NCBI GenBank assembly: GCA_023484515.1
Contig: JAMDAY010000007.1
Span: 50,179 to 114,178, forward strand
Length of the DNA: 64,000 nucleotides
Origin: Patescibacteria group bacterium
GTDB lineage: Bacteria > Patescibacteriota > Doudnabacteria > UBA920
Direction of reading: 5' to 3'
Of this stretch, positions 1 to 64,000 are shown one piece after another (positions within the stretch are counted from its first letter, which is position 1; every line of letters begins with the position of its first letter). Below the pieces are notes generated by a model. The model saw only the letters and a list, made by a program, of their open reading frames with translations. It had not been told where the DNA came from and searched no databases. The position numbers were made by a program, and so were the translations under genes.

Positions 1-940
1 GTTACGGCAATCTCGACGTCTTTCAAATAATGGCTTTCCGCTCCGCGGTTAAATACTTCAAGCGCGCCCTTGTTAAAAGTTTCTATCCCGATTGCAACTT
101 CTTTTAATGTCTTGAGTTGCTTGAGATCTTTTATACTGCACTTTGCGACCGCTTCCGGCCGGCTCATCCCCCGCCAGATTTTACCGGAGTGGAACAAAAA
201 CTGATCGAGACGATAACTTCTTGCCGAGTCGAGCAGAGAAAGATTATCTACTGCCCAAAATCCCTCGTAGCCTTCCAACTGCTTTACGCGAGTTATTTCG
301 TCGATGACACTCGGGTAATCTCGGGCCTTTAACCCTTGAAACATCCGCGATTCGCAATAACCGCAGTAGTAAGGACAGCCGAGCGCTGCCGTATATATCG
401 GATACCAGCCTGCGGAAGCTGAAGCATATCGGCGGTGGGTCTGGCGGTCAATTTGGTCCAGAGCCGGCGTAGGGTAATCTTCGTTAAGAAATCTGTAATC
501 CGGCCGGATATTGCCCTGGGTTTTTGACAAAACAGCATCAACAACGTCAAAACCATGGGCAAATCCTTGGACCACTGCGTCGGCATGCACGCCCCAGCAG
601 GAAAAGTAATCAATACTCAATTGGGCGCACACATTTCCTCCAAGCACGGTGTAGGGGAGGGAAGACCACTGGCTTGCCAGCACCCGCAGCAACTCGCGAA
701 CCACCGGGATATTACGGCGGGTATGGCAGCTAATAGCCAAAATATCGGGCTTGGATGCAGGCAGGAATCGCTGCCAATCCTCTTGAAATACCAGGTCAAG
801 AGTGCTCACTACTTGCTTATGCTGCTGCAGCCGCGCCGCAAAGGTCAAAGCACCTACCGGCAGCATTGCTTTATGCGGCAACACCGCCTTATTGCCTTCC
901 CCCAAGACGTAAGGGGGAATTATCAACAGGATGTTCATAA
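1..940 (-). CDS. B12-binding domain radical SAM protein, partial (C-terminus beyond window start)
   Basis: Hand translation of the minus strand from ATG at 938-940 gives MNILLIIPPY... with a CxxxCxxC motif (CPYYCGYC) after a cobalamin-binding-like N-terminal domain. AAGGAGG RBS 8 nt upstream. No in-window stop, so it is absent from the ORF track. Confidence 0.55.
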
Positions 941-1034
941 CACTTCCCCTCCTTGGGGAAGAAAAGAACTATTTTTGTTTTAACAATCGATTTTGCCACT
1001 AAATAAAGCATATGTCAATATATTTCGTCGTTTA

Positions 1035-1063
1035 TTGACGAGCCGTGTTATATTTGATAATAT
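1035..1063 (+). promoter_or_regulatory. sigma70-like promoter TTGACG-17-TAATAT upstream of the TrmB paralog
   Basis: Hexamers and 17-nt spacer read directly; lies in the divergent region between the radical SAM gene and the TrmB gene. Confidence 0.4.
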
Positions 1064-1112
1064 TTGATTGATATTTTATTGTTTTTCTGACGACGAATTT
1101 TTAGTCATAATT

Positions 1113-1856
1113 ATGAAGCTGGGTCAATTGCTACGAAAATTAGGTTTTTCCAATAACGAGGCCAATGTTTATTTGGCCGCTTTGGAACTGGGACTTTCCA
1201 GCGCCCAAGACATCGCGGAAAAAGCCGGAATCAAAAGAACTACCGGTTATTCCGTATTATCTTATTTGACCAATCGGGGAGTGGTAGCCAAAACCAAGAT
1301 CAAAGGCAAAAACAGATTTCTGGCCGAACCTCCCGAAAGACTTTTAACGCTAATCAATGAGCTGGAAAAAGGCATCAAGCAAGCCTTACCTGAATTGACC
1401 GCCATTTACAACAAAAAGGAAACCAAACCGAAAATTACCTTTTACGAAGGCCCGCATGCCGTGCAAAAAGTTTATGACGACACGCTGGCGGAAAAACCCC
1501 AAGAAATTTTGGAGTGGAATACCAACGCCTATTTTGAAGGCAAAACTAACGTTGACCCGGATTATATTAAAAAACGCGTGGCCTTAAACATCAGCGCACG
1601 CCGGATTGCCGGCAAAGGCAGCATGTGGGACACTAAACATAGGTATTTGGATGAAAAAGAATTATCACAAACCGCAATAATACCCAAAGAACAATTTAAC
1701 CCGCAAATCGAAGTAAATATTTACAACAATAAGATCGCCTTCCTAAATTATGCCGAAAGTATGTCGGTTATAATAGAGTCCAAGGCCATTGCCGAGGCTA
1801 TGAGGCAGGTTTACGAGCTTTCGTGGAAGGGCGCCAAGGCGGTGGAAATAAAGTAG
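1113..1856 (+). CDS. TrmB-family (sugar-specific type) HTH transcriptional regulator, paralog 1
   Basis: N-terminal LGxSxxEAxVYLAALELG winged-helix motif typical of TrmB. Start chosen at MKLGQLL (1113) rather than the ORF-track start 1068. Confidence 0.7.
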   Translation: MKLGQLLRKLGFSNNEANVYLAALELGLSSAQDIAEKAGIKRTTGYSVLSYLTNRGVVAKTKIKGKNRFLAEPPERLLTLINELEKGIKQALPELTAIYNKKETKPKITFYEGPHAVQKVYDDTLAEKPQEILEWNTNAYFEGKTNVDPDYIKKRVALNISARRIAGKGSMWDTKHRYLDEKELSQTAIIPKEQFNPQIEVNIYNNKIAFLNYAESMSVIIESKAIAEAMRQVYELSWKGAKAVEIK

Positions 1857-1974
1857 GACGCCGTAAATAATATTTCCCTTGCCTCCTACCCCTATATTTG
1901 CGCAAATAAAAAAGAGAGAACTGGGTTATCCATAAATAACTGCCGATTTACTAAAGTAAATCGGCAGTTATTTA

Positions 1975-2565
1975 TTACCACATCCTGTCCCAGAATTTTT
2001 TTAATTTGCCGGAAACGACAAAATGTTCAAAGAGTATGAATAGGATTAACAAGCCCAGCAGGCCGAATTCCAAGTAGTGCAAGTAATGCTGGAATAAATA
2101 AAAAACCGGCAGGCTAATGGTGTATCCTACGCCAAATAAGATTAACACCCACCAGACCAGCACCGGCACGGAAATTTTTAAAAACTTTTTCAGCGGCACG
2201 CCCATGGCAGCCACCCTGACCAGGGAACTGCGATGGATGCCGTATATAAACTTAGTGACAAACAAGGCCAGTTTGGGCCTTTTTTCAAAATGCCGGTCAA
2301 ACTGGCTGCCGGCTTTGGTCAGCCATGACCAGACCAGCGAATTATTATTCCTCAACTTTAACCCGGCCCAAAATAAAATTAGCTGTTCGCCAAACCCTCC
2401 GACAGTGCAGGCCAGTATCGCGTAAAAAGGGTTTAAAACTCCGCCGCTGGAAAGGAAACCGGCAACCAGCAGGGTAATATTCCCGTCCAAAACCATGGCA
2501 ACCGCCACTCCCGCATACAGCCACTGCCCCCAGGAATTAATATAATTGGCAATAAAAGAATCCAT
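1975..2565 (-). CDS. DedA/SNARE-associated family membrane protein
   Basis: 196 aa multi-TM protein with DedA-like composition (GxxxGxxxG-type helices, PLKKFL segment). Confidence 0.6.
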   Translation of the reverse strand: MDSFIANYINSWGQWLYAGVAVAMVLDGNITLLVAGFLSSGGVLNPFYAILACTVGGFGEQLILFWAGLKLRNNNSLVWSWLTKAGSQFDRHFEKRPKLALFVTKFIYGIHRSSLVRVAAMGVPLKKFLKISVPVLVWWVLILFGVGYTISLPVFYLFQHYLHYLEFGLLGLLILFILFEHFVVSGKLKKFWDRMW

Positions 2566-2586
2566 CTTTTATATTCTAACACGGAT

Positions 2587-4110
2587 TTAGAATCCATGGA
2601 GGATTTCTATTTTTGCACCCAATTTTTTCAAACGATTGGCCAAATCTTCATAACCGCGGTTAATGGAATAGACGTTACGCAAAATTGACGTGCCTTTGGC
2701 GGCCAGCATGGCAATTAAAATAATGGCGGCCGGCCGCAAGGCCGGCGGGCAGATAATTTCCGCGCCGCGCAACTCAGTGGGGCCTTCAATATACACGCGG
2801 TGGGGATCGGCTAAAATTATATTAGTGCGCAGCTTGTTAAGCTCCATGTAATAAATAGCGCGGTTTTCATAAACCCAGTCATGAACAAGCGTGGTTCCGC
2901 TTGCCTGGGTGGCAATAGGCACAAAAAACGGCAAATTGTCTATGTTTAAGCCGGGAAACGGCCGGGCGTAAATTTTTTCCTCCAAGGCCATAAGCTTGCC
3001 CGGAAACGTCTTAATGTCCGCCAAATTAGTAAAGCCATTCCTGCTTTTATAACGTTTTAAAATCTTAAACTTAAAGCCCATTTTTTCCAGTTTCAGCAGC
3101 TCCAATTCCAAAAAATCCAGAGGACAGCGCTGTATGGTAATGGAAGAATTGGTAGTCGCGGCCAAAGACAAGAACATCATGGACTCTATGGGGTCTTCGC
3201 TTAAATAATAAGTTACCGGCTGGCATAAATCGGCCTTGCCGTGGACAGTCAAAGTGGTAGTGCCAATTCCTTCTATCTTCACTCCTAAAACCTGCAGAAA
3301 ATAGCACAAATCCTGCACCATATAATTGGACGAAGCAAACTTAATGACTGTTTTGCCGGGAATTTTACTGGCTGCCATAATTGCATTTTCCGTAACAGTA
3401 TCCCCGGATTCGTATAAAATAATTTCCGCGGGTTTTAAACGCGCTGCCACCACCTGATAACTGCCATGTTCGGTTTTTATGCTAATCCCAAGTTTTTCAA
3501 GGGCAAACAAGTGCGGCCGCACTGTCCTGGCGCCCAATTTGCAGCCGCCGGCCAAAGGCAATTTAAAATTTTTAGACAGATGGACCAGGGGTCCGAGCAG
3601 CATTAGCACGCTCCTGGTTTTAGCGGCGGCTTCCGCATCAATGTTCCCCAAATCTAAAGCTTGCGGAGGAACAACTTCCACGTCGTTGCCGCTCCATTTC
3701 ACTCCCGCCCCAATGCTGGACAAGACTTCCATAATGCGGAAAACTTCCTCAATTTTAGGCACATTCTTCAGCGTGGTTTTGCCCTTATTCAGCAAGCTCG
3801 CACACAGCAGGGCTACCGCTGCGTTTTTGGAAGTGTTGGTGGCTATAGTTCCAGACAGCTTATGGCCGCCCTCTATTTTAAAATTGACCGACTTGTCGGC
3901 CAAAGTAATTATTTCCTGGTTTAACGCCGCGCTGACCTTGGCCAAAGTTTCCGTAGTCAGGTTCTGCTGGCCTTTTTCCATCCTGGCTACCGCGCTTTGG
4001 GAAGTCTTTAAGGCCTTGGCAAATTCTTCCTGGGTCAAACCTTTTAATTCCCTTAATTCCGCAATAAATTTTCCTATTTTTAACTGCTCCCGGTTAATTA
4101 GTGTCTTCAT
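2587..4110 (-). CDS. murA: UDP-N-acetylglucosamine 1-carboxyvinyltransferase (MurA) with an N-terminal XRE-type HTH domain
   Basis: Residues 1-70 are a classic XRE HTH (LTQEEFAKALKTSQSAVARMEKGQ). The rest is an EPSP-synthase-fold MurA (KLSGTIATNTSKNAAVALLCASLL ...). Confidence 0.8.
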   Translation of the reverse strand: MKTLINREQLKIGKFIAELRELKGLTQEEFAKALKTSQSAVARMEKGQQNLTTETLAKVSAALNQEIITLADKSVNFKIEGGHKLSGTIATNTSKNAAVALLCASLLNKGKTTLKNVPKIEEVFRIMEVLSSIGAGVKWSGNDVEVVPPQALDLGNIDAEAAAKTRSVLMLLGPLVHLSKNFKLPLAGGCKLGARTVRPHLFALEKLGISIKTEHGSYQVVAARLKPAEIILYESGDTVTENAIMAASKIPGKTVIKFASSNYMVQDLCYFLQVLGVKIEGIGTTTLTVHGKADLCQPVTYYLSEDPIESMMFLSLAATTNSSITIQRCPLDFLELELLKLEKMGFKFKILKRYKSRNGFTNLADIKTFPGKLMALEEKIYARPFPGLNIDNLPFFVPIATQASGTTLVHDWVYENRAIYYMELNKLRTNIILADPHRVYIEGPTELRGAEIICPPALRPAAIILIAMLAAKGTSILRNVYSINRGYEDLANRLKKLGAKIEILHGF

Positions 4111-4202
4111 AAAAATATCATATATGATATATTTATTTCCATAATATCCTTCTATGCCCTTTTTGTCAATTGCTGATAATAATATTATATCATTTATGAA
4201 AT

Positions 4203-4228
4203 AAACCCCGCAGGAAGATGCGGGGTTT
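4203..4228. terminator. rho-independent terminator hairpin AAACCCCGCA-GGAAGA-TGCGGGGTTT
   Basis: Perfect 10-bp stem with flanking T/A runs between murA and the small minus-strand ORF. Confidence 0.6.
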
Positions 4229-4245
4229 AAACAAAGCCTGAAAGG

Positions 4246-4455
4246 CTAAATGTGGAATATTTTTCCGAACAGGTTTTCCAAATAATGGGATTTGTTATTG
4301 GAATAGAACACGGCAAGAACGGCTGCCAAATATACTAAGTTTAAAATTACCACCCTAAGCAGGTCATGCCTGATAATCCGGTATTCGCCCTCGTGGGTTA
4401 AAGACGCCGAAACCGGACCGCCCTGGATATTCGTTTTTTTATGCTTTTTGCTCAT
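4246..4455 (-). CDS. small hypothetical membrane protein (69 aa)
   Basis: ORF-track ORF with one hydrophobic helix and a terminator immediately downstream; weak RBS. Confidence 0.3.
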   Translation of the reverse strand: MSKKHKKTNIQGGPVSASLTHEGEYRIIRHDLLRVVILNLVYLAAVLAVFYSNNKSHYLENLFGKIFHI

Positions 4456-4570
4456 AATAAAAACCTTAAATTTTTATTCTTATGCTATCTTGGTTAAGTA
4501 TAATATTACTCAAATTTCCAGTCAAATTTTTCAGCGAAACAACCATTAAAAATTTTCAGGTTTTTATAAT

Positions 4571-4600
4571 TTGAAATTATCCTGCCAATAATGCTACAAT
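4571..4600 (+). promoter_or_regulatory. sigma70-like promoter TTGAAA-18-TACAAT; the mRNA would be nearly leaderless
   Basis: The -10 ends 9 nt before the ATG at 4610. Confidence 0.4.
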
Positions 4601-4609
4601 ATTTGGGAT

Positions 4610-5095
4610 ATGACATATTCCCAGCTAATTTTACCGGCCCTGATAATAGGACTACTGGCCCTCCTGGCTTCCCTGTATGCCTCCTGGCAAATAATGTCCT
4701 TTAACCGCCTCAGGCGCGACTTATTTACAGGCAGTAACGGGCTGGACCTGGAAAAAACCCTGCGCATTTTGGCACAGGAGCTTAACGGCCTGCGGGAAGA
4801 GCAGGTGTTTTTAGAACAAAGCCTGGAACAATTAAAAAGCGATTCCCGTTTTACCTTGCAGAAAATCGGCTTGGTAAGATTTAATCCTTTTGCCGACGGG
4901 GGAGGCAATTTCAGTTTTTCCCTGGCCTTGCTGGACGGCAATAACAGCGGAGTAGTGCTAACTTCCATGCACGGCAGGCAACAAAACCGCATTTACACGA
5001 AAAAAATTCAGGCGGGAAAGAGCGAAATGGCCTTAACCGAGGAGGAACAACAGGCCATTAGCCTGGCAAACGCAAAACAAAAGCCCGTTTCGTAA
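4610..5095 (+). CDS. DUF4446-family protein
   Basis: N-terminal TM helix plus FNPFADGGGNFSFSLALLD segment characteristic of DUF4446. Confidence 0.55.
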   Translation: MTYSQLILPALIIGLLALLASLYASWQIMSFNRLRRDLFTGSNGLDLEKTLRILAQELNGLREEQVFLEQSLEQLKSDSRFTLQKIGLVRFNPFADGGGNFSFSLALLDGNNSGVVLTSMHGRQQNRIYTKKIQAGKSEMALTEEEQQAISLANAKQKPVS

Positions 5096-5119
5096 TTAAC
5101 CTAAGAAAGGAAAACGACA

Positions 5120-5536
5120 ATGGAAAAGGATTTAGACGAAAACTTAAGCGCCCAAGCGGAAACCGTAGTCGGCCCTTCCGTTAAAATCCAGGGGGATTTG
5201 AATTCCGAAGGGAATATCAGGATAGAAGGCCAAGTAGCCGGAAAAGTTACGACCAGCCAAAGCGTATTCGTAAACCAGGGGGCGCATATAGCCGCGGATA
5301 TTTTGGCGGGCAATGCCATAGTGGGAGGGGAAGTACAGGGCAATTTAAAAATTTCCGGACATTTGATTCTGCAGTCCACCGCTAAAATTAGCGGAGACAT
5401 TTCCTGCGCCATTTTGCGCGTGGAAGACGGTGCCCAGTTCACCGGCAAATGTGCCATGAACAGCAACGGCAATTCCGCCCACGGCAAAAAAGAAGCCTAT
5501 AACAGGGAAAAAGAACCTGCTTTAGAAACGGAATAG
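5120..5536 (+). CDS. bactofilin (polymer-forming cytoskeletal protein)
   Basis: Repetitive beta-helical bactofilin/DUF583 pattern (IxGxVxGxV repeats) with Pro/Glu-rich tails; AAAGGA RBS. Confidence 0.7.
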   Translation: MEKDLDENLSAQAETVVGPSVKIQGDLNSEGNIRIEGQVAGKVTTSQSVFVNQGAHIAADILAGNAIVGGEVQGNLKISGHLILQSTAKISGDISCAILRVEDGAQFTGKCAMNSNGNSAHGKKEAYNREKEPALETE

Positions 5537-5598
5537 CTTTTACGGATTTAATTACTGCTGCCAAAAACCCTGGAGAACGGCATTAACCCGTAAAGCTG

Positions 5599-6441
5599 AT
5601 GTATTATTATATTGTTGACCAAAACCACCTCCCATTGGAAAAATTTGAACGCCTGCAAACCCAGCTGCAAGGGTTGCTGGCGGAATTTAAAATTGCCGGG
5701 GAGGTCGCCCGCGTCACCCCGCTGCGGAACATTACGGACCTGGTTAACACGGCCAGCCAACGGGGAGCTAAAACCCTGGTAGCTTGCGGCAGCGATGACA
5801 CCTTTAACCAGATGCTGGCTGCGCTAAAAGGGCGCGACTTTACGGCCGGCTTTATCCCGTTTGACGAAAATTCCATTTTGGCAAAAATCCTGGGCACGGA
5901 AAACCTGTTTACGGGCGTAAAAACCATTGCGGCCAGAAGGATAGAAAAAATTGACCTGGCCAAAATTTCCGGCAATTACTTTATCAGCTTTCTGGAATTC
6001 GGGGTCATGAGCCAGAACATAAAAGATGCGACCCTGTGGCAAAGCTTAAAACTGCTGTCCAGCGAATCCAAGTCGTTTACCATTAGGATTGACGACTCCT
6101 ATAACGTTACCATAAACGGCCAGGGTGGGCTGGTGGCCAACATCCGTTCCAGTTCCGCGCACAACGAGCGCATTGCCAATCCCACCGACGGTAATTTGGA
6201 CCTGCTCATTCTGGAAAAACTTTCCAAAATGCAGATTCTGGCGCATCGCAAAGCCATTGGCGAAGGCTGCCTGGAAAAAGTCCCGAACACTACGGTAATC
6301 AAGTGCAAAAAAATTGAATTTTTGGAGCCACGGGGCTTTAGCCTGACCATGCTCGGCCGCGTGGTGGCCAAGTTCCCGGCCACCGTTGAAATTATACCGC
6401 AAAGGCTGCGCATGATCGTGGGCAAAAGCCGCACATTTTGA
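5599..6441 (+). CDS. diacylglycerol/lipid kinase catalytic domain (YegS/DAGK_cat-like) protein
   Basis: LVACGSDDTFNQML resembles the GGDGT motif of the DAGK_cat family. Confidence 0.5.
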   Translation: MYYYIVDQNHLPLEKFERLQTQLQGLLAEFKIAGEVARVTPLRNITDLVNTASQRGAKTLVACGSDDTFNQMLAALKGRDFTAGFIPFDENSILAKILGTENLFTGVKTIAARRIEKIDLAKISGNYFISFLEFGVMSQNIKDATLWQSLKLLSSESKSFTIRIDDSYNVTINGQGGLVANIRSSSAHNERIANPTDGNLDLLILEKLSKMQILAHRKAIGEGCLEKVPNTTVIKCKKIEFLEPRGFSLTMLGRVVAKFPATVEIIPQRLRMIVGKSRTF

Positions 6442-6499
6442 TTTTGCCCCCAACAAAAGTTAGTATTATAGTTTTTAACGGCCGAAAATAATTATGATA

Positions 6500-7018
6500 C
6501 TATTTTAAATTAAACTTTTTCCTTAAATCCGTATCATTATCCATTTCTTCTACCTTAATTATCCTGATAAAATCAATCAACTTTGTCTCCTGTAAATATT
6601 TTATTGCCTCTCTGTTTAAGGGATAGGGGTTAATGTAAACACTTGCTTGTAGTTTATTGTAGCCATTTTTCTTTAACAGCCATCTAAGTAAGTTGCGCTT
6701 TGCCTTACTTTCCTCAGGGATATCAAACACAACTATCCTCCACTTTCCATCCCAAACGGATGGCTTTTTCATTACTGCCTTTTTCAGCAAAATTTCCAGT
6801 TGCCCTTTTTTTGTGCACTTAATGAATTTTGTATTGTTCTTTTTGACAATTTCTATTAACCCCTGCCTTTCCATTTGCCATACAGAGCTGCAAAATTGCC
6901 GTCGTTTCATTTCCTTAAGCCTCTTGGCAAAATGATACATAGATTCATAAGGACGGGGATATAATTGCGGCTGGCCAGTTAAGGCCTCAAGTAATAAATC
7001 TACAAAACTTGCAAGCAT
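6500..7018 (-). CDS. PaaX-like winged-helix regulator (wHTH plus PaaX_C-like WRIVVFDIPE...LQASVY segment)
   Basis: Architecture and the W..W.VV.FD.PE...R..L.......G...LQ.SVY pattern recalled from PaaX-family proteins. Confidence 0.4.
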   Translation of the reverse strand: MLASFVDLLLEALTGQPQLYPRPYESMYHFAKRLKEMKRRQFCSSVWQMERQGLIEIVKKNNTKFIKCTKKGQLEILLKKAVMKKPSVWDGKWRIVVFDIPEESKAKRNLLRWLLKKNGYNKLQASVYINPYPLNREAIKYLQETKLIDFIRIIKVEEMDNDTDLRKKFNLK

Positions 7019-7139
7019 AAATTAGTATATTAACGTTTTTATTTCATATTTAAAGTATTTAGCCTTTAATAATTATATCATACAATTATCCGGCCGTATA
7101 TTTTTATGATATTCTATTTTTGCTAAACAATTTACAAAA

Positions 7140-7192
7140 CAAAACCGGCAGTGTTCGCGCATAACCATCCACGCGGATTTTCTGCCGGTTTT
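7140..7192. terminator. bidirectional terminator AAAACCGGCAG...CTGCCGGTTTTT
   Basis: 11-bp stem with flanking T/A runs; closes the three-gene minus-strand cassette. Confidence 0.6.
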
Positions 7193-7196
7193 TGAT

Positions 7197-7684
7197 TCAT
7201 TCGCAATTTTTGACGGCGCTGCCCGCAGGTAGATGCAAAACAATCCCGAAAATGTCCCTGCCGGGCAGCCCAACAAGGCTTGGATGGGCAAAGCTTGTCT
7301 GGTAATAAAGCAACCAGCCCAGCCGGCCCTTAGGGACGTTAAAGATAATGTCAGCATCTTCGCCGGCAATCTCACTGAACAACCTTTGCTGCCGGGCGCC
7401 ATTGGCATCAACAAAAGTTACTTGCACCTTTCCTTCCCGATAGCAGGCACCCGCCACGTTATCGTAAAGCCTTGCTCCGGGGTTGTTGCGCCATACGGCA
7501 AATTCCATGTCTTCGGCAGAAGGAGGACTGCTCGCTTTGTAAAACACATCTCCCAAATTAACTCCTTGGGGATGCGCCTTAACGTAAGCGTCCCAGCGTC
7601 TTTTGTATTCAGTGGGCGGCAACAGCAGGGCCAACAACACCAGAGCCGCCAAAAAGCCGCCACCAACCGCCAAAATAAGTTTCA
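7197..7684 (-). CDS. hypothetical signal-anchored/secreted protein (cassette gene 3)
   Basis: Start moved to MKLILAVGG (7684), which has a GGAGGAG RBS 5 nt upstream; N-terminal hydrophobic segment; no recognisable domain. Confidence 0.5.
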
Positions 7685-7739
7685 TATCTCCTCCAAAGCT
7701 TGCATTTTCCAAATGTCCACTGGTTTTTGCGTCACCAAT

Positions 7740-8075
7740 CTACTCGCGAACGATTCGGTATTTCTCCGTTTCTTCTGCTGCTTTTAGGCTCCGCAGATTC
7801 TCTTTAGCTGCAGCTAGCGCCATCTTGACCAGATCCTCGGTCAGACGCTGCTTTAAGGCCTGCATCTCGGAATTGAAAAAATCTTTTCCGTTGTAATCGA
7901 AGCACCCGCTTCTATCTCCACTCTGCCTGTAAAACACTCCCGAGCTGGCTGCTCCCAAAACCACCCCAACGCCGCCCCATCTAACCTCAACCTCGATGCA
8001 ACGATTAAAATCTAACCATCCGAGGTTGGGATAGTTTGGCGCGTTGCAAACCCACTCCACTTTTACTTCCCACAT
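7740..8075 (-). CDS. hypothetical protein (cassette gene 2)
   Basis: GGAGG RBS 6 nt upstream of ATG; no recognisable domain. Confidence 0.5.
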   Translation of the reverse strand: MWEVKVEWVCNAPNYPNLGWLDFNRCIEVEVRWGGVGVVLGAASSGVFYRQSGDRSGCFDYNGKDFFNSEMQALKQRLTEDLVKMALAAAKENLRSLKAAEETEKYRIVRE

Positions 8076-8084
8076 ATTAGCCTC

Positions 8085-8504
8085 CTATGTTTCGATTGCT
8101 GGAGAGAATGGTATGCTTTCGCAGCCCCCCAGCACATCCTTTTCTCCATACCCGATGGACAAGCTCTCTTCACTGCGCGGATTGTAGGTATGGCTATGCC
8201 AATCACTGTGTGCAACCAACCACCTTTCCCCGTCAGGCGCAACCACAAACGTGAACCTGGCGCTGCCGGAGTAATCGCTGCTTCTCTGGCGATGATGAAC
8301 TACAAACCCCCGGTAGCCATCTGCAAAAAAAGTAAAAGGAGGAGTACCTCTTATCCACCCTTCTCCTAGACGGGTATCGCCAAGATTCCAGCGATCGACC
8401 TGCGCTAGAATCAGCCGAGCCCTTTCTTCCATCTCCGGCCAATCAACTCTCTTAGTATGGTCATTTTCAAAAACCAGGACTGTTTTAAATCCAACTGCTT
8501 TCAT
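8085..8504 (-). CDS. hypothetical protein (cassette gene 1)
   Basis: GGAGG RBS 6 nt upstream of ATG; 9-nt gap to the next gene; no recognisable domain. Confidence 0.5.
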   Translation of the reverse strand: MKAVGFKTVLVFENDHTKRVDWPEMEERARLILAQVDRWNLGDTRLGEGWIRGTPPFTFFADGYRGFVVHHRQRSSDYSGSARFTFVVAPDGERWLVAHSDWHSHTYNPRSEESLSIGYGEKDVLGGCESIPFSPAIET

Positions 8505-8618
8505 CGTTCCTCCAAAAGTGTTGAAATTTGTTACTTTTTTGGTAACAACATAATATAATCCCTTGATTAATTAAAGTAAACAATGCTACAATAAAAGTGT
8601 CATAAATAACAACACTTT

Positions 8619-9383
8619 ATGGTAATACCGGAATTATTGCAAAATTTGGGGCTTTCTGGCGAGGAAACAAGAATATATTTGGCTGCTTTGGAAATGGGGA
8701 AAAGCCTGCCTAAGCATTTGGCGGAAAAAGCCGGAGTAAAACGGCCCACGCTTTACAAGCTAATGCCGGGACTGCTGGAAAAAGGCCTGCTTTCGGAAAC
8801 CGTCATGGGCAAGCGGAGATATTTCGTGGGGGAAGACCCCGAAGTTTTGCTAAACAAGAAGCAGTCGGAAATAGACCAAATGGAAGCGCTGCTGCCCCGG
8901 CTCCGCATGTTACTGGCCACCGCCTCCCACAAACCGAAAATAATCTTTTACGAAGGGCTGGAAGGCATAAAAAAATTATATTTTGACAACTTGCGGGAAA
9001 AGCAGCCAATTTTGGAATTCGTCTCTTTGGAAAAGATTAGTCCCAAAATAGAATTCCATTCGTCTAACTATTACATCCCTCAAAGGATTAAAAGAAAAAT
9101 TCCCATAAAAATAATTATTAGCGGCGCGGCCAAATCCCATTCTATAAAGTTAAAAACCGACCCTTATGCCTTAAGGGAAATTAAACAAATTAGCGAAAAA
9201 CATTTTCCTCTGCCCTTAGACTGCTATATTTACGGCAACAACGTGTCTTTTGCCCTTTACCGCAGGGACAGCGAGCCGGTCGGAGTGATTATCAGGTCAA
9301 AAGAAATTGCCACGGCCATGAGATCGCTGTTTAATTTTGTCTGGCAAGCTGTTCCGACCGACAATTTGTCGCGCCACCACTAA
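8619..9383 (+). CDS. TrmB-family HTH transcriptional regulator, paralog 2
   Basis: Same N-terminal LGLSxxExxIYLAALEMG motif and overall length as the other two paralogs. Confidence 0.7.
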   Translation: MVIPELLQNLGLSGEETRIYLAALEMGKSLPKHLAEKAGVKRPTLYKLMPGLLEKGLLSETVMGKRRYFVGEDPEVLLNKKQSEIDQMEALLPRLRMLLATASHKPKIIFYEGLEGIKKLYFDNLREKQPILEFVSLEKISPKIEFHSSNYYIPQRIKRKIPIKIIISGAAKSHSIKLKTDPYALREIKQISEKHFPLPLDCYIYGNNVSFALYRRDSEPVGVIIRSKEIATAMRSLFNFVWQAVPTDNLSRHH

Positions 9384-9403
9384 AATATTTTTTAAAATTT
9401 CCC

Positions 9404-9432
9404 TTGATTTATCTTTGCATTTTTGATATACT
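9404..9432 (+). promoter_or_regulatory. sigma70-like promoter TTGATT-17-TATACT for infB
   Basis: Read directly; followed by a 5' UTR containing a 13-bp imperfect hairpin (9466-9517). Confidence 0.4.
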
Positions 9433-9515
9433 TTGACAGTTAAGTAAAAATATTCCCAAATTAACCATTACTATAACTTCAGATGCTTAATGGTCTTCCG
9501 TTATAGTTATGGTGA

Positions 9516-11468
9516 TTGTTATCGTGTTATCTTATGAACCTCTCTTCATTATCCAGCCAACTGAATATGTCCGTGCAGGAACTTCGCTCCAAGGCGCGCG
9601 AGAGAGGTTTTTTTATTTCGCCCAAGGCGAACAAGATAGACAACTTTTTAGCCAAGAAGATTATGGACGCGCTGGGCCAGCAGGACAGCGCACGGCTAAA
9701 ACCTGCCGCTGCAGCCGCAGAGCCGCAAAAAGTTAAGCTGCCGACTTTCATTAAAGTCAGGGATTTTGCAGATTTGTTAAAACTGCCGGTGACGGCTGTC
9801 ATTAAAGAATTGATCAAAAACGGGATAATGGCCACCATTAACGAAGAGGTGGACTTTGAAACCGCGACCATTGTGGCCCAGGACTTAGGTTTTATTGTGG
9901 AAGAAGAAGCGCAAAAAGACACGCAGGAATTCGGCCTGGGATTTTTGCAAGACGTGTTAAAATCGGAAAAAGAAGAGGACTTAAGGCTGCGCCCTCCCAT
10001 TGTGGCCATTATGGGGCACGTTGACCACGGCAAAACCACGCTTTTGGACACCATCCGCAAGACCAAGGTGGCCGAAGGGGAAAGCGGCGGCATTACCCAA
10101 CATATTGGCGCTTATCGCGTCAAAAAGAACGACAAATGGATTACGTTTTTGGACACGCCGGGCCACGAGGCCTTTAGTGAAATGCGCGCCCGCGGGGCGA
10201 ACGTGACGGACTTGATTGTGCTGGTAGTGGCGGCGGATGACGGCGTGCGGCCGCAGACTTTGGAAGTCATTAACCGCGCCAAGTTCACCAACACCCCCAT
10301 GATTGTGGCTATTAACAAAATAGACAAGCCCGAAGCCAACGTAATGAAAGCCAAGCAGGAACTGGCCGGCCAGGGAGTTTTAACCGAAGAATGGGGCGGC
10401 AAGACCGTGGCCGTGGAAATTAGCGCCAAACAGGGAATAGGCATAGACAACCTGTTGGAAATGATTTTGCTGACCGCGGAAGTGGAAAATTTTCGCGCCA
10501 ATCCCAGCGGCCGGACCGTAGGGACCATTATTGAATCTAAAGTCATGCAGGGCAAGGGGCCGACTGCCACAGTTATCGTGCAAAACGGCCACTTGCGGGT
10601 AGGGGACATTATTGTGGCCGGCGCGGCCTTTGGCCGCGTCCGCAGCCTGGAAGACGAAAAAGGACGCAGGCTGAAAGAGGCCGGGCCGTCCACTCCGGCG
10701 CAAATTTCCGGTTTCAGCGAAGTTCCCCAAGTGGGCGACATTTTGCAGACAGTAGCGGCGCTGGACGAGGCTAAAAAAATCGCTTCCGTCGCGCAAAAAA
10801 AGAACCAAAGCCACCGCCTCATTTCCAAGCAGGCTATTATGGGAGACGCGGAAAGCAAAACCCTGAATTTGATAATCAAGGCTGACGTTGCCGGCTCCCT
10901 GGAAGCCATTAAGCAATCTATTGCCAAACTTAAAAATGACGAGGTCAAAATTAACATTTTAAGCGACGGCGTGGGGGAAGTCAATGAGTCCGACGTACTT
11001 TCCGCGGACAATTCCAAGGGCATTATTATCAGTTTTAGGAGCAAAATTAATCCCAAAGCCTTGGGCCTAGCCAAACAAAAAGGCGTTGTTATTGATTCTT
11101 ACGACGTTATTTACGAATTAATAGAAGACGTGACCAGCGCCGTCATTAAAATGTTCACGCCGGAATTGGAAAAAATTGTGAACGGCCAGGCGCGGGTGTT
11201 GGCCATTTTCCGCACGGAAAAAGGGCAGATGATAGTGGGCGGCCGCTCCGAAGAAGGGATTGTAAAAAAGAACAGCCAAATTGCCATTTACCGCGACGGC
11301 ACGGAACTTGGCCGTGGCGAAATTTTAGAGCTGCAACAAAGCAAGGTGGCGGCCAAGTCCGTCAACAAAAACGAGGAATTCGGCATCAAGCTGAAAACCG
11401 CCGTAAAAATTAAGGAAGGCGACATTTTGGAGAGTTTTGAGGAGAAGATAAAGAAAAAAACATTATAA
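9516..11468 (+). CDS. infB: translation initiation factor IF-2
   Basis: GTP-binding motifs [25 protein letters not shown], then IF-2 domains. True start may be 9534 or 9567. Confidence 0.9.
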
Positions 11469-11566
11469 ACTCTACAAGATACGATTAGCGGGTGAAGACG
11501 GCCTTCCAGGACAAACAGACTTTAGATTATTAGACGTTGATTGCTTTCAGCCTGGGTTTAGAGGCA

Positions 11567-11664
11567 GTGATGACGCACATCTGGGACAATCTTCCTTAAG
11601 TTTGGTTGATAATGATTATTATCCGGCAATCTAAAAACCGCTTATCCCAGATGTGCGTCATCAC
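11567..11664. repeat. perfect 20-bp inverted repeat (GTGATGACGCACATCTGGGA / TCCCAGATGTGCGTCATCAC) with a 58-nt loop
   Basis: Read directly in the infB-rbfA spacer. Confidence 0.7.
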
Positions 11665-11784
11665 CCAATGTTAATCACCAGCCTTACTTTAGCAGGATAA
11701 CTCCGGAAGGCCGTTTTCATTGCCAAGGACCAAACATCTCCCCGATCCTTATATCCCCGCCAGAGCGTACAACCCATACCGCTC

Positions 11785-11813
11785 TTGAAACAAACTTAAA
11801 AATAAGCTATACT
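11785..11813 (+). promoter_or_regulatory. sigma70-like promoter TTGAAA-17-TATACT for rbfA
   Basis: Consensus-like hexamers with a 17-nt spacer, 35 nt upstream of the rbfA ATG. Confidence 0.5.
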
Positions 11814-11848
11814 GTTAAGCTCTAAATCTTTAAGGGCAGAATTTTTAT

Positions 11849-12223
11849 ATGGACAAACCGCAAAAGAACCCAAACCGCATAGCTAAGGTTAATTCCCTAA
11901 TCGAGCATGAACTAGGGCCTATTCTGCATGAATTTTTTGAAGGGGAAAACGGCCTGGTCACCGTCAGCAAAGTGGAAACCAGCCGCGACATGCGCTGGGC
12001 CAAGGTTTGGGTATCCGTTTTCGGCGGCGACGACAATAAAATTTTTAACCGCATCAATACCCATATTTATGAAATTCAGGGCGAATTAAACAAGTCCTTT
12101 GCCACCAAAATTATTCCGCGTTTGCAATTTTTTTTGGACACCAGCCCCCGCTATGCGCAGCATATTGACGAAATGATTAAAAAGATGCATGCGGAAGAAC
12201 AGCTATCCGGAACTGCGGAATGA
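11849..12223 (+). CDS. rbfA: ribosome-binding factor A
   Basis: Typical RbfA sequence (KVNSLIEHELGPIL...VTVSKVETSRDMRWAKVWVS), directly downstream of infB. Confidence 0.85.
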   Translation: MDKPQKNPNRIAKVNSLIEHELGPILHEFFEGENGLVTVSKVETSRDMRWAKVWVSVFGGDDNKIFNRINTHIYEIQGELNKSFATKIIPRLQFFLDTSPRYAQHIDEMIKKMHAEEQLSGTAE

Positions 12224-12316
12224 AATCCGAATCTGCAAAAAGCTACGAAGCCCTTTTCCGCGGTTTCCGTAATTCCGGATACATTTTCGGATGGCGTTAT
12301 TTTACAAACACAACCC

Positions 12317-13267
12317 ATGCAGCAAAATTTTCAAAAAGCCAAAGAACTGATTGACCGCTCCTACAATATACTTTTAACCATGCACGAACGCATGGACGGC
12401 GACGACGGCGGAGCGCTTTTGGCAATAACCCATCATTTAAAGTCCACTGGTAAACAGGCCGTTTGCGCCATAAAAAAAGGGGTACCGCCGTCCTTAAGTT
12501 TTTTGCCCGGAAGCAAGCATGTCCGGGAAGACATTGGCGAGGAGGAATTTGACTTGCTGGTTGCATTCGGCTGCTCGGACAAAAACCGGATCGGTAACGA
12601 AAAAATAACCGGCCTAGACATTGCCGCCATTAACATTGACCACCATCCTGACAATACTAATTTTGGAGATGTCAACCTGGTGGATGCCGGTAAGTCTTCG
12701 GTGGCTGAATTGGTTTACGATTTTTTTAAATTTTGCAAATGGCAAATAAACAAAGACGTCGCCACCTGCCTGCTGACCGGCATTATTACGGACACGGGCT
12801 CGTTCATGCACAGCAACACCAAGACCTCCACCCTGCAAGCTGCGGCCGACCTGATGCGCCAAGGCGCCCTGGCCAATAAAATTATCAAACATACTTACCA
12901 CAGCAAGAGCCCAAATATTTTAAAAGCCTGGGGCAAAGCCATGGAAAATTCTTACTACGACGCCAAACACAAGGTTATTTTTTCCATAATGACCGAAGAT
13001 GACCTAAAAGAAACGGGCAAACTGCCGCAAGCGGCTTTTGACGGCTTTGCCGTAACGCTTAACAGCGTGCCGGAAGCTAAATTTGCCATGTTTTTAAGAC
13101 AGGAAGGAAATATTGTAAAAGGCAGCTTAAGGAGCGAGTCATACAAAAACGTGGACGTTTCCAAAATTGCCAAGCTTTTCGGCGGCGGCGGCCACAAACA
13201 AGCCGCGGGCTTTTCCATACCCGGCAGATTAACCCGCGACAAAAACGGCAAATGGAAAATTGAATAA
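12317..13267 (+). CDS. nrnA: DHH-family phosphoesterase (NrnA-like oligoribonuclease/pAp phosphatase)
   Basis: DHH motifs (NIDHHPDN, ITDTGSF) and DHHA1-like C-terminus GGGGHKQAAG. Confidence 0.8.
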   Translation: MQQNFQKAKELIDRSYNILLTMHERMDGDDGGALLAITHHLKSTGKQAVCAIKKGVPPSLSFLPGSKHVREDIGEEEFDLLVAFGCSDKNRIGNEKITGLDIAAINIDHHPDNTNFGDVNLVDAGKSSVAELVYDFFKFCKWQINKDVATCLLTGIITDTGSFMHSNTKTSTLQAAADLMRQGALANKIIKHTYHSKSPNILKAWGKAMENSYYDAKHKVIFSIMTEDDLKETGKLPQAAFDGFAVTLNSVPEAKFAMFLRQEGNIVKGSLRSESYKNVDVSKIAKLFGGGGHKQAAGFSIPGRLTRDKNGKWKIE

Positions 13268-13282
13268 ATTAAGTTTAACAAA

Positions 13283-13310
13283 ACCAAAAACAGCCTTTAT
13301 AGGCTGTTTT
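13283..13310 (+). terminator. terminator AAACAGCCTTTATAGGCTGTTTT
   Basis: Hairpin plus T-run immediately after the nrnA stop. Confidence 0.6.
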
Positions 13311-13349
13311 CGGTTAAGTAAGAAAAAAAATGCTGTTTCGTCTTAAATT

Positions 13350-14069
13350 TTGGATTTAATGAATAAACCCCTTATGGACAGCGCAATCCAACAAACCGGG
13401 TCTTCCGTGGCAGGTTCTCTCCAGGATTTATACAACAAAGTTGCCGCTTTCCTGCCCCAATTGGTGGCGGCTATTATTATTCTGATAATCGGCTGGATTA
13501 TTGCCGTTTTGCTGGGCAACGGCGTAACCCGCGTTTTACATTTTATTAAAGTGGACAGTTTGGCCGACCGTTTCGGGCTGCACCAACTAGGGGAAAGAAT
13601 CGGGAGGAAAGTCACTGTGTCCGGGTTATTCGGCTGGCTGGTAAAATGGTTTTTTTTAATTGCCACGTTCGTGGCCGCGGCAGAAGCGCTGGGGCTTAAC
13701 CAGGTCAGCCAATTCCTGTATAACGAAGTTTTCCCGTATTTCGGGAACGTGGTCGTAGCTGCCATTATTTTGGTGATCGGCTATTTAGTCGCCCATTTTT
13801 TATACGAAGTTATCCGCGATTCGCTCAAAGCCAGCGGTTTTGCCGCGGCCACTACCGTAGCCGCGGCAGGCCGGTGGGCAATTTTGATCTTTTCGTTCAT
13901 TGCAGCGCTGGCACAGTTAAAAATTGCTCCGGACTTTATGAAACTGCTGTTTACCGCCATTGTCTTTATGCTTGCCCTGGCCGGAGGACTGGCGTTCGGC
14001 CTGGGCGGGCGGGACCAGGCCCGCGACATGCTGGAACAAATCCGCAACAAGTCGCGCCCGGCAAAATAA
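13350..14069 (+). CDS. membrane protein with conserved TM-helix repeats (mechanosensitive-channel-associated type)
   Basis: Two similar hydrophobic repeat units (…VAAIIILIIGWIIAVLLG… / …VVAAIILVIGYLVAHFL…). Confidence 0.45.
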   Translation: MDLMNKPLMDSAIQQTGSSVAGSLQDLYNKVAAFLPQLVAAIIILIIGWIIAVLLGNGVTRVLHFIKVDSLADRFGLHQLGERIGRKVTVSGLFGWLVKWFFLIATFVAAAEALGLNQVSQFLYNEVFPYFGNVVVAAIILVIGYLVAHFLYEVIRDSLKASGFAAATTVAAAGRWAILIFSFIAALAQLKIAPDFMKLLFTAIVFMLALAGGLAFGLGGRDQARDMLEQIRNKSRPAK

Positions 14070-14077
14070 TTAATACT

Positions 14078-14120
14078 AACACAAAGGGCATCTTTACGTT
14101 ATGTAAAGACGCCCTTTGTT
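14078..14120. terminator. bidirectional terminator between convergent genes
   Basis: Imperfect 15-bp palindrome AAAGGGCATCTTTACGT/ATGTAAAGACGCCCTTT. Confidence 0.5.
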
Positions 14121-14138
14121 AATTGTTAATCGTTATAG

Positions 14139-14774
14139 TTACTGTCGTTCTTTCCGGCCCTCCCTTAATTTCTTCATTCCTTCCGCCGCAAAAACCAGGC
14201 TGGCAATAAACCCGCCTATTTTTTTGTTATATGATTCGTCTATTAACAGTCCTTCCGCGTTAAAAGCTTTCTGCACCGGCCCGAACATTACGGTTTCGCG
14301 GATGGCAAACATGGAAAAATTCGCCATTAAGGGCCGTAATTGTTCCATGGCTCTGGCTCCCCCGGTTATCCCGGATGAGACACCGGCAAATCCTACCGCT
14401 TTATACTCGAATTCCTTATATAACCAATCCAGCGCGTTCTTGAGCACTGCCGGATACCCGTGGTTATATTCCGGCGTAACGATTACGAACGCATCCGCAG
14501 CCTCGGCAATTGTGCTCCACTTTTGGACATTGGCGTCAGGATACTTTTTATTTAAGGACGCCGGCGGAGGGTCGCAAAACATAAACGGCAAAGTCAGTTC
14601 CTTAAAATCCACCAATACGGATTCATGCCCGCTATCCAATAGTATTTTATTAATTAGCCGCGCCGGAAAAATACTTTTCCGGCTGTCGCGCACGCTCCCT
14701 AAAATGACAGGAATGTTCAATTTCATAAATATAAATTTATAATAGTAGACGATCAATTTTGCAAAATCAAACAC
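14139..14774 (-). CDS. NAD(P)H-dependent FMN reductase family oxidoreductase
   Basis: MKLNIPVILGSVRDSRKS...VIVTPEYNHGYPAVLKNALDW pattern of the FMN_red family. Confidence 0.7.
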   Translation of the reverse strand: MFDFAKLIVYYYKFIFMKLNIPVILGSVRDSRKSIFPARLINKILLDSGHESVLVDFKELTLPFMFCDPPPASLNKKYPDANVQKWSTIAEAADAFVIVTPEYNHGYPAVLKNALDWLYKEFEYKAVGFAGVSSGITGGARAMEQLRPLMANFSMFAIRETVMFGPVQKAFNAEGLLIDESYNKKIGGFIASLVFAAEGMKKLREGRKERQ

Positions 14775-15420
14775 CTGTTTGAACCGGAAAAATTTGTCTG
14801 AAAGACTTTAAGCGGGATTTTCCCATGCGCGGCAAACTCATTAATTCAATATCCGAAGCCTGCGCCAGGTTATCTATTGTCTTAAAAACTGTTAAGAGAT
14901 CGCTGGCTGTTTGCCTGCCAATTCCCGAAATTTGCGTGAGGATATTTATTTGCCGCTGCCAAGGAGTAATTATTTTCCGCTGCTGGCGGCATTGTTGCAG
15001 GTTTGCTGCCGCATTGGCGGAATATTTTTTCGCCAGCAAGCGCAATATGCTGGAAGAATCTTCTTCGTTGCAAGTCCTGACTAAAGAAACTTTTTTAGTA
15101 ACCGTGATCCAAAGGATTACCCCGCGGATAACATCGGACGACACGCGCCCTTGATGGTATAAGCCCCCGCCTTCCAGTAACAGCAAAGGATGCTTGCAGC
15201 TTCTTGCCAGCCAGGCCACTTGCCGAAACAAGCGGCCGTCGGCAATGGAAGTAATAAAGTCGCTAATGGTTTTGCGTTCAACAAAACAATCGGAACCAAT
15301 AACGTAGTCCGTAGCCAGGCTGCCAAACTGGACGGAAAACCCCAAATGGGACAAAAATTTCGGCACCAAGCACCTCTGCTCGCGGAAATCCGCCAAAATT
15401 GAATTTTTGTTTATATGCAT
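14767..15420 (-). CDS. ERCC4-type (XPF/Mus81/Hef-like) nuclease domain protein with C-terminal HhH
   Basis: ERKTISDFITSIADGRLFRQ matches the ERK...D...GR ERCC4 signature. Start set at MHINKNS (15420), which has a GGAGGG RBS. Confidence 0.6.
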   Translation of the reverse strand: MHINKNSILADFREQRCLVPKFLSHLGFSVQFGSLATDYVIGSDCFVERKTISDFITSIADGRLFRQVAWLARSCKHPLLLLEGGGLYHQGRVSSDVIRGVILWITVTKKVSLVRTCNEEDSSSILRLLAKKYSANAAANLQQCRQQRKIITPWQRQINILTQISGIGRQTASDLLTVFKTIDNLAQASDIELMSLPRMGKSRLKSFRQIFPVQTGV

Positions 15421-15438
15421 AAACCCTCCGGATTTAAC

Positions 15439-15600
15439 GGGTCTGTTGCCGAATGCCATTTTGGCTGCAATTTTAGAATTTCGGCATCTTGGCCAAAAAA
15501 TTTTTTCCCCTTAGCCTACGGCTAAACATCAAAAATTATTTTAGCCAATCTGCTCGGAATTCTGAAATTTCGCCTTAAAAGCGCATTCGGCAGCAGACCC
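15439..15600. mobile_element. 162-bp MITE-like element, copy 1 (terminal inverted repeats GGGTCTGTTGCCGAATGC / GCATTCGGCAGCAGACCC)
   Basis: Near-identical second copy at 61969-62130; internal TTAGCC-TAC-GGCTAA hairpin; TTAAC/TTAAT-like flanks. Confidence 0.7.
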
Positions 15601-15602
15601 TT

Positions 15603-15642
15603 AACGGCCGCCATTCCAATTAAAGGAATGGCGGCCGTTTTG
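15603..15642. terminator. perfect 15-bp hairpin AACGGCCGCCATTCC...GGAATGGCGGCCGTT followed by TTTTG
   Basis: Read directly, adjacent to MITE copy 1. Confidence 0.5.
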
Positions 15643-15653
15643 TTAAAGCCCGC

Positions 15654-15875
15654 TTATTTGGTATTGGCGCCCGCTTCCGCAAGCGCTTCGCCGAAAGCCT
15701 GCAACTGGTCCGAAAACACGGTAATGCTGCCGCGGTGGCGCTGGCCGTCTTTGTTCATCCAGCTTTCGGAAATTTGCATGTACTTGCTTTGTTTGCCGCC
15801 CTGGGCCTGCTTGACGTCAAAAAAATACGTATTGCCGCCGGCTTTGAGGGACTTGGAAAAAATTGCTTCGTTCAT
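15654..15875 (-). CDS. PUR-like (DUF3276-type) putative nucleic-acid-binding protein
   Basis: KAGGNTYFFDVKQAQGGKQSKYMQISE resembles the bacterial Pur-alpha-like repeat. Start at MNEAIFS, because the ORF-track start codon is TTG. Confidence 0.35.
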   Translation of the reverse strand: MNEAIFSKSLKAGGNTYFFDVKQAQGGKQSKYMQISESWMNKDGQRHRGSITVFSDQLQAFGEALAEAGANTK

Positions 15876-16118
15876 AAATTTATATAGCAATTAGCTGGCA
15901 GTATTTGGCATTTAGCAGTCTGGATAAATACTATTTGCCAAATACGTAACACTAAAAGCTATTTTTGCGTTAAGGCTGCCTCGACCTTTGTTAAAGCGAA
16001 CAAGAGTGATGGAGGGGAAAGAATAAACAGCCTATCCTTTCCCATTATGAACGATCGTTCACCTATTGTCAATAACCTTAAAATCAGGGGTTTTCTGATA
16101 TCTCAATTGATTTATCCA

Positions 16119-16146
16119 CAAAAAAAAACGGCCTGCATGGCCGGTT
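16119..16146 (-). terminator. minus-strand terminator CGGCCATGCAGGCCG + T9, ending the LAGLIDADG/tRNA-Leu transcript
   Basis: Read directly on the minus strand. Confidence 0.6.
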
Positions 16147-16277
16147 CCATTACCATCCTATACCGCTTGCCCTGTTTATAGTCGTACCACACACCTGAGC
16201 GAGCCAGATAGCCTTGCACCAGTCACGATGCTCCGGTTCATGGCGGCGCCATATACCCGAGCGAAGCGGGTGGTATA

Positions 16278-16362
16278 TGGTGCCCTCGGTGGGATTCGAA
16301 CCCACAAGCCTTGCGGCACATGCACCTCAAGCATGCACGTATTCCAGTTCCGTCACGAGGGC
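16278..16362 (-). tRNA. tRNA-Leu (anticodon GAG), class II with long variable arm, CCA encoded
   Basis: Manual fold: acceptor GCCCTCG/CGAGGGC, 3-bp D-stem with GG, anticodon stem CATGC/GCATG with loop TTGAGGT, variable arm GCC-GCAA-GGC, T-arm GTGGG-TTCGAAT-CCCAC. Confidence 0.85.
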
Positions 16363-16368
16363 CAAAGA

Positions 16369-17022
16369 TTAGGGATTTTCTCTATTTATTGCTAATGCAG
16401 TATACACTTTTCTGTATTTTCTTTCAAGCATCGGGTTTTTTTCATTTGCATACATCTTGGCAATAATCTTCTGCGCTTCAGATTTAGCATATTTAAGCTG
16501 ATATACCTTCGCTCCAAAACTTGTATTGAAATGCCCTTTTACTTTAAGAATAAAAAATAACCTTTTTTGTACCCACTGGAGATGCTTTAAACTAGCTGAA
16601 ATAAATTCTAAATAAAACATAAAACTGGAAGCCCAACGTTTGTCCCAATAAGAATAAAAAGTTCCATCACCGTCAAAACTGCCTCTAAGAAAATCAAAAA
16701 AATATTTATTCGGAATTTTTAGTCCCGCTATTGTTTTAGATTTTGCTGGAGTTAGCCCTATTGATAATAAAAAACTATAAAATTTAATATCGCCAAACTG
16801 TACCCAGTAAGCAGCCTTGTTTTGATCGTAACCACTATGCTTTATGGATATCTTATTTTTTATACCCAAACAATTTTTAAAAATTTTTACCAATTCCAGA
16901 TCTTTTGACACAAAGGCCATGTGCCTACCATCATTGTAAAGACACCCGTCAGTGGCGATCAAGCCTACCACATAAGCCAAATTTGAGGACCATTGAGTTT
17001 TTATTTTATTTGCAGGTCTCAT
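16369..17022 (-). CDS. LAGLIDADG homing endonuclease, double-motif single-chain type
   Basis: Two LAGLIDADG motifs (LAYVVGLIATDG and FDFLRGSFDGDG). ATG at 17022; the ORF-track start 17085 is TTG. Stop lies 6 nt before the tRNA-Leu 5' end. Confidence 0.85.
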   Translation of the reverse strand: MRPANKIKTQWSSNLAYVVGLIATDGCLYNDGRHMAFVSKDLELVKIFKNCLGIKNKISIKHSGYDQNKAAYWVQFGDIKFYSFLLSIGLTPAKSKTIAGLKIPNKYFFDFLRGSFDGDGTFYSYWDKRWASSFMFYLEFISASLKHLQWVQKRLFFILKVKGHFNTSFGAKVYQLKYAKSEAQKIIAKMYANEKNPMLERKYRKVYTALAINRENP

Positions 17023-17050
17023 TTGTCTCAATGTATAAGCGTATACCAAT

Positions 17051-17085
17051 ATTATAGCAAAACTGCGGAAAAAATCCAGAGACAA
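17051..17085 (-). promoter_or_regulatory. extended -10 (TGcTATAAT) promoter candidate for the LAGLIDADG-tRNA unit
   Basis: Read directly on the minus strand; the -35 is weak. Confidence 0.3.
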
Positions 17086-17090
17086 AATGC

Positions 17091-17117
17091 AGGGACAGGT
17101 CTAGACCTGTCCCTACG
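17091..17117 (-). terminator. REP-like perfect palindrome AGGGACAGGTC-TAGA-CCTGTCCCT acting as the pyrB terminator
   Basis: Sibling palindrome at 47612-47641. Confidence 0.55.
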
Positions 17118-17131
17118 GTAATGGCACAATA

Positions 17132-18058
17132 TTACTTTCCCAGCAAGTAATGCAGCAGGGCCATGCGCATAAACAAGCCATTGCGTGCCTGGCGGAAATA
17201 AGCGGCGCGCACGTCCGCGTCCACTTCCGGCGCTATTTCGTTCACGCGGGGCAGGGGATGAAGAATAATGGAATCTTTCTTGAGTTTTTCCAAAACCGCG
17301 GAATTTATTACATAACAATCCTTTAACCGCTCATATTCTTCATGCGAAGCAAACCTTTCCTTTTGCACCCGCGTCATATAAACCACGTCTATCTTGTCCA
17401 AAATGCCTTCAAAATTTTCCAACTCTTCAAATTCCACGTTTTTTTCTTTTAAGATATCCTTAAACTTTTCCGGCATTCTTAACTTGTCCGGGGAAACGAA
17501 GTAAAATTTGTTTTTTTGGTATAGGGACAGCAGGGGCAACAGGGAATGCACGGTGCGGCCGTACAGCAAGTCGCCTATCATGGCAATGTTTAAATTGTCC
17601 AGGCGGCCCAGCTCTTTTTTAACGGTGAACATATCCAGCAGCGCCTGGGTCGGATGTTCGCCCTTGCCGTCGCCGGCGTTTACTATCGGCACCGGCGAAA
17701 CCGCGGCCGCCCGCTTGGCCGCGCCTTCTTCCGGATGCCGCATTACTATGCCGTCGGCATAGCCGCTAATTATGCGGATAGTATCTTCCAAAGTTTCGCC
17801 CTTTACCGCGGACGAAGAAATAGCGGCATTCTCCGTGCCAATAACGCTGCCGCCAAGCTTTAAAACAGAAGTTTCAAAAGACAGGCGGGTGCGGGTGGAC
17901 GGCTCAAAAAACATGCAGGCTATAACCTTTCCCGCCAGGGAAGTCGGCACTTTGCCGCCGTGATTACTTTTTTCCATCTCTGCGGCCAAAGCAAACAGCT
18001 CCTGCTGGAGCCCCAAGTCTAAAAATTGGTCTGCGCTTAAAATGTGTTTGAGTTTCAT
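17132..18058 (-). CDS. pyrB: aspartate carbamoyltransferase catalytic subunit
   Basis: STRTR motif and HPxQ; typical ATCase length (308 aa). Confidence 0.9.
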   Translation of the reverse strand: MKLKHILSADQFLDLGLQQELFALAAEMEKSNHGGKVPTSLAGKVIACMFFEPSTRTRLSFETSVLKLGGSVIGTENAAISSSAVKGETLEDTIRIISGYADGIVMRHPEEGAAKRAAAVSPVPIVNAGDGKGEHPTQALLDMFTVKKELGRLDNLNIAMIGDLLYGRTVHSLLPLLSLYQKNKFYFVSPDKLRMPEKFKDILKEKNVEFEELENFEGILDKIDVVYMTRVQKERFASHEEYERLKDCYVINSAVLEKLKKDSIILHPLPRVNEIAPEVDADVRAAYFRQARNGLFMRMALLHYLLGK

Positions 18059-18168
18059 AATATTTTAATCCGGATATGCGAATAACGTAATCCGAATTTA
18101 CGGATGGCTACGGATATAAATCCGCGGCCGTCTGCCGATCCGGATGCTATTTGCATATCCGGATCGGG

Positions 18169-21100
18169 TTACTTGTTATTTATAAATTCCCTCCTGTATT
18201 CCTGCCAGGAGACTATTCCTAAATTATCCGGCTGGTTTCTTCCCAGGGCTTTAACGAACGCGCGGGCCAAATGTAGGTCAATAAACAGCGGAATCTGGTT
18301 ATCTACGGCGGCGCGCCTTATGCGGAAACCGTCATTTAAATGCCGCTTGAGCTTGTCCTGTTCCTGCCTGCCTTCATTCTGGCTCAAATTTACCACAAAA
18401 GCAATATCCTTTCCCTCAATCGCGTTTAAGACGTTAGGCTGCTGCTCGGAAACCTTCCGCACAACAGTGCAGGCCACATTCTGTTCCCGCAGATACGAAG
18501 CAGTGGTATCGGTCGCGAGAATCTCATACCCCAAGAACACTAAAGTTTGTGCGGCTTCCAAAAATTTTATCTTGTTCAGTTCACCGCCCAAAGAAAGCAG
18601 CACGCGTTTTTTGGTAAAGTCAAAACTATTGGCGGACATTATGGACTTAAGCAAAGCCTCGTCGTAAGTGCGGCCAAAACAGGCTACCTCGCCGGTAGAG
18701 GACATTTCCACCTGCAAAACCGGATCCGCTCCTGAGAGGCGGGCAAAGGAAAACTGGGGCGATTTGACTACGACCGCGGGCGGATATTCATAATTGAATT
18801 TTTTTGCCTTGCCAAAAAAACTGTCCACGGCAATGGCCGGAAAATTGGTAAACAAGGCCTTGGACAGCAAGGGAAAGGTGCGGCTGGCGCGCACATTCAC
18901 TTCTATAACAAACGGCTGGTTGTCCTTGAATAAAAATTGGATGTTGAACGGCCCGGTAATTTTCAGCTCCTTGCTGATTTTTTTCGCAATCTGGCGAAGC
19001 TGGTATTCGGTGGAAGCGTATACGCGCTGCGTCGGATAAACAATGGTCGCGTCTCCGGAATGCACGCCCGCGTTTTCCACATGCTCGGCAATGGCATAAA
19101 CCATTAACTCTCCGTTTTGGGCGACTGCGTCAAATTCCAGCTCTTTGGCGTTTTCAATAAATTTGGATACTGTTACCGGATGCCGCTGGTTTAAGTCCGC
19201 GGCTTTGCCAATGAAATCCTTTAACTGCTGGGGATTGCGGCAAACGCTCATGGCGCTGCCCGATAAAACATAAGAAGGCCGCACCAGGACCGGGTAACCA
19301 ACTTCTTCGGCAAACTGTTCCGCCTTTTCCAGGCTGGCAAAGCTCTGCCAGCGGGGCTGCAAAATGCCCAGTTTGTCCAGGAGCGCGGAAAACTTATTGC
19401 GGTCTTCGGCACGGTCAATGTTTTCCGCGCTGGTCCCTAAAATGGGAGCTTTATAAGCCGCCAGCGCATTGGCCAGGTTGTTGGGCCGCTGCCCTCCTAC
19501 CGACACCGCCACTCCGCCCGATTGCTCAAAATCTAAAATGTCTGCCACGGTTTCAAAATTCAAATCTTCAAAATACAGCCGGTCGGACATGTCGTAGTCA
19601 GTGGACACGGTTTCGGGGTTGCAGTTGATAATTATGGTTTTTTTGTCATATTTTTTTAAAGCCAAAGCCGTATTCACACATGACCAGTCAAACTCCACCG
19701 AAGATCCGATATGATAAGGCCCGCTGCCCAAGACCATGACGGATTTTTTGCCCAAAGGCTGGACATCGTGATGGTTGCCATGATAAGTCAGATACAAATA
19801 ATTGGTCTGGGCCGGCACTTCTCCCGCCAAGGTGTCAATTTGGAACACGCTCGGCAATACGCCGGCTTTTTGGCGCAGGGCGCGAATTTCCAATTCGGTT
19901 TTTCCCGTCAAAAATGCAATTCTTTTGTCCGAAAGTCCGGCTTGCTTATAGCGGCACAGGCTTTGAGGATCCAGCATTTGTGACGCCTTCAGATTTTCTT
20001 CCGTGTCCACAATATTTTTTATCCGGTACAAAAACCACAAATCAATTCCCGTTGCCTGATAGATATCCTTTACTTTTGCGCCATTTTTTAAACTTTCAGC
20101 CAGGGCAAACAAACGTTTGGGCGTCGGTATTTTTAAAAATTTTTCGGAAAATTCTTTTTTTGATAAATTTTTAATGTTAAACCCGTTTTCCGTAACGCCT
20201 TGGACGCGGCCGCTTAACATGCGGCTGGCTTTTTGTAAAGCTTCTTCAAAACTTCTGCCTATGGCCATAACTTCGCCCACGGACTTCATGGCGCTGCCGA
20301 TTTTTTCTTCCGCTCCGGAAAACTTTTCCAAATCCCAGCGCGGCATTTTAACCACCACGTAATCAAGCGCCGGCTCAAAAAAACTTTGCGTAACTTTGGT
20401 CACTTGGTTTTGCACTTTGTTTAAAGTCTTACCCAAAGCCAGCTTTGCCGCAACATAAGCCAAAGGATAGCCGGTGGCCTTGGAAGCCAAAGCCGAGGAG
20501 CGCGACAAACGCGCGTTGACCTCGATTACATAATAATCTAAACCTTGCTTGCCTGTATGTCCATGCATCCGTGTTGATCCGTCATCTTTGATCTGTGTAG
20601 ATCCGTTTGGGTTTAACGCAAATTGGACATTGCATTCGCCAACAATTCCCAAGGATTTGACGATATTTACAGACACCTCGCGCAAACCATGGTATTCGTC
20701 GCTGGTCAAGGTCTGGCTGGGCGCCACCACAATGGAATCGCCGGTGTGGATGCCCAAAGGATCCATGTTTTCCATGTTGCAGACCGTGACGCAGTTGCCT
20801 TCTTTGTCGCGCACAACTTCGTATTCAATTTCCTTAAAATGATGCAAATATTTTTCCACCAGCACCTGCGGCGACACGGCCAAGGCGCCGCTGACTATCT
20901 CATTTAATTGCTTAAGATTATAAGCCACCCCGCTCTTTTGCCCGCCCAAAGCGTAAGCCGCGCGCACCATAACCGGAAAGCCAATTTGCTTGGCTATGGC
21001 TTGCGCCTGTACCAGAGTAGCAGCCGCTCCGCTCGGCGGAACTGCCACATTAATCTTCCGGAGATGGTCCGCAAAATTTTTCCGATCCTCCGTCAAAACA

Positions 21101-21459
21101 ACAGCTTCTATGGGCGTGCCCAAAACTTTAACCTTATGCTTCTTTAAAATGCCTTTACGGTGCAATTCCAACCCGCAATTTAGCGCGGTTTGCCCGCCAA
21201 AAGACAACAATATCCCGTCCGGCTTTTCCTTGGCAATAACCTTTTCCACAAAATAGGGCGTCACCGGCAAAAAATAAATTTCGTCAGCCAAAAGGGGAGA
21301 AGTTTGGATAGTGGCAATGTTGGGATTGACCAAAACCGTCTTTATCCCTTCTTCCTTTAACGCCTTCATGGCCTGGCTGCCCGAATAATCAAACTCCCCG
21401 GCCTCGCCAATTTTTAATGCCCCGCTTCCTAAGACTAATACTTTCTTAAGTGTTTTCAT
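18169..21459 (-). CDS. carB: carbamoyl-phosphate synthase large subunit
   Basis: 1096 aa with duplicated ATP-grasp halves and MGS-like C-terminus; N-terminus VLVLGSGALKIGEAGEFDYSGSQA. Confidence 0.95.
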   Translation of the reverse strand: MKTLKKVLVLGSGALKIGEAGEFDYSGSQAMKALKEEGIKTVLVNPNIATIQTSPLLADEIYFLPVTPYFVEKVIAKEKPDGILLSFGGQTALNCGLELHRKGILKKHKVKVLGTPIEAVVLTEDRKNFADHLRKINVAVPPSGAAATLVQAQAIAKQIGFPVMVRAAYALGGQKSGVAYNLKQLNEIVSGALAVSPQVLVEKYLHHFKEIEYEVVRDKEGNCVTVCNMENMDPLGIHTGDSIVVAPSQTLTSDEYHGLREVSVNIVKSLGIVGECNVQFALNPNGSTQIKDDGSTRMHGHTGKQGLDYYVIEVNARLSRSSALASKATGYPLAYVAAKLALGKTLNKVQNQVTKVTQSFFEPALDYVVVKMPRWDLEKFSGAEEKIGSAMKSVGEVMAIGRSFEEALQKASRMLSGRVQGVTENGFNIKNLSKKEFSEKFLKIPTPKRLFALAESLKNGAKVKDIYQATGIDLWFLYRIKNIVDTEENLKASQMLDPQSLCRYKQAGLSDKRIAFLTGKTELEIRALRQKAGVLPSVFQIDTLAGEVPAQTNYLYLTYHGNHHDVQPLGKKSVMVLGSGPYHIGSSVEFDWSCVNTALALKKYDKKTIIINCNPETVSTDYDMSDRLYFEDLNFETVADILDFEQSGGVAVSVGGQRPNNLANALAAYKAPILGTSAENIDRAEDRNKFSALLDKLGILQPRWQSFASLEKAEQFAEEVGYPVLVRPSYVLSGSAMSVCRNPQQLKDFIGKAADLNQRHPVTVSKFIENAKELEFDAVAQNGELMVYAIAEHVENAGVHSGDATIVYPTQRVYASTEYQLRQIAKKISKELKITGPFNIQFLFKDNQPFVIEVNVRASRTFPLLSKALFTNFPAIAVDSFFGKAKKFNYEYPPAVVVKSPQFSFARLSGADPVLQVEMSSTGEVACFGRTYDEALLKSIMSANSFDFTKKRVLLSLGGELNKIKFLEAAQTLVFLGYEILATDTTASYLREQNVACTVVRKVSEQQPNVLNAIEGKDIAFVVNLSQNEGRQEQDKLKRHLNDGFRIRRAAVDNQIPLFIDLHLARAFVKALGRNQPDNLGIVSWQEYRREFINNK

Positions 21460-21526
21460 AATAATGCTCTTTACAAAACTTTTTTTGCTTGCTATTCTAT
21501 GATATCCAATTGAAAGGAGTGGACAT

Positions 21527-21751
21527 ATGGGTCAGGTGATGAATACAGGCTCTCGTCTCTTTGGAAAGGTTAAGGTGGAGATTGAGGGTATAGGATCGCA
21601 AGTCCTGGACAACGTCCAGGGTTCAACGGTCGTGGGCTGTATCAATGTAGTCGGAGCGGCTTTGAGTGGGGGACCGTTTCAGGTTACTCCGGAGGAATGG
21701 GACGTTGGTTATCGCGCTTCCGACAATTTCATCCTGGTGCGGCGCAAGTGA
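21527..21751 (+). CDS. small hypothetical protein (74 aa), apparently inserted between carB and carA
   Basis: Strong AAAGGAGTGG RBS, own terminator; composition differs from neighbours. Confidence 0.5.
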   Translation: MGQVMNTGSRLFGKVKVEIEGIGSQVLDNVQGSTVVGCINVVGAALSGGPFQVTPEEWDVGYRASDNFILVRRK

Positions 21752-21767
21752 CCCGGCTTTCATTCGT

Positions 21768-21810
21768 GAGGCAGCTTGCCGGTAATACCGGAGGCTGCCC
21801 TCTTTTTTTA
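21768..21810 (+). terminator. terminator GAGGCAGC...GGCTGCCCTC + T8
   Basis: Read directly after the small gene. Confidence 0.6.
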
Positions 21811-21818
21811 TGTGTATT

Positions 21819-21902
21819 TGTAGTTAGCTGATTTATCACGGTCGTTCGCGAACGACGTGATTTATCAGCTGTTATTAACAGCCCATAAATGGGCTAACTA
21901 CA
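21819..21902. mobile_element. 'TGTAGTTAGC...GCTAACTACA' palindromic element, copy A, carrying a nested 19-nt palindromic insert flanked by a TGATTTATCA duplication
   Basis: Aligned by eye to the copies at 60129-60184 and 24204-24261. Confidence 0.65.
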
Positions 21903-21935
21903 TCTTAAATCTTAAATCCTAAATCTTAAATCTTT
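21903..21935. repeat. heptamer tandem repeat (CTTAAAT)x5 abutting the carA stop codon
   Basis: Read directly; a related TTTAGGATTTAAGATTT motif occurs at the pyrE 3' end (25484-25505). Confidence 0.6.
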
Positions 21936-23101
21936 TTAAGGAACTCATCAAACAGCCACCCGGTATCCAACGGCCCCGGATGCGCTTCGGGATGGAATTG
22001 AACGGACATAAACGGCAGTTTGTTATGGATAATGCCTTCGTTGGTCTTGTCGTTGGCGTTGTAAAACCACTGTTTAAAGCCTTTGGGAATTTTTTTAATG
22101 GCGAAACCGTGGTTCTGGGTGGTTAAATAGCATTTGTTCGTGCCCTGCAAAACACACGGCTGGTTCTGGCCGCGATGCCCATACTTTAGCTTATAAGTAT
22201 CACCATCGGCTGCTAAAGCTAGAATTTGATTGCCTAAACAAATACCAAATGTCGGGATCTTTTTGGCCAGTAGATATTTTACGTTTTCTATGGTGGTGGT
22301 TGCCTGCTTGGGGTCGCCCGGGCCGTTGGAAATTAAGGCAGCGTCAAATTTCAGTTTTTTCAAATTGTAATCCCAAGGCACTACCACGACTTTTACGTTG
22401 CGCTTGACCAATTCGCGCACAATGTTTTGCTTAAGGCCGCAGTCAATAACCACAACCGTCTTTTTGCCCGAACCCGCGCGGTAAACTTTTTTCGTGGAAA
22501 CTTTGGCGGCTAAATTTTCAAGGTTGGGGTCTTTGAATTCTGTCATTGCCAGGCCGCCTTGCCCGCCGAAGCCTTGGCGGAGGAGGGGGTTTTGTCCGGC
22601 CGACCGAAGATACGCCGAAGCCTTGGCGAAGGTGGACGAAGCAATCTTCTCCTGTGATAGATTGCTTCGCTCGGATGCACTCGCTCGCAATGACACATTA
22701 TTAAATTCCATTTTCCCCAACATGACTCCATGGGTCCGCAGCTTTTGCGTAATTTCCCTGGTATCCTTAATCTCCAAAGCAGGAATGTTTTGCTTTTTCA
22801 GCCAGTCTGACAATGTCTGTTTGCTTGAATGATGCGAAGGCGTATCTATATAGCTTGATACCACTAACCCCGAAACTTGAATTTTACCAGATTCCCAATA
22901 TTTTTTCTCCGGCACGCCATAATTGCCCTGCAGGGGATAGGTTAAAACCAAAATCTGCCCGGCATAAGAGGGATCGGTCAAGCTTTCCGGATACCCGACC
23001 ATGCCCGTGGCAAATACCACTTCGCCCGCCATGGGCTTTTCTTTGCCAAAACTTTTACCAACGTATTCGCTGCCGTCTTTTAAAATAAGGTTGCCGATCA
23101 T
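21926..23101 (-). CDS. carA: carbamoyl-phosphate synthase small subunit; the linker carries an in-frame palindromic-element insertion
   Basis: CarA N-domain plus class-I GATase (GICLGNQ, HPE) with about 45 extra low-complexity residues in the linker, encoded by the 22541-22695 element. Confidence 0.9.
   Translation of the reverse strand: MIGNLILKDGSEYVGKSFGKEKPMAGEVVFATGMVGYPESLTDPSYAGQILVLTYPLQGNYGVPEKKYWESGKIQVSGLVVSSYIDTPSHHSSKQTLSDWLKKQNIPALEIKDTREITQKLRTHGVMLGKMEFNNVSLRASASERSNLSQEKIASSTFAKASAYLRSAGQNPLLRQGFGGQGGLAMTEFKDPNLENLAAKVSTKKVYRAGSGKKTVVVIDCGLKQNIVRELVKRNVKVVVVPWDYNLKKLKFDAALISNGPGDPKQATTTIENVKYLLAKKIPTFGICLGNQILALAADGDTYKLKYGHRGQNQPCVLQGTNKCYLTTQNHGFAIKKIPKGFKQWFYNANDKTNEGIIHNKLPFMSVQFHPEAHPGPLDTGWLFDEFLKKI
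22541..22695. mobile_element. 'TGTCATTGC...GCAATGACA' palindromic element inserted in-frame in carA
   Basis: Terminal inverted repeats, internal CGAAGCAATC...GATTGCTTCG hairpin and GCCGAAGCCTTGGCG direct repeats; homologous copy in rsmI. Confidence 0.7.
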
Positions 23102-23365
23102 AATATTATCTTTGCCTATTGATATCCGCCTTCGCTTTCACCTTCGCGCAAGGCTACGGAGGACTTTCAGAAAGCTCCGGCGTATTATCCTCTATATTTT
23201 CCTGCCTTCGGCAGATTTAATTAATATGGATAAAAAAATAACCACCTTTCGGGTGATTAAATTTTAAACAATAGATTTAAATTGGAATCCGGAAACAGTG
23301 CTTCCATATCGCGCTTCGGAATATTTGTGCTGGTTCGTTGATTGCTTTTCATTCGCGGATTTGTG

Positions 23366-24655
23366 CTAATTCGTATTGTTATATACTCTGCCTCTTACAA
23401 TAGCACACTTTACTTTTCCTGGGAAGACCCTGCCGGTAAAGGGCGACCAGCCGCATTTGGTTTTTAAATTCTCCTTTTTTACAAGCCATTTTTGCGATAA
23501 ATCCAAAATTGTCAGCGACCCCGCAAAGCCCTCCTTTATTTCCCCACACCGTTCCGTGCGAAAGCTGTTTACAAAACGGCCCGGATTAAAACTGCAAATC
23601 CTGGCAATGTCTTGCGGCTCAAAATTACATTCCTTAAGCAGCCACGCGGCAAAAGCCCCGTAAGTATCCAAGTGAGGGACTCCTGACATGCCTTTTAATT
23701 TTTCTTCTGCGGTATGCGGGGCATGGTCAGTTGCCAAAAAATCTATGTCGCCTTTTCTTAAGGCCTCAATCATGGCCAAACGGTCTTCCGGTGCCCTAAG
23801 TGGCGGGTTCATTTGCAGCCACTTGCGGTTTTCTTCTGTCAGCATCGTGTCGTCAAAATACAAATGGTGAGGCGCAACTTCGCAAGCCACGTCTAAGCCT
23901 GCTTTTTTGGCACTGATAATTTTAGCCAGGCCTTCCTTAACGGAATAATGGCATAGTTTCCCGTGCAAGCGGTATTTTTCAATAAGATACAAAGCAAAAT
24001 CCGTGGCCTTAAGTTCGGCCTCGGCCGGGCGGCGCTGTTCGTGAGTCGGCTGGTTTTTGTTGGCTTCCAAAATTTCCGGATCTTCGCAATGGAAACTTAC
24101 ATATTGGCCTTCATATCGTTTAATCGCTTCTTCCAATTCCTGCTGCGAATGGAAAAACAAATCGCCGATTGACGGGCCCATAAAGGCTTTGTAAGGCGGT
24201 TGTGTTGTAATGTGCCCATTTATGGGCTGCATTGATGGCCGATAAATCGGCGCACTACAACTAAATGGCTTCGTCTTCGGTCCAATCCCCCCATACAGCG
24301 TTACGTCCACCAACGCTTTTTCGGCAAGCGCCAATTTTTCCCCGTAAGATTTTTCGTCCACCGGCGCCACGGGGTTATTGGGCATATCGCAAATATGCGT
24401 TACCCCGCCGTTTATGGCCGCCTCGGACGCGCTTAAAAAGTCTTCTTTGTAATTTTGCAAGCCCGAGACATCTTCCCGCGCATGCACGTGCAAATCTACA
24501 AACCCGGGAAATACCAGACAATCTTCGCCGCATACAATATCGGCGCTGCCCGTAGCCTCGCCAACACTTTTGATCAATCCCGTCTCCTGATTAATCTCCA
24601 CGCGCCCGTAAATTTCGCTGTCGTGGTTTATTATTTTGCCTTCAATTGATAACAT
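23366..24655 (-). CDS. pyrC: dihydroorotase
   Basis: DLHVHAR metal-binding motif and FHCED, DHAPH motifs (HxH, FHCE); 429 aa. Confidence 0.9.
   Translation of the reverse strand: MLSIEGKIINHDSEIYGRVEINQETGLIKSVGEATGSADIVCGEDCLVFPGFVDLHVHAREDVSGLQNYKEDFLSASEAAINGGVTHICDMPNNPVAPVDEKSYGEKLALAEKALVDVTLYGGIGPKTKPFSCSAPIYRPSMQPINGHITTQPPYKAFMGPSIGDLFFHSQQELEEAIKRYEGQYVSFHCEDPEILEANKNQPTHEQRRPAEAELKATDFALYLIEKYRLHGKLCHYSVKEGLAKIISAKKAGLDVACEVAPHHLYFDDTMLTEENRKWLQMNPPLRAPEDRLAMIEALRKGDIDFLATDHAPHTAEEKLKGMSGVPHLDTYGAFAAWLLKECNFEPQDIARICSFNPGRFVNSFRTERCGEIKEGFAGSLTILDLSQKWLVKKENLKTKCGWSPFTGRVFPGKVKCAIVRGRVYNNTN
24204..24261. mobile_element. divergent 'GTTGTAGTG...CACTACAAC' palindromic element lying in-frame inside pyrC
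   Basis: Same order of TIR / GATTTATC hairpin / GCCCATAAATGGGC hairpin as the 60129-60184 copy; encodes FSCSAPIYRPSMQPINGHI. Confidence 0.5.
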
Positions 24656-24675
24656 GTTTGGAATTCATGATTCAA

Positions 24676-25470
24676 TTACCTGTATTTGTTTATCTCATCC
24701 CTGAGCTTTTTCGCCTCCTCCGCCGGGTTTTCCGCAAAAATAATGCCTCGTGCGGAATGAATAAACAGCCCGCGTTTTTGGTCGTTTAATCCCGCTTCCA
24801 CCACAGCCTTTACGTCCCCGCCCTGTGCGCCCACTCCCGGAACCAAAAATGCAGTCCTTCCCATTATTTCCCGCAATTTTTCCATTTCTTCCGGATACGT
24901 TGCCCCGGCAACCAACATACAATTATGATTATAATTCCATTCGTCCCGCACTTTTTCGGCAACAATCTGCCACACCGGCTTGCCGTCGGCAACCAAATCT
25001 TGCAACTCGCCGGCGCCGGGATTGGAAGTCCGGCACAGCACAATACAACCCTTGTCCGCGCGGTCCAAAAACGGCTTTAGCGCCTCCTTGCCCAAGTATG
25101 GATGCAGGGTTGTAGCGTCAAAATTAAAATAATCAAACAATTCCTCCACGTAACCGTTGTTGGTATTGCCAATGTCCGCGCGCTTGGCATCGCAAATAAT
25201 AAACATGTCCGGATGCCGCTGCTTTAAGTATTCCACGGATAATTTTAAGTCATTCAACCCTTGTCCGCCCCGCGCTTCGTAAAAAGCGATGTTGAATTTA
25301 AAACTGGCGGCAAATTCCGCCGTCTGGTCAATAATCCACTTATTAAATTCAAACTGCAGGTTCTCCATTTGCTTAAACTTATCCGGCAGCTTGTTAAAAT
25401 CGCTGTCCAGCCCCACGCATACCAGAGAATTAACCTTATCCGCCCGCTGATTGTATTTGTCTATGACCAT
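24676..25470 (-). CDS. pyrF: orotidine 5'-phosphate decarboxylase (long type 2)
   Basis: DAKRADIGNT motif. Confidence 0.85.
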   Translation of the reverse strand: MVIDKYNQRADKVNSLVCVGLDSDFNKLPDKFKQMENLQFEFNKWIIDQTAEFAASFKFNIAFYEARGGQGLNDLKLSVEYLKQRHPDMFIICDAKRADIGNTNNGYVEELFDYFNFDATTLHPYLGKEALKPFLDRADKGCIVLCRTSNPGAGELQDLVADGKPVWQIVAEKVRDEWNYNHNCMLVAGATYPEEMEKLREIMGRTAFLVPGVGAQGGDVKAVVEAGLNDQKRGLFIHSARGIIFAENPAEEAKKLRDEINKYR

Positions 25471-25491
25471 AAAAAAATTTAGATATAAAAT

Positions 25492-26124
25492 TTAGGATTT
25501 AAGATTTTTTGCTTCTAAATATTTTTTACCATGGCCAACTGCCGTATTAATGGGAATTCCCGAATCGCACAGCGGGCAACGGCCTTCTTCATACATAGGC
25601 ACCTCTAAAATATCCAGAGGGAAAAAAGGGGTGTTGAAATATTGGCTGTTTACTTCCCTGGTATTTTTATTTACCATCACGCACACGCCCGCAACTTGGC
25701 CGCCAATAGACCTTACAGCATCCGTGGTTTTTTTTGCGCTGCCCCCGGTCTGGGTTAAATCTTCCACCACCAAAATTTTTTTCCCGGCAACATACTTGTC
25801 GTATCCTCTGGTAAACTGCATCCCGCCTTCCGGAGTTTTTTCCGCATACACGCCAAAAATTTCCGTGCCTTTAATTTGGGAAAGATGAAACGCCACCCAT
25901 TGCGATAAAATAACCCCTCCCAAAACCGGACCCACTATTGTATCTATATCCAGATCTTTCACCGCTTCTGCCATAAGGCGGCAAACCTCGGAAGTCTCCT
26001 TGGTATGGGGGTATAAGGCATCTTTATTAATATACGTATCAAAATGCTTGCCTGAAGTTCCGACAAAATGGCTGCCTGCAATAACTGCACCGACTTGTTT
26101 TAAAATATCCAATACTTGACTCAT
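25492..26124 (-). CDS. pyrE: orotate phosphoribosyltransferase-like type I PRTase
   Basis: PRPP-binding motif ILVVEDLTQTGGS; pathway context. Confidence 0.75.
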   Translation of the reverse strand: MSQVLDILKQVGAVIAGSHFVGTSGKHFDTYINKDALYPHTKETSEVCRLMAEAVKDLDIDTIVGPVLGGVILSQWVAFHLSQIKGTEIFGVYAEKTPEGGMQFTRGYDKYVAGKKILVVEDLTQTGGSAKKTTDAVRSIGGQVAGVCVMVNKNTREVNSQYFNTPFFPLDILEVPMYEEGRCPLCDSGIPINTAVGHGKKYLEAKNLKS

Positions 26125-26129
26125 AAAAT

Positions 26130-27218
26130 TTATTTAATTGCCTTTTTAATCTCCTGCGCCAAAAAAGGGTTCCACATGGCGCCGGTGGCGGACATAACCG
26201 CGTCCGCGCCGCTTTCAACGTATTGATGATAATCGTCCACACTCATAACCCCGCCCACACCGATTATGGCAAATTTCATGCCCAATTCTTCGCGCAAAAA
26301 TTTTAATCTTTCTACCATATCCAGACCCGCCCATTTGACCGGCGCGCCGCAAATACCGGATTTAAGCCGCCAGGGCCCGCCAGGCAACGCCTGCTTGCCG
26401 TTTTCATCCAAAACGGCGGAAGGTATGGTGTTTATTGCGGATATGCCGTCAACAATACGTCCCAATTCTTTTACTAATGACCGCAGTTCATCGTCACTTT
26501 GGAAATACGAAACTTTAATAACGAGCGGAGTGTTACCGATTTCGTTCTTTATCGCATCCGCAATGCGCTGCGACTGGGCAATGTCGTAACACAACAACCT
26601 TTTTACTAAATTGCCTTCGTTTGGGCAGCTAAAGTTCGCCTCAATTCCGTGGACCTTGGTTCCGTTCATCAGGCGGGCGGCCAGCACCCAATCTTTCAGA
26701 AAATCATTTTCCGTAAAATTCGCGCCCCAGCGCGTGCCTTCTATCATGCCGCTGACAAATTTTCCCGGATGTCCGTTGGCCCATTTTATAACATCCGCAA
26801 TGTCCTGCTGCCAGACATCAACAGAAAACGAAGGATTGCCGAACGAATTGGTTATAGCCAGCGGTTCGGTAAAACCTTTTTTTACCACCAGGCCTTTTTG
26901 GGCTTGTTCCAAAGTTAAGTCGCCCCGGACCTTAACCGGTAAAATATTTGGCCATTCGTTTACCTTTTTTGCCCGCGTCCGCACGGTCTTGTAAACGCAA
27001 ATATCAAATCCTTTTTCAAATGCCGCTTTAACAAAATTACTGTTAATCAGCGGTCCTGCCGGAATGCCAAAAGGCGCAAACACCTTTCTGCCTAAAAATT
27101 CATACTGCGGTTCGCCTTCGTCTTTAAAAATTTGATGGTCTGCAAACGCGCCAAAAGGGCCTTGCTCGTAATTTTCTTCGTAAGTTTTTAGCGGGTCGTA
27201 AAATGGTTGTAATAACAT
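26130..27218 (-). CDS. pyrD: dihydroorotate dehydrogenase family protein
   Basis: DHO_dh-like TIM-barrel motifs (IEANFSCPN, IIGVGGV); pathway context. Confidence 0.75.
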   Translation of the reverse strand: MLLQPFYDPLKTYEENYEQGPFGAFADHQIFKDEGEPQYEFLGRKVFAPFGIPAGPLINSNFVKAAFEKGFDICVYKTVRTRAKKVNEWPNILPVKVRGDLTLEQAQKGLVVKKGFTEPLAITNSFGNPSFSVDVWQQDIADVIKWANGHPGKFVSGMIEGTRWGANFTENDFLKDWVLAARLMNGTKVHGIEANFSCPNEGNLVKRLLCYDIAQSQRIADAIKNEIGNTPLVIKVSYFQSDDELRSLVKELGRIVDGISAINTIPSAVLDENGKQALPGGPWRLKSGICGAPVKWAGLDMVERLKFLREELGMKFAIIGVGGVMSVDDYHQYVESGADAVMSATGAMWNPFLAQEIKKAIK

Positions 27219-27283
27219 GGTATTATAATGCGAAACAGTATGCGAATGATGTAAAAAAGGTTATTTGCAATTTTCACATTATA

Positions 27284-28141
27284 TTATATTGATAACTGGT
27301 CTTTTATGCTGACGGCAGAAACGGGAGAAGGGATGGAATCGGAAACAAACACCTTTTCAGCCAAAGCCTGCAGGCGTTCCAAAGAATCGTGGAGAAATAA
27401 GCCGTGGGATGCCGCGCAGCAAATTTTTTTAGCGCCACACTCCTTCATTCGTTCCAAAGCCTTGATCATAGTAGAGCCGGTGCTGATCATATCGTCCAGA
27501 ATAAGGACATTTTTTCCTTCCACGTCCAGCTCGCCTTCCAATTTTTCTATATTCCGGTAAGAAATGGTGTTATCTTTGTAATCCTGTCGCACTTTTTTCA
27601 TGGATTGCCCCCCATGCTGCTTAACCAAATAATTCGCGCCCTGGTCAGGGCCGATAATTTCAAATCCTTCGCCGCCAAACACCTGCTTGGCATGTGCCAC
27701 CAAGGCCTTGCTTAAGGAATGGTTTTGGATTTTCAGGCCGCAATATTCGCTTTCACCTTCTTCGTTCAAAAAATGGCAGTCAAAAGTCACGAATTTTTCG
27801 CAACCCATCATCCTTAACATCCGGCAAACCACGTCAGCGCTGGCCACTTCTCCTTCCAAAAGTTTTTTGTGCTGCCGCGCATAAGGCAAGTAAGGAGAAA
27901 CAACCGTGACTTTGGCGCCAACTTCGTTCAGCGCATCCAAAACCAAGAACAGTTCCATAAATGAGTGGTTCTGGTGCGGATACAGCCGGTGGAAAAGCGT
28001 TATCTCTTTGCCTTTAAAACTATTAAGATGCGGAATGTGCACGTGGCTGTCGCCGTCCGGAAAAGTGCCAATTTCTATATTTGGGGTTAAGATGTCGCTA
28101 AAATTCGGGGAAACAAGCCTTAAGGGCGCGGATTGGTCCAT
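27284..28141 (-). CDS. prs: ribose-phosphate pyrophosphokinase (PRPP synthetase)
   Basis: PRPP-binding loop VLILDDMISTGSTM; start moved to MDQSAPL (28141). Confidence 0.85.
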   Translation of the reverse strand: MDQSAPLRLVSPNFSDILTPNIEIGTFPDGDSHVHIPHLNSFKGKEITLFHRLYPHQNHSFMELFLVLDALNEVGAKVTVVSPYLPYARQHKKLLEGEVASADVVCRMLRMMGCEKFVTFDCHFLNEEGESEYCGLKIQNHSLSKALVAHAKQVFGGEGFEIIGPDQGANYLVKQHGGQSMKKVRQDYKDNTISYRNIEKLEGELDVEGKNVLILDDMISTGSTMIKALERMKECGAKKICCAASHGLFLHDSLERLQALAEKVFVSDSIPSPVSAVSIKDQLSI

Positions 28142-28317
28142 ATAAATTTTAATTTTATTAATGTCAACGACCTTATGATAACAAATTTTATATAGTATTC
28201 GCAAATATACAAATTTAATGCTAATATACAAATCGCCGCCTGGCCAATTATTTCAGTAAATATGGCCGAATGGCTATTTATATATTTGTTACAATTTATA
28301 TTTTTGCGAATACTCCC

Positions 28318-28617
28318 ATGAAAAAATTCCAGCGTAAAATTGAAAATTTTATTTGTGAAAATTGCGGCTTTAGCGTTAAAGGCACGGGCTACACCAACCA
28401 TTGCCCCAAATGCCTGTTTTCCAAGCATGTTGACATTAACCCCGGCGACCGCGCCAACACTTGCGGCGGCTTAATGGAACCAGTTGGTTTGGAATTGGAT
28501 CACGGCGAATATATTATAGTATACGAATGCGAAAAATGCGGGGAAATAAAAAAAAACAAAGCGGATAAAAATGACGCTTTTGACGAACTGCTTAAGCTCG
28601 CTAAATCTCTTGCATAA
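28318..28617 (+). CDS. RNHCP-domain zinc-ribbon protein
   Basis: CENCGFSVKGTGYTNHCPKCLFSKH matches the RNHCP (xNHCPxC) signature; start at MKKFQRK. Confidence 0.55.
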   Translation: MKKFQRKIENFICENCGFSVKGTGYTNHCPKCLFSKHVDINPGDRANTCGGLMEPVGLELDHGEYIIVYECEKCGEIKKNKADKNDAFDELLKLAKSLA

Positions 28618-28673
28618 TCCTATCTTTTTGTTATAATATCAAGGCTGACTATTTAATTTACAAAAGGCGGTAA

Positions 28674-28750
28674 GGGCGGTTAGCTCAGCTGGTTAGAGCG
28701 CCTCGTTTACACCGAGGAGGTCAAAGGTTCGAATCCTTTATCGCCCACCA
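28674..28750 (+). tRNA. tRNA-Val (anticodon TAC)
   Basis: Manual fold: acceptor GGGCGGT/ATCGCCC, anticodon loop TTTACAC, T-loop TTCGAAT, CCA encoded. Confidence 0.85.
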
Positions 28751-28795
28751 GAAAAAGTTATTTTTGCTTAAGGTATTAAAAAATGATAAAATAAA

Positions 28796-28872
28796 GCCGG
28801 ACTAGCTCATCGGTTTAGAGCGCTGCCCTGAAGAGGCAGGCGTACCCAGTTCGACTCTGGGGTCCGGCACCA
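28796..28872 (+). tRNA. tRNA-Phe (anticodon GAA)
   Basis: Acceptor GCCGGAC/GTCCGGC, anticodon loop CTGAAGA, CCA encoded. Confidence 0.85.
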
Positions 28873-28873
28873 A

Positions 28874-28947
28874 GCGGCTATGGTTCAATGGTAGAACTTC
28901 TCCTTGCCATGGAGAGGATAGGGGTTCGATTCCCCTTAGCCGCTCCA
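28874..28947 (+). tRNA. tRNA-Gly (anticodon GCC), discriminator U73
   Basis: Acceptor GCGGCTA/TAGCCGC, anticodon loop TTGCCAT, CCA encoded; 1-nt spacer after tRNA-Phe. Confidence 0.85.
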
Positions 28948-29041
28948 CAAAGAACACCAGTTTTTGCTGGCGTTTTTTGTTTGACTTGATAAGTTTTATG
29001 CTTATCCGATAGGAGAATAGAATTAAAAACTATCGCCTGCA

Positions 29042-29611
29042 TCAATGCAAACCGGAAAAACTATATACAATAAACCATATAGGTATACTCACTAAAAATA
29101 AACGTTCAAAAAAACCACTATAAGAGTGCCTTAATTTTGGGATTAACCAAATAATTACAAAGCTGAAAAAGGCTATCATGACAAACCAGGTAACTGAAAT
29201 CATATAAGAATTTGCATAAGCTTGGTAGGCGTTTACCATAAAAATAAAAATCGTTGAAAATTTAATTATTGCAAGTATTAAGTGGATAATGCCAGTTTTA
29301 GTCAGTTTACCGGAGCCGGTTAAATCTGCGTGATAATAAAGTAAGGCAATGGAGCTTATAATACTGCCCGCCAAAATATATAGCTGCCAAACCATAGATA
29401 CTTTTTCAATTAAAAGGTATGAAAAAAGAGAAGTATAAGCAAATATAAACGAGAGTCCATATAAAATATAAACTTTCCGGGACTTTACATCAGCGCCGTA
29501 ATCACTGACCGTATTTTTGAGAAAATCAAAAGACGGATACTTATTATGAAGCAGCCCAAGTAATATAATGTTGGCAACGCAACAAATAATTACTAATATA
29601 AGTAAAAGCAT
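29042..29611 (-). CDS. hypothetical multi-pass membrane protein (AT-rich, island gene)
   Basis: 189 aa with five or six hydrophobic helices; flanked by similar terminator-like direct repeats (28943-28985 and 29781-29822). Confidence 0.5.
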   Translation of the reverse strand: MLLLILVIICCVANIILLGLLHNKYPSFDFLKNTVSDYGADVKSRKVYILYGLSFIFAYTSLFSYLLIEKVSMVWQLYILAGSIISSIALLYYHADLTGSGKLTKTGIIHLILAIIKFSTIFIFMVNAYQAYANSYMISVTWFVMIAFFSFVIIWLIPKLRHSYSGFFERLFLVSIPIWFIVYSFSGLH

Positions 29612-29847
29612 AAGCTTATTATACTTCGCAAACTTGATTGTGCATAGTCTAAACTTATTTGACCTAACAAGCTTTGAACCATATAGCCAAACCCCTAAAC
29701 CGCAAATTCCGGCACGTAAAACCCTTCGCCAACTTTGACAATTTCATTTCTAGTTGCCATTACCAACGAGCTCCACAAAAAACACCAACAATTTGAAGTT
29801 GGTGATTTTTGTTTGGCAATAAAATTACCCTAGCGCTTTGTGTTTAT

Positions 29848-30111
29848 TTAGGCACCAACCTCTTTAGCGATTGCCTGTTTAATCAGGGTTTGGTAAGGGA
29901 TATCCAGCCGATTGGCTTTTACTTTTAGTTCTGAAACCAGATAGCTGGGCAGACGAATGGAAATGGAGGTGGATGTGGGTTTTAGATTCGGAAAACGCGC
30001 ACGTTTAAATTTTGACCAATCCAAATATTCGGTGGAGTCATGGGTATTCCAAAACTTCGCCTCTTCGTCTTCATTTTTAAATTTAGGGATTTTTTTAAGC
30101 TTTTTTGCCAT
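29848..30111 (-). CDS. brnA: BrnA antitoxin (CopG/RHH-type, DUF4415 family)
   Basis: EAKFWNTHDSTEY...IRLPSYLVSELKVKANRLDIPYQTLIK is typical of BrnA; overlaps the brnT 3' end by 17 nt. Confidence 0.7.
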   Translation of the reverse strand: MAKKLKKIPKFKNEDEEAKFWNTHDSTEYLDWSKFKRARFPNLKPTSTSISIRLPSYLVSELKVKANRLDIPYQTLIKQAIAKEVGA

Positions 30112-30397
30112 AATTGCTCCTTTCCTTTCTATTTGCGCTGCGCGCTGAAATTATCCTGACTTTATTATTCCTGATGGTAAAAACAATGAATAAAATTTGC
30201 CCCTTATTGTTCGGCCCTACCAGTTGATATCTCTTTTCGCCAATACTATGCCTGTCGTCAAACAAGACGGCATAATCGCTTAAAAAAGGCTGTTCGGCTT
30301 CCACGGGCATTATGTTATGACGGAGCCGAACCTTGTTACTGTTATGTTCGTCCCATTCAAACTGCAAAGGCTCGGGCAAATCTATAATGTTTTGCAT
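30095..30397 (-). CDS. brnT: BrnT ribonuclease toxin (DUF497 family)
   Basis: FEWDEHNSNKVRLRH N-terminal signature of BrnT; toxin-first operon order. Confidence 0.7.
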   Translation of the reverse strand: MQNIIDLPEPLQFEWDEHNSNKVRLRHNIMPVEAEQPFLSDYAVLFDDRHSIGEKRYQLVGPNNKGQILFIVFTIRNNKVRIISARSANRKERSNYGKKA

Positions 30398-30680
30398 ATT
30401 AATATTGTATATGAAATTCGCTACATTGTCAAGTTTTGGCGAAAAAAGTGTGTCAATTTGTGTTAGTTCGTGTCAGTGGAAATAGTGTATAGCGGGGTGG
30501 GGTAAAAGGTGGTATAATTAAGGCAAACAATTAAACCACAAAAGAAACCAAATGAAATCTATAACTACCAAGCCAAGGACAGTAAATTTTCCACTGAGAC
30601 AAATAATTTGATTTCTAACATACTTGTTTGACTTTGGCCGCTTTTCCGTCTATTATAGAACTACGGTTAATTTTAAAACT

Positions 30681-30908
30681 ATGGATGAAAACAAAGTTTT
30701 ACAAAAACTTATTGAGCACGATGAACAGCTTGCGGATATTAAGGAAAGAATGGCTACTAAAGATGATATTCGCGAAATTCGACAGGTTATGGACAAAGCC
30801 ATGACTATCTTAGAGCGTCTTGACCAGGAACGGGTTTTTACCGTGGAGTGGATACGCAGGATTGAAGGAGACGTAGACAAAATTAAACGCCAATTACATA
30901 TTGCATAA
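30681..30908 (+). CDS. small coiled-coil hypothetical protein (75 aa from MDENKV)
   Basis: Charged heptad-like sequence; 36 nt upstream of the nucleotidyltransferase gene. Confidence 0.35.
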   Translation: MDENKVLQKLIEHDEQLADIKERMATKDDIREIRQVMDKAMTILERLDQERVFTVEWIRRIEGDVDKIKRQLHIA

Positions 30909-30943
30909 TACCCCCAAAGCCGGGGGTATTTTTTAAGTAAAAT

Positions 30944-31597
30944 ATGAAAACAACACCACAAACCCAAGAGCTGGCAAACTCCGTAAATTTAGCAACAACC
31001 GTTTTTAACGCTTGCCAGGTTGAATACCGAATTTTGGGCTCGGTATTAATTGTTTCCCACACCGGAAAGCTATTCCGGCGTATTGGCGATTTGGATATTT
31101 TGCTTGATGAAAGCAAGAAGGCCTGCGTTTTTGGCAAACTAAAGGAAATGGGCGTTGAACTTGTTGCAAGACGTTGGCTAAATTTCTCCTGGACAGAAAC
31201 CAGAAAAGACGGATATTTAGGCCTAACGTTCCTGTTAGTAGGTAAATTTAATAAAGAATACTTTAGCTATCGGTTTCTAAAAGTCTGCGAGCTAAGGATT
31301 AATGCTGATTATTTAACCCCCACTACTTATTGCTTCCACGGTATAAATTTTATTGGCATCCCTATTTCATCAGCCGTTGCCGGTATCCGTAAATCTTTGT
31401 TAAATCCAAAAAGAAAATTAGACCAGGAAGTTTTAGGCGAAGATTTTACCAAATCCAAGACCAGAACTTATAATTGCATTAACGTTTACGTCTTCGGCAT
31501 TAAAATTCCGTTCCTCTATGACGTGTTTTCCTGTCTCTATAACATATACGGCGGCCTTCGCGTTAAATTTGGCCGCAAATACGAAGTATGGGACTAA
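30944..31597 (+). CDS. nucleotidyltransferase-fold protein (polymerase-beta-like; ANT(2'')/Lnu-like)
   Basis: ILGSVLIVSHTGKLFRRIGDLDILLDE matches the hG[GS]x9-13Dh[DE] nucleotidyltransferase motif. Confidence 0.5.
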   Translation: MKTTPQTQELANSVNLATTVFNACQVEYRILGSVLIVSHTGKLFRRIGDLDILLDESKKACVFGKLKEMGVELVARRWLNFSWTETRKDGYLGLTFLLVGKFNKEYFSYRFLKVCELRINADYLTPTTYCFHGINFIGIPISSAVAGIRKSLLNPKRKLDQEVLGEDFTKSKTRTYNCINVYVFGIKIPFLYDVFSCLYNIYGGLRVKFGRKYEVWD

Positions 31598-31756
31598 CAC
31601 ACAAACTGTCTCTATGTGAAAATTCGGATTCAATATTGGATGGAGGTGTCACAAAATCCCTTTAAAATAAAAGGGTTTTTAATTGAGAAAATGGCTGTTA
31701 TTTAGAGGAAAATCATTTTAAAGCTCATAAATAAGCCAAAATATGGCAAAACAGCC

Positions 31757-31785
31757 TTGAAAAAACTGCAAAAAAGAGGTATAAT
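31757..31785 (+). promoter_or_regulatory. near-consensus promoter TTGAAA-17-TATAAT, directly followed by a terminator hairpin
   Basis: Read directly. Confidence 0.4.
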
Positions 31786-31795
31786 TAATTTACAA

Positions 31796-31818
31796 AGTGC
31801 TATTTGGCACTCTTTTTT
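31796..31818 (+). terminator. terminator AGTGC-TATTTG-GCACTC + T6
   Basis: Read directly. Confidence 0.5.
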
Positions 31819-32039
31819 AATTAAAAGGGGCTTTAAATAGCGGCTTTACCGGCACTGTCAGACTATTAACAATAATCCGTTATTGCTGTTAGTGCCGGCG
31901 GTTGTCAATTTTTTGTCCACTTTTTACCATTACAAAAAAGCGCGGCAAAAAACGGTCAAACAGCCGTTCCTTAATAATCGCATACTTGTCGTTCCCTTAA
32001 ATAAGGAATGATAGGGGAGAAAGGAGTTTGATTTAAAGA

Positions 32040-32735
32040 ATGAAAGCTCTTTCTCGCCTTCAGTCTGCCATTGATCAAAGCTCCTTTATAGGAATTACCG
32101 CTTTGATCGCGCTGGTGCCGGTGGCTTTCCCCCATTTAACCCTGGCCGCCGAAACAGCTCAGCCTGAAGCGCAATCGGCTTTAGTCTTTGAAATCAAAGA
32201 TCCCTCTGTTTTAAACAGCGAAAATAAAAATTCCATCACTATGGACCAGGTGGTCCAAACCGACCCCCTGGTGGCCAAAGTTAAGGCATATTTGGAAGAC
32301 CACGGTTCGCCTTTGGCCGAATACGCCGCGCAAATCGTGCAGCAGCCCCAATGGCAAAGGGCCTTGGGAGTCAGCTACGTGGAAAGCAATATGGGCATCC
32401 ACTGCTATAATAACAATTGCAGCGGGATAGGAGTTAAGCCCGGACACCCTTCTTGGAGGAAATACGCCACCAAATTGGACTGGTTTATAGACCTGAATAA
32501 TTTGCTGGAAACTCCTCTCTATAAGGAAAAATATAACACTTTCCAAAAAATGAAGGGCGTTTACGTGCAGCCGGGCAGCCAAAGCTGGGTTTACGGCGCT
32601 CAAAAAGTCTATAACGAATTAATGCAGATTACCGAGGAAGCAAACGCCGAACGCCAGCAGCTTGCGCAAAAATATACCAATCCGATTTCCATTGCCATGG
32701 TCGGAACTCCAGAACTAGCCAAATTGGACCAATAA
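32040..32735 (+). CDS. secreted glucosaminidase-domain (GH73, FlgJ-type) peptidoglycan hydrolase-like protein
   Basis: Signal peptide; YVESNMGIHCYNNNCSGIGVK resembles the ESGwG...NNLFGIK motif of the glucosaminidase family (PF01832). RBS GGGGAGAAAGGAG. Confidence 0.55.
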   Translation: MKALSRLQSAIDQSSFIGITALIALVPVAFPHLTLAAETAQPEAQSALVFEIKDPSVLNSENKNSITMDQVVQTDPLVAKVKAYLEDHGSPLAEYAAQIVQQPQWQRALGVSYVESNMGIHCYNNNCSGIGVKPGHPSWRKYATKLDWFIDLNNLLETPLYKEKYNTFQKMKGVYVQPGSQSWVYGAQKVYNELMQITEEANAERQQLAQKYTNPISIAMVGTPELAKLDQ

Positions 32736-32779
32736 TGAAATCCCCCATCCAAAACGGATGGGGGATTTAAATTTTACGA

Positions 32780-32867
32780 TGGTGCCCAGGGAGGGAATCG
32801 AACCCTCAATCCCTTGCGGGCGACAGATTTTAAGTCTGTTGCGTATACCAGTTCCGCCACCTGGGCT
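32780..32867 (-). tRNA. tRNA-Leu (anticodon TAA), class II, CCA encoded
   Basis: Acceptor GCCCAGG/CCTGGGC, anticodon loop CTTAAAA, long variable arm, T-arm GAGGG-TTCGATT-CCCTC. Confidence 0.85.
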
Positions 32868-33140
32868 CATTGACTTTTAGTCTAGATTGTTCCCGTTTTT
32901 ATGGAAGTTTAGCAAAAATACACCTTGCCGCCTTAGCAAATAAATTATAGTCTTACTTCACATAAAGCTTCCTGCTTCGCCAAGACTTCGCCGAACAAGC
33001 CTTAAGGCACTTCTTCGCGATAATAAGCAGCATCAGCAATTTAAACAATACCCGACTTCTAAGCCGCGCTTGCACTTCCTGCTTCACGTAAAGCTTCGCA
33101 GGACGAGTCATAGCTCCGACGTTAAGTCGGAGCGAAGAAG

Positions 33141-33216
33141 TGGAGGCGCAGATGGGATTTGCACCCATGAGTCGCGGTTTTGCAGACCGCTGTGTTAGCT
33201 ACTTCACCACTGCGCC
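33141..33216 (-). tRNA. tRNA-Cys (anticodon GCA), discriminator U73, CCA encoded
   Basis: Acceptor GGCGCAG/CTGCGCC, anticodon stem GCGGT/ACCGC with loop CTGCAAA, T-loop TGCAAAT (non-canonical), atypical D-loop. Confidence 0.7.
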
Positions 33217-33653
33217 ACAGCTAAAATACCCTAATAATTCTATCTAAAAACCGGACTTTAAGCAAGACCAGCAAGCTTCGAACTAAACCCCAACCTAAAA
33301 GTAAAAATATTTGACAAATAAAAATTCCGGTGTTAAATTATTTTCAACGCCCTATTTCACAGTTAATTAGTCCGGTCATGTCCTATTTAAGGAAGGGATT
33401 AGCCGGACCGAATTTTATCCAATCAATTTGTCCCACACGGCCAAATTTTTACATAAAAATATTTTTTATTCCAGCACCCGCGGCCCAGTGCTTAATTTGG
33501 CGTAAACAAATTCATTTGAATTTGTTTTTTTATTTCCCGGGCAAGCCAAAAGCGGGAAGGTTGACAGATGAAACATTTTCCTGTACTATACACAGTCAAT
33601 AATTATGCCAATCTTTCAATTATTTAATCTTTAAATTATTCAATTAACCTATT

Positions 33654-35039
33654 GTGACCACCAAAACCGCATCCAAAAAAAAGAACGGCTTCCGCAAATT
33701 CTGGCGCTTGGGCATTGAAGAATACAATACCCAAAACTTTGACATTGGCCCGGACGGGGAACTGATAGTCCGCGAAGGCAACTACCAGTACAATATTTTT
33801 GACATTGTAAAAAAATACGGGACTTCCACGGAGATTGTTTTTCCCACGGTCATTGAAAACCGCGTGCGGGACCTGATTGAAACCTTTAACGCTTACATAA
33901 AAGTACTGGGCTACCGGGGCAAGTTCCACTACCATTACGCCATGAAAGTCAACCAGAACAAGGAATTCGTGCTGCCGGCCGTGGCCGAAGGGGCAAATTT
34001 GGACGTGGCCAGCGCCAACGAATTATTCTTGGTCAAACGGATGATAGAACAGGACAAGTTTAACAACAAAATCCGCGTCATTTGCAACGGGCCCAAGACT
34101 GAAAAATATATTGGCCTGATAGAAGAGCTTAAGAGCAAGGGCCTGATTGTCGTTCCCATTATTGAAGACCATGTAGAGCTGGAGCGCTTGAAAAAATTCA
34201 AGGGCGAGGTGGGGGTGCGCGTAAATTTGGACGTAAAAGTCAACAGCCATTGGGACAAAAAATTCAACCGTTACGGGTTCACCGAGGCCGAACTGCTGCG
34301 GCTGGGCAAAATTAAGAACCTGTCCACGTTGCATTACCATATTTCCAGCCAGATTGAACGGATGGAAGGCATGCTTAAGCCGCTCAAGCGGGCGCTGGAG
34401 CTTTACGCCAAGCTGCGGGAAAAGAATCCCGGCCTGGACACCTTGGACATGGGCGGGGGAGCGGGCGTGCCTTACGAAAAACGCAAGCATTTTTATTCCG
34501 CGAAAAATTTAATCCATCACCTGGTTAAGACTGCCAAAAATACCTGCGACCGGCTGCAGGTTAGGCATCCCAACTTGATAGTGGAATGGGGCAGGTACGT
34601 GGCCGCGCCGGCGCAAATTACCATCTACAAAATACTGGCGGAAAAAACCGTGGAAAACAAAGGTAATAACAAGTGGTATGTAATTGACGGCAGCTTTATG
34701 AACGATTTGATTGACACCTGGGCCATACACCAAAAGTGGCACGTGGTGCCGGTTAATTACATGAACACGCGCAAGCTGGAAAAGGTCTGGCTGGCAGGCG
34801 CCTCCTGCGACAGCGACGACAAATATACTTCCGGCGGCGGTTACATTTTGTTGCCCAGGCTAAGCGAGACCGACGAGCTGTATGTCGCCTTTTTGGACAC
34901 CGGCGCTTACCAGGATTCCCTGGCCTCGCACCACTGCCTGCTGTCCAGCCCGGCCAAACTTATAGCCCAAAACGGGGAAATAAAAATTGCCCGCCGCCGC
35001 GAAGTCCCGGAAGAGGTGGGAAAACTTTTTGGCTGGTAA
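33654..35039 (+). CDS. speA: arginine decarboxylase-like PLP-dependent (Orn/DAP/Arg decarboxylase fold III) enzyme
   Basis: HYHYAMKVN (PLP lysine region) and C-terminal beta-sandwich; 461 aa. Confidence 0.7.
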   Translation: MTTKTASKKKNGFRKFWRLGIEEYNTQNFDIGPDGELIVREGNYQYNIFDIVKKYGTSTEIVFPTVIENRVRDLIETFNAYIKVLGYRGKFHYHYAMKVNQNKEFVLPAVAEGANLDVASANELFLVKRMIEQDKFNNKIRVICNGPKTEKYIGLIEELKSKGLIVVPIIEDHVELERLKKFKGEVGVRVNLDVKVNSHWDKKFNRYGFTEAELLRLGKIKNLSTLHYHISSQIERMEGMLKPLKRALELYAKLREKNPGLDTLDMGGGAGVPYEKRKHFYSAKNLIHHLVKTAKNTCDRLQVRHPNLIVEWGRYVAAPAQITIYKILAEKTVENKGNNKWYVIDGSFMNDLIDTWAIHQKWHVVPVNYMNTRKLEKVWLAGASCDSDDKYTSGGGYILLPRLSETDELYVAFLDTGAYQDSLASHHCLLSSPAKLIAQNGEIKIARRREVPEEVGKLFGW

Positions 35040-35743
35040 TTAACAATCTCTTAATATCATATGCGCAAAGGCTGTCTTTAACCCGGCAACGCCACCATGG
35101 GCGGGGGAGCGGGCGTGCCTTACGAAAAACGCAAGCATTTTTATTCCGCGAAAAATTTAATCCATCACCTGGTTAAGACTGCCAAAAATACCTGCGACCG
35201 GCTGCAGGTTAGGCATCCCAACTTGATAGTGGAATGGGGCAGGTACGTGGCCGCGCCGGCGCAAATTACCATCTACAAAATACTGGCGGAAAAAACCGTG
35301 GAAAACAAAGGTAATAACAAGTGGTATGTAATTGACGGCAGCTTTATGAACGATTTGATTGACACCTGGGCCATACACCAAAAGTGGCACGTGGTGCCGG
35401 TTAATTACATGAACACGCGCAAGCTGGAAAAGGTCTGGCTGGCAGGCGCCTCCTGCGACAGCGACGACAAATATACTTCCGGCGGCGGTTACATTTTGTT
35501 GCCCAGGCTAAGCGAGACCGACGAGCTGTATGTCGCCTTTTTGGACACCGGCGCTTACCAGGATTCCCTGGCCTCGCACCACTGCCTGCTGTCCAGCCCG
35601 GCCAAACTTATAGCCCAAAACGGGGAAATAAAAATTGCCCGCCGCCGCGAAGTCCCGGAAGAGGTGGGAAAACTTTTTGGCTGGTAATTAACAATCTCTT
35701 AATATCATATGCGCAAAGGCTGTCTTTAACCCGGCAACGCCAC
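34448..35743 (+). repeat. perfect tandem direct duplication, 2 x 648 bp (34448-35095 and 35096-35743), covering the speA 3' third plus the 3' UTR up to the terminator loop
   Basis: ORF-track proteins 33654..35039 (C-terminal 196 aa) and 35097..35687 are identical; the DNA is identical by eye, including the 56-nt UTR. Confidence 0.85.
35097..35687 (+). pseudogene. duplicated 3' fragment of speA (promoterless 196-aa C-terminal copy)
   Basis: Second repeat unit; starts at the internal Met of speA. Confidence 0.6.
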
Positions 35744-35762
35744 TAAAGGCAGTCTTTTTTTG
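35717..35762 (+). terminator. speA terminator GCUGUCUUUA...UAAAGGCAGUC + U7, complete only after the second repeat unit
   Basis: The duplication junction lies in the hairpin loop. Confidence 0.55.
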
Positions 35763-35806
35763 AAAATTAACCGTAATTTACTTTTAATCCAAGCGTCTGG
35801 CTAAAC

Positions 35807-36616
35807 ATGGAACAAAAAGACTTGGTTTTAGATAAAATTTTGCAAACCATTCCGGCTGCCAGCCCAATTTTAGTAATTTTGGATAAGGATGGCGTGCTAG
35901 ATCCGTTCGTGGAAAACCCGGAAAAGGCGTTTGTGCCGGAGCTGACAAGGGACGCCGTTAATCGGCTGGCCGGCGCTCCCGATACCGACGTGGCAATCGT
36001 CAGCGGCAGGTCCGTAGAGCAGTTAAAAACGCTGGCGGGAAATTTAAACGTGACTTACATAGGCCTGCACGGCAATGAAAAATACGACAACCAAACGCGC
36101 AAATACCAACGGCAACCGGACCCGGAAATAGCGGAAAAAATTATCCTGCTGGGAAAAAATTTAAAAAAAATTTTGGCGGAAAAAAAGCTGGGAAACAAAG
36201 GCGTAATTTTAGAAGTTAAAAATTGCGCGGCTGCCATCCATTGGCGCAAGGCGCCGGAATTGGAGCAAGCAGTCACGGATATATTCCTTAAGGCCCTATC
36301 GGACCAGAACTTGCTGGCAGACGGCAAATTATCCTTGCAGGCAGGCTCCATGTTTTTGGAACTGAAGCCGAATTTATACAATAAGGGCAGCGCCGCAGCC
36401 GAACTTATAAGGTCTAAAAATTACAACCATATAGTGTGCATAGGCGACGACCAAACCGACCTTTCCATGATGGAAGCGGTCAAAGAGTCCGGCAAACCGC
36501 ATACCATTGTAATCGTGGACAGCCGGATAAATTTTCCCGGAGCATTCAGGTTGGACAGTCCCGAAGAAGTTAAAACTTTGCTTTCGCTTCTTGCGGCTAA
36601 GCGCAAGACAAATTAA
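35807..36616 (+). CDS. HAD-IIB family phosphatase (trehalose-6-phosphate phosphatase-like)
   Basis: DKDGVL (DxDGT variant) and GDDQTD motifs of the Trehalose_PPase/HAD-IIB family. Confidence 0.6.
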   Translation: MEQKDLVLDKILQTIPAASPILVILDKDGVLDPFVENPEKAFVPELTRDAVNRLAGAPDTDVAIVSGRSVEQLKTLAGNLNVTYIGLHGNEKYDNQTRKYQRQPDPEIAEKIILLGKNLKKILAEKKLGNKGVILEVKNCAAAIHWRKAPELEQAVTDIFLKALSDQNLLADGKLSLQAGSMFLELKPNLYNKGSAAAELIRSKNYNHIVCIGDDQTDLSMMEAVKESGKPHTIVIVDSRINFPGAFRLDSPEEVKTLLSLLAAKRKTN

Positions 36617-36660
36617 AAAAAATCTATACACCCGGACTTGGTGCGGCATATAAATTGCGA

Positions 36661-36690
36661 GCGCGTATGACATCTGTCATACGCGCTTTT
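36661..36690. terminator. perfect 12-bp palindrome GCGCGTATGACA-TC-TGTCATACGCGC + TTTT
   Basis: Read directly; bidirectional between convergent genes. Confidence 0.6.
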
Positions 36691-37219
36691 GTGTTACAAT
36701 CATCTGACAATACTGGCAGATGCCAAGGCCGCCAAAAACCGCCATAATACCGGCACAAATTGTGCTAGTTACCGGATCGGCAACCAACCAAGTTATAGCC
36801 GCTGCCGCCAAGGCTACACCTCCTATCCGCGATGCGGGACTCGGTTTCCAGATCGGCCTCTTAATTATGTGACTAAATGGAACCAAGACGGTGACAGTCG
36901 CCTGAACCAAGGTAGCAGCCGCATACACCCACAGAGGAAAGCCGGCCTTAAACACCATTACCAGCAATACTCCTTGGACTACCATCCTGTCTCCTATGGC
37001 GTCGGCTAATCGTCTTATCATAGCTATCCTCCTATTAGAAGCAAACGGAGAGAGCCTAAATACCACGCCATCACAAATATCCAACAAGGCTATCAAGGCA
37101 ATTCCCATACCAGCCCTAAGAGGAGAATAAACTACCCAATAAGCCGTAATCGTGCCGATCAGGGGTTTTATGAATGTTAACCCCAAGCCCGCCCATCCTG
37201 CAATGATCCTAAATTGCAT
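36677..37219 (-). CDS. CDP-alcohol phosphatidyltransferase-like membrane protein
   Basis: LDICDGVVFR...IGDRM resembles the D-G-x2-A-R...G...D...D motif; multi-TM. Confidence 0.4.
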   Translation of the reverse strand: MQFRIIAGWAGLGLTFIKPLIGTITAYWVVYSPLRAGMGIALIALLDICDGVVFRLSPFASNRRIAMIRRLADAIGDRMVVQGVLLVMVFKAGFPLWVYAAATLVQATVTVLVPFSHIIKRPIWKPSPASRIGGVALAAAAITWLVADPVTSTICAGIMAVFGGLGICQYCQMIVTQKRV

Positions 37220-37378
37220 TACAACCTCCTTATCTTTATTTAAAATTATATCACAGTTTAGAGTTGGCTTTTTCCTTAAATTAGCTTATAATATAACCAA
37301 ATAAAGGCTTTTGAGACAAAAAACCTCCTTTTGGCCTTCTTTACGGGCAAAAAGGGACAAGGAAGGGAGGTGAAAAAA

Positions 37379-37603
37379 ATGAACGTATTAAATTGGATCG
37401 CTTACGTGCTGGTGGTAGTAGGCGGCTTAAACTGGGGGCTGATTGGCCTCTTTGACTTAAACCTGGTAAATAAAATTTTGGGCAGCGTTTCCTGGCTGGA
37501 AAAATTAGTCTATATTTTGGTAGGCCTTTCCGCCTTATTGATCATTTTTACTGTCCGTCCCGGTCCGGCCAAAGCCAAACCCACGCAACAGCCGGCAATG
37601 TAA
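37379..37603 (+). CDS. DUF378-family small membrane protein
   Basis: YVLVVVGGLNWGLIGLFDLNLV matches the DUF378 signature. Confidence 0.6.
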   Translation: MNVLNWIAYVLVVVGGLNWGLIGLFDLNLVNKILGSVSWLEKLVYILVGLSALLIIFTVRPGPAKAKPTQQPAM

Positions 37604-37617
37604 CGTTGTATTTGTTA

Positions 37618-37664
37618 AACAGCCGCCTTCCTTGGCTCTATGCGCCGGGCGGCTGTTTATTTTG
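37618..37664 (+). terminator. terminator AAACAGCCGCC...GGCGGCTGTTT + ATTTTGG
   Basis: Read directly after the DUF378 gene. Confidence 0.55.
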
Positions 37665-37720
37665 GCTGACAAATTTTTTATCCGGAAAAGTGAAGCCTGT
37701 AAGCCTTAAACCGGAAATTT

Positions 37721-37843
37721 TTATTCCTTTCCACCCCCTCCTTCAGTAGAGCCGAAACCGCGACCGGTTTCCTCTCCTGACTCTTCGGAATCGGTCCGGC
37801 CAAAACCGTGGCCGGTTCCTTCCTGGTTAAAAATTTTAAACAT
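37721..37843 (-). CDS. glycine-rich small protein (40 aa: MFKIFNQEGTGHGFGRTDSEESGEETGRGFGSTEGGGGKE)
   Basis: Strong GGAGGTG RBS 6 nt upstream of the ATG; below the ORF-track size cutoff; preceded by two related palindromes. Confidence 0.4.
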   Translation of the reverse strand: MFKIFNQEGTGHGFGRTDSEESGEETGRGFGSTEGGGGKE

Positions 37844-37865
37844 GTTATTCACCTCCTGACAATCG

Positions 37866-37990
37866 CCGGTAATTCTTATCCCCTGAAGGCGCCCTTCGGG
37901 GATAAGTATTCTTAAGATAGCTTGATAATGGCCATTGCCTGATAATCTAAACCCGTTTGTCCCGGAAGGGCGCCTTCAGGGAAAACAGCC
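37866..37990. promoter_or_regulatory. pair of related perfect palindromes (CTTATCCCCGAAGGCGCCCTTCGGGGATAAG and CCCTGAAGGCGCCCTTCCGGG) upstream of the glycine-rich peptide gene
   Basis: Read directly; possible operator or attenuator sites. Confidence 0.4.
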
Positions 37991-38062
37991 GCATTTTAAA
38001 TTGAATGCGCACACAAATGCCTGCAACGCCTAAATGACGGTATAATAATTTTCCACTTACAA

Positions 38063-38093
38063 GCAAAAATCCTCCCTTTTAAAAGGGAGGATT
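38063..38093 (-). terminator. rpsA terminator, perfect palindrome AATCCTCCCTTTTAAAAGGGAGGATT + T5
   Basis: Read directly on the minus strand. Confidence 0.65.
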
Positions 38094-38108
38094 TTAAATC
38101 TTGGCGTT

Positions 38109-39365
38109 TTAAGACTTGGCTTCTTCGCCTGGAACAGGAGGTTTTTCTTCCGGCTGGTTTTCGGGCGATACTTCTTCACTTTTACCAGACGCGGAATTTT
38201 TTGCAGCAAGTTCAGCTTGTGTGTCTTCTGCTTTTTTCTTGGATGTTTCGTGCAAGGCTTTTAGGGAAAGGCCCAGGCGGTGTTCGGCGGGTTCAATGGA
38301 AATAATCTTGAATTCCTTTTCCTCGCCGGCCTTAAGGACTTCTTCGGCATTTTTAATGGCGTCATGGGACAATTCCATTATATGGGCCAGACCTTGAATA
38401 TCCTTGTCCAGCTCCACAAACACGCCAAACGGCATAATTTTAGTAACCTTGCCTGTTACTTTCTGGCCAATTTGGTATTTTTTGACAGCTTCCAGCCAGG
38501 GGTCAGGCTGTAATTGCTTAATGGACAGGCTGACGCGGCCTTTGTCTATGGAAATGACTTTTGCCTGAACTTTCTGGCCTACCCTGATAATATCCTTGGG
38601 ATTTTCTATGCGCTGCCAGGCCAGTTCGCTAATGTGCACCAAGCCTTCCAAGTCGCCAAATTTCACGAAAGCCCCAAAATCCACCACGCCGGTAACCGTG
38701 CCTTCCACCACTTGGCCGATTTTTAATTCCCCAAGTTTTTGCTCCACTTCTTTTTCGTATACGGCTTTTTCGCTGACAATTAATTTTTCCTCGTTGCTGT
38801 CTGCGGTAATAATCTGCACGTCAAACAGCTGCCCCACGTAAGATTGCAGAACTTGTAAAATTTTGTTCTTGTCCCCGTCTTCCACGCGCGGATAATGTTC
38901 CAAAGACAACTGGGAAACCGGCAGGAATCCCAAAACATTGTTTATTTCCACCATAAGGCCGCCTTTGTTGGCTTCCAAAATCTTAGTGCGAACAACTTCC
39001 TTGCTTTCCAGCTTGGACCTTAAGGTCTGCCACACGCGCTCCTGGCCGGCCTGGCGCAAGGACAGTTCCGCAATGCCTTCCTTATTTTCCGGCTCCACTA
39101 CGGAGACGAAAATTTTGTCGCCGGGCTTTAAGGAATTCAAGGTGGCCTCGTCGTCGTAAAGCTCGCGGCCGCGAACCACGCCCACGCCGTAGCCTTCCAA
39201 ATCCACGTAAACTTCGTTCTTGCCGACTGAAATTAAAGTGCCTTCCACCATGTCGCCGGTTTTAAGCACCTTTATTTCCGCGCCGGCCGACAGCAAATCC
39301 GCCATGGTTTGTGCGGACTGCGCGGCAGGGGAAATAGTAGAGATTGTTTGGGTATTTTCTTCCAT
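38109..39365 (-). CDS. rpsA: 30S ribosomal protein S1 (four S1 domains)
   Basis: Repeated S1-domain pattern (G.V.G.V..I...G.FV.L); start taken at MEENTQTI. Confidence 0.85.
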
Positions 39366-39812
39366 AAAAAAATAATGAACAAAAATGACAAAATTGAACA
39401 AAAATAAAACAACGGCTAATCGTTGTTAAAGATTATCAAAACCTTATCAATTTTGTTAATTGTTAACAGCGCTCCTTACATTGGCTTATTCGGGATTAAT
39501 AATATTGATTCTTTTGAGCGCCTTGCGCCAAATAAGCATTAAGATTATAGCATTTTTACAAAAAAAAGCAAGGGCTGCTATTATTTATTTTACACGGATT
39601 TTAAAAAAAATATTCAGAATTTAGCCCTAAAAACGCTTCCAATTTGGGTAAAAAGATGCTATCATTATTGGGTAGATTTATATATTTATTCCGATCTGCA
39701 GATTGCCAAATCTTACGGATACCTACAGATGTTAATATATCAAAGCGCGATAAATAGCCATATCTGTAGGCATCCGTAGATCCGCATTAATCCGTAGATC
39801 TGCATTATATTC

Positions 39813-40439
39813 ATGCAAATACAATACTTTGGCCTGTCATCGTTTAAAATTTCCACCAAAGAAGCGGCAATTATTACCGACCCGTTCCATAAAGATTCGG
39901 GACTGACTCCGCCCAGGGGAGCGGCGGACATTTTAATTTTGGCGGAAAAAAATAAGGCGTTATACTCCGCCGCCTCCGGCATCCAAGGCGAACATTTTGA
40001 CATTATTGACCCGGGCGAATACGACGTCAAAGGAGTAACCGTTACCGGCATCCCCTTAAAGCAGGAAGACAAATATGTCACTATCTTTTTAATAGAGAGC
40101 GAAGACATCCGCATCTTGAACCTGACGCACATTAAGGACTTTAACTTAAAAGAGGAAGAGCTGGAAGAGCTGGGCGACATAGATATTTTAATTTTGCCGG
40201 TCGGGGGCAATACGGTCTTGTCCGCTTCGGCCGCCAGCAAGGCCGTCAACTCCGTGGAGCCGAAAATTGTCATCCCCTCCCACTATAAGATGCCGGGGCT
40301 AATTTCAGACCTGGACCCGCTGGACAAATTTATTAAGGAAATGGGCGGCAAAAAGGAAGAAATGGAAAAACTTACGGTGAAGAAAAAAGATTTGGCGGAA
40401 GAAGGAATAAAAATAGCGGTGTTGGAACCGTTAAGGTAA
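39813..40439 (+). CDS. MBL-fold metallo-hydrolase (UlaG-like/beta-lactamase-fold short form)
   Basis: Typical MBL-fold layout; DILILAE and HYKMPG regions. Confidence 0.55.
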   Translation: MQIQYFGLSSFKISTKEAAIITDPFHKDSGLTPPRGAADILILAEKNKALYSAASGIQGEHFDIIDPGEYDVKGVTVTGIPLKQEDKYVTIFLIESEDIRILNLTHIKDFNLKEEELEELGDIDILILPVGGNTVLSASAASKAVNSVEPKIVIPSHYKMPGLISDLDPLDKFIKEMGGKKEEMEKLTVKKKDLAEEGIKIAVLEPLR

Positions 40440-40525
40440 TTGAAAAATTAAAAATTGAAATATTTAAAGATTCTTTAAAGCCGCCAATTATTCATTTTTC
40501 AATCATTCAATTTTTCAATTATCCC

Positions 40526-40729
40526 ATGTCTTTAATAGACAAAATCAGGCAAAAGCCCCAGGAAGAAAAGCTAAGGATAATTTGGACGGCAGCCATTGCC
40601 GCTGCCGTTGCCTTAATAGCGCTCTGGGCCTTAACCGCCAAATATTTGGTCAACAAGCCCAAAGACACCACCTTGTTCCAAAAAATCGGCGAAGGCATTA
40701 AAGGCGTGCAGGAGAATTTTAAAAAATAA
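40526..40729 (+). CDS. small single-pass membrane protein (67 aa)
   Basis: One TM helix (IIWTAAIAAAVALIALWALTA). Confidence 0.35.
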   Translation: MSLIDKIRQKPQEEKLRIIWTAAIAAAVALIALWALTAKYLVNKPKDTTLFQKIGEGIKGVQENFKK

Positions 40730-40734
40730 TACCC

Positions 40735-41364
40735 ATGGGCCGTTTTCCAAAATATCTGCCAAAGGGGGAAGGCGAAGGCAATTATTACAGGCCAAATAGC
40801 AAACAAGAAAAACACCTTCCGGAAAAAAGAATAGAAGTGCTGGAAATCAGCAAAGAAGGGACGGAATATCTGCAAACTTTAAGAGAAGAGACCGAGGCAA
40901 TCCGTAAATGGCTGTTTGAAGAAGCCAGGCCCCTTGTCCAGCCCATAATTGACGCCCAAAAAAAATCCAATAGAAGAGAATACCAACTTGCTAAAAACGA
41001 TTTGTGGCAAAGTTTTAAGAATAAATTTGCCACACAACCAAATCTGGCGCTAAAGTCCTTGATCCACCAACTTCAGGGCAGGGAACTGAAAACCATCCAT
41101 TTACAACTGGCAAAAAATTATAACCCCGGATCGCCTGACCTGCCGCCTAAAAACCAGGTTACCGGACCAAGCGATGTGTTCCCAATTACCCACTTGAGGG
41201 ACGACTTGCAAAAAACGCTGCAGCAATTCTGGCTTTCTGAAAAAATGGAATCTTATGACAATAAGGAAGAAAATATCTTTCGTCTCCCGTTTTGGATAGA
41301 AAAAACCAATAGGGCCGCCATAGCAATCTTGAAAACCATTAATCAAGTTAATATTATTCCTTAA
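40735..41364 (+). CDS. hypothetical protein (209 aa)
   Basis: ORF with coding-like composition directly upstream of gyrA; no recognisable domain. Confidence 0.4.
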   Translation: MGRFPKYLPKGEGEGNYYRPNSKQEKHLPEKRIEVLEISKEGTEYLQTLREETEAIRKWLFEEARPLVQPIIDAQKKSNRREYQLAKNDLWQSFKNKFATQPNLALKSLIHQLQGRELKTIHLQLAKNYNPGSPDLPPKNQVTGPSDVFPITHLRDDLQKTLQQFWLSEKMESYDNKEENIFRLPFWIEKTNRAAIAILKTINQVNIIP

Positions 41365-41373
41365 TCCTAACTT

Positions 41374-43839
41374 ATGCCTAAAGATTCAAAACAACCTGTT
41401 CCCGCAGATGTCGGCCTGGTCAAGCCCAGGGACATCCAGCAGGAAATGCAGGAGTCTTACCTTGACTACGCCATGAGCGTCATTGTCAGCCGCGCCTTGC
41501 CCGACGTGCGCGACGGCCTTAAGCCCGTGCACCGCCGCATTTTGTATGCCATGCACGAACTGGGCCTGCGCCATAACGTCAAGTTCCGCAAGTCCGCCAC
41601 CGTGGTCGGGGACGTGCTTGGCAAATATCACCCCCACGGCGATATGGCGGTTTACGATTCCATGGTCCACATGGCGCAGGACTTTTCCATGCGCTACCAG
41701 CTTATAGACGGCCAGGGGAACTTTGGCTCCATGGACGGGGACGGCGCCGCTGCCATGCGTTACACCGAAGCCCGCATGTCGGCCGCGGCCGAAGAACTTT
41801 TGCTGGATTTGGATAAAGATACGGTAGACTGGCGCGACAACTACGATGCCACGCGCAAAGAACCCGCCGTCTTGCCCGGCAAGCTTCCCAACCTGCTGCT
41901 TAACGGCACTTTGGGTATTGCCGTAGGCATGGCCACCGACATTCCGCCGCACAATTTAAATGAAGTCTGCGACGCCGTAATTAAATTGATTGACGACCCC
42001 GAGGCCACCACCGAGGACCTGATGGAATTTATAAAAGGTCCCGACTTTCCCACCGGCGGCATAATTTACGACATTGCGGCCATTAAAAACGCCTACGCCA
42101 CCGGCAAAGGCAGCATTGTCATGCGCGCCAAAACCGAAATTGCGGAAACCAAAACCGGCGCTTTCCAAATTTTAGTGCATGAAATCCCTTATAGGGTAAA
42201 CAAGGCCACGCTGCTGGAAAAAATTGCGGAACTGGTGCGGGACAAAAAAGTGGAAGGCATCCGCGACGTGCGGGACGAGTCGGACAAGGACGGTGTAAGG
42301 ATAGTAATAGACCTGAAAAAAGAAGCGCTGCCGAATAAAATTCTAAACCAGCTTTTCTCTTACACCCAACTGCAGGAAAGTTTCCACCTGAACATGCTGG
42401 CCTTGGTGGACGGCATAGAACCGCACATCTTAAATTTAAAGACAGTCCTGGAAAAATACATAGAGCACCGGCAAAAAGTGGTGCGCCGGCGCACTGAATA
42501 CGAATTAAGGAAAGCCAAGGAACGCGCCCACATACTGGAAGGCTTAAAGAAGGCGCTGGACCACATTGACGAGGTTATCAGCACCATCAGAAAAAGCCCG
42601 ACCAAGGAAGAAGCCAAGGTTAATCTGATGAAAAAATTCAAGCTGACGGACATTCAAACCGACGCTATTTTGGAAATGCGCCTGCAAACCCTAGCCGGCC
42701 TGGAACGCAAAAAGATAGAGGACGAGCTGAAGGAAAAGAAAGCGCTTATTGCCGAACTGGAAGACATTTTAAAATCCAACAAGAAAATTTTAGGGATTAT
42801 ACGCAAGGAAGTGCTGGAAATGAAAGGCAAATTCGGCGACGAGCGCCGGACCGCAGTGGTAAAAAACGCGGTTGGCACCTTTAGCGCGGAAGACCTGATC
42901 CCGGAAGAAAACGTCATAGTCACCATTACCAAGTCCGGCTACGTTAAAAGGATTCCGCCCGACACTTACCGCAGCCAGAGCCGCGGGGGCAAAGGAGTAA
43001 TCGGCCAGACTCTGAAAGAGGAAGACGTGGTAGAAAAACTCTTCACCGCCAACACCCACGATGACATTTTGTTCTTTACCAATAAAGGGCGGGCGTTCCA
43101 GACCAAAGTTTACGAATTGCCCGAAGGCTCGCGCGTCAGCCGCGGCCAGGCCCTGGTGAACTTTTTACAGCTCGGAGCCGGGGAATTTTCCACCGGTGTC
43201 CTGACGTTAAGTAAAAAAGACCCGGCCAAATTCCTGGTAATGGCCACGCGCAACGGCCTGATCAAGAAAGTGCCGCGCGAAGAATTCGCCAAAGTCAGGC
43301 GCAGCGGCATGATAGCCGTTTCGCTCAAAGGGAACGACGAGCTCCGCTGGGTGGAATCCAGCGACGGCGATGACCAGATTATGCTTTCCACGGAAAACGG
43401 GCAGGCCATCCGTTTCAGCGAAAAAGACGTGCGGCCCATGGGCCGGTCGGCGGCGGGCGTTACCGGCATGAGGCTGAAAAAGGGAGACTTAATTATTAGC
43501 ATGGATGTCATTAAAAAATCCGCGGACGCTAAAAACCTGGCCGTTCTGGTAATTACGGAAAACGGTCTGGGCAAAAAAACCGAGCTGTCGTTTTACAAAA
43601 TCCAAAAACGCGCCGGGTCGGGGATTAAAACCCTGAAAGTGACTCCCAAAACCGGCAAGATTGTCTCCATGTATATTTTAAACGCTGAAGAAGAGCACGA
43701 CCTGGTTTTAATTTCCCGCGCCGGACAGGCTATAAGGACGCCCCTGGGCTCGGTTTCCATGCTTGGCCGCGCCACCCAAGGCGTCAGGGTCATGCGCCTG
43801 GAAGAAGGGGATAAAGTCGCCAGCGCCACGATAATTTAA
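41374..43839 (+). CDS. gyrA: DNA gyrase subunit A
   Basis: [22 protein letters not shown], active-site Tyr region [11 protein letters not shown]-terminal beta-pinwheel repeats. Confidence 0.95.
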
Positions 43840-43881
43840 CGCAAAAGCGAAATCCTAACGGGTTTCGCTTTTTACAAAATT

Positions 43882-44871
43882 ATGGACAACCTAACTCGCA
43901 GGGAATTCCTCACTGCCATGGGAAGCTTGACCGCAAAACCCTTGGAAAGCAAACATTTGCCTGCCCAAGAAACAAAAGAAAGCGGATCGGACAAGGACGT
44001 CTTAAAAAAATTACAATTTGAAACGATTTATGGAGAACCGGAACTGAGTATCTTACATTTTACCCGGGCTGACGGAAAAAAATATTGGACATCGCCCAGC
44101 CAGGGGACGGCAACCATGTCTTCGCCGTTTGAATTCTTTAACCGAATCCATATTTGCCAAGGCAAAGAAAAAATTATTGAAGGACAAATTTGGCATACCC
44201 ATACCCTAGCCGCGCTAAATAAACTAAAACGGCTGCCTGACAATCTGTTAAAAAAATTTCAGCAGGATCCCAAGTCAATAAATTTTTCCATCCCCCCTGG
44301 TCTTTCAATCCGCAACCAGGTGTTCTTAGATGGCGATATTTTTGTTTTGTTGGCTGCGACTTCGGAATTCCATAAAAATGTAAAAATTTCTGCAGGGTTG
44401 GCTGAGCCTGGGGGGCAGTGGCAGATGGAAGCCAAACTCAATCCAGGAACTTTTTCAAAAAAATACGTCCAGCTACAAGATGAAGCGGATAAGTTATTCC
44501 ATCCTTTAATATTTAAAAACCAAAACTGGCTGATTGATTTATATGGGACTAATGAACGGGCGAACAAACTAGTCCGCACCCGTACATACTTAGAATTTTG
44601 TCGCTACCTATGGCTTAATCACTGGGACGAACCCGTTTCTCAAGAAGTGAGAAAAGAAGTACCCTTGTTAGTTACCCGAGAAGACGAATTAATAAAACAG
44701 TATGCGCCCGTATTTACCCGAGCAAGCAGGCATATTGAAGAATGCATGGATAACCCTAAAAATAATGCTAATATCCATAGTTTAAGATCTGCTCTAGTTC
44801 AAGACTTTCGCGAATTGGGAATAGCAACTACGTTTACCCCCTATGAATGGGGAAGCTTGCCAACAACCTGA
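43882..44871 (+). CDS. Tat-signal (RREFL) secreted hypothetical protein
   Basis: N-terminal twin-arginine motif RREFLTAMGSL; no recognisable domain. Confidence 0.5.
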   Translation: MDNLTRREFLTAMGSLTAKPLESKHLPAQETKESGSDKDVLKKLQFETIYGEPELSILHFTRADGKKYWTSPSQGTATMSSPFEFFNRIHICQGKEKIIEGQIWHTHTLAALNKLKRLPDNLLKKFQQDPKSINFSIPPGLSIRNQVFLDGDIFVLLAATSEFHKNVKISAGLAEPGGQWQMEAKLNPGTFSKKYVQLQDEADKLFHPLIFKNQNWLIDLYGTNERANKLVRTRTYLEFCRYLWLNHWDEPVSQEVRKEVPLLVTREDELIKQYAPVFTRASRHIEECMDNPKNNANIHSLRSALVQDFRELGIATTFTPYEWGSLPTT

Positions 44872-44885
44872 TACTTATAAAACCT

Positions 44886-44960
44886 AATAACCCGTACCTA
44901 GACCGGTACGGGTTATTATTAATACAATAACGGCTCAACGCGTTGAGCCGTTATTAGCCG
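44886..44960 (+). terminator. two tandem perfect hairpins (AATAACCCGTACC-TAGA-CCGGTACGGGTTATT and AATAACGGCTCAACGCGTTGAGCCGTTATT)
   Basis: Read directly between the hypothetical gene and the tRNA-Ile. Confidence 0.55.
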
Positions 44961-44987
44961 TTATTTAAGATATCCTAAACTATGTTC

Positions 44988-45063
44988 TGGTGGGCGCGGA
45001 AGGACTCGAACCTTCGACCAATCGTGTATAAGACGATCGCTCTACCAACTGAGCTACGCGCCC
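44988..45063 (-). tRNA. tRNA-Ile (anticodon TAT, i.e. UAU), CCA encoded
   Basis: Acceptor GGGCGCG/CGCGCCC, D-loop AGTTGGTA, anticodon stem ATCGT/ACGAT with loop CTTATAC, T-arm GAAGG-TTCGAGT-CCTTC. Confidence 0.8.
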
Positions 45064-45141
45064 GTGAAGGTTATTATACCAGATTTTAATTTCTTTTCAA
45101 TATCGCAATAATGGTTTACAATATAAATACCAAAATCCCTT

Positions 45142-46842
45142 ATGGCAACAAAAATACAAACCATTGCCGGTTACTGGAAAAGAGATAAGATATTTTACTT
45201 ATCCTTATTGGCCATTGCCGCCGCAGTAACGGCGTGGTTGTTTTTAAAACACGGTTCCGCGCCGCAAGCAGCGGTAGCCGAACCGCTGACCCAGGAAGAA
45301 CTGGTTAAGCTGGTCAAGCCTTCGGTAGTCCGCATAATCCAGCACGCCACCGGACAGGCCGCCATACCGCAGTTGGACTTTGACGCAAAAAACCTGGCCG
45401 TTAACATATTGCCCGGCAAACCTTTAAATATTATTAACGTAGACGAATATGTCGCCGGCAGCGGATTCATAGTTAATCCCGACGGATACATTTTAACCAA
45501 TTCCCACGTAATTTCCCAAGAAACCATAAAGGAACTGTATCTGGAAGACGCCCTGCGTTCAGCCATAGAAGCCAAGACAAACAGCTTAAGCACCGAAGAA
45601 ATAAGAAACCTGTTTCCCAGCCAGGAAGCCCTGGCCAATTTTGCGGCGCAAAGCCTGGATCTTGTGCAAAAAAACAGCTCTTTCACTTTAAAAAGCGTTA
45701 TCACGGTCCTAAACCCTTCCGCTTCGGTTGATGATCTAATCACATTGAGCAAAACCGGTTTTATTGCCAATATAATAAGCATAAACGAAAATTTTTTTAA
45801 GGACGAAAAGGACGTCGGTCTGATAAAAATTGCCGGCCGCAACCTCCCGGCAGTCCAATTAGGCGACGCCGGCCGGGTAAATGTTGGCAATAAAATTTAT
45901 GTTTTTGGATTTCCCGCCACGGCCGAACTTAACGGACGCAGTCCCCTGGAGTCCACTTTTACCCAGGGTATTGTTAGCGCCATTAAAAATTCCCAAAATC
46001 GCGAGTTCAAGGTTTTCCAGACTGATGCCAAAATTTCCCAAGGGTCTTCCGGCGGCCCGCTATTTAACAACAAAGGCGAGGTGGTTGGCATTGTCACTTT
46101 CCAAACCAGCGCCAGCCTCCAGGGAATTGGCGACAACTTTGCTTTTGCCGTGCCTGTAAATTTGGCACAAGAAGTCCTGCAGAAAGCAAGGGTCAGCAAT
46201 GATACAAACGGATACTGGCAGCATTTTCAAACCGGACTGCAATATTTCAACAAAGGACAATGCCGGCAAGCCAAAACGGAGCTAACCCTGGCCGCCCTGG
46301 CTAATCGCGACTTTGCGGCAGGCCAATATATTAACCCTTATCTGGAACAATGCGACCAAATAATCTTTAACGGCAGTTCCATTGGCAGCAATTACCGGTT
46401 CGCCCTGTCATGGTTGCAAACCATAAGCGGATTTGCCTGGTTTGTCATAATCGGCAGGATTATTTTAATATTTGCCGGTATTTTGGTGCTGGCAAAAGGA
46501 ATAAAAAGACTGCGGAAAGACGAAAGGGAAATTGTCGAAATGGAAGCGGAGCTGCGCGAAGAGGAAAGGGAAAAATCCAAATTGTTAGGCCAATTGGAAA
46601 AAAAGGGCATCCCCCTGCCTTTGCCGGACCAGGAACTGCACGCCGACCACCGTCTGGCTTTAAACATTCCGCATCCGCACGTCGCGCAATTCGTCCAAGA
46701 AGCAAAAACCATAGGAATGAAAGACAGGCATATTTCCGAAGAACTGGCCAAAGCCGGCTGGAAAGAACAGGACATTACTAACGCCTTAAAACAAGACACG
46801 GGCGCAGCCAGCCAGGCGGAAGACCCGGCTTATGTGCTATAA
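45142..46842 (+). CDS. trypsin-like (S1C/HtrA-type) serine protease domain protein with C-terminal TM and coiled-coil region
   Basis: Catalytic triad context (TNSHV, D, GSSGGPLF); C-terminal hydrophobic helix plus EELREEEREKSK. Confidence 0.7.
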   Translation: MATKIQTIAGYWKRDKIFYLSLLAIAAAVTAWLFLKHGSAPQAAVAEPLTQEELVKLVKPSVVRIIQHATGQAAIPQLDFDAKNLAVNILPGKPLNIINVDEYVAGSGFIVNPDGYILTNSHVISQETIKELYLEDALRSAIEAKTNSLSTEEIRNLFPSQEALANFAAQSLDLVQKNSSFTLKSVITVLNPSASVDDLITLSKTGFIANIISINENFFKDEKDVGLIKIAGRNLPAVQLGDAGRVNVGNKIYVFGFPATAELNGRSPLESTFTQGIVSAIKNSQNREFKVFQTDAKISQGSSGGPLFNNKGEVVGIVTFQTSASLQGIGDNFAFAVPVNLAQEVLQKARVSNDTNGYWQHFQTGLQYFNKGQCRQAKTELTLAALANRDFAAGQYINPYLEQCDQIIFNGSSIGSNYRFALSWLQTISGFAWFVIIGRIILIFAGILVLAKGIKRLRKDEREIVEMEAELREEEREKSKLLGQLEKKGIPLPLPDQELHADHRLALNIPHPHVAQFVQEAKTIGMKDRHISEELAKAGWKEQDITNALKQDTGAASQAEDPAYVL

Positions 46843-47576
46843 TGCCATCAAACAAGCAAGAAGGGTATAAACATACCCTTTTTATTATTAAACGAAATCA
46901 AATGAAGAAAAAACGCTTATGGTTTGTGTTATTGTTTGCGGTTTTAGGGCTGGCGGCCTTGCAAGTTCCGCTCTTTGCCGTAGTGGGATCAAGCACCAAG
47001 TTTACGCTGTTTGACCTGTTCGGGCCAATCGCTTCAGGGTTTTTAGGCACTATTCCAGGAATACTGGCCGTTTTTTTAATGCAAATTTTTAACTTTTTTG
47101 CCCACGGTTTTTCCTGGTCCAATACGGCCGCAGTCATTAGGATATTCCCCATGGTTTTCGGGGCCTTGTATTTCAGCCGCAAGTCTAAATTAAATATTAT
47201 TGTTCCGCTTTTGGCAATTTTAGCCTGGAACCTCACGCCGGCCGGCCGCGCCGCCTGGTTTTACTCTTTATTCTGGATTATTCCCATAGCTTGTTATTTT
47301 TTGCAAGAAAAATATTTGCTCGCCCGCAGCTTGGGCGCCACTTTTACCGCACATGCGGCAGGAGGGGCTTTGTGGATTTATTTCCTGCCTTTGCCAAAAG
47401 CCGTATGGCTGACGCTAATACCCACAACCTCAATGGAGCGCGCCATTTTCGCCCTGGGCATTGCCGGCATGTATTTGGCGTTTAATAACGCGATCAACTT
47501 TTTGGCGCAAAAGCATTTTCCAAAACTGGGTGTTCTCGTGAACCCAAGATACGCGTGGAAATGGAAAACGGCATAA
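46842..47576 (+). CDS. hypothetical polytopic membrane protein (possibly an ECF-transporter S-component-like protein)
   Basis: Six predicted TM helices; likely start at MKKKRLW (46904). Confidence 0.4.
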   Translation: MPSNKQEGYKHTLFIIKRNQMKKKRLWFVLLFAVLGLAALQVPLFAVVGSSTKFTLFDLFGPIASGFLGTIPGILAVFLMQIFNFFAHGFSWSNTAAVIRIFPMVFGALYFSRKSKLNIIVPLLAILAWNLTPAGRAAWFYSLFWIIPIACYFLQEKYLLARSLGATFTAHAAGGALWIYFLPLPKAVWLTLIPTTSMERAIFALGIAGMYLAFNNAINFLAQKHFPKLGVLVNPRYAWKWKTA

Positions 47577-47611
47577 GTTGCAATATGATTAATGATGCCT
47601 TAAACTGTAGG

Positions 47612-47641
47612 GACAGGCCGCGGCCTGTCCCTACATTATAT
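47612..47641. repeat. REP-like perfect palindrome GTAGGGACAGGCC-GC-GGCCTGTCCCTAC (sibling of 17091-17117)
   Basis: Read directly, just upstream of the folC start. Confidence 0.6.
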
Positions 47642-47644
47642 ATG

Positions 47645-48919
47645 GATAAATTCCCATCTTATTACAAAGCCGTGAATTTTTTGGAAGGCTTGGCCAACAT
47701 GCAGGACAAGCATAATTTTACGGCGGCCGACAGCCGCGCTGTTTTTTTTCTCAAGCGGACCGAATTTCTGTTAAATTTGCTCGGCCACCCGGAAAGATCG
47801 TTTAAAAGTATTCATGTGGCGGGAACCTCGGGCAAGGGTTCGGTTTCTGCCTTAATCCACTCCGCCCTGGTCGTCTCCGGCAAGAAAGCGGGGCTGTTCA
47901 CTTCTCCGTTCGTTACTACTACCGTTGAAAAAATTCAAGCGGGCGCCAAATACATCTCCCCAAAAGAATTTACGGACCTGGTGGAAAAAATAAAGCCCGC
48001 GCTGGACGAAATGGCCGTAACTTCCCCTTACGGGCCGGCTTCTTATTTTGAAGCCCTATTCGCCATGGCAGCGCTGTATTTTAAGAAACAAAAATGCGAA
48101 TGGGCGGTGCTGGAAGTCGGCTGCGGCGGCCGGTTTGACGCGACCAATGCCATTCCGGCGCCAAAAATTTCCATAATTACCAACATCGGCCTGGACCACA
48201 CGAAAACCTTGGGCAAAACTTTAAAAAAAATCGCTTTTGAAAAAGCCGGCATTATAAAAAAAGGGTCAAATTTTTGGACTACGGAACAGCGGCCCAAGCT
48301 TCTGGTTTTTTTTAAAAATACCTGCAAGAACAAAGGCACAAAATTCCACCACATTGAACAAAACAAAAGAGATTATGCCGGACTTAACCGCGAGCTGGCC
48401 CGGCAGGCTTGCCGGCATATTGGCCTGAAAGAAAAAGATATTAAAAAAGGATTTAGCAATGCCTTTACCCCCTGCCGGTTTGAAACCATGCAAACCAAAC
48501 CCCTGATAATTTTGGACGGCGCCCACAACGAAGATAAAATTAAAAGCACGGTTTACAACCTGCAAAGGTTAAAATACAAAAAACTTTTCCTTATAATCGG
48601 CATGGCAGGGGACAAGGACCATTCTAAAATTTTAAAAATGCTGGTGCCGCTGGCTGACCGCATTTTCATCACCAGGTTTGAACTGGCCAAAAGAAAATGC
48701 GCGGACCCGGGAATGTTATACCACGAGACGCAGATGATTAAAAAAAAGGGCGCCAGGTTATTTTTGTACCTGGACCCCAACCATGCGCTAAAACAGGCTC
48801 TAAAACTGGCCGGCAAAAACGACGCCATTTTGGCTACCGGTTCCTTCTACCTGGTGGGCAAATTGCGAGAACACTGGTATCCGGAAGAATGGATTTTAAC
48901 CCGCCGCAAAAGCCGCTAG
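47645..48919 (+). CDS. folC: folylpolyglutamate synthase/dihydrofolate synthase (Mur-ligase family)
   Basis: P-loop IHVAGTSGKGSV and Mur-ligase middle and C-domains; start moved to MDKFPSYY. Confidence 0.8.
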   Translation, partial: DKFPSYYKAVNFLEGLANMQDKHNFTAADSRAVFFLKRTEFLLNLLGHPERSFKSIHVAGTSGKGSVSALIHSALVVSGKKAGLFTSPFVTTTVEKIQAGAKYISPKEFTDLVEKIKPALDEMAVTSPYGPASYFEALFAMAALYFKKQKCEWAVLEVGCGGRFDATNAIPAPKISIITNIGLDHTKTLGKTLKKIAFEKAGIIKKGSNFWTTEQRPKLLVFFKNTCKNKGTKFHHIEQNKRDYAGLNRELARQACRHIGLKEKDIKKGFSNAFTPCRFETMQTKPLIILDGAHNEDKIKSTVYNLQRLKYKKLFLIIGMAGDKDHSKILKMLVPLADRIFITRFELAKRKCADPGMLYHETQMIKKKGARLFLYLDPNHALKQALKLAGKNDAILATGSFYLVGKLREHWYPEEWILTRRKSR

Positions 48920-48945
48920 ACAAAACCCGCAAAATTTGCTATAAT
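48917..48945 (+). promoter_or_regulatory. promoter TAGACA-17-TGcTATAAT (extended -10)
   Basis: Read directly; drives the structured leader upstream of the radical SAM operon. Confidence 0.45.
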
Positions 48946-48976
48946 ACCTATAGAAAAGTGAGTTCTTCTCCGCCAG

Positions 48977-49075
48977 ATGGCGGATGATAGAAACAAAAAT
49001 CAAAAACAATTTGATAAAAAACCAATCCGTCCGCCAAGGGCGGAGGAATATTATCGCCGACATTTTTTGCGGTGA
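48977..49075 (+). other. possible 32-aa leader peptide ORF (MADDRNKNQKQFDKKPIRPPRAEEYYRRHFLR) embedded in twin hairpins
   Basis: ATG lies in the loop of hairpin CTCCGCC-AGAUG-GCGGA; weak RBS; speculative. Confidence 0.15.
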
Positions 49076-49128
49076 TTGGCCAAAAGGTTTGCTTTTGGCT
49101 TACAATAAATCTTCTTCTTACTTTTCTT

Positions 49129-49195
49129 AAAACCCCCGTTTTCGCGCCAGCAATATCCCCTGTAGGGATTTGGCCGAAAAACCGGGGGTTTTTAC
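49129..49195 (+). terminator. leader intrinsic terminator/attenuator AAAACCCCCG...CGGGGGUUUUU
   Basis: 10-bp outer stem enclosing an inner ATCCC-CTGTA-GGGAT hairpin, followed by a U-run; located between the promoter and the first gene of the operon. Confidence 0.5.
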
Positions 49196-49297
49196 TATTT
49201 ATTCCTCCCAAATTGCCGCTAAATAAAACCAAGGTGGCAATTTGGATCGGAATAAAATTTGGTGTAAAATAAAAAGGCCATAAATAATTTTAATGTT

Positions 49298-49576
49298 ATG
49301 GGACAAGAAGACATAAAATCGTTATTTGAAGATAAATACGCCGAAACTTTAGGCTTATCTTACCAGTCCTGGCAGGCTAAGGCGCCGCAGACCGAAGAGC
49401 AGGCTTATGCCCGATGTATTGAGATCGATCGCGAGCTCAACCGGACCTATGACGAGTGGTTTGAAGCCAGAGGGGATAGGAAGGACGAATTGCAGGACTA
49501 CCGCGACAAGCTTAAGGCCGAGTACGATCTGCTGGAAGAGATCTTCCATTTAGAACCTAACGACAGGGACTGGTAA
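49298..49576 (+). CDS. small highly charged protein (92 aa) translationally coupled to the radical SAM gene
   Basis: Stop TAA is 2 nt before the rSAM ATG; aromatic- and acid-rich; single Cys. Confidence 0.5.
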   Translation: MGQEDIKSLFEDKYAETLGLSYQSWQAKAPQTEEQAYARCIEIDRELNRTYDEWFEARGDRKDELQDYRDKLKAEYDLLEEIFHLEPNDRDW

Positions 49577-49578
49577 AC

Positions 49579-50712
49579 ATGAACAACAAAATTGAAAATG
49601 CTTCTCCGGATGCAAAAAGAGAATTGGAAATACCCAAACTTATACTGGCAGGCATGCCAGACTACTTTATTGCACGGGAAGGAAAAGAGGCTTGGAAAGA
49701 TGACAGTCATCCAGTTTATTTAATGATGAATTTGGATACCAAATGCAGTTGCAATTGTATAAAGTGTGCTTTACATGGCCGTAAGCGCGAGCCGGGCCCT
49801 CCTTTGACTACTCAAGAACGGACAGCTTTTCTAGACCAAAATACAGCTACGCTAGGCTTAAAAGAACTAGTAATAATCGGTTACGGCGAACCGACCGAAG
49901 ATTTTGGCAAAGTAGAACCCCTCATTCGCGAAGCTCATAGCCAAGGCATGGGAACAGTAATCTTTTCAAACCTGGGATTCCTTACTAAAGAACAAGCCGA
50001 ATTTTTTAGAGACCATGAAGTTACATTAATTGTAAGCTTAGATGCGGTTGATGAAAATACCTATAACTTCCTGATTGATCCCAATAAAAGAAAGGGTATG
50101 GACCTTAATAAAGTCTTAAAAAATCTTGAATTATTAAAAGAAACATACAGACAAAATAATAAAACTATAAACGAGCAAAAAGTGGTTAGGCTGGGAATTA
50201 ACACCACTGTCTGTAAACAAAATGTTGATCATTTAGAAGAAATAAAGCAACTGGTTGGAAGAGATATGATGTACATAGCCAACCCTCCAATGCGTGAAGG
50301 CAATTTAACGCAAAAAGATCGGTGGAACATCTTAGTTGGAAATCAATATGATTATTTGGCCAAGAGAGCGGCTGAGGTTTCCCAAACAGGGGGTCACAGC
50401 TCTTTGGCCGAAGGTTCTTGCAGTTATTTTAATCGGGGACTTTCCGTAGATTCCGATGGAGAACTTTTAACTTGTGGTTATGCGGTAAATACTGCCCACT
50501 CCATTGGAAATATTAAAGATAACTTATCGCCGCAACAGTTAAAGAACATTTACCGGAAAAACCGTGAAGTCTTTGAAAAATACAGGCAGGAGACCGGAGA
50601 CGAGCAGGCGACTTGCCCATTAAGGAGTAAAAATTTTGAGGATTATTGCCGAAGAATAGCCTCGGCACATAGCAAAAGGCAAAAAGAAAATCCATTTAAT
50701 ATTTTAGAATAA
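49579..50712 (+). CDS. radical SAM enzyme with C-terminal SPASM/twitch-like Cys-rich domain
   Basis: CxxxCxxC motif CSCNCIKC, GYGEPT glycine-rich SAM motif, C-terminal cysteines (CSYF...LTCGY...ATCPL...DYC). Confidence 0.8.
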   Translation: MNNKIENASPDAKRELEIPKLILAGMPDYFIAREGKEAWKDDSHPVYLMMNLDTKCSCNCIKCALHGRKREPGPPLTTQERTAFLDQNTATLGLKELVIIGYGEPTEDFGKVEPLIREAHSQGMGTVIFSNLGFLTKEQAEFFRDHEVTLIVSLDAVDENTYNFLIDPNKRKGMDLNKVLKNLELLKETYRQNNKTINEQKVVRLGINTTVCKQNVDHLEEIKQLVGRDMMYIANPPMREGNLTQKDRWNILVGNQYDYLAKRAAEVSQTGGHSSLAEGSCSYFNRGLSVDSDGELLTCGYAVNTAHSIGNIKDNLSPQQLKNIYRKNREVFEKYRQETGDEQATCPLRSKNFEDYCRRIASAHSKRQKENPFNILE

Positions 50713-50715
50713 TTT

Positions 50716-51492
50716 ATGCTTTACGTTGTCGCCACGCCCATTGGGAACTTAAAAGATATAACTTTGCGGGCCATTGAGACTTTAAAGGCCTGCGATTTTG
50801 TAATTGCGGAAAATCCGGGGTATAGCAGGAGGCTGTTGCAACACATCGCAAACACCAGTGTCATTGCGAGGCCGAATGCATCTGAGGCCGAAGCAATCTA
50901 TCCATCTGACAGTAAGATTGCTTCGCCGTCCGGCCAAAGCCCCGAACGGCTCGCAATGACATCTAAGAAAGAGATTGTCCAATTTGCGGAATTTAACGAA
51001 CAGCAGGTGGTCAAAGAATTGGCTAGACGATTAATAAAAGAAAACGGATGCCTTATCACCGACGCCGGCACGCCTGGCATTTCCGACCCCGGATTCAGGC
51101 TGGTGAGGGAATGTATAAAAAACAACATCGAGATTGTGCCAATCCCCGGCGCCAGCGCCGCAATTACCGCCTTGTCAGCAAGCGGTTTGCCCACGGACAG
51201 GTTTTTATTCCTGGGCTTTTTGCAAAAGACCGCGGCCAAAACCTTGAAAGCCTTAAAAGACGCCGAACAAGCTGAAGCCACGGCCATATTTTACGAATCC
51301 CCGGAAAGAATTTTCAAGACCATGAGTTACATTGCCAACGCCTTCCCGTCTTCCCAAGTCGTTATCGCGCGCGAACTAACCAAACTCCACGAAGAATTCA
51401 TCCGCGGCAGCGCGGGGGAAGTGCTGGAAAAGCTGAAAGAAAGAACCTCAATAAAAGGAGAATTTACAGTCCTTGTATCATTTAAAAATTAA
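50716..51492 (+). CDS. rsmI: 16S rRNA (cytidine1402-2'-O)-methyltransferase RsmI carrying an in-frame palindromic-element insertion
   Basis: MLYVVATPIGNLKDITLRAIETL N-terminus and DAGTPGISDPGFRLV motif; about 37 extra residues between LLQH and NEQQ encoded by the 50859-50961 element. Confidence 0.8.
   Translation: MLYVVATPIGNLKDITLRAIETLKACDFVIAENPGYSRRLLQHIANTSVIARPNASEAEAIYPSDSKIASPSGQSPERLAMTSKKEIVQFAEFNEQQVVKELARRLIKENGCLITDAGTPGISDPGFRLVRECIKNNIEIVPIPGASAAITALSASGLPTDRFLFLGFLQKTAAKTLKALKDAEQAEATAIFYESPERIFKTMSYIANAFPSSQVVIARELTKLHEEFIRGSAGEVLEKLKERTSIKGEFTVLVSFKN
50859..50961. mobile_element. 'TGTCATTGC...GCAATGACA' palindromic element inserted in-frame in rsmI
   Basis: Shares TIRs, the CGAAGCAATC/GATTGCTTCG inner hairpin and GTCCGGCC with the carA copy; same orientation relative to the host reading frame. 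Confidence 0.7.
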
Positions 51493-51515
51493 CAAATTCA
51501 CAAATTTACAAATTT

Positions 51516-51884
51516 ATGAAACCGGAGGATTTGCAAAAAAGGACCAAAAAATTTGCAATTAGGGTAATTAAATTCGCTCAATTTCTTGAAACGAAAGGAA
51601 TTGTTGGGGTAGTAATCGCAAAACAATTATTACGCGCAGCTACCTCGGTTGCGGCGAATTATCGAGCAGTTTGCCGAGCCAAATCTGGAAAAGATTTTGT
51701 TAATAAATTAGGGATAGTTGTTGAAGAGGCTGACGAAACGCAATTTTGGCTGGAATTAGCGGTAGAGTCAGGATTGGTGGAAACGAGTATGATTCAAGAC
51801 CTGCTTAAAGAAGCTACGGAGGTTACAGCCATCATGCAGGCATCAAAGTCGTCGGCTATTCGCAATCACGTAGGGAAAAAATAA
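51516..51884 (+). CDS. four-helix-bundle protein (TIGR02436 / 23S rRNA-IVS protein family)
   Basis: KDFVNKLGIVVEEADETQFWLEL signature. Confidence 0.6.
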   Translation: MKPEDLQKRTKKFAIRVIKFAQFLETKGIVGVVIAKQLLRAATSVAANYRAVCRAKSGKDFVNKLGIVVEEADETQFWLELAVESGLVETSMIQDLLKEATEVTAIMQASKSSAIRNHVGKK

Positions 51885-51923
51885 TTTGTTAATTTGTGAA
51901 TTATTAAATTTTATTTAATTTCT

Positions 51924-52637
51924 ATGTCTGGACATTCCAAATGGGCGCAAATTAAAAGAACTAAGGGCGTTTTGGACCAAAAGCGTGGGCTGCTGTTTTC
52001 CAAACTATCCAAAAAGATATCAATTGCAGTCAAAGAAGGGGGCAGCACTGACCCCGCGGCTAATTATAAATTAAAGGCCGCGATGGATTACGCCAAAGAC
52101 CAGGGCATGCCCAATGACAACATTGAACGCGCCATAAAAAATACGGCCAATGCCGGGGAAATTAAGGAAGTGGTTTACGAAGGCTACGGTCCTTTTGGCA
52201 CCGCGTTTTTGGTGGAAGCTGCCACGGACAGCCCTAACCGCACTACCAATAACATCAAGCATATTTTTTCCAAGCACAACGGCAACATGGGAGCGCAAGG
52301 CTCGGTTGCCTGGCAGTTCGTGACTAAGGGCCAAATTTTGGTGGAAAGGGAGCGGGAAGATTTGTCCGACCTTGAACTAGCCGCTATTGATGCCGGAGCC
52401 GAGGACGTGCGCGAATCCAAAGAAGGACTGGAAGTTTATACCTTGCCTTTGGATCTGCAAAAGGTCAAGGACATGCTAATAAAAGCCGGCGCCAAAGTGG
52501 CGCGAGCGGATATTATCAAGGAATCTTCGCAGGGCACGGACTTAACCGAAGATCAAAAACCGAAAGTGGACGCATTGTTTGCGGAACTGGAAAACGACGA
52601 GGATGTGATTGCAGTGCATACGTCGGCTAATTTATAG
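51924..52637 (+). CDS. yebC: YebC/PmpR-family DNA-binding transcriptional regulator
   Basis: MSGHSKWAQIKRTKG N-terminus is diagnostic. Confidence 0.9.
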   Translation: MSGHSKWAQIKRTKGVLDQKRGLLFSKLSKKISIAVKEGGSTDPAANYKLKAAMDYAKDQGMPNDNIERAIKNTANAGEIKEVVYEGYGPFGTAFLVEAATDSPNRTTNNIKHIFSKHNGNMGAQGSVAWQFVTKGQILVEREREDLSDLELAAIDAGAEDVRESKEGLEVYTLPLDLQKVKDMLIKAGAKVARADIIKESSQGTDLTEDQKPKVDALFAELENDEDVIAVHTSANL

Positions 52638-52752
52638 TTAAAAATGTAAATATCAAAATTAAAAATGACAATGTAAAATATTAAAGTTGGTTTTCATTTT
52701 CATTTTTAACTTTACATCGTCATTTTACATTTTGATCTTTTCACTTTACCTT

Positions 52753-53253
52753 ATGTTAATCCTTGGCATAGACCCCGGAACCGCCACCACCGGCTACGGG
52801 ATAATTGAATCGACAAAAAATAAAAGCGAACATAGGCTCGCGGATTTCGGCGTAATTTCTACCGACAAAAAACTAAAAGACGCCGAGCGCTTGGAAATTC
52901 TGGCTAATGATTTAGACCAGATTATTAAAAAATACAGACCGGACGTTATTGGGATTGAAAAATTATTTTTGACCACCAACCAAAAAACCGTCATGACCGT
53001 GTCCCAGGCCCGCGGAGTGGCATTATTGACCGCGCAGCAGCATAAAATCCCCATTTTGGAATTTACCCCCCTGCAAGTGAAAAATTTCATTTGCGGCTAC
53101 GGCAAGGCCGAAAAAAAACAGGTGCAATACATTGTGCAAAAAACTTTCAAACTCAAAACCGCGCCCAAACCCGACGACGCCGCCGACGCCCTGGCCATTG
53201 CTTTATGCGCGGCGCATCATTTTAACAGAATTTTTAAACAAAATAAGATTTAA
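52753..53253 (+). CDS. ruvC: crossover junction endodeoxyribonuclease RuvC
   Basis: MLILGIDPGTATTGYGII N-terminus; catalytic acidic residues; start moved from the ORF-track 52687. Confidence 0.85.
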   Translation: MLILGIDPGTATTGYGIIESTKNKSEHRLADFGVISTDKKLKDAERLEILANDLDQIIKKYRPDVIGIEKLFLTTNQKTVMTVSQARGVALLTAQQHKIPILEFTPLQVKNFICGYGKAEKKQVQYIVQKTFKLKTAPKPDDAADALAIALCAAHHFNRIFKQNKI

Positions 53254-53316
53254 TCTTAAAATCATCTCTAATCTAACAGCCTGCAAGCCAGCCATAAAAC
53301 CACGGGATTTCCACTA

Positions 53317-53358
53317 TTGCCAAAACGCCATTTTTTTTAAAAAATGGCGTTTTGGCAA
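53317..53358. terminator. perfect 20-bp palindrome TTGCCAAAACGCCATTTTTT/AAAAAATGGCGTTTTGGCAA
   Basis: Read directly after ruvC. Confidence 0.6.
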
Positions 53359-53455
53359 CTGGACAAGAACAATATTCGTGATATACTAGGGCTAACCTTA
53401 AAACGCTCCCAAAAAACGGCTTAATTAAAAGCCTTGGGCAGCAAAGGAGAATAAT

Positions 53456-53557
53456 ATGGCAGACGAAGACACCCAAGTCCAAAGTGACGACGAAATGGTA
53501 GTGGACGATTTGGACGAAAATGACGGGGAAGAAGAAACCGAATCACCGGAACAATAA
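53456..53557 (+). CDS. highly acidic 33-aa peptide (MADEDTQVQSDDEMVVDDLDENDGEEETESPEQ)
   Basis: AAAGGAGAATAAT-ATG RBS, candidate promoter TGGACA-16-TATACT upstream, perfect terminator downstream. Confidence 0.4.
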   Translation: MADEDTQVQSDDEMVVDDLDENDGEEETESPEQ

Positions 53558-53562
53558 ATAAA

Positions 53563-53601
53563 AATACCCCAATTTGCTTTAAGCAAATTGGGGTATTTTT
53601 T
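53563..53601 (+). terminator. terminator AATACCCCAATTTGC-TTTA-AGCAAATTGGGGTATT + T6
   Basis: Read directly. Confidence 0.65.
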
Positions 53602-54781
53602 ACTTAACTTTTATAAACCTTCTTTTCCCGACCTGGATTAGATACTCGCTGCTGCCGTCAAGCGTCAAAACTTTTTCTTCCGAAGTTTCCCGGTTTATTT
53701 TAACCCCGTTTTGGGAAATAAGCCTTCGCGCCTCGGTCCTGCTGGCAGCAAGGCCCAATTGGACAACCAATTCCGAGAGAACATACCGGCCGGGCCTAAT
53801 TTGCTTAAGCGGAATATTTTGCGGCAGTTCGCCCTTGCTGAACTGGGAAATAAAGGCTTGCCTGGCTGCCTCTGCTTTCTTTCCGCCATGGTACAATTCC
53901 GTAATCCTAAAAGCTAAAGCCAATTTTTGGTCCCTGGGGTTGGGGTATTTTAAAATATCCTCAATTTCCTTAAGCGGCAACCTGGTGGCCAACACGAAAT
54001 ATTTTTTTATCAATTCATCGTTAATGGACATTACCTTGCCGAACATGTCATTAGGATCGTCCAAGATGTTAATGACATTCCCCCAGGAGGATGACATTTT
54101 CCGTCCGTCCGTGCCTTCCATTAAAGTCATGGTTAAAATGTCCTGCGGCTCCTGCCTGTAGTGCGGCTGAATAGTCCGCCCCGCCAGCAAGTTAAAACGC
54201 TGGTCGGTTCCGCCCAATTCCACGTCCGCTTTTACGGCCACGGAATCGTACCCTTGCATTAACGGATACAGCAGCTCCCGCAGGGACACGCGCTTGCCAA
54301 CTTTGAGCCTGCGCGCGATATTTTCCCGCGCCGACATCTCGTGCAGGCCGAACAGGTCGGCCATTTCCCCAATTTCCCTAAACCCCAATTTTTTCAGCCA
54401 AGAAGAATTGTAGTGCATTTCCGCTTTTTGGGGGTCAATAATTTTGGCGGCCTGCTTAAAATATGTTTTAATGTTTTGTCCAACCTGGGCTTCGGTCATC
54501 ATGGGCCGTTCCGCATCTTTGTCCGAGGTGTCCCCGATAATACCCGTAAAGTCGCCGACAATAAACACCACCCGGTGCCCCAATTCCTGGAAAGCGCGCA
54601 GTTTCCACAAAACTGCGGCGCGGCCAATATGGATATTCGGACTGGTCGGATCTATCCCCAGTTTTATCCTTAACTTCTTTTTCCCCCGCAACCTTGCTTC
54701 CAAATGTTTTTTGTCTATTACTTCCTCCACGCCGCGCCCGAGCAGATCGGCAATGGCCAGCTCCTTGTTAACATTGTCCAT
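53600..54781 (-). CDS. tyrS: tyrosine--tRNA ligase
   Basis: HIGH-type motif (DPTSPNIHIGR), KMSSS, C-terminal S4 domain; short 5' UTR without a T-box. Confidence 0.9.
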   Translation of the reverse strand: MDNVNKELAIADLLGRGVEEVIDKKHLEARLRGKKKLRIKLGIDPTSPNIHIGRAAVLWKLRAFQELGHRVVFIVGDFTGIIGDTSDKDAERPMMTEAQVGQNIKTYFKQAAKIIDPQKAEMHYNSSWLKKLGFREIGEMADLFGLHEMSARENIARRLKVGKRVSLRELLYPLMQGYDSVAVKADVELGGTDQRFNLLAGRTIQPHYRQEPQDILTMTLMEGTDGRKMSSSWGNVINILDDPNDMFGKVMSINDELIKKYFVLATRLPLKEIEDILKYPNPRDQKLALAFRITELYHGGKKAEAARQAFISQFSKGELPQNIPLKQIRPGRYVLSELVVQLGLAASRTEARRLISQNGVKINRETSEEKVLTLDGSSEYLIQVGKRRFIKVK

Positions 54782-54888
54782 AATTTAAAAAGTTACCTTT
54801 TAAATCATTGTTCGTATCATATTATACCATTTCTTAGGGCTTTTGCGCCATCTTACCAAAATTCCGGAAAAAAGCTATAATAGATAAT

Positions 54889-57750
54889 ATGCGCGTATAC
54901 AGCTACCAAACCAAAGAGGCTCCGGCCGGCAAGAGCCGCGGGCCGAAAAAATTCAAAAACCGCTGGAAAAAAATTAACTGGAAAAAAGTCTTTACCTGGC
55001 TGTTCCGTCTGGCCGCTGCCGGGGTTTTTCTTGGCGCCCTGCTGTTCTTATACTACGCCAAAGACCTGCCCGACCCCAACAAACTACTGCAACGCGACGT
55101 GCCGGAGTCCACTAAAATTTTTGCCCGCGACAACAGCCTGCTCTACGAAGTCCACGGCGAAGTCAAGCGCACCCAGGTGAACTTGGACCAAATTTCCCCT
55201 TCCCTCAAAGACGCCACCATTGCCATAGAAGACAAAAATTTTTACAAACATAGCGGCATCTCTTTTACCGGCATTGTCCGAGCCGCTTTGGTGGACATTG
55301 TAACCGGCAGGAAGTCGCAGGGCGCAAGCACTATTACCCAGCAATTCGTCAAAAACGCCATCTTGACCAACCAAAAATCGTGGGACCGCAAAATCCGCGA
55401 GGCTATTTTAGCCATTGCCATAGACGCGCGGTTTTCCAAGGACAATATTTTAAAACTTTATTTGAACGAGATTCCTTACGGACGCAACGCTTATGGCATT
55501 GAGGCAGCGTCCCAATCTTATTTCGGCAAATCGGCCAAGGACCTGGATTTGGCCGAAAGCGCTTATTTGGCCGCCTTGCCCCAAGCCCCCACTTATTATA
55601 ATCCCTTGGGGCCCAACCGCGCCGCTTTGGATGCCAGGAAAAATCTAGTACTGGCGCAAATGAAAGAACAGGGTTATATTGACGAAACCCAGGAAAAACA
55701 GGCAAAAGAAGAACAGGTTGCTTTCCAGCCGATTAAGAGCACCATGCTGGCCCCGCATTTTGTGTTAATGGTCCAGGATTACCTGGCCAACAAGTACGGA
55801 GAAAAAACCTTGGAAGAAGGCGGCTTGAAAGTTTATACCACTTTAGACCCCAAGCTGCAGCAAATTGCCGAACAGGTAGTTAAGGACGATGTAAATAAAG
55901 AAAGTAAAAAATATAACGTCAATAACGCCGCCCTGGTTGCCATTGATCCCAAAACCGGACAAATTTTGGCCATGGTCGGCAGCAAGGACTACTTTGGGGA
56001 TTCCGAACCGGCAGGCTGCATTCCGGGAAAAACTTGCACATTTGAACCGATGTTCAATGCCGCGCTTTCCGAACGCCAGCCCGGAAGCAGTTTTAAGCCC
56101 TATGTTTACGCTACGGCTTTTGACTCCGACTTTAAATACAGCCCCGCCAGCATGCTCATTGACGTAACCACGGATTTCGGCACTTTCGGCGGCAAAGACT
56201 ATATTCCCCATAATTTCAATGGCTCTAGTTACGGGGCGGTCTCCATGCGCCAGGCCCTGGCTGGCAGCTTAAACGTGCCTGCGGTCAAAACTTTATCCTT
56301 GGTAGGCGTGGAAAACGCCGTCCAAACCGCGCACAATTTAGGAATTACCAGCCCCTTGCAAAATTGCGGCCTATCCTTGGTGCTAGGAGGCTGCGAAGTA
56401 AATTTGCTTGATCACGTGGCAGCTTATTCCACCATTGCCAACGGCGGCGTAAAAAACGAAAAAACTCCCATTTTAAAAGTAGAAGACAAGGACGGCAATA
56501 TTTTGGAACAATACCAAAACAACCCCAAACAAGTTTTAGACCCCCAGGCTGATTATGAATTAATAAATGTGATGTCTGACAACGACGCCCGAAGCTTTGT
56601 CTTCGGTTCCCATTCGCCTCTAATTTTGCCCGACCGAACCGTAGCCGCCAAAACCGGCACCACGCAGGACTTTAAAGACGGTTGGACAGTGGGTTTTACC
56701 CCTTCTTTAGCTGCCGGCGTATGGACCGGAAACAACAACGGCGATTTATTAAAGGCCGGAGCCGATGGCGTAGTGGTGGCAGCGCCAATCTGGCACGATT
56801 TTATGCAGCAAGCTTTAGCCGGCACTCCGGCTGAAACTTTCCCGGTTCCGGACGGTATTGAGCAAGTTACGGTTGACGCGGTTTCCGGACTTTTGCCTAC
56901 TGACCAAACTCCTTCCACAAAAACTGAAGTGTTTGCCAGCTATTCCGCGCCTGCGCAATATGACAATGTCCACGTTAAGGTGGCAATGGATTCCCAAACC
57001 GGCCTGCCTGCTACATCCTTAACCCCTCCCGGACAAATTACTTACCAAACCTATACGGTCTTCCACAGTGAAAGAAGGAATAATCCCAATTGGGAAAATC
57101 CGGTTATAGCATGGGCGCAAGCGCATGGCTATGCTTATCCTCCCAGTGAACTTGCTGATAATTCTAACGGGCAAGGCAACCCCAATCCCAACGGCCAAGG
57201 GCCGGAGCTGACCATTTTGGAACCTTCCGAAGGTTCTATTGTGTCACAATTGCCCTTACGCGTTTCGGTTTCAGCAGTCTCCGCCAATTTTATGTCCCGG
57301 GTGGATTTATACATGGACGGACAGTTTGTTCAAAGCATAAGCAGTGAGCCTTATGTCTTTAACCTGGACACTCCTTACCGGGACGGACAGCATACTATTG
57401 CCGTAAAAGGCGTTGACAGCGCCGGTACGGTTTCGGATACGAGCGTTAACGTAACCTATTCCTTAGCCACTCCCATCAGCATGGTCGAGCCTTCCGCCCA
57501 GACTCTGGCGTCTTTCCCTCTTACCCTAACCGCGGAAAGCGCCAATTCCTACGGCCAAATCAATTTTTATTATCAAAACAGCTCGGGCCTTTCAAAAGAA
57601 ATCGGTCCGGCTGACGAAATTAGCAGGTTAAACGGCAAATTCCAATACACTTTGGGATGGAACGGGCCGCTGCCTCGGGGAGATTACAAAATTTACGCAC
57701 AAACGGATACGGGAAAAATTACGCCAAAAATTAAGATATCAGTGCCATAA
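54889..57750 (+). CDS. penicillin-binding protein 1A-type bifunctional transglycosylase/transpeptidase with C-terminal extension
   Basis: GT51 motifs (EDKNFYKHSGI, RFSKDNILKLYLNEIPYG) and transpeptidase SxxK/KTGT; 953 aa. Confidence 0.9.
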   Translation: MRVYSYQTKEAPAGKSRGPKKFKNRWKKINWKKVFTWLFRLAAAGVFLGALLFLYYAKDLPDPNKLLQRDVPESTKIFARDNSLLYEVHGEVKRTQVNLDQISPSLKDATIAIEDKNFYKHSGISFTGIVRAALVDIVTGRKSQGASTITQQFVKNAILTNQKSWDRKIREAILAIAIDARFSKDNILKLYLNEIPYGRNAYGIEAASQSYFGKSAKDLDLAESAYLAALPQAPTYYNPLGPNRAALDARKNLVLAQMKEQGYIDETQEKQAKEEQVAFQPIKSTMLAPHFVLMVQDYLANKYGEKTLEEGGLKVYTTLDPKLQQIAEQVVKDDVNKESKKYNVNNAALVAIDPKTGQILAMVGSKDYFGDSEPAGCIPGKTCTFEPMFNAALSERQPGSSFKPYVYATAFDSDFKYSPASMLIDVTTDFGTFGGKDYIPHNFNGSSYGAVSMRQALAGSLNVPAVKTLSLVGVENAVQTAHNLGITSPLQNCGLSLVLGGCEVNLLDHVAAYSTIANGGVKNEKTPILKVEDKDGNILEQYQNNPKQVLDPQADYELINVMSDNDARSFVFGSHSPLILPDRTVAAKTGTTQDFKDGWTVGFTPSLAAGVWTGNNNGDLLKAGADGVVVAAPIWHDFMQQALAGTPAETFPVPDGIEQVTVDAVSGLLPTDQTPSTKTEVFASYSAPAQYDNVHVKVAMDSQTGLPATSLTPPGQITYQTYTVFHSERRNNPNWENPVIAWAQAHGYAYPPSELADNSNGQGNPNPNGQGPELTILEPSEGSIVSQLPLRVSVSAVSANFMSRVDLYMDGQFVQSISSEPYVFNLDTPYRDGQHTIAVKGVDSAGTVSDTSVNVTYSLATPISMVEPSAQTLASFPLTLTAESANSYGQINFYYQNSSGLSKEIGPADEISRLNGKFQYTLGWNGPLPRGDYKIYAQTDTGKITPKIKISVP

Positions 57751-57791
57751 AATTTTGGTGTCCAATAATCTATCGGATCCAGCGCATTGGA

Positions 57792-59141
57792 TTGAATAAT
57801 CTTTCTCATCAGCCAGGCATAATCCGTCCAGCTTATTCCGCAAAAATCAAAAATTTATTTATAATTGAAATTTGCGTCCCAATGCCTTACCTTCTTGCTC
57901 TCACCTTCCTCCTGACTCCCGCTTATGCCGTAAAATTCCAACTTTTGGGCTTTCCGACCAACCTTCTTATGGCCTGGGTGGTTTTGGTTTGGCTGACTTT
58001 TGCCATTTGGTTGATTGTAAAAAAACAGGTTTTACCGTTTTGGAGCTCCATAGCCATGTTTGATAAAAAATTGTTAGCGCTGGTTGGTTTGTTCTTCTTA
58101 GCGGGATTAGTTTCGTTATTCGCTCATGGCTTTGATCGCGCAAAGCTTGGCCAGTTTATTGTCTTATTCCTGCAGCCGATTTCCTTATTTTTTATTGGCC
58201 GATATTTAATTTCACAATTCCCTAAAACCCGTAACTTGTTAATAACTACATGTTATTTGTTGCTGGGCGCAATGGGCATATATGCCGTAATCCAATATTT
58301 TACGCTGGTCGGCCTGCCGCCAGCCTGGTGGGGCAACAGCGAAGAGCCAAAACGGGCCTTGGGATTTTTTGGCCACCCGAATTTTTACGCGTTATTTTCC
58401 ACCCCTCTACTTGCGTTCCTGATTCCTGATGTAGTTGCCCGATTTATCGGGCTCCCAAGCTCCATAAATGGAGCAACTACAAAATCCAGATGGATATTTA
58501 TTACGGCTTGGATTATTGGTGCCACCGGTTTGTTTCTCTCCCTCTCCCGCGCCGGCTGGCTAGGCCTTGGCATGGCAATTCTGGCTTATTTGATTTTTGC
58601 CGCAAATGCAAAAATCCGGCGCCTGGTTACCGTTATAGTTATTGTTATGGTAACTGTTGTTACTACCGTTTCCAACCTTCGCTATCGCGTTGTTTTGCCG
58701 TTTTATGGGGAAAAATCCGCAGTTTCGCGGCTGTCGCTTTGGGAAACAGGCTGGAAAGGTATTAAAGAATCGCCGCTTACCGGTTTGGGCTTAACCGGCT
58801 TTGCGCGACAGTGGCAGATATTAAACACCGATCCCGGCCTGGCCAGCGCTTCTCACAATTTCCCCCACAATATCTTTTTGGATTTATGGGTGGAAACGGG
58901 TCTGCTCGGGCTGATCAGTTTTGTCGGATTAATTTTTATCTACATCTATCGCGGCCTGCGCAATGCCAATCGCCAGCCTGCCTCGCCTGACGCGAGTCAA
59001 GGCAGGTCGTTAAACGTTAATTGTTACGGATTATCCGTTGCCCTTTTCCTCATCGCCTTAATATTCGCCGGCCTCGTGGACAACCCCTACTTCAAAAACG
59101 ATCTTGCCATGGTTTTCTGGTTAGTGCTTTCCCTGGTATGA
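57792..59141 (+). CDS. O-antigen ligase/polymerase (Wzy_C) family membrane protein
   Basis: Polytopic protein with a large periplasmic loop and RAGWLGLGMAILAYL region typical of Wzy_C. Confidence 0.6.
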   Translation: MNNLSHQPGIIRPAYSAKIKNLFIIEICVPMPYLLALTFLLTPAYAVKFQLLGFPTNLLMAWVVLVWLTFAIWLIVKKQVLPFWSSIAMFDKKLLALVGLFFLAGLVSLFAHGFDRAKLGQFIVLFLQPISLFFIGRYLISQFPKTRNLLITTCYLLLGAMGIYAVIQYFTLVGLPPAWWGNSEEPKRALGFFGHPNFYALFSTPLLAFLIPDVVARFIGLPSSINGATTKSRWIFITAWIIGATGLFLSLSRAGWLGLGMAILAYLIFAANAKIRRLVTVIVIVMVTVVTTVSNLRYRVVLPFYGEKSAVSRLSLWETGWKGIKESPLTGLGLTGFARQWQILNTDPGLASASHNFPHNIFLDLWVETGLLGLISFVGLIFIYIYRGLRNANRQPASPDASQGRSLNVNCYGLSVALFLIALIFAGLVDNPYFKNDLAMVFWLVLSLV

Positions 59142-59174
59142 ATATAGTTCACGGCCGTGAACTATATTCATACC
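59135..59174. terminator. perfect 40-nt palindrome GGTATGAATATAGTTCACGG/CCGTGAACTATATTCATACC between convergent genes
   Basis: Read directly; overlaps the stop codon of the O-antigen ligase gene. Confidence 0.55.
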
Positions 59175-59219
59175 AACAATCTGATAAAAAATCGGGACGG
59201 AAACGCAAGAGTGTCTGCG

Positions 59220-59927
59220 TTATCCGCCCCACCTCGAAAAGTGCATAAGGATTTTGTTCTGCAGCCAAGCGGCTGCGTTTTTGTTTGACGGCCGCGGCGT
59301 CAGCCAGTATGTCCCTGTCTCAACAGTAAACATCACGATAAGCAGCCATACTTCGGGTTTTACCATAAACAGCCACCACAAGACCGTGGTGCCGTAAACG
59401 CCAAAGAGATGGATGAACGGCTGGCTTTGCCAGCCAAACTTCACCGGCCAAGTGTAGACAGACTCTTTCCCTTGCGCATCTTCCGCAGCATCGCGCCAAT
59501 CCCCAAGCCAATTGCGAACAGCGGTCGCGATCCCGACAGCCCACGGCAAGATGCTGCCAAAACCGGTAAGAGACGCCACAATCGCAAAAGATTGGATTCC
59601 GCGCAGGAATGGGGAAACTAGCCCCCATGGCCGCTGCTTCTTTCGGGTATAACAAACCGAGCAACCTACAAAAATACACCCTGCCAGGATGTCCTTCCAA
59701 CATATAAGACCAAGCAAAAGAAATAACCACGCTCCTTTATCCGAAACAGATTCACGCCCCTTGTCATGATGCCGTGACTCCAGATAGGCGAGAAAACCAA
59801 CTCAGAGAAACACCGCGCCCCAGAACCGAAGCTTGTCCGGAGAGGTTCCTGCCGCGCCCAGCATGAGCGTTAAATCGGCCAAGGAATACACCCGCAACTG
59901 ACCTAAGTAATTAACGGCCTTTTTCAT
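59220..59927 (-). pseudogene. membrane-protein gene interrupted by a single in-frame TGA (41-aa N-terminal ORF with strong RBS, TGA at 59802-59804, then a same-frame 165-aa ORF)
   Basis: Both ORFs share frame by hand count (ATGs at 59927 and 59717 have equal phase); hydrophobic helices on both sides; AAGGAGAAGGAGG RBS before the first ATG. Confidence 0.4.
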
Positions 59928-60128
59928 TCCTCCTTCTCCTTTCGCGTATCCCCGCCGGGTGTTTTTGTTTTAACGGAGAAGAATAGCAAAAAATAGATAT
60001 ATTGACAATTGAATTCCACTTATAATATAATATATTTAGCCTTAAGTAAGGCTTTTTTATTTCTTTTGATTAGATTTGTCAGAATAGGTTGACACTTGTT
60101 CGCTGACAAATCGACACGCTACAATAGT

Positions 60129-60184
60129 TGTAGTTAGCCCATTTATGGGCTGTCCTTTAACAGCTGATAAATCAGCTAACTACA
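60129..60184. mobile_element. 'TGTAGTTAGC...GCTAACTACA' palindromic element, canonical 56-bp copy B
   Basis: TIRs plus two perfect sub-hairpins (GCCCATTTATGGGC and AGCTGATAAATCAGCT). Confidence 0.7.
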
Positions 60185-60293
60185 ATTACTGCACCCTCTC
60201 TGTCACCCGAAGGGTGACATCTCCCCTAAGGGGGAGGGTTCCGCAGTTTCCGCGATCCGTGTTCATCCGTAATCTATCCGTATTAATCATCCA

Positions 60294-61079
60294 ATGGATT
60301 ATAAGGTTACTGAACAATTACAATCTCTAGGCCTACAAAAACATGAATCCCAAGTCTATTTGGCGCTTTTGGAACTGGGGCAGGGGACTGTTAGCGACAT
60401 CAGTAAGACAGCCCAACTAAACAGAACAACTGGATACGATATATTGGAAAGATTGTCTCTTTACGGGCTGGCCAGCAGAACTACGCGAGACAATAAAAAA
60501 ACGATGTACATTGCCGAGCCGCCGCACCGCCTTAGGCAGTATTTGGAAAACAAAAAACACCAGGCAGAAAGGCGCCTGGCGGACGTCCATGATTTAATCC
60601 CCGATTTGCAGAACCTTTACAAAAAAGAAAACAAACCGGTTATTAAATTCTTTGAAGGCCGGGAAGGCATTAAAAATATTTATTGGCATACGCTGGAAGC
60701 GAAAAGCATAATCTATTCCGTTCTGGATTTAAGCGTGTATTTACCGGAGTATGACCTGTTTGGCAAGGACTATATCCGCCAACGGTCAAAACTCGGCGTA
60801 AAAGAAAAAGCCCTGGTCTTAAAAAACAAAGAAGGTGAGGAGTTTTATGACACTACCTATAAAAATAATCCATTATACCAAAAATTTACCGAATACCGCT
60901 GGCTGGAAAAACAATTTCCTTTTACGCCTGCGGCTGAAGTCAACATTTATGACGATATGGTAATGGGCGTACTGGCCAAGCCAGGCGAAAACGCGGCGTT
61001 TGAAATAAAAAATCCTTCCTTTGCTAATTCTTTAAAAATTATTTTTGAACTGGCCTGGGAACAGGCAAAATCATTATGA
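60294..61079 (+). CDS. TrmB-family HTH transcriptional regulator, paralog 3
   Basis: LQSLGLQKHESQVYLALLELG N-terminal motif. Confidence 0.7.
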   Translation: MDYKVTEQLQSLGLQKHESQVYLALLELGQGTVSDISKTAQLNRTTGYDILERLSLYGLASRTTRDNKKTMYIAEPPHRLRQYLENKKHQAERRLADVHDLIPDLQNLYKKENKPVIKFFEGREGIKNIYWHTLEAKSIIYSVLDLSVYLPEYDLFGKDYIRQRSKLGVKEKALVLKNKEGEEFYDTTYKNNPLYQKFTEYRWLEKQFPFTPAAEVNIYDDMVMGVLAKPGENAAFEIKNPSFANSLKIIFELAWEQAKSL

Positions 61080-61093
61080 CAAAAGGAGGCATT

Positions 61094-61967
61094 ATGCATA
61101 TTCCGATAAAAAAACTTAAAAACGGGTTTGAGATGCCGGGGTTTGGTATGGGAACTTATAAAATGGGAGAAGAAAACCGGGATCAAGACGATATAAACAC
61201 CATTAAAGCCGCAATTGATTTAGGCATTACCCATATTGACACCGCAGAGGCCTATGCTGACGGCAGTGCCGAAGAAATAGTCGGCAAGGCCATAAAAGGC
61301 CGCGTGCGTTCAGGCCTGTTCATTGTTTCCAAGGTCCAGGAAAGCCATTTAAATTACCAAGAAACCAAAACCGCTTTGCACCGCGTTTAAAAAGATTAGA
61401 AACCGGCTATCTTGACTTATACCTATTGCATCGCTATCCAGGCAGCGACAGCAAGCTGAAAGAATGCTTAAAAGCACTGGCAGAATTAAAAGACGAAAAC
61501 CTCATAAAAAATATTGGAATCAGCAACTTTAACCTGGAACATACCAAGCAGGCCTGCGAATGGTCCAAATACCCGGTGGTTGCTACCCAAGTCCACTACA
61601 ACTTGCAATTCCGCGAACCTGAAAAAACCGATTTGCTGGATTTTTGCCAAAATAATGACATAATGTTAATCGCCTGGCGGCCTGTAAATAAAGCATATCA
61701 AGCAAAAAATAAAATCAACTTCACCAAACCGGGTATTCCCGTTTTGGATGAAATTAGCAAAGAATATAAAAAGCCCCCTCCCAGGTTGCCATCAACTGGC
61801 TTATTTCGCAACCGAATGTGGTGACTTTAGTTAAAACCTCTAATCTTAATCATTTACGGGAAAATCTGGGAGCTATTGGCTGGCAAATGAGCGCTGGCGA
61901 TATAGAAAAAATACGAAAGGGATTTCCAAACCAGCAGCCTGTTTCAGATACCGTGCCTTTAGCTTAA
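61094..61967 (+). pseudogene. aldo-keto reductase gene with two -1 frameshifts, both in homopolymers (near 61383-61388 in a T/A run; near 61787-61792 in a C5 run)
   Basis: Three frames each carry consecutive AKR segments, including TALHRV|LKRLETGYLDLYLLH and EYKKP|PAQVAINWLISQPNVV...; AAGGAGG RBS. Confidence 0.7.
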
Positions 61968-61968
61968 T

Positions 61969-62130
61969 GGGTCTGTTGCCGAATGCTATTTTGGCTGCAA
62001 TTTTAGAATTTCGGCATCTTGGCCAAAAAATTTTTTCTTCTTAGCCTGCGGCTAAACATCAAAAATTATTTTGACCAAGCTGCTCGGAATTCTGAAATTT
62101 CGCCTTAAAAGCGCATTCGGCAGCAGACCC
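61969..62130. mobile_element. 162-bp MITE-like element, copy 2
   Basis: About 95% identical by eye to 15439-15600; starts 1 nt after the AKR stop codon within the GCTTAATGGG context. Confidence 0.7.
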
Positions 62131-62156
62131 TTAACGCACTATTTACTTTTATTATC

Positions 62157-62192
62157 AAAACTCGCCCCGAGCAATGCACGGGGCGAGTTTTT
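62157..62192. terminator. terminator AAACTCGCCCCG-AGCAATGCA-CGGGGCGAGTTTTT
   Basis: Read directly downstream of jag. Confidence 0.6.
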
Positions 62193-62202
62193 AAAGTAGG
62201 GA

Positions 62203-62685
62203 TTATCTTTTTTGCCGAATTACCACTTTGCGGCGGGGATCTTCGCCAATAGAGGAGCTTTCCATGTCAGGGAAGTTTTCCTGCAGGTAAGCGTGGATAA
62301 AGCGGCGTTCGTAGTTGGGCATGGGTTCCAGGGCCACCGGCCGGCCCGTGCGCTTGCATTGTTCGGCCGCGCCCTTGGCCGTTTCCTTTAAATACCACTC
62401 GCGCTTGCGTTTGTAATCGTCCACATCCAAGCTGAACCAAAAAGGTTCCGGTCCCGCCGGCTGGCGGGTTAAGCGCCTGGCAACCAAGGCTTGGACTAAA
62501 ATTTGCAAAGCATGCAAGGTTGCGCCCTGGCGGCCTATCAGCAAATAGGAATCCGGGGAACTTATGTTAAAAATCAACCCCTTGGTAATGCTTTCCTCAA
62601 ACTCCACGCTGCCTTTTATGCCGCATTTACCCAAAAGTTCCTCAATTGCCTGCTTGGTTTGGTCAATCTTGCTGTAGTCAGTCAT
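62203..62685 (-). CDS. jag: Jag/KhpB-type RNA-binding protein (KH + R3H)
   Basis: R3H-like RRFIHAYL motif and KH region; conserved position after yidC. Confidence 0.8.
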   Translation of the reverse strand: MTDYSKIDQTKQAIEELLGKCGIKGSVEFEESITKGLIFNISSPDSYLLIGRQGATLHALQILVQALVARRLTRQPAGPEPFWFSLDVDDYKRKREWYLKETAKGAAEQCKRTGRPVALEPMPNYERRFIHAYLQENFPDMESSSIGEDPRRKVVIRQKR

Positions 62686-62748
62686 ATTCTTAGTGATTAG
62701 TTGTTAGTTATTAGTGATTAGTCAAAACCAACCACCAATCACCAAAAA

Positions 62749-63447
62749 CTAAGCAGTCTTAGGCTGTTTGCGCATAATATAATACTGCTGGGCTACGGCA
62801 AACAAAGTGGTGACTATCCAGTATAAAGGCAGGCCGGCAGGCAGTTTTATGGCGACAATTACGCTGATTAGCGGCAAGACATAAGTCGTTTGGAAGCTCA
62901 TGGCCTTAGTGGTTGCATCTTGCCCCGCCACCTTGGGCATCATCATTTTAGATTGCCAAAATTGGGCCAACCCGGCAATTATTCCAAAGACCAAGCTCGG
63001 CTTAGACAAATCCACTAATCCTAAAAATTTGGGATTAATGGTGCCGGGATTCTGCACAAAAGAGTATAATCCCACTAAATGGCTGTTTAAAGCCCTGGCA
63101 AACACCTGGTAAAGAGCGATTAAAATGGGGAGTTGGATAACCAGCGGCAAACAGGAAGACAAGGGGTTTATCTTGTGTTCCTTATACAGCTCCATCATAG
63201 CCTTAGCCTGCCCCTCCTTGTCGTCCTTGTATTTTTCCCGGACTTCGTTCAGTTTGGGCTGAAGCGCGTTCATGGCCTGCTGGCTCTTTAAGGATTTGTG
63301 GAAGCTGGGAGCCAAAATCAGGCGGATTACAATGGTCAGCAATATAATGACCAAACCAATATCGTGCCCGGGCAAAATATTGTAAAAAAATACCAATAAA
63401 TTCAACAGCGGGCGGTATATAATGTCTTGATAAAGCGTAGAAAGCAT
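62749..63447 (-). CDS. yidC: membrane protein insertase YidC (short form)
   Basis: 60 kDa inner-membrane-protein family region (QLPILIALYQVF...); synteny. Confidence 0.9.
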   Translation of the reverse strand: MLSTLYQDIIYRPLLNLLVFFYNILPGHDIGLVIILLTIVIRLILAPSFHKSLKSQQAMNALQPKLNEVREKYKDDKEGQAKAMMELYKEHKINPLSSCLPLVIQLPILIALYQVFARALNSHLVGLYSFVQNPGTINPKFLGLVDLSKPSLVFGIIAGLAQFWQSKMMMPKVAGQDATTKAMSFQTTYVLPLISVIVAIKLPAGLPLYWIVTTLFAVAQQYYIMRKQPKTA

Positions 63448-63453
63448 AATATT

Positions 63454-63726
63454 TTATTCGTTGGGGAGCAGGTCAACTTTCGCCTCGCTCCAAGGATTGC
63501 ATTTTAGAATTCTTTTTGAACCTAAGAACAGCCCTCTTATTAAGCCAAATTTAACAACCGCCTGCCTGGAATATTCGCTGCAGGAAGGATAGTGCCGGCA
63601 GTAGCCGTAAGGATAACGCGCCTTAAGCCAGCTATGGTCAGGAGACAACAGCAGTTGATACGCTTTGATCAGCAATACTGCCATGGCCGCTGGAAAGCTT
63701 ATTAATTTTTTTATAAAATTTGCCAT
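63454..63726 (-). CDS. yidD: membrane protein insertion efficiency factor YidD
   Basis: YQLLLSP...CRHYPSCSEY signature. Confidence 0.85.
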   Translation of the reverse strand: MANFIKKLISFPAAMAVLLIKAYQLLLSPDHSWLKARYPYGYCRHYPSCSEYSRQAVVKFGLIRGLFLGSKRILKCNPWSEAKVDLLPNE

Positions 63727-63729
63727 AAA

Positions 63730-64000
63730 TCAAGTTTTTAGCAATCGGGCGGAAACGGCTAATTCCTTAAATTTTTCCAAATATTCCTTAGCGGGCAGTT
63801 TTTCCGCGGCCGGCTTAACCACCACGGCATAATCCCCTTCGGTGAGGAATAATAAGCGCATTCTGATAAATTCCCTAAGCAGCCGTTTTAACCTATTCCT
63901 CCTAACCGCCCTTTTGGAAACTTTGGTGGAAACTACTACAGTAAAACGGCTGCCCGAACCGGGCTTCCTTAAAAATTTAATGGTGAAATAAGGATTAAAA
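63730..64000 (-). CDS. rnpA: ribonuclease P protein component, partial (N-terminus beyond window end)
   Basis: Hand translation gives ...VSKRAVRRNRLKRLLREF..., the RnpA RNR motif; stop at 63730-63732. Confidence 0.75.
   Translation of the reverse strand, partial: FNPYFTIKFLRKPGSGSRFTVVVSTKVSKRAVRRNRLKRLLREFIRMRLLFLTEGDYAVVVKPAAEKLPAKEYLEKFKELAVSARLLKT

Follow-up and report, generated by a model that had tools for sequence, protein, structure and literature searches.

What role does a compact cluster of three small genes, encoding proteins with no recognizable motif, play beside a conserved regulator gene in a patescibacterial genome? Patescibacteria genomes are tiny, and for the majority of their lineage-specific genes no role is known; to our knowledge, few regulator-target links have been proposed for these bacteria. 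The cluster, here called the cassette, lies in a 64-kb stretch of DNA (the window, by which we mean the whole stretch analyzed). The first-pass annotation regarded it as a self-contained acquired module for toxin/immunity, defense, or host interaction rather than housekeeping. We favor another reading, to which we give slightly better than an even chance: the cassette makes up the present cargo of a hypervariable slot that, in a clade of Patescibacteria, adjoins the divergently oriented gene of a conserved TrmB-family regulator, and it is probably TrmB controlled.

The cassette is one real operon, in which ORF1, ORF2, and ORF3 are followed by a terminator (Table 1). The three minus-strand ORFs are as first annotated, each with a GGAGG Shine-Dalgarno sequence 4 to 5 nt 5' of its ATG. 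As to the spacing, the 9-nt gap between ORF1 and ORF2 stands, but the 27 nt given for ORF2-ORF3 must be replaced by 54 nt, the distance to the ATG of the 162-aa ORF; the shorter figure holds only for an upstream TTG (7712, 171 aa), a start without a Shine-Dalgarno sequence. ORF2, whose Shine-Dalgarno sequence overlaps the TAG stop codon of ORF1, is probably translationally coupled to it. The terminator, described earlier as strong and bidirectional, is indeed a stem-loop with T-runs on both strands: two perfect 11-bp arms (7141-7151 and 7182-7192) enclose an inner stem, and UUUUGUUUUG follows, as in a rho-independent terminator. The minus-strand form folds at -27 kcal/mol (z = -3.3 against shuffled sequences), the plus-strand form at -25.4 kcal/mol (z = -4.5). 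All three ORFs share one frame, and we considered a single gene split by read-through stops or recoding. This was rejected: each ORF has its own GGAGG and ATG, TAG also terminates 5 of the 39 other long reference ORFs of the window, and three ORFs fall into a common frame by chance in one case of nine. The cassette DNA is identical in assemblies from two sequencing runs. This or related organisms occur in groundwater of the Hainich wells and in the samples behind runs SRR10267473 and SRR10278331.

Table 1. Features of the cassette and its neighborhood, in window positions
Feature	Position	Strand	Description	Basis
PaaX-like gene	6500..7018	-	172 aa, winged helix-turn-helix and Cas2-like PaaX_M	Pfam PaaX_M, E = 4.7e-19
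Terminator	7141..7192		Intrinsic terminator of the three-gene operon	11-bp perfect inverted repeat, folding energy
ORF3	7197..7685	-	162 aa from ATG, family B	GGAGG 7694-7690
ORF2	7740..8075	-	111 aa, family A	GGAGG 8085-8081, overlapping ORF1 stop
ORF1	8085..8504	-	139 aa, first cargo gene after the conserved leader	ORF, GGAGG 8513-8509
Control region	8505..8618		Divergent, 114 nt, 26% GC	Promoter scan; conserved in 14 loci
O2	8516..8536	-	Degenerate inverted copy of O1, cassette sense AAGTAACAAATTTCAACACTT	Abuts ORF1 Shine-Dalgarno sequence
O1	8595..8617	+	Palindrome AAGTGTCATAAATAACAACACTT	Between TrmB -10 box and TrmB ATG
TrmB-family regulator	8619..9383	+	254 aa, conserved partner of the variable slot	Pfam TrmB

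The regulator belongs to a conserved orthogroup with members in 14 or more metagenomic or genomic loci, at 57 to 73% identity to the window gene. Wherever upstream sequence exists, the TrmB gene stands opposite a divergent cassette of small genes, and the content of this cassette varies by locus. The closest relatives (loci L003 and L005) have about 70 to 74% nucleotide identity in both flanks. In blastn comparisons, homology stops at 6442 and resumes at 8507 (L005) or 8573 (L003), so that, as judged by these alignments, 6443-8506 is a segment replaced relative to the closest relatives. At the syntenic position, these relatives have other genes in place of all three, in agreement with the earlier view that the cassette is accessory and not housekeeping.

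The alternative cargo falls into a few families. In L003 and L005, the slot holds families C and D; in L014 and L021, it holds family C alone, and the contigs end there; in L009, a gene of family B comes after one of family D. Family C is a membrane protein of two to three helices, family D comprises proteins of 173 to 203 aa, and family E proteins have about 70 aa. A Pfam scan of ten cargo proteins from related loci gave nothing above threshold. The families of ORF2 and ORF3 also recur: family A occupies the TrmB-divergent slot in L010, L012/L013, and L016, and a family B gene heads the cargo divergent from the TrmB ortholog in L006 and L015. In neither of the latter two loci is family B accompanied by family A or ORF1, and family B is missing beside family A in L010, L012, and L016. 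Thus, of the triplet whose conservation was to be checked, two families return to the slot, but they do not travel as a fixed set of three. A kinship of family A with family D, as present in L003 and L005, was considered and discarded (hhalign probability, 0.3%).

Other accessory genes surround the slot. In five related loci, type II toxin-antitoxin pairs, including BrnT/BrnA, PIN/RHH, Gp49/HTH, and RelB/YafQ, lie close to the TrmB/cassette pair, and DUF5674 is among the accessory genes of the relatives. In the window, the PaaX-like gene falls within the replaced segment as a separate transcription unit behind the terminator and is missing at the syntenic place in L003. The first-pass annotation was right to call this neighbor PaaX-like, as its PaaX_M domain attests. 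A full-length PaaX has about 300 aa, and the 36.4 bits reached with the equivalog model TIGR02277 compare with a cut-off of 264.55, so the neighbor is not PaaX proper; Cas2 models, those of PADLOC included, match it as well.

The point at which the cargo changes is precise. Between loci, intergenic homology runs as far as the Shine-Dalgarno sequence and breaks off at the start codon, even though the first gene is a different one: ORF1 versus family C in the clade of alignment A7, and family A, E, or B in that of alignment A6. Conservation of the leader while the cargo changes suggests selection on the expression platform, although the loci are phylogenetically related and the conservation is therefore partly inheritance. 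The claim that the module is self-contained fails on the same evidence, as its promoter and leader are common to the TrmB ortholog and are kept in relatives with other cargo. We also asked whether the ORF2-ORF3 spacer is a decayed leader copy, a trace of stepwise insertion, and rejected this; only the Shine-Dalgarno sequence aligns (p = 0.02 to 0.5 against shuffled sequences).

The control region is AT-rich with promoter-like sites on both strands, just as first described, and is conserved in alignments A5 (14 loci), A6, and A7. On the cassette side, a -35 element TTTACT (8580-8575) is paired with a -10 element TATATT (8557-8552); on the TrmB side, TTGATT (8563-8568) is paired with an extended -10 element, TGCTACAAT, ending at 8592. 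The two divergent sites thus overlap back-to-back. Just 5' of the TrmB start codon, AAGTGTCA-N9-10-CACTT is invariant in all 14 loci, and the ideal form of the palindrome O1, AAGTGTCA-N7-TGACACTT, occurs in L012. A palindrome of this type is found a single time in the 64-kb window, with 0 occurrences expected by chance, and once per TrmB locus in the fetched loci, always at the same place and nowhere else. By its conservation and position, O1 is a putative TrmB operator that would serve autoregulation. We also considered O1 as an RNA element. Its arms are invariant, not covarying, its fold is weak (-4.5 kcal/mol, z = -1.5), and Rfam has no match in 6300-9600; a protein operator is therefore the better reading.

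A 26-nt inverted repeat (8515-8540/8593-8618, 77% complementary) connects the cassette leader with O1, and within it lies O2, which may be a second operator tying the cassette to TrmB. The half-site ACACTT/AAGTGT occurs at most 12 nt from the Shine-Dalgarno sequence of the first cargo gene in 6 of the 12 loci listed, in two clades, against a background of 3 to 7e-4 per nt for the hexamer. L021 has a copy with one mismatch, and the exact half-site is absent near the cargo Shine-Dalgarno sequence in L010, L017, L018, and L019. O2 is degenerate, and its spacing varies from 21 to 23 nt among loci.

The regulator itself has an N-terminal TrmB winged helix-turn-helix (PF01978, 38.3 bits against a cut-off of 25.6, residues 7 to 68, E = 1.2e-9), and its description as a TrmB paralog is supported by 33% identity to a second TrmB-like gene at 1068-1856. 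Past the helix-turn-helix, the C-terminal domain of about 170 aa has no Pfam match. NCBIfam TrmB/TrmBL1 models give 17 to 25 bits against cut-offs of 600 to 650, which speaks against a sugar-binding effector domain of that kind, and the orthogroup profile has no sequence match in the PDB. None of the papers searched named TrmB together with Patescibacteria, and broader searching added nothing of relevance. Genes of central carbon metabolism lie near the TrmB ortholog in three loci: those for PGK and TIM in L012, those for glucose-6-phosphate dehydrogenase and transketolase in L018, and that for pyruvate kinase in L020, the enzymes of the last two loci being named by eye from their sequences.

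These neighbors would fit a metabolic regulator adjoining an insertion hotspot. The TrmB ortholog might be a core regulator, possibly of sugar metabolism, that has an autoregulatory operator of its own, and the adjacent DNA might just accept the insertion and replacement of accessory genes. The cassette genes would then be passengers, linked to TrmB neither in regulation nor in function. Such an account also draws on the unrelated accessory genes in and around the slot across genomes (toxin-antitoxin pairs, DUF5674, the PaaX-like gene) and on one family A member, in L008, that has no TrmB gene within 1.2 kb upstream. We nevertheless rate it as fairly unlikely. Against it stand a leader that is kept up to the Shine-Dalgarno sequence while the cargo changes and an operator half-site or inverted copy that abuts the cargo Shine-Dalgarno sequence in two clades. 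Moreover, two very rare families, with 2 to 5 known members each, recur at the exact slot position. Outside its place before the TrmB gene, the complete palindrome is missing from the window and from the fetched loci, which suits a local regulator more than a global one.

The cargo proteins give few clues of their own, and the earlier statement that they lack a recognizable motif holds for ORF1 to ORF3 in Pfam, PHROGs, NCBIfam, PADLOC, and PDB searches. ORF1 is soluble, with a pI of 5.8, and rich in Trp and His. It is an orphan as far as sequence comparison reaches: searches of 5.8 billion proteins and of 1.84 billion representatives returned self-matches only, and phmmer with filters off, run against 1,158 six-frame ORFs of the related loci, found nothing below E = 2.4. 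Like ORF1, ORF2 has no hydrophobic transmembrane stretch. It has four remote homologs (31 to 38% identity), and family A shares an invariant loop, W-x4-P-x-YP-x-LG. Its AlphaFold model (pLDDT, 79.6; pTM, 0.70) predicts a beta-sheet with a long C-terminal helix. The best matches of this fold were uninformative, both in the PDB (E = 0.3, TM about 0.25) and in BFVD (an uncharacterized phage protein, E = 0.014, TM 0.44). ORF3 does begin with the hydrophobic helix reported (residues 4 to 22, Kyte-Doolittle 19-residue mean 2.74), its only transmembrane helix, and the remainder forms a domain of about 135 aa. Its homologs P0004 and P0005 are 40 to 41% identical, and family B has two invariant cysteines, C81 and C161. 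Of the structure searches proposed earlier, then, the ORF2 model was confident but led to no informative fold match, and the ORF3 model (pLDDT, 48) was too weak for a fold search.

Could the cassette be an undescribed toxin/immunity, abortive-infection, or antiphage module, with ORF3 as effector and ORF1/ORF2 as sensor or neutralizer? We consider this improbable. In its favor, the locus varies between close relatives, toxin-antitoxin pairs lie nearby in five related loci, and the cassette consists of short, closely coupled genes, one of which encodes a protein with a lone transmembrane helix. Members of its families are also extremely few and diverge fast, as an arms race would lead one to expect. 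On the other hand, no PADLOC-DB 2.0 family matches ORF1 to ORF3 at E ≤ 1, no toxin or antitoxin domain was found in them by Pfam, NCBIfam, PADLOC, or PHROGs, and structure searches of the PDB and BFVD detected no nuclease, NTPase, or pore-former fold for ORF2. Relatives on mobile or viral DNA are also missing: profiles of family A, family B, and TrmB detected nothing in IMG/VR, nor did blastn in phage and plasmid records. A type II toxin-antitoxin system does not fit three genes that do not travel as a fixed pair, and families A and B turn up alone or in varying company, which speaks against a system that needs all three parts. None of these resources gave a sign of the toxin/immunity or defense module first proposed.

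Composition had been taken as a sign of acquisition. The cassette, at 50.8% GC, is richer than its directly adjoining flanks (26 to 36%), as noted at first, but it is no outlier when the 39 long genes of the window (mean GC, 46.5%; sd, 3.9) serve as the reference. For ORF1, ORF2, and ORF3, the GC z-scores are 1.0, 1.0, and 1.6, and the GC3 z-scores are -0.7, 0.4, and 0.3; values so ordinary for the window give no sign of foreign origin, and we rejected that origin as far as composition is concerned. The true GC outlier is the PaaX-like gene (35.6%, z = -2.8). In a 3-periodic Markov model, coding scores of the three ORFs are low-normal (z = -1.8, -1.6, and -0.5) and resemble that of the PaaX-like gene, a gene with a Pfam match; the score of ORF1 is near the 5th percentile among same-length pieces of window genes. 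That some of the ORFs, above all ORF1, arose by chance within moderately GC-rich DNA or are the remains of decaying genes is highly improbable: this could be argued from the missing ORF1 homologs, the low ORF1 score, and long ORFs on the opposite strand (for example, 7233-7787), but in the same model the sense frame outranks the other five for each ORF and outscores the antisense 184-aa ORF, a GGAGG precedes each ORF at the correct distance, ORF1 directly follows the conserved leader, ORF2 and ORF3 have homologs with conserved motifs, the ORF2 fold is confident, and two sequencing runs yielded the same sequence.

How might a TrmB-controlled slot work? Its fixed part would consist of the TrmB gene, the two overlapping divergent promoters, O1 at the TrmB transcription start, and the leader with O2; its variable part would be everything past the start codon, small lineage-restricted proteins mixed differently in each genome. 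A TrmB dimer on O1 would repress its own promoter and, through O2 and the overlapping promoters, would also set cargo expression; a ligand bound to the C-terminal domain would relieve or switch this control. In the window, the products would be the soluble, acidic ORF1 and ORF2 proteins and the membrane-anchored ORF3 protein. ORF1 and ORF2 are probably partners, given their likely translational coupling, and since nothing about the conserved residues of ORF2 suggests catalysis, binding or structural proteins at or near the membrane might be expected. An accessory role with fast turnover, in host-cell or phage interaction or in envelope adaptation, would suit such proteins, rather than metabolism; a host-interaction role of the cassette is pure speculation. 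Taken furthest, the slot could be an integrase-free "plug-in" site of this patescibacterial clade, in which a ligand-sensing TrmB drives exchangeable cargo for host-cell or phage interaction in episymbionts, and genomes would trade this cargo out of a stock of rapidly evolving small proteins, both soluble and membrane-bound (families A to E plus orphans). This extended reading we regard as quite unlikely.

With its TrmB-type regulator, invariant 23-bp palindrome, and mutually replacing cargo families, the locus is a concrete, testable unit. If TrmB controls the slot, its ligand and inducing conditions would show when the cargo proteins are needed. The cargo replacement boundary is sharp to the base pair, and the break of homology at the start codon would make this a useful case of streamlined genomes that exchange accessory genes without obvious mobile-element machinery. 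Should the cargo genes be only hotspot passengers, the locus would still be a marker of accessory-gene turnover in the clade, of modest interest.

Several known systems resemble parts of this arrangement. The neighboring gene shares PaaX_M, a Cas2-like domain, with PaaX proteins but has only 172 aa, and there are no phenylacetate degradation genes near it. In Pyrococcus and Thermococcus, TrmB adjoins the trehalose/maltose transporter cluster, and TrmBL1/Tgr has the TGM motif. Like these archaeal systems, the window locus combines an N-terminal TrmB winged helix-turn-helix, a palindrome over the promoter/start region of the regulator, and a regulator gene that adjoins its proposed targets. Unlike them, it has a bacterial setting with sigma-70-like promoters, the motif of O1 (AAGTGTCA-N7-TGACACTT) is neither TACT-N-AGTA nor TATCAC-N5-GTGATA, and none of the known sugar-binding TrmB domains matches the C-terminal domain of the regulator; in place of a sugar transporter or glycolytic gene, the cargo consists of varying sets of small uncharacterized proteins.

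The integron platform (intI, Pc, and attI) is similar in its fixed promoter and leader followed by exchangeable cargo in one orientation, and homology breaks off right where the first cargo gene begins. We found no recombinase among the neighbors in 4610-11468, and the cargo genes are neither separated nor followed by attC-like repeats, nor flanked by repeated imperfect palindromes. The leader is not repeated in the spacer that precedes ORF3, and the slot carries only one to three cargo genes; in all of this it differs from an integron. Hypervariable islands of small streamlined genomes, toxin-antitoxin-rich and defense islands among them, likewise differ in content between genomes with flanks of about 70% identity, and, as in the relatives of this locus, have type II toxin-antitoxin neighbors and orphan or near-orphan cargo. 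The slot is not bounded by a tRNA gene, an integrase gene, or direct repeats that we could find, holds no recognized defense gene, and is not deviant in composition; what sets it apart from such islands is a dedicated conserved regulator, with a putative operator, at its edge.

At least 14 related loci carry an orthologue (57-73% identity) of the TrmB-family regulator next to ORF1-3, the three minus-strand cassette genes. These loci came from scanning genome and metagenome collections and from contigs encoding homologues of ORF2 (family A) and ORF3 (family B). Wherever upstream sequence is available, the orthologue and a short small-gene cassette, whose content varies by locus, are transcribed divergently. 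This slot holds ORF1, family A, and family B in the window; family B in first position in L006 and L015; family A in L010; family A, a 69-aa protein (family E), and a 192-aa protein in L012/L013; and family E, family A, and a second family A-like gene in L016. In L003 and L005, family C, a membrane protein of 102-107 aa with 2-3 helices, is followed by family D (173-203 aa); L014 and L021 have family C alone, the contig ending there, and L017, L018, and L019 have other uncharacterized proteins. None of 10 further cargo proteins from related loci has a Pfam domain. Thus, two very rare families of the window cassette, A and B, reappear at exactly this position elsewhere, in changing company. A family A gene also occurs in L008 with no TrmB gene within 1.2 kb, and the short contig L009 encodes family D followed by family B and has no TrmB gene.

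The window's second TrmB-like gene is only 33% identical to the regulator. This paralogue (compare L001, 9686-11971) is also divergent, from a radical-SAM gene, and has no AAGTGTCA...CACTT palindrome. The 15.6-kb contig of L003 and L004 (CAYIHW010000023.1) has the TrmB orthologue at both ends, inverted, and an EPSP-synthase-like gene twice, also inverted; it is probably a palindromic assembly artifact of which only one half is trustworthy.

Features of the cassette region and of related loci
Feature	Locus	Position	Strand	Details
ORF1	window	8504..8085	minus	139 aa
ORF2	window	8075..7740	minus	111 aa
ORF3	window	7685..7197	minus	162 aa
Terminator stem-loop	window	7141-7192		T-runs on both strands; 11-bp perfect arms
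TrmB-family regulator	window	8619-9383		Pfam TrmB helix-turn-helix
Second TrmB-like paralogue	window	1068-1856	plus	
Palindrome O1, putative operator	window	8595-8617		
O2, putative operator	window	8515-8540		77% inverted copy of 8593-8618
Leader palindrome	window	8537-8557		cassette sense GTTGTTACCAAAAAAGTAACAA
PaaX-like gene	window	6500-7018	minus	172 aa
BrnT/BrnA-like pair	window	29866-30424	minus	
Xth-like gene	L015	3566-4363		by eye
Xth-like gene	L017	2141-2941		by eye
Xth-like gene	L019	3294-4181		by eye
PGK, TIM	L012	4534-9122		Pfam labels
Glucose-6-phosphate dehydrogenase, transketolase	L018	1501-7218		named by eye from sequence
Pyruvate kinase	L020	2563-3972		named by eye from sequence

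In BLASTN comparisons with the nearest relatives, homology stops at 6442, the end of a diacylglycerol-kinase-like gene, and restarts at 8507 (L005) or 8573 (L003); the limits 6442 and 8507 define a replaced segment, 6443-8506, comprising the PaaX-like gene and ORF1-3. The corresponding interval of L003 contains DUF5674, an uncharacterized gene, BrnT/BrnA, family D, and family C. In both clades with their own intergenic alignments (A6 and A7), the leader is kept up to the Shine-Dalgarno sequence and homology is gone at the start codon, despite differing first genes (ORF1 versus family C in the A7 clade; family A, E, or B in the A6 clade). The PaaX-like gene encodes a winged helix-turn-helix and a Cas2-like, VapD-like PaaX_M domain, falls below the full PaaX model (36 bits versus a 264-bit cutoff), and is missing at the syntenic position of the nearest relative. 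Beyond the cargo, the window and L003 have a diacylglycerol-kinase/YegS-like gene as the boundary, whereas L015, L017, and L019 have what looks by eye like an exonuclease III (Xth)-like gene, possibly the slot's ancestral far limit.

The intergenic alignment across 14 loci (A5) contains a conserved block, GTAAATAATGyTAtAAT. For the TrmB promoter, it constitutes the extended -10 box; read on the opposite strand, it provides the cassette promoter's -35 element, TTTACT. Between this block and the ATG of TrmB lies AAGTGTCA-N9-10-CACTT, which does not vary among the loci, and L012 has a perfect version of the palindrome (AAGTGTCA-N7-TGACACTT). Each TrmB locus has a single palindrome of this kind, none occurs elsewhere in the loci retrieved, and the window copy is the sole instance across 64 kb (0 expected by chance). 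Its arms are invariant, without covariation, and the RNA fold is weak, which favors a putative protein operator (O1) over an RNA element; Rfam gave no matches in the region. A degenerate inverted copy, O2, lies on the cassette side. There, CAACACTT is directly 5' of the ORF1 Shine-Dalgarno sequence, an arrangement shared by L003 and L005 and, with one mismatch, by L021; a second clade (L012, L015, and L016) has GTGGACAAAGTGTYC 5-6 nt 5' of its Shine-Dalgarno sequence. This hexamer has a background frequency of 3-7e-4 per nt. Another palindrome, which shares bases with the left arm of O2, lies where the cassette transcript is predicted to begin (+1 to +22). It is conserved in position and locus-specific in sequence (TTGTTAC/GTAACAA in the window, GGTCACC/GGTGAT in L005, and GTCATC/GATGA in L003), with no clear equivalent in L021; it could act as a second operator or form a 5' stem-loop, with few sequences to draw on for covariation.

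Each cassette gene has GGAGG 4-5 nt 5' of its ATG. ORF1 and ORF2 are separated by 9 nt, and the Shine-Dalgarno sequence of ORF2 overlaps the TAG that ends ORF1, a pattern typical of translational coupling. The first-pass annotation had the three lengths, the GGAGG motifs, and this gap right; its 27 nt between ORF2 and ORF3 fits only an upstream TTG without a Shine-Dalgarno sequence, and the gap is 54 nt. All three ORFs share one reading frame, separated by TAG plus 9 nt and TAG plus 54 nt, probably by chance (1 in 9). Since TAG also ends 5 of the 39 other long ORFs of the window in the reference gene set, and none of the three ORFs lacks a Shine-Dalgarno sequence and ATG of its own, we treat them as separate genes. 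The strong bidirectional terminator annotated earlier was borne out (-27 kcal/mol; z, -3.3), as was the N-terminal helix of ORF3, a single hydrophobic segment at residues 4-22. Basic residues follow this helix in ORF3 and both its homologues, suggesting that the C-terminal domain may face the cytoplasm. Both ORF1 and ORF2 encode soluble, mildly acidic proteins.

None of the three proteins has a match in Pfam, PHROGs, NCBIfam, or PADLOC, and in an indexed search of 5.8 billion proteins they match only themselves ("Patescibacteria group bacterium" MAG, locus tags M1383_01360 to M1383_01370); the identical cassette sequence also appears in the assemblies of two Logan runs. Exhaustive searching of 1.84 billion cluster representatives with phmmer gave four homologues of ORF2 (31-38% identity), two of ORF3 (40-41%), and none of ORF1. 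Profile and sequence searches of PDB chains gave no matches for ORF1, family A, or family B, and no relatives were found among the viral contigs, phage genomes, and plasmids searched. In family A, the N-terminal motif W-x4-P-x-YP-x-LG is invariant and the C-terminal helix is conserved; family B conserves PP-x2-E-x-M, ACY, GWL, and two cysteines. The ORF2 AlphaFold model is confident (pLDDT, 79.6; pTM, 0.70), showing a small beta-sheet and then a helix of ∼30 residues, with nothing informative in PDB (best E, 0.3) or BFVD (best E, 0.014; TM, 0.44; an uncharacterized protein). The ORF3 model (pLDDT, 48) is unusable.

With moderate confidence, we interpret ORF1-3 as one operon that currently occupies, as cargo, a hypervariable slot linked to a conserved TrmB-type regulator. 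Judging from sequence, TrmB binding to O1 would probably repress its own promoter, and we propose that TrmB could govern the cargo too, through O2 and the overlapping back-to-back promoters, its C-terminal domain presumably serving as a ligand sensor. The cassette would supply two soluble proteins that probably act as partners and a third that is anchored in the membrane. Nothing in the residues conserved in ORF2 hints at catalysis, so we expect roles in binding or structure at the cell envelope, as part of an accessory, fast-evolving function. Regulation of metabolism may be the main role of the TrmB orthologue, since central carbon metabolism genes lie near it in L012, L018, and L020. In L012, the TrmB gene, its cargo, and a Gp49/HTH pair sit between tpi and pgk.

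Type II toxin-antitoxin pairs occur near the TrmB/cassette pair in five relatives (BrnT/BrnA in L003, PIN/RHH in L018, Gp49/HTH in L012 and L019, and RelB/YafQ in L017), indicating a zone of accessory-gene turnover. The window's own BrnT/BrnA-like pair is 40-51% identical to the L003 pair, so the same accessory module occupies different places in related genomes. The cargo could also be unrelated passenger genes in an insertion hotspot, which we regard as rather unlikely; families A and B recur at one position, beside a retained leader. A toxin or defense module of an undescribed type, the idea of the first-pass annotation, is less likely still, as it has no positive evidence and the families appear in changing combinations. 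Nonfunctional ORFs, a concern mainly for ORF1, are very improbable. In a 3-periodic Markov model trained on 39 long genes of the window, the annotated frame ranks first of six for each ORF, and the scores are low-normal (z, -1.8, -1.6, and -0.5 for ORF1-3), in the range of the PaaX-like gene, whose Pfam match is clear.

The cassette is indeed more GC-rich than its flanks, but this does not mark it as acquired: ORF1-3 have 50-53% GC (46.5 ± 3.9% in window genes; z, 1.0-1.6) and ordinary GC3, so composition gives no evidence for a recent foreign origin. The contrast seen by eye comes from very AT-rich surroundings (intergenic regions, 26-29% GC; PaaX-like gene, 35.6%). The PaaX-like gene is the region's real compositional outlier (z, -2.8).

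The regulator has the TrmB helix-turn-helix and no match to the sugar-binding domain, and the window palindrome differs from the known archaeal TrmB motifs. Our literature search found no paper linking TrmB regulators with Patescibacteria. With its fixed leader and swapped cargo, the slot resembles an integron platform, but it has no integrase and no attC-like repeats. There is a likeness, too, to the hypervariable islands of streamlined genomes, but the slot has a dedicated regulator and a putative operator at its edge. We regard this as a regulator-linked variable accessory locus made of new protein families, with a clean, testable architecture.

Follow-up and report, generated by a model that had tools for sequence, protein, structure and literature searches.

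Two nearly identical 162-nt segments, at positions 15439–15600 and 61969–62130, lie 46 kb apart amid housekeeping genes in the stretch of Patescibacteria DNA analyzed here (64,000 nt, hereafter the window). What kind of element they represent is the question raised by this locus, which the initial annotation had left between a non-autonomous MITE and a structured small RNA gene. The coordinates and ends given there for the two copies are correct. Its estimate of about eight mismatches was right in that the differences are few, the exact count being seven of 162 positions (95.7% identity), and all seven fall within or next to loops and bulges of the fold. In the window there are four occurrences of the 18-nt end motif, one at each end of each copy, compared with 0.08 expected. 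With flanks included, the repeated segments, DNA repeat family D2, are 15434–15606 and 61964–62136, that is, the element plus 5–6 bases per side; duplication of a larger segment, which the initial annotation had named as a finding that would refute its reading, is thereby excluded. The coding capacity of the element is nil, its sole ATG-led frame stopping after three codons. In the Logan data, contigs of the genome that the window comes from stop 24 and 32 nt within the element, as repeats would cause.

Copy 1 (15439–15600, + strand) is in the forward orientation of the family alignment. It is bordered on one side by a hairpin (15606–15637) located after a DUF3276 gene and on the other by the ribosome-binding site (15428–15433) and ATG (15420) of an ERCC4-HhH nuclease gene, and both genes run antisense to it. 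The longest ORF at this position (14767–15459) overlaps the copy by 21 nt. The ERCC4-HhH gene probably starts with the ATG at 15420, which has GGAGG in front of it, and the 217-residue product on record indicates that the gene caller took this start, so that copy 1 is intergenic. Copy 2 (61969–62130, + strand) is located in the 3' region of a frameshifted aldo/keto-reductase (AKR) pseudogene and begins 1 nt past the TAA stop (61965–61967) of the last AKR fragment. Thus, the earlier claims that both copies are intergenic and that the second directly follows the AKR stop codon hold. A bidirectional terminator hairpin (62160–62190), located 30 nt downstream of copy 2, is shared with the convergent jag gene. 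The AKR gene itself (61076–61967) is broken into three ORFs, and its stop codon is overlapped by the target-site duplication (TSD) of copy 2. Just upstream lies one of three paralogous genes (1068–1856, 8619–9383 and 60294–61079) that also show up at the DNA level as repeat families D3, D4 and D9; the paralogue at 60294–61079, the one scanned against Pfam, matches TrmB. About 0.8 kb from copy 1, an ORF with a LAGLIDADG_3 domain (16369–17085, minus strand) adjoins tRNA-Leu(GAG) at 16278–16362.

The whole element forms a single imperfect fold-back hairpin of ∼65 bp. The predicted folding energy is −78.5 kcal/mol for RNA of the + strand (z −12.7), −79.1 kcal/mol for the reverse strand (z −10.7), and −46.4 kcal/mol with DNA parameters (z −11.2). 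The 18-bp terminal inverted repeats (TIRs) initially described are real in that the tips are complementary at 17 of 18 positions; their limit at 18 bp is not, as the inverted repeat spans the entire element. The ends (GGGNCTRTYGCCGAATGC) start with GGG. In a 17-sequence alignment, ∼33 nt are conserved on either side, at 15439–15471 on the left (GGGTCTGTTGCCGAATGCCATTTTGGCTGCAAT; columns 1–33 near-invariant) and at 15568–15600 on the right (...ATTTCGCCTTAAAAGCGCATTCGGCAGCAGACCC), both on the + strand, and these ends are presumed to be the TIRs for transposase binding. The two ends differ from each other at fixed positions (C.C, A.G, C.T and T.G).

At the tip of the hairpin is a conserved, A/T-rich apical module (15495–15542, + strand) with the sequence AAAAAATTTTTCCGCTTAnnn-loop-nnnTAAACATCAAAATTTATTT, a conserved internal loop of TCCCC (also given as TCCGC) opposite ACATC, and a small covarying 6-bp stem at 15511–15525, where the TTAGCC-TAC-GGCTAA hairpin reported initially is indeed present. 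Only the ATCAA core of the IHF consensus fits this module by eye. The stems between the ends and the apical module are free to vary in sequence, with pairing kept. The element has a polarity, as copies align at ∼84% in one orientation and ∼69% in the other. A copy at locus L005 combines the same ends with a very different GC-rich interior and still folds (−77.7); ends and interior thus look like exchangeable modules. Elsewhere in the window, a 54-nt near-perfect palindrome (53310–53363, + strand; TTGCCAAAACGCCATTTTTT / AAAAAATGGCGTTTTGGCAA) is located downstream of the ORF at 52687–53253. Its arms (TTGCCAAAACGCCATTTT) resemble the TIR core, with a covariance-model score of 17.8 bits (E 0.077), and it may be a short relative or decayed miniature of the element, or an unrelated hairpin.

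The immediate flanks carry the signature of insertion. Copy 1 is bordered by TTAAC on both sides (15434–15438 and 15601–15605), and copy 2 by TTAAT (61964–61968, overlapping the TAA stop at 61965–61967) and TTAAC (62131–62135), just as had been read initially. Across 19 sites, 57 of 95 positions in the 5-nt flanks match, compared with 37.8±4.1 in shuffled pairings, and the excess is seen at k=5 only, with none at k=3, 4, 6, 7 or 8. Flank pairs are perfect at four of the 19 sites (TTAAC twice, ATGAG and TATAT) and match at four of five positions at three; about half of the sites have no recognizable TSD. A 36-nt derivative at locus L017 is flanked by a perfect ATTAA/ATTAA duplication. The target 5-mers (TTAAC, ATGAG, TATAT, ATTAA and TAATA) are AT-rich.

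A filled and an empty version could be compared of one site, which has a sugar-transferase gene on its upstream side and a pilB-like gene on its downstream side. The filled site, in L010, L020 and L008, reads AAGCC-ATGAG-(162 nt)-ATGAG-ACAAAAAAGACAG. The empty site, in four contigs of one relative (L045–L048; 87% protein identity, same synteny), reads AAGCC-ATGAG-TCAGAAAGACAG with a single ATGAG, and the covariance model finds no match there. This pair, the kind of comparison proposed in the initial annotation, shows that the element inserts with a 5-bp target duplication. The proposal of a target-site duplication was therefore right, as both the k=5 statistic and the empty site support it; the duplicated target is 5 bp long and not a TTAA tetramer. 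An empty counterpart was also sought for window copy 1; ERCC4 homologues are at most 61% identical, synteny is absent at both of the loci compared (57% and 56% identical), and look-ups of the exact protein gave only short Logan contigs that stop within the element.

Relatives of the element are confined to the same phylum among the species-representative genomes scanned with the end motif, where all eight loci are in Patescibacteria MAGs labeled Magasanikbacteria, Uhrbacteria or Saccharibacteria. A metagenome scan with the left-end motif added 18 further loci, many of them from groundwater. By nhmmer and a covariance model, there are 24 full-length matches, corresponding to 19 distinct insertion sites. 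All are intergenic, with neighbor genes differing from site to site, and none contains an ORF. Lengths are 156–162 nt in 23 of the 24, the exception being a 205-nt copy at L014 (772–976), the orthologue of the L007 copy, whose right arm is interrupted by 43 inserted nt containing a GC-rich hairpin (CGGGCTTCGCCCG). Copies may be dense: three lie within 8 kb at L006, and two within the 64 kb of the window. BLAST searches of phage and plasmid collections gave only chance matches of ∼20–35 nt, with no match among 72,556 plasmids; one scan of viral contigs gave no match, and the other 11 chance matches, none of which was confirmed by the covariance model. In one orthologous pair (L025 5160–5432 and L009 6365–6637), the element is located 14–22 nt from an HU (Bac_DNA_binding) gene.

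Besides full-length copies, there are short derivatives that keep both tips, of 36 nt (L001 1319–1354, L019 738–773, L017 9846–9881) and 53 nt (L006 7213–7265). These recurrent, internally deleted forms consist of the first ∼29 nt of the element fused to its last 7 nt at a GCA microhomology. A second 162-nt family (‘B’), found at L017 8956–9119, has other ends (GACCTGTTGCG...) and a TAATA/TAATA duplication, and shares the apical module with the element studied here. Family B also occurs in L008 (968–1018, where the contig ends inside it) and is missing at the corresponding position of L010, whose flank there is ∼98% identical. At L010 6330–6490, a further insertion of ∼160 nt, with inverted repeats of its own (TCATTGGCAGTAGCATCCGAAGCAAT...ATTGCTTCGTCGTCCGACTCCTCGCAATGA), is seen relative to the empty-site contigs L045–L048, possibly a small mobile element of a third kind.

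Taken together, the unrelated intergenic sites across genomes, the 5-bp flank statistic and the filled/empty pair establish the MITE reading. The results support a previously undescribed MITE family of the ERIC/Correia/TIME kind, hosted by several Patescibacteria (CPR) lineages; of the two possibilities first offered, the MITE stands and the stand-alone small RNA gene is not supported. A search of the literature in full text, in which the end sequence was also looked for, brought up no relevant paper and no MITE described in Patescibacteria (CPR).

To what extent the hairpin matters was assessed by covariation, an analysis suggested in the initial annotation, and the structure does covary. In the RNAalifold consensus of the 17-sequence alignment (58 predicted pairs), 27 pairs have both sides changed in some sequences with pairing kept, compared with 14.7±1.9 in shuffles, none of which reached 27 in 500 trials. 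Paired cells amount to 96.0% versus 83.9% in shuffles, and register-slid controls give 6–13 covarying pairs. Three pairs of orthologous insertions were also compared against 300 nt of flank. The element is 95% identical between L007 and L014 (flank 70–81%), 83% between L009 and L025 (flank 56–74%) and 100% between L008 and L010 (flank 87–95%). This higher conservation of orthologous copies than of flanking genes argues for structural constraint. The 27 columns that differ between L009 and L025 include six compensated pairs, three G.U changes and 12 unpaired differences, and no pair is broken. Such maintenance of pairing by compensation, also between orthologous copies, suggests selection on the hairpin itself. 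The overall explanation that we consider probable is thus a mobile family without a transposase of its own, which generates 5-bp TSDs and whose fold-back hairpin is under selection.

A related possibility, to which we give limited credence, is that of a mobile structured module that spreads horizontally and is retained under purifying selection, with exchangeable parts, namely ends for mobility and an apical cargo module common to two families, and a transposase of a type not so far recognized in these reduced genomes. As such, it may serve as a hairpin for RNase III or for stability, or as a DNA site of architectural function, to name examples.

It is also conceivable, if unlikely, that the family is a purely selfish MITE whose fold-back is a by-product of two similar ends, the hairpin having no role. 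The mobility evidence (5-bp TSD and empty site) fits such an element too, as do the absence of orientation bias and of a conserved promoter or terminator and the weak strand signal, and a long stem-loop is a general feature of MITEs in bacteria (PMC3184786, PMC4133298). The apparent constraint would then reflect recent spread, gene conversion, or template switching that corrects quasi-palindromes, and the last of these could indeed account for part of the compensatory change without selection. However, the asymmetric mismatches and loops (C.C, A.G, C.T and TCCGC/ACATC), which palindrome correction would erase, persist across genomes. Two copies within one MAG (L007 and L008) are only ∼87% alike, with 21 of 162 columns differing and five compensated pairs, such that copy-to-copy homogenization does not explain the pattern and cannot be strong. 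Orthologous copies are also more conserved than the adjoining coding DNA. We continue to favor a mobile family with a selected hairpin.

No candidate for the enzyme that would move such a family was found nearby. No Pfam transposase domain is found in the 50 ORFs of the window, which bears out the initial remark that none was visible, nor in 10 neighbors of other copies. Among the 26 loci retrieved by end patterns there is no autonomous parent with matching ends, nothing bounded being longer than 205 nt, and no long TIR pairs were found. No recurring neighbor gene suggests itself as a transposase, the sole one that recurs being the sugar transferase. The element inserts into AT-rich intergenic 5-mers and duplicates them, and internal deletions that retain the ends give rise to the 36- and 53-nt miniatures. 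In the mechanism we propose, a transposase acting in trans would bind and cleave at the ∼33-bp conserved ends; it would most likely belong to the DDE enzymes and cut with a 5-bp stagger, like those of the Tn3 family. For the conserved, A/T-rich apical module, an architectural role (bending, HU/IHF-type) is possible, as is that of other functional cargo.

The Tn3-like features raise the possibility that the element is a TIME, a miniature derivative of the Tn3 family moved by a Tn3-type transposase. TIMEs likewise lack a transposase, use AT-rich targets with 5–6-bp TSDs, have long (∼38 bp) conserved ends starting in G-runs, and are predicted to form a long RNA stem-loop (PMC4133298); the studied family matches them in its 5-bp TSD in AT-rich targets, its GGG tips, its conserved ends in the range of ∼33–38 bp and its long stem-loop (PMC4133298). 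Nevertheless, the ends do not show the GGGG...TAAG signature, and position 4 is freely variable. Homology to Tn3-family inverted repeats, by which TIMEs are defined, is undetectable: in a comparison of low power with reference repeats of that family, identity is within the range of shuffles (best p = 0.03, uncorrected, in 21 comparisons). TIMEs are at least 262 bp long, mostly single-copy, and found on Pseudomonas plasmids and chromosomes, in contrast to the shorter, multi-copy family described here (three copies in 8 kb at L006). Plasmids are rich in Tn3-family transposons, yet none of the 72,556 searched has a match, and no Tn3-type transposase was seen near any copy. As a result, we regard membership in the TIMEs as rather improbable, and the reading of a mobile, hairpin-bearing family outside them is retained.

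In behavior, the element is closest to the ERIC (enterobacterial repetitive intergenic consensus) and Correia (CREE/NEMIS) repeats. These MITEs form stem-loops over their whole length, contain central modules and have no known parent (PMC3184786). The similarity extends to size (∼105–160 bp), non-coding nature, intergenic location, multiple copies, TIRs and the full-length stem-loop (PMC3184786). ERIC and Correia repeats are often co-transcribed with their neighbors, and the central module of Correia is an IHF site (PMC3184786). They differ in that they duplicate TA, compared with 5 bp in the studied family, and in that their hosts are Proteobacteria rather than Patescibacteria, and they are presumably unrelated to it in sequence.

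If copies are transcribed together with neighboring genes, as in those repeats, a putative RNA-level role is likely. Read-through transcripts would, according to the predicted fold, hold an imperfect duplex of ∼65 bp in either orientation, and the most likely setting of the hairpin would be such a long stem-loop, which could govern the processing or stability of the mRNA in the way of ERIC and Correia repeats. Alternatively, the hairpin may have a role as a DNA cruciform or in protein binding. The strand signal is a weak bias: G.U pairs outnumber A.C mismatches on the aligned strand by 43 to 18, and by 27 to 18 when one fixed T.G is left out.

A vertically inherited, stand-alone structured small RNA gene that involves no transposon is a very improbable explanation. 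Covariation is indeed very strong and loops are conserved, and a terminator-like hairpin follows both window copies on the + strand. However, at other loci this hairpin is upstream or absent, and there is no conserved promoter around the element, only one weak promoter-like site in one copy. Among independent sites, nine copies are co-directional with both neighbors, four antisense and four mixed, which is not significant. The lack of orientation bias and of a conserved promoter/terminator arrangement makes such a gene unlikely, and an empty site, 5-bp TSDs and unrelated genomic contexts also speak against it. No Rfam family covers the element at the gathering threshold, which only tRNAs pass in the whole window, and even at E≤10 the sub-threshold matches are at chance level.

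Other palindromic repeats are likewise imperfect and conserved in structure rather than sequence. REPINs and BIMEs resemble the element as repeated, intergenic, hairpin-forming units with pairing maintained, and some of them bind architectural proteins; REPINs differ in having no TSD, short REP units and a tie to a RAYT gene, none of which applies here. To our knowledge, IntI, RAYT and Y1 transposases produce no variable 5-bp TSDs. An integron attC, a REPIN moved by RAYT or an IS200/IS605-type PATE is extremely improbable, as the sites have variable 5-bp TSDs, cassette arrays and co-oriented tandem arrangements are absent, housekeeping genes flank the copies, there is no GTAG/REP core and the ends are true long TIRs. 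On anatomy, the attC, REPIN, PATE and retron readings were ruled out, attC on the basis of copies 46 kb apart amid housekeeping genes and a right end without a GTTRRRY core.

A mobile family of this kind has several implications. Patescibacteria (CPR) genomes are tiny. The family is 70–90% identical across lineages whose proteins are ∼65–70% identical, which points to DNA exchange between episymbionts. Strains could be typed by it, some breaks in assemblies are accounted for, and the element is a handle for finding its transposase. Given its compensatory evolution and a conservation above that of the neighboring genes, it is a good candidate for domestication as a hairpin element.

Several other repeats were observed in the window. 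A second family of palindromic motifs (GTAGTTAGCCCATTTATGGGCTGT...ACAGCTGATAAATCAGCTAACTAC, two small hairpins within an outer stem) is present at 60113–60200 (+) and 21814–21933 (−); the latter copy has a 29-nt insert, and behind the copy lie AAATCTTAAATCCTAAATC-type repeats, seen again at 25481–25507. Intergenic GTAGGGACAGG-N6-CCTGTCCCTAC hairpins, another small repeat, are common to 17084–17119 and 47602–47637. A perfect 300-nt direct repeat (34448–34747 and 35096–35395, period 648 nt) gives an Orn/DAP/Arg decarboxylase gene (ORFs 33654–35039 and 35097–35687) a second copy of its C-terminal domain; it arose either by tandem duplication in recent times or as an artefact of assembly. Between two tRNA clusters, a stretch of low GC content (28000–32800, 38%) contains three ORFs without Pfam matches (30653–30967, 30944–31597 and 32040–32735) and a BrnT toxin/CopG antitoxin pair (29848–30397), and may be an integrated island.

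Follow-up and report, generated by a model that had tools for sequence, protein, structure and literature searches.

A free-standing LAGLIDADG gene at the 5' edge of tRNA-Leu

The window analysed here, a 64,000-nucleotide stretch of a contig from a Patescibacteria group bacterium, carries a free-standing double-motif LAGLIDADG gene that has its own start and stop codons, lies outside any intron or intein, and ends immediately before a tRNA-Leu(GAG) gene (Table 1). The gene is not an isolated curiosity, being one member of a large family whose position next to tRNA-Leu is shared far beyond chance. We consider it fairly probable, from comparisons of occupied and empty loci, that it is a site-specific homing endonuclease gene, selfish or recently selfish, that resides in the leader of pre-tRNA-Leu. 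In the usual view, self-splicing introns and inteins are the main refuge of homing endonucleases in cellular genomes, and most known free-standing examples come from phages and organelles.

Table 1. Features of the LAGLIDADG gene and tRNA-Leu region, in order of transcription.
Feature	Position in window	Strand	Details and basis
Intrinsic terminator of pyrB	17089-17116	minus	12-bp stem, then ATTTTGTCTC
Extended -10 promoter (predicted), TGCTATAAT	17051-17059	minus	Read from sequence; three-way alignment
Imitation of tRNA-Leu(GAG) 5' half	17025-17049	minus	TTGGTATACGCTTATACATTGAGAC; family consensus GGTAKACGCTATTACCTTGAGG
LAGLIDADG endonuclease gene (putative)	16369-17022	minus	ATG at 17022, stop TAA at 16371-16369; 217 aa, single chain, two motifs
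Sigma-70-type promoter (predicted) in ORF 3' end, TTGAAA-17-TATACT	16399-16427	minus	Promoter search; near-consensus
tRNA-Leu(GAG), class II, CCA encoded	16278-16362	minus	ARAGORN; Rfam tRNA, 50.4 bits
Trailer of ~125 nt including a 9-bp hairpin	16148-16272	minus	Alignments; no known RNA family
Intrinsic terminator closing the ORF-tRNA unit	16120-16143 (16143->16129, then T9)	minus	CGGCCATGCAGGCCG + T9

The encoded protein is predicted to be an intact two-motif endonuclease

The first-pass annotation had described a 217-aa double-motif LAGLIDADG protein in an AT-rich segment with no evident intron or intein host, and all of this was borne out. The two motifs are LAYVVGLIATDG (GLIATDG, with D25) and FLRGSFDGDG (GSFDGDG, with D119), and their aspartates are the putative catalytic residues. 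The sole Pfam match was PF14528, LAGLIDADG_3 (E=3.5e-6; 27.6 bits, above the cut-off of 22.5), and no NCBIfam model matched. A longer reading of 238 aa from TTG 17085, which is open, was rejected because homologues of about 217 aa begin with MKP.. at the ATG and because that TTG is upstream of the conserved -10 box. Pfam detected no Hint or intein domain in the ORF, no group I intron was found at 15850-17200 with the Rfam model Intron_gpI at E<=10, and none was found adjoining the ORF in 18 related loci.

In the AlphaFold2 model (pLDDT 91, pTM 0.89) the chain forms two repeats of a helix and four strands, and these are predicted to make up two pseudo-symmetric alpha-beta-beta-alpha-beta-beta-alpha domains packed through the motif helices; as modelled, the protein is the endonuclease fold alone. 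A Foldseek search of the PDB returned I-Tsp061I (2dch) as the best match (E=9e-11), the top matches all being LAGLIDADG enzymes, and a profile search with the ORF protein also found 2dch (E=4.7e-7). Like I-Tsp061I and I-DmoI, the protein has about 200 residues, two motifs in one chain and acidic residues at the motif ends, and its model superimposes on the two structures with TM scores of 0.68-0.72 and about 0.55-0.65, respectively. However, it is only about 18% identical to them, and while they are encoded inside archaeal rRNA introns, the window ORF is in none and its presumed target is tRNA-Leu DNA.

Comparison among homologues shows a protein under purifying selection with its predicted active-site residues intact. 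Both D25 and D119 are retained in 120/120 close homologues, in 104/107 and 106/107 representatives, respectively, and in 69/69 distant relatives (P0320). None of the 80 best loci contains an internal stop, and dN/dS is about 0.1 (0.10, from one pair only, the one with unsaturated dS). The base composition of the gene sets it apart from its surroundings: it has 29-33% GC against about 48-54% in the flanks of the window, and a GC3 of 0.29 against 0.52-0.65 in neighbouring genes. Two further comparisons of GC3 between ORF and host gave 0.69 vs 0.93 and 0.60 vs 0.83, and the GC content of the ORF was below that of its flanks in 80/80 loci and likewise in 6/6 sister loci. By these measures the synonymous-site composition of the ORF is foreign to every host examined.

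Transcription signals around the gene

The terminator of pyrB, directly after which the ORF had been placed by the first-pass annotation and does lie, delimits the tRNA-Leu transcription unit on its upstream side. A homologous hairpin also follows pyrB in L168, a relative that has the carB-pyrB-tRNA-Leu synteny of the window and from which the ORF is absent. The extended -10 box has counterparts in L168 (TGTTATAAT) and in L163 (TGGTATAAT), a relative with the same synteny in which the ORF is present, and the pattern TGnTATAAT is common to all three. Two terminators flank the tRNA of L168, and the box is the only promoter candidate of this isolated tRNA-Leu unit. Since TGCTATAAT is kept where there is no ORF, the ORF sits inside the tRNA transcription unit, and the box is probably the tRNA-Leu promoter, used by the ORF. 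The ORF had been credited with an extended -10 promoter of its own; the box is indeed present, but its retention in L168 speaks against its being the ORF's own.

At its other end, the ORF stops 6 nt before the 5' end of the canonical class-II tRNA-Leu(GAG), a spacing given in the first-pass annotation and upheld by ARAGORN and Rfam. We found no terminator between the ORF and this tRNA, so read-through co-transcription of the two is plausible. The predicted promoter TTGAAA-17-TATACT is embedded in codons of the conserved C-terminal helix (LERKYRKVYTAL) and ends 36 nt upstream of the tRNA. Sequences matching at least 10 of the 12 promoter positions were present in the last 75 nt before the tRNA at 28/76 loci, compared with 0.4% of controls (537 windows inside the same ORFs), and the embedded promoter was found in two codon registers. 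It is a probable second promoter for tRNA-Leu, and with such a promoter within the 3' end of the ORF, the tRNA need not depend on co-transcription.

The elements that the first-pass annotation had listed beyond the tRNA, a 9-bp hairpin, about 130 nt of trailer and a strong terminator, are all present. The hairpin pairs 16280-16272 with 16257-16249 and overlaps the CCA end of the tRNA, and the T-run of the closing terminator is kept in L163 together with the subsequent GTGGAT. The trailer, on the other hand, is missing from both L163 and L168, and it is a lineage-specific insertion, probably outside the conserved unit. It folded no better than shuffled sequence (z=-0.7 and -1.2), and the window and the fetched loci contained no second copy of it. 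The group I intron fold that the first-pass annotation had proposed to look for in it was not found, as it matched no Rfam family at the gathering score or at E<=10.

A large family is fixed next to tRNA-Leu

Relatives of the ORF are encoded by 437 species-representative genomes. We examined the best 80 of these 437, of which 75 loci had enough downstream sequence to be informative. At all 75 informative Patescibacteria loci a tRNA-Leu lies on the same strand, -36 to +19 nt from the ORF, and the anticodon is GAG in 74 and AAG in one. The Patescibacteria homologues are 52-66% identical to the window ORF. They either end 0-19 nt before the tRNA or have their stop codon within its first 36 nt, the stop codon lying inside the tRNA at about 37% of the Patescibacteria loci. 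The gene upstream of the ORF is rplS at 50/78 loci and otherwise pyrD, pyrF, a rluA-like gene or pyrB. Distant relatives (33-43% identical) lie directly before tRNA-Leu(CAA), (CAG) or (TAA) in 7/7 cases, and some of these seven are not from Patescibacteria (Chloroflexi MAG, 2.36-Mb contig). Because the 75/75 homologous loci and the 7/7 distant relatives share it, the adjacency of ORF and tRNA is far beyond chance. In the loci examined, the superfamily reaches beyond Patescibacteria and always stands before tRNA-Leu. Sequence comparison places the ORF downstream of the tRNA-Leu promoter, or of rplS, and upstream of the point where the mature tRNA begins.

The proteins are highly diverse: clustering gave about 98 groups at E<=1e-30 and 918 at E<=1e-10, and the superfamily counts roughly 4565 relatives. 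A phage origin of the ORF was rejected, as a viral contig collection contained no relative of it. Full-text searching of the literature brought up no account of bacterial LAGLIDADG genes with a link to tRNA-Leu, and a LAGLIDADG family before tRNA-Leu is apparently undescribed so far. In current annotations the genes appear as hypothetical, 'DeoR regulator' or 'WhiA', and some gene calls run through the tRNA.

An imitation of half a tRNA-Leu precedes the gene

Between the -10 box and the ATG lies a sequence that resembles the 5' half of tRNA-Leu(GAG) and presents GAG(G/A) at the position of a ribosome-binding site. The window copy, at 17026-17047, has 4 substitutions. In the family as a whole the resemblance covers tRNA-Leu positions ~16-38, ending in the anticodon loop, and reaches position 1 in some loci. 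The motif was found within 160 nt upstream of the ORF at 70/83 occupied loci, compared with 60/5530 control windows, and it was absent upstream of the tRNA in 14/15 empty loci. In 60/63 loci the imitation is closer to the motifs of other loci than to the tRNA next to it. The half-site is missing from six sister-family loci, where a search for half-sites matching the cognate anticodon found none.

A tRNA-Leu-like sequence that ends in the anticodon loop upstream of the ORF could suggest that the ORF is intron- or intein-encoded and that the host exons have been overlooked; a group I or archaeal-type intron at tRNA-Leu 37/38 would be one such case, and the closest solved structure is itself an enzyme from an archaeal rRNA intron. 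However, the downstream tRNA is complete and canonical, so nothing needs splicing. The spacing of the conserved blocks in the upstream copy exceeds that of the tRNA by 1 nt, positions 1-15 are usually missing from this copy, and it is conserved from locus to locus; the searches for group I introns and Hint domains described above were negative. We therefore regard missed exons as very improbable; from the alignments, the tRNA-like half is to be read as an imitation, not an exon.

Empty sites and inheritance

The first-pass annotation had proposed looking for related genomes that have the tRNA-Leu site without the ORF, and we found 15 such empty loci, L168 among them. In gene-anchored samples, 13 Patescibacteria-type rplS loci were empty, with tRNA-Leu 6-104 nt after rplS, versus 2 occupied; the further empty loci are L171 (rplS-tRNA-Leu-pyrB) and L168 (carB-pyrB-promoter-tRNA-Leu). 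The resulting occupancy (15 empty versus 2 occupied) is thus based on 17 loci. As the empty sites keep the tRNA, the tRNA is a resident host gene. Occupied and empty sites are both A-rich just upstream of it. Local alignment of the ORF with the 123-nt L168 leader was no better than with shuffles, and so gave no sign of a remnant. One type of ORF-less tRNA-Leu(GAG) locus is the consensus GGTAGACGCACTACCTTGAGGTGGTAG type. An attempt to derive exact insertion boundaries from an occupied and an empty locus (L003 and L085) was dropped, as their L19 proteins are only 59% identical. The simple view of L168 as the closest relative was likewise rejected. For the window, L163 and L168, the relationships given by carB, pyrB and FMN reductase conflict, and L168 is therefore taken, from these gene comparisons, as a comparably distant, mosaic relative.

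The ORF and tRNA-Leu(GAG) might instead form a mobile cassette, as the first-pass annotation had suggested, the two moving jointly and replacing or supplementing the resident tRNA. The tRNA-Leu of the window is 98% identical to that of L163, where neighbouring proteins are only 66-73% identical, and the L168 tRNA, which has no ORF beside it, is 73% identical to that of the window and 73-76% identical to one or other of the two. The anticodon loop TTGAGGT occurs in 70/77 occupied versus 4/13 empty tRNAs (Fisher p=8e-6, relatedness ignored), tRNA identity correlates with ORF identity (rho 0.12) and not with L19 identity (rho -0.006), and the ORF accompanies the tRNA where the latter has left the Val-Phe-Gly cluster, the window being an example. 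Against this, the empty sites have the tRNA at an unchanged position within an unchanged tRNA array, the tRNAs beside the ORF are diverse and show compensatory changes, and the similarity among occupied tRNAs exceeds that among empty ones only slightly, for the 5' and the 3' half alike. These weak correlations ignore phylogeny, and the pattern overlaps with what homing predicts, where co-conversion of the flanking tRNA is expected. Joint movement is in our judgement quite improbable. A narrower version, in which only the 5' half of the tRNA was transferred with the ORF, was rejected: there was no sign of this half travelling alone, the 5' and 3' halves being equally conserved.

Within the family, the ORF seems to be inherited mostly vertically over short distances. 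It has diverged between the window and L163 (66.7% identical) as much as its host neighbours (66-73%). Pairwise identities of ORF and L19 are significantly correlated, but with a Mantel r of only 0.28 (0/2000 permutations), a partial discordance with the host, and the nearest ORF neighbour was among the top three L19 neighbours at 19/50 loci, compared with 3 expected by chance. Discordant pairs also exist, such as L055/L064 with 77% identity in the ORF and 44% in L19. Such pairs and the atypical GC and GC3 speak for horizontal spread independent of the host; the vertical signal and the host-like divergence from L163 speak against it. The ORF protein is more conserved than ribosomal protein L19 in 1130/1225 pairs. 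No degenerate copies of the ORF were found among the 80 best loci, a set chosen as best matches, which is at odds with the classic cycle of gain, decay and loss.

Several of these observations would also fit a domesticated LAGLIDADG protein with a host function tied to the tRNA-Leu locus. Such a protein could bind DNA or regulate the tRNA operon, or act in locus-specific recombination or repair; it would be inherited vertically with many losses, and would stay by the tRNA through common transcription signals. The low dN/dS, the conservation in excess of L19 together with the significant vertical signal, the equal divergence of ORF and host neighbours between the window and L163, and the lack of pseudogenes among the 80 best loci are all in its favour. 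The imitation lies in the promoter and 5' UTR, an operator-like position. In addition, some distant relatives carry N-terminal helix-turn-helix domains, with both aspartates kept, and one bears the annotation DeoR regulator. A precedent is WhiA, a transcription factor that arose by domestication of a LAGLIDADG protein, has a C-terminal helix-turn-helix and has lost its catalytic residues. WhiA is among the structural matches (3hyi, Foldseek), and like the window protein it is a LAGLIDADG scaffold in a bacterial chromosome. In WhiA and in maturases, however, the catalytic aspartates are not invariant, while in the tRNA-Leu family they are essentially so across the superfamily, and the window protein also differs from WhiA in having no helix-turn-helix domain (Pfam) and in belonging to a patchily distributed family. 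Occurrence at 2 sites versus 15 empty ones, with a relative of the same synteny that has no ORF, the distance of GC3 from the host's in the genomes compared, even at saturated synonymous sites, and the several pairs discordant between ORF and L19 argue against domestication as well. Finally, a regulator acting in trans need not end 0-19 nt from the tRNA in every genome. On balance we consider domestication unlikely.

A proposed life in the pre-tRNA leader

We favour a homing endonuclease gene in the pre-tRNA-Leu leader, and propose that it works as follows. The ORF would form part of the pre-tRNA-Leu transcript, initiated at the promoter of the tRNA or of the operon, and cleavage by RNase P at the 5' end of the tRNA would separate the mRNA from a normal tRNA, so that insertion of the ORF would be harmless with no need of an intron or intein. 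From the promoter inside the 3' end of the ORF, tRNA-Leu would remain expressed, and in many genomes also the downstream Val-Phe-Gly tRNAs, which would make deletion of the ORF costly. The enzyme would recognise the DNA of the tRNA-Leu gene, most likely the region from the D-arm to the anticodon loop that the imitation copies; the candidate target is positions ~16-40 of the tRNA-Leu(GAG) gene. ORF-less alleles would be cut, and repair from the ORF-bearing copy would propagate or protect the gene. The imitation half-site could serve as an autoregulatory binding site, as a homology arm, or as both. Where the stop codon lies inside the tRNA, processing by RNase P would leave an mRNA without a stop codon, possibly a built-in brake on expression. 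A point against homing is that the ORF-bearing allele would have to escape cleavage with its tRNA intact.

More broadly, we suggest tentatively, as a proposition somewhat short of probable, that these genes form a catalytically intact clade bound to the 5' edge of tRNA-Leu (GAG, AAG, CAA, CAG and TAA). Its members would share life in the pre-tRNA leader, release by RNase P, a tRNA promoter in the coding end, recognition of the D-arm and anticodon arm, and a decoy half-site, and would represent a third route to harmlessness beside introns and inteins.

Comparison with known systems

I-TevI, in work attributed to Edgell and colleagues in 2004, reportedly represses its own expression through an operator that resembles its homing site. 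The family seems to parallel this in having a look-alike of the presumed target in the endonuclease's own promoter and 5' UTR; unlike in I-TevI, the enzyme belongs to another family and the look-alike copies half a tRNA gene.

The likeness to free-standing phage endonuclease genes near tRNA genes, drawn in the first-pass annotation, is apt. In the seg and mob genes of T4, promoters for downstream host genes are embedded in the endonuclease coding region, favouring its retention, and SegB, which lies between T4 tRNA genes, targets the tRNA region (PMC2988022). As in T4, a stand-alone endonuclease gene lies between conserved genes behind a probable upstream host promoter, holds a predicted embedded promoter for the downstream gene, and varies in presence among relatives. 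However, the T4 enzymes are GIY-YIG or HNH proteins and not LAGLIDADG, and they belong to phage genomes and spread in co-infections, whereas the tRNA-Leu family belongs to bacterial chromosomes. In contrast to the T4 genes, the family also keeps to a single position, where it adjoins the mature tRNA at its 5' end or overlaps it, in hundreds of species and with several tRNA-Leu isoacceptors, and is accompanied by an upstream tRNA imitation.

LAGLIDADG genes of CPR bacteria, such as I-ShaI, have been described inside insertions in 16S and 23S rRNA genes, many of them group I introns; most encode single-domain dimers of the LAGLIDADG_1 type, LAGLIDADG_3 being rare and confined to 16S insertions (PMC11270868). 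That survey of CPR rRNA insertions does not mention tRNA (PMC11270868). The present family resembles these genes in host group, superfamily and patchy distribution, and, as far as its target can be predicted, in being directed at a conserved RNA gene.

Implications

If our reading is true, a bacterial family living in the leader of an essential tRNA would define a new niche for homing endonucleases and a new route to harmlessness, through 5' processing of the tRNA. The family would offer a natural system for studying how a 'selfish' nuclease stays intact over the long term, and the embedded tRNA promoter may lock the gene in. The imitation of half a tRNA provides a concrete prediction of the recognition sequence, and the proteins, being compact (~217 aa), single-chain and diverse, could serve as meganuclease scaffolds. 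The position in front of tRNA-Leu seems to allow a selfish gene that cuts DNA to inhabit a genome outside introns and inteins.

The ORF and its surroundings in the window

The first-pass annotation had described a 217-aa double-motif LAGLIDADG ORF in an AT-rich segment, with a stop codon 6 nt ahead of a class II tRNA-Leu(GAG) and terminators behind pyrB and behind the tRNA trailer, and each of these elements was recovered (table). Both motifs (LAYVVGLIATDG and FLRGSFDGDG) are read, and the protein, labelled by NCBI as a hypothetical protein of a Patescibacteria MAG, matches Pfam LAGLIDADG_3 over the curated cut-off (E=3.5e-6). An alternative 238-aa reading from TTG 17085 on the minus strand is likewise open. 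GC content is 29–33% in the ORF vs 48–54% in the surrounding region, and a scan of the window found no terminator-like hairpin between ORF and tRNA-Leu. A known RNA fold was also sought in the trailer; between 15850 and 17200 Rfam matched no family besides tRNA, even at E<=10.

Features of the window and tRNA genes downstream of distant relatives
Feature	Position or locus	Strand	Remarks
pyrB	17132-18058		upstream of the ORF, with carB also upstream
Terminator-like hairpin after pyrB	17116->17089		hairpin scan
Extended -10 box TGCTATAAT	17059->17051	minus	
LAGLIDADG ORF, 217 aa	ATG 17022 to stop TAA 16371-16369	minus	reading frame
Second candidate promoter TTGAAA-17-TATACT	16427->16399		inside ORF 3' end, 36 nt ahead of tRNA; promoter scan
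tRNA-Leu(GAG), class II	16278-16362	minus, as ORF	starts 6 nt past ORF stop codon
Terminator-like hairpin after trailer, then T9	16143->16129		hairpin scan
tRNA-Leu(CAA) downstream	L175 (Chloroflexi MAG), L177/L178, L180		
tRNA-Leu(CAG) downstream	L179 (2.36-Mb contig), L182		
tRNA-Leu(TAA) downstream	L183		

The ~125-nt trailer from tRNA-Leu to the terminator (16148–16272, minus strand) is an insertion missing from L163 and L168, two relatives with the window's synteny. Its GC content is ~55% and its folding unremarkable; it has no Rfam match, and no further copy of it exists in either the window or the fetched loci. The DUF3276 gene has a promoter (TTGACA-17-CATAAT, 16044–16072, minus strand) that overlaps a perfect palindrome, GAACGATCGTTC at 16049–16060, which is kept as GAACGAACGTTC in L163. 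Its form, GAAC-N4-GTTC, is that of LexA (SOS) boxes in Gram-positive bacteria. In the window, the gene that follows downstream (14767–15459) encodes an ERCC4-type nuclease with helix-hairpin-helix motifs.

The AlphaFold2 model of the window protein is confident (pLDDT 91, pTM 0.89) and consists of two helix-plus-four-strand repeats. The best match by both structure and profile is I-Tsp061I (2dch), an archaeal rRNA intron enzyme; next come an intein endonuclease domain, I-AniI, WhiA and I-DmoI. Each motif ends in an aspartate, and the two residues are retained by 120/120 close homologues, by 104 and 106 of the 107 representatives and by 69/69 relatives of P0320. The dN/dS ratio is 0.10 for the single pair with unsaturated dS.

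The family has a fixed place before tRNA-Leu

A protein-collection search returned 3377 relatives of the window protein. Nearly all of the best 120 are 210–240 aa long, and the few named ones are Patescibacteria (CPR). In an alignment of thirty homologues the mean column identity is 59%, and 46 positions are invariant, D25 and D119 among them. A genome scan with one genome per species found 437 loci encoding a relative, and we fetched the best 80 (52–66% identical). ARAGORN found a same-strand tRNA-Leu immediately after the ORF in 75/75 loci with enough sequence (74 GAG, 1 AAG); in the remaining five the contig ends 4–87 nt past the stop codon. The upstream neighbour is rplS (ribosomal protein L19) in 50/78 loci; the others have pyrD, pyrF or an rluA-like gene there, and the window has pyrB. 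Because the upstream gene differs between loci, the ORF tracks the tRNA and not its genomic neighbourhood. Val-Phe-Gly, the tRNAs usually found downstream, are 12 kb off in the window, where the ORF is still beside tRNA-Leu.

The tRNA genes Val(tac)-Phe-Gly, Leu(taa)-Cys and Ile(tat), which many Patescibacteria genomes have as neighbours of tRNA-Leu(GAG), are dispersed over the window (28674–28947, 32780–33216 and 44988–45063), so that in this lineage an ancestral tRNA array has come apart. Contig ends within 250 nt downstream of the ORF, at or just past tRNA-Leu, occur in 17/80 loci vs 2.3 expected (Poisson p=6e-10), and within 250 nt upstream in only 3 of these loci (L001–L080); possible causes of the excess are tRNA sequences common to co-occurring species or downstream strain variation. 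One locus, L003, has a group I intron (5603–5838; Rfam Intron_gpI, 70.5 bits) ~900 nt downstream of tRNA-Leu, between tRNA-Val and tRNA-Gly, the position of tRNA-Phe in other loci. It may mark an intron-bearing tRNA gene of this array; it has no connection with the ORF. A typical ORF-tRNA-Leu(GAG) locus was also found in two MAGs labelled Gammaproteobacteria (L007, L030), and one binning project contributed many MAGs labelled Saccharibacteria; both labels may be unreliable.

In an exhaustive phmmer search, the cluster representatives numbered 98 at E<=1e-30, 918 at E<=1e-10 and 4565 at E<=1e-3. N-terminal extensions, some with helix-turn-helix domains, are present in many of those at greater distance, and both aspartates are invariant in an alignment that includes distant relatives. 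All seven distant relatives examined (33–43% identical to the window protein) lie directly upstream of a tRNA-Leu gene, with a gap of 5–36 nt in the five loci where the ORF has its own stop codon. In L180 the gene call P0393 (2501–3502, 333 aa) runs through the whole tRNA-Leu(CAA), so that its C-terminus (..VRIPPPAP..) is translated tRNA. Annotation artefacts in the public records, listed for L175, L180 and P0080, include one relative labelled "DeoR family transcriptional regulator" (L175, 2501–3343) and another labelled "WhiA".

Relatives with an empty site

A search of relatives for a tRNA-Leu(GAG) locus lacking the ORF, proposed from the sequence alone, did turn up such loci. A metagenome scan that took L19 as its anchor in place of the endonuclease yielded 15 loci with the CPR-type order rplS-tRNA-Leu-Val-Phe-Gly; 13 are without the ORF, with tRNA-Leu 6–104 nt past rplS, and two have it. 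For the window's own synteny we used PyrB relatives. L163 (PyrB 66% identical) has the order carB-pyrB-ORF-tRNA-Leu-DUF3276-FMN reductase, with an ORF 66.7% identical to that of the window and neighbour genes at 66–73%. L168 (PyrB 83% identical) reads carB-pyrB-terminator-TGTTATAAT-123 nt-tRNA-Leu(GAG)-terminator-FMN reductase; tblastn at E<=10 found no ORF in it, nor was a remnant detectable. L171 is empty too (rplS-52 nt-tRNA-Leu(GAG)-pyrB).

Across window positions 13350–21459, carB pairs L168 with L163 (84%), pyrB pairs the window with L168 (83%), the tRNA pairs the window with L163 (98% vs 73–76%), and the FMN reductase gives no clear grouping. These mosaic identities suggest recombination between related Patescibacteria lineages here, and the three loci appear to represent comparably distant recombining lineages, with no simple nearest-relative series.

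Mobility and vertical residence

Patchy presence, low GC and GC3, and discordant pairs argue for mobility. The GC content of the ORF is below that of its flanks in 80/80 loci and in 6/6 loci of the sister family. GC3 is 0.29 vs 0.52–0.65 and 0.69 vs 0.93 in neighbouring genes (hosts of 35% to 70% GC), and stays low even at saturated synonymous sites. L055 and L064 are discordant (ORF 77% vs L19 44%), as are some other pairs.

Other measures argue for long vertical residence. The ORF-L19 Mantel correlation is low yet significant (0.28; 0/2000 permutations), the nearest ORF neighbour is within the top three L19 neighbours in 19/50 loci, and ORF identity plateaus at ~57% while L19 drops to 30–40%. 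Divergence of the ORF between the window and L163 is like that of the adjacent genes, and there are no broken copies among the 80 best loci, themselves picked as best matches. A domesticated function of the ORF seems rather unlikely to us. We read the element as mostly vertical, repeatedly lost and at least occasionally transferred.

Occupied alleles keep an intact tRNA, and the sequence just 5' of it is A-rich in occupied and empty sites. The anticodon loop TTGAGGT is present in 70/77 occupied tRNAs vs 4/13 empty ones (Fisher p=8e-6, ignoring relatedness); the loop could be part of the target, could be co-converted with the ORF, or the bias could reflect sampling. The 5' and 3' halves of the tRNA showed no differential conservation.

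A copy of the tRNA-Leu 5' half upstream of the ORF

As a target-duplication check, we aligned each tRNA locally with the 150 nt upstream of its own ORF, and the alignments scored unexpectedly high. The conserved upstream motif, (A)TTGG[TC]A[TG]ACGCT[AT]T.ACCTTGAGG, copies the D-loop GG, D-stem 3' strand, anticodon-stem 5' strand and anticodon loop of tRNA-Leu(GAG). The copy reaches as far as tRNA position 1 in a few loci (L016, L028, L009, L033, L035). By fuzzy search it lies at most 160 nt upstream of the ORF in 70/83 occupied loci vs 60/5530 control windows. Of the 15 empty loci, 14 lack it upstream of their tRNA, and none was found in six sister-family loci. In 60/63 cases the motif is nearer to other loci's motifs (0.79) than to its own-locus tRNA (0.65), and it therefore belongs to the element as a conserved component and is no relic decaying in place. 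Its invariant blocks, GG.A.ACGC and TTGAG, are 1 nt wider apart than in the real tRNA.

At most rplS loci the TTGGTA of the motif acts as a -35 box, with TATAAT right after TTGAGG (TTGGTA-18-TATAAT in L015). In the window's clade the -10 box is just upstream of the motif, which occupies the 5' UTR (17049->17025), and GAG(G/A) falls 4–9 nt ahead of the ATG, the position expected for a ribosome-binding site. One sequence kept in two roles suggests a common function; the motif could be an enzyme-binding site or a homology arm.

Relation to known systems

The likeness to phage-style free-standing endonuclease genes near tRNAs, noticed in the first pass, held up. In its working the element most resembles T4's free-standing seg and mob genes, and SegB, too, is located among tRNA genes (PMC2988022). 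Unlike them, the window family consists of LAGLIDADG enzymes, resides in bacterial chromosomes, mainly of CPR, keeps a single fixed site at the tRNA 5' end across hundreds of species and five anticodons, and imitates the tRNA upstream. A published survey of LAGLIDADG genes in CPR is confined to rRNA insertions, with no mention of tRNA (PMC11270868), and our full-text literature search found no description of LAGLIDADG genes arranged before tRNA-Leu. The initial observation was confirmed; its interpretation was partly right but far too narrow. We file the element as a free-standing homing endonuclease gene, and infer its mechanism beyond the sequence anatomy.

Expression of the ORF and the tRNA

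The extended -10 promoter had been assigned to the ORF as its own. The box is present, and a three-way alignment shows it kept in the window, L163 (TGGTATAAT) and L168 (TGTTATAAT), as is the pyrB terminator; being kept in ORF-less L168, it is not exclusive to the ORF. Similarity between the window and L168 stops right past the box. The L168 tRNA lies between two terminators with this box as its sole promoter candidate, which places the ORF within the tRNA-Leu transcription unit, after the promoter and ahead of the mature tRNA. Several empty rplS loci have only 6–10 nt between the end of the rplS match and the tRNA, which implies co-transcription with rplS there.

The second candidate promoter of the window has counterparts elsewhere: 28/76 loci show a match at 10 or more of 12 promoter positions (mostly TTGAAA-17-TATAAT) within the 75 nt preceding the tRNA, vs 0.4% of 537 control windows within the same ORFs. 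Within the conserved C-terminal helix, the embedded promoter sits in either of two codon registers (LERKY.. or ..YLKIK..), which points to selection at the DNA level. In the T4 seg and mob genes, embedded promoters for downstream host genes have been argued to favour retention of the endonuclease (PMC2988022). Here, too, the embedded promoter would slow loss of the ORF.

The distance from stop codon to tRNA ranges from -36 to +19 nt in the 75 loci. In 28 of them the ORF is without a stop of its own and ends inside the tRNA gene (e.g. L003, L017, L022), at a TAA at tRNA positions 13–15 or at the anticodon-loop TGA at positions 34–36; the overlap is at most 36 nt (L001–L080). If RNase P cuts the tRNA 5' end, the mRNA of these overlapping ORFs would be left without a stop codon.
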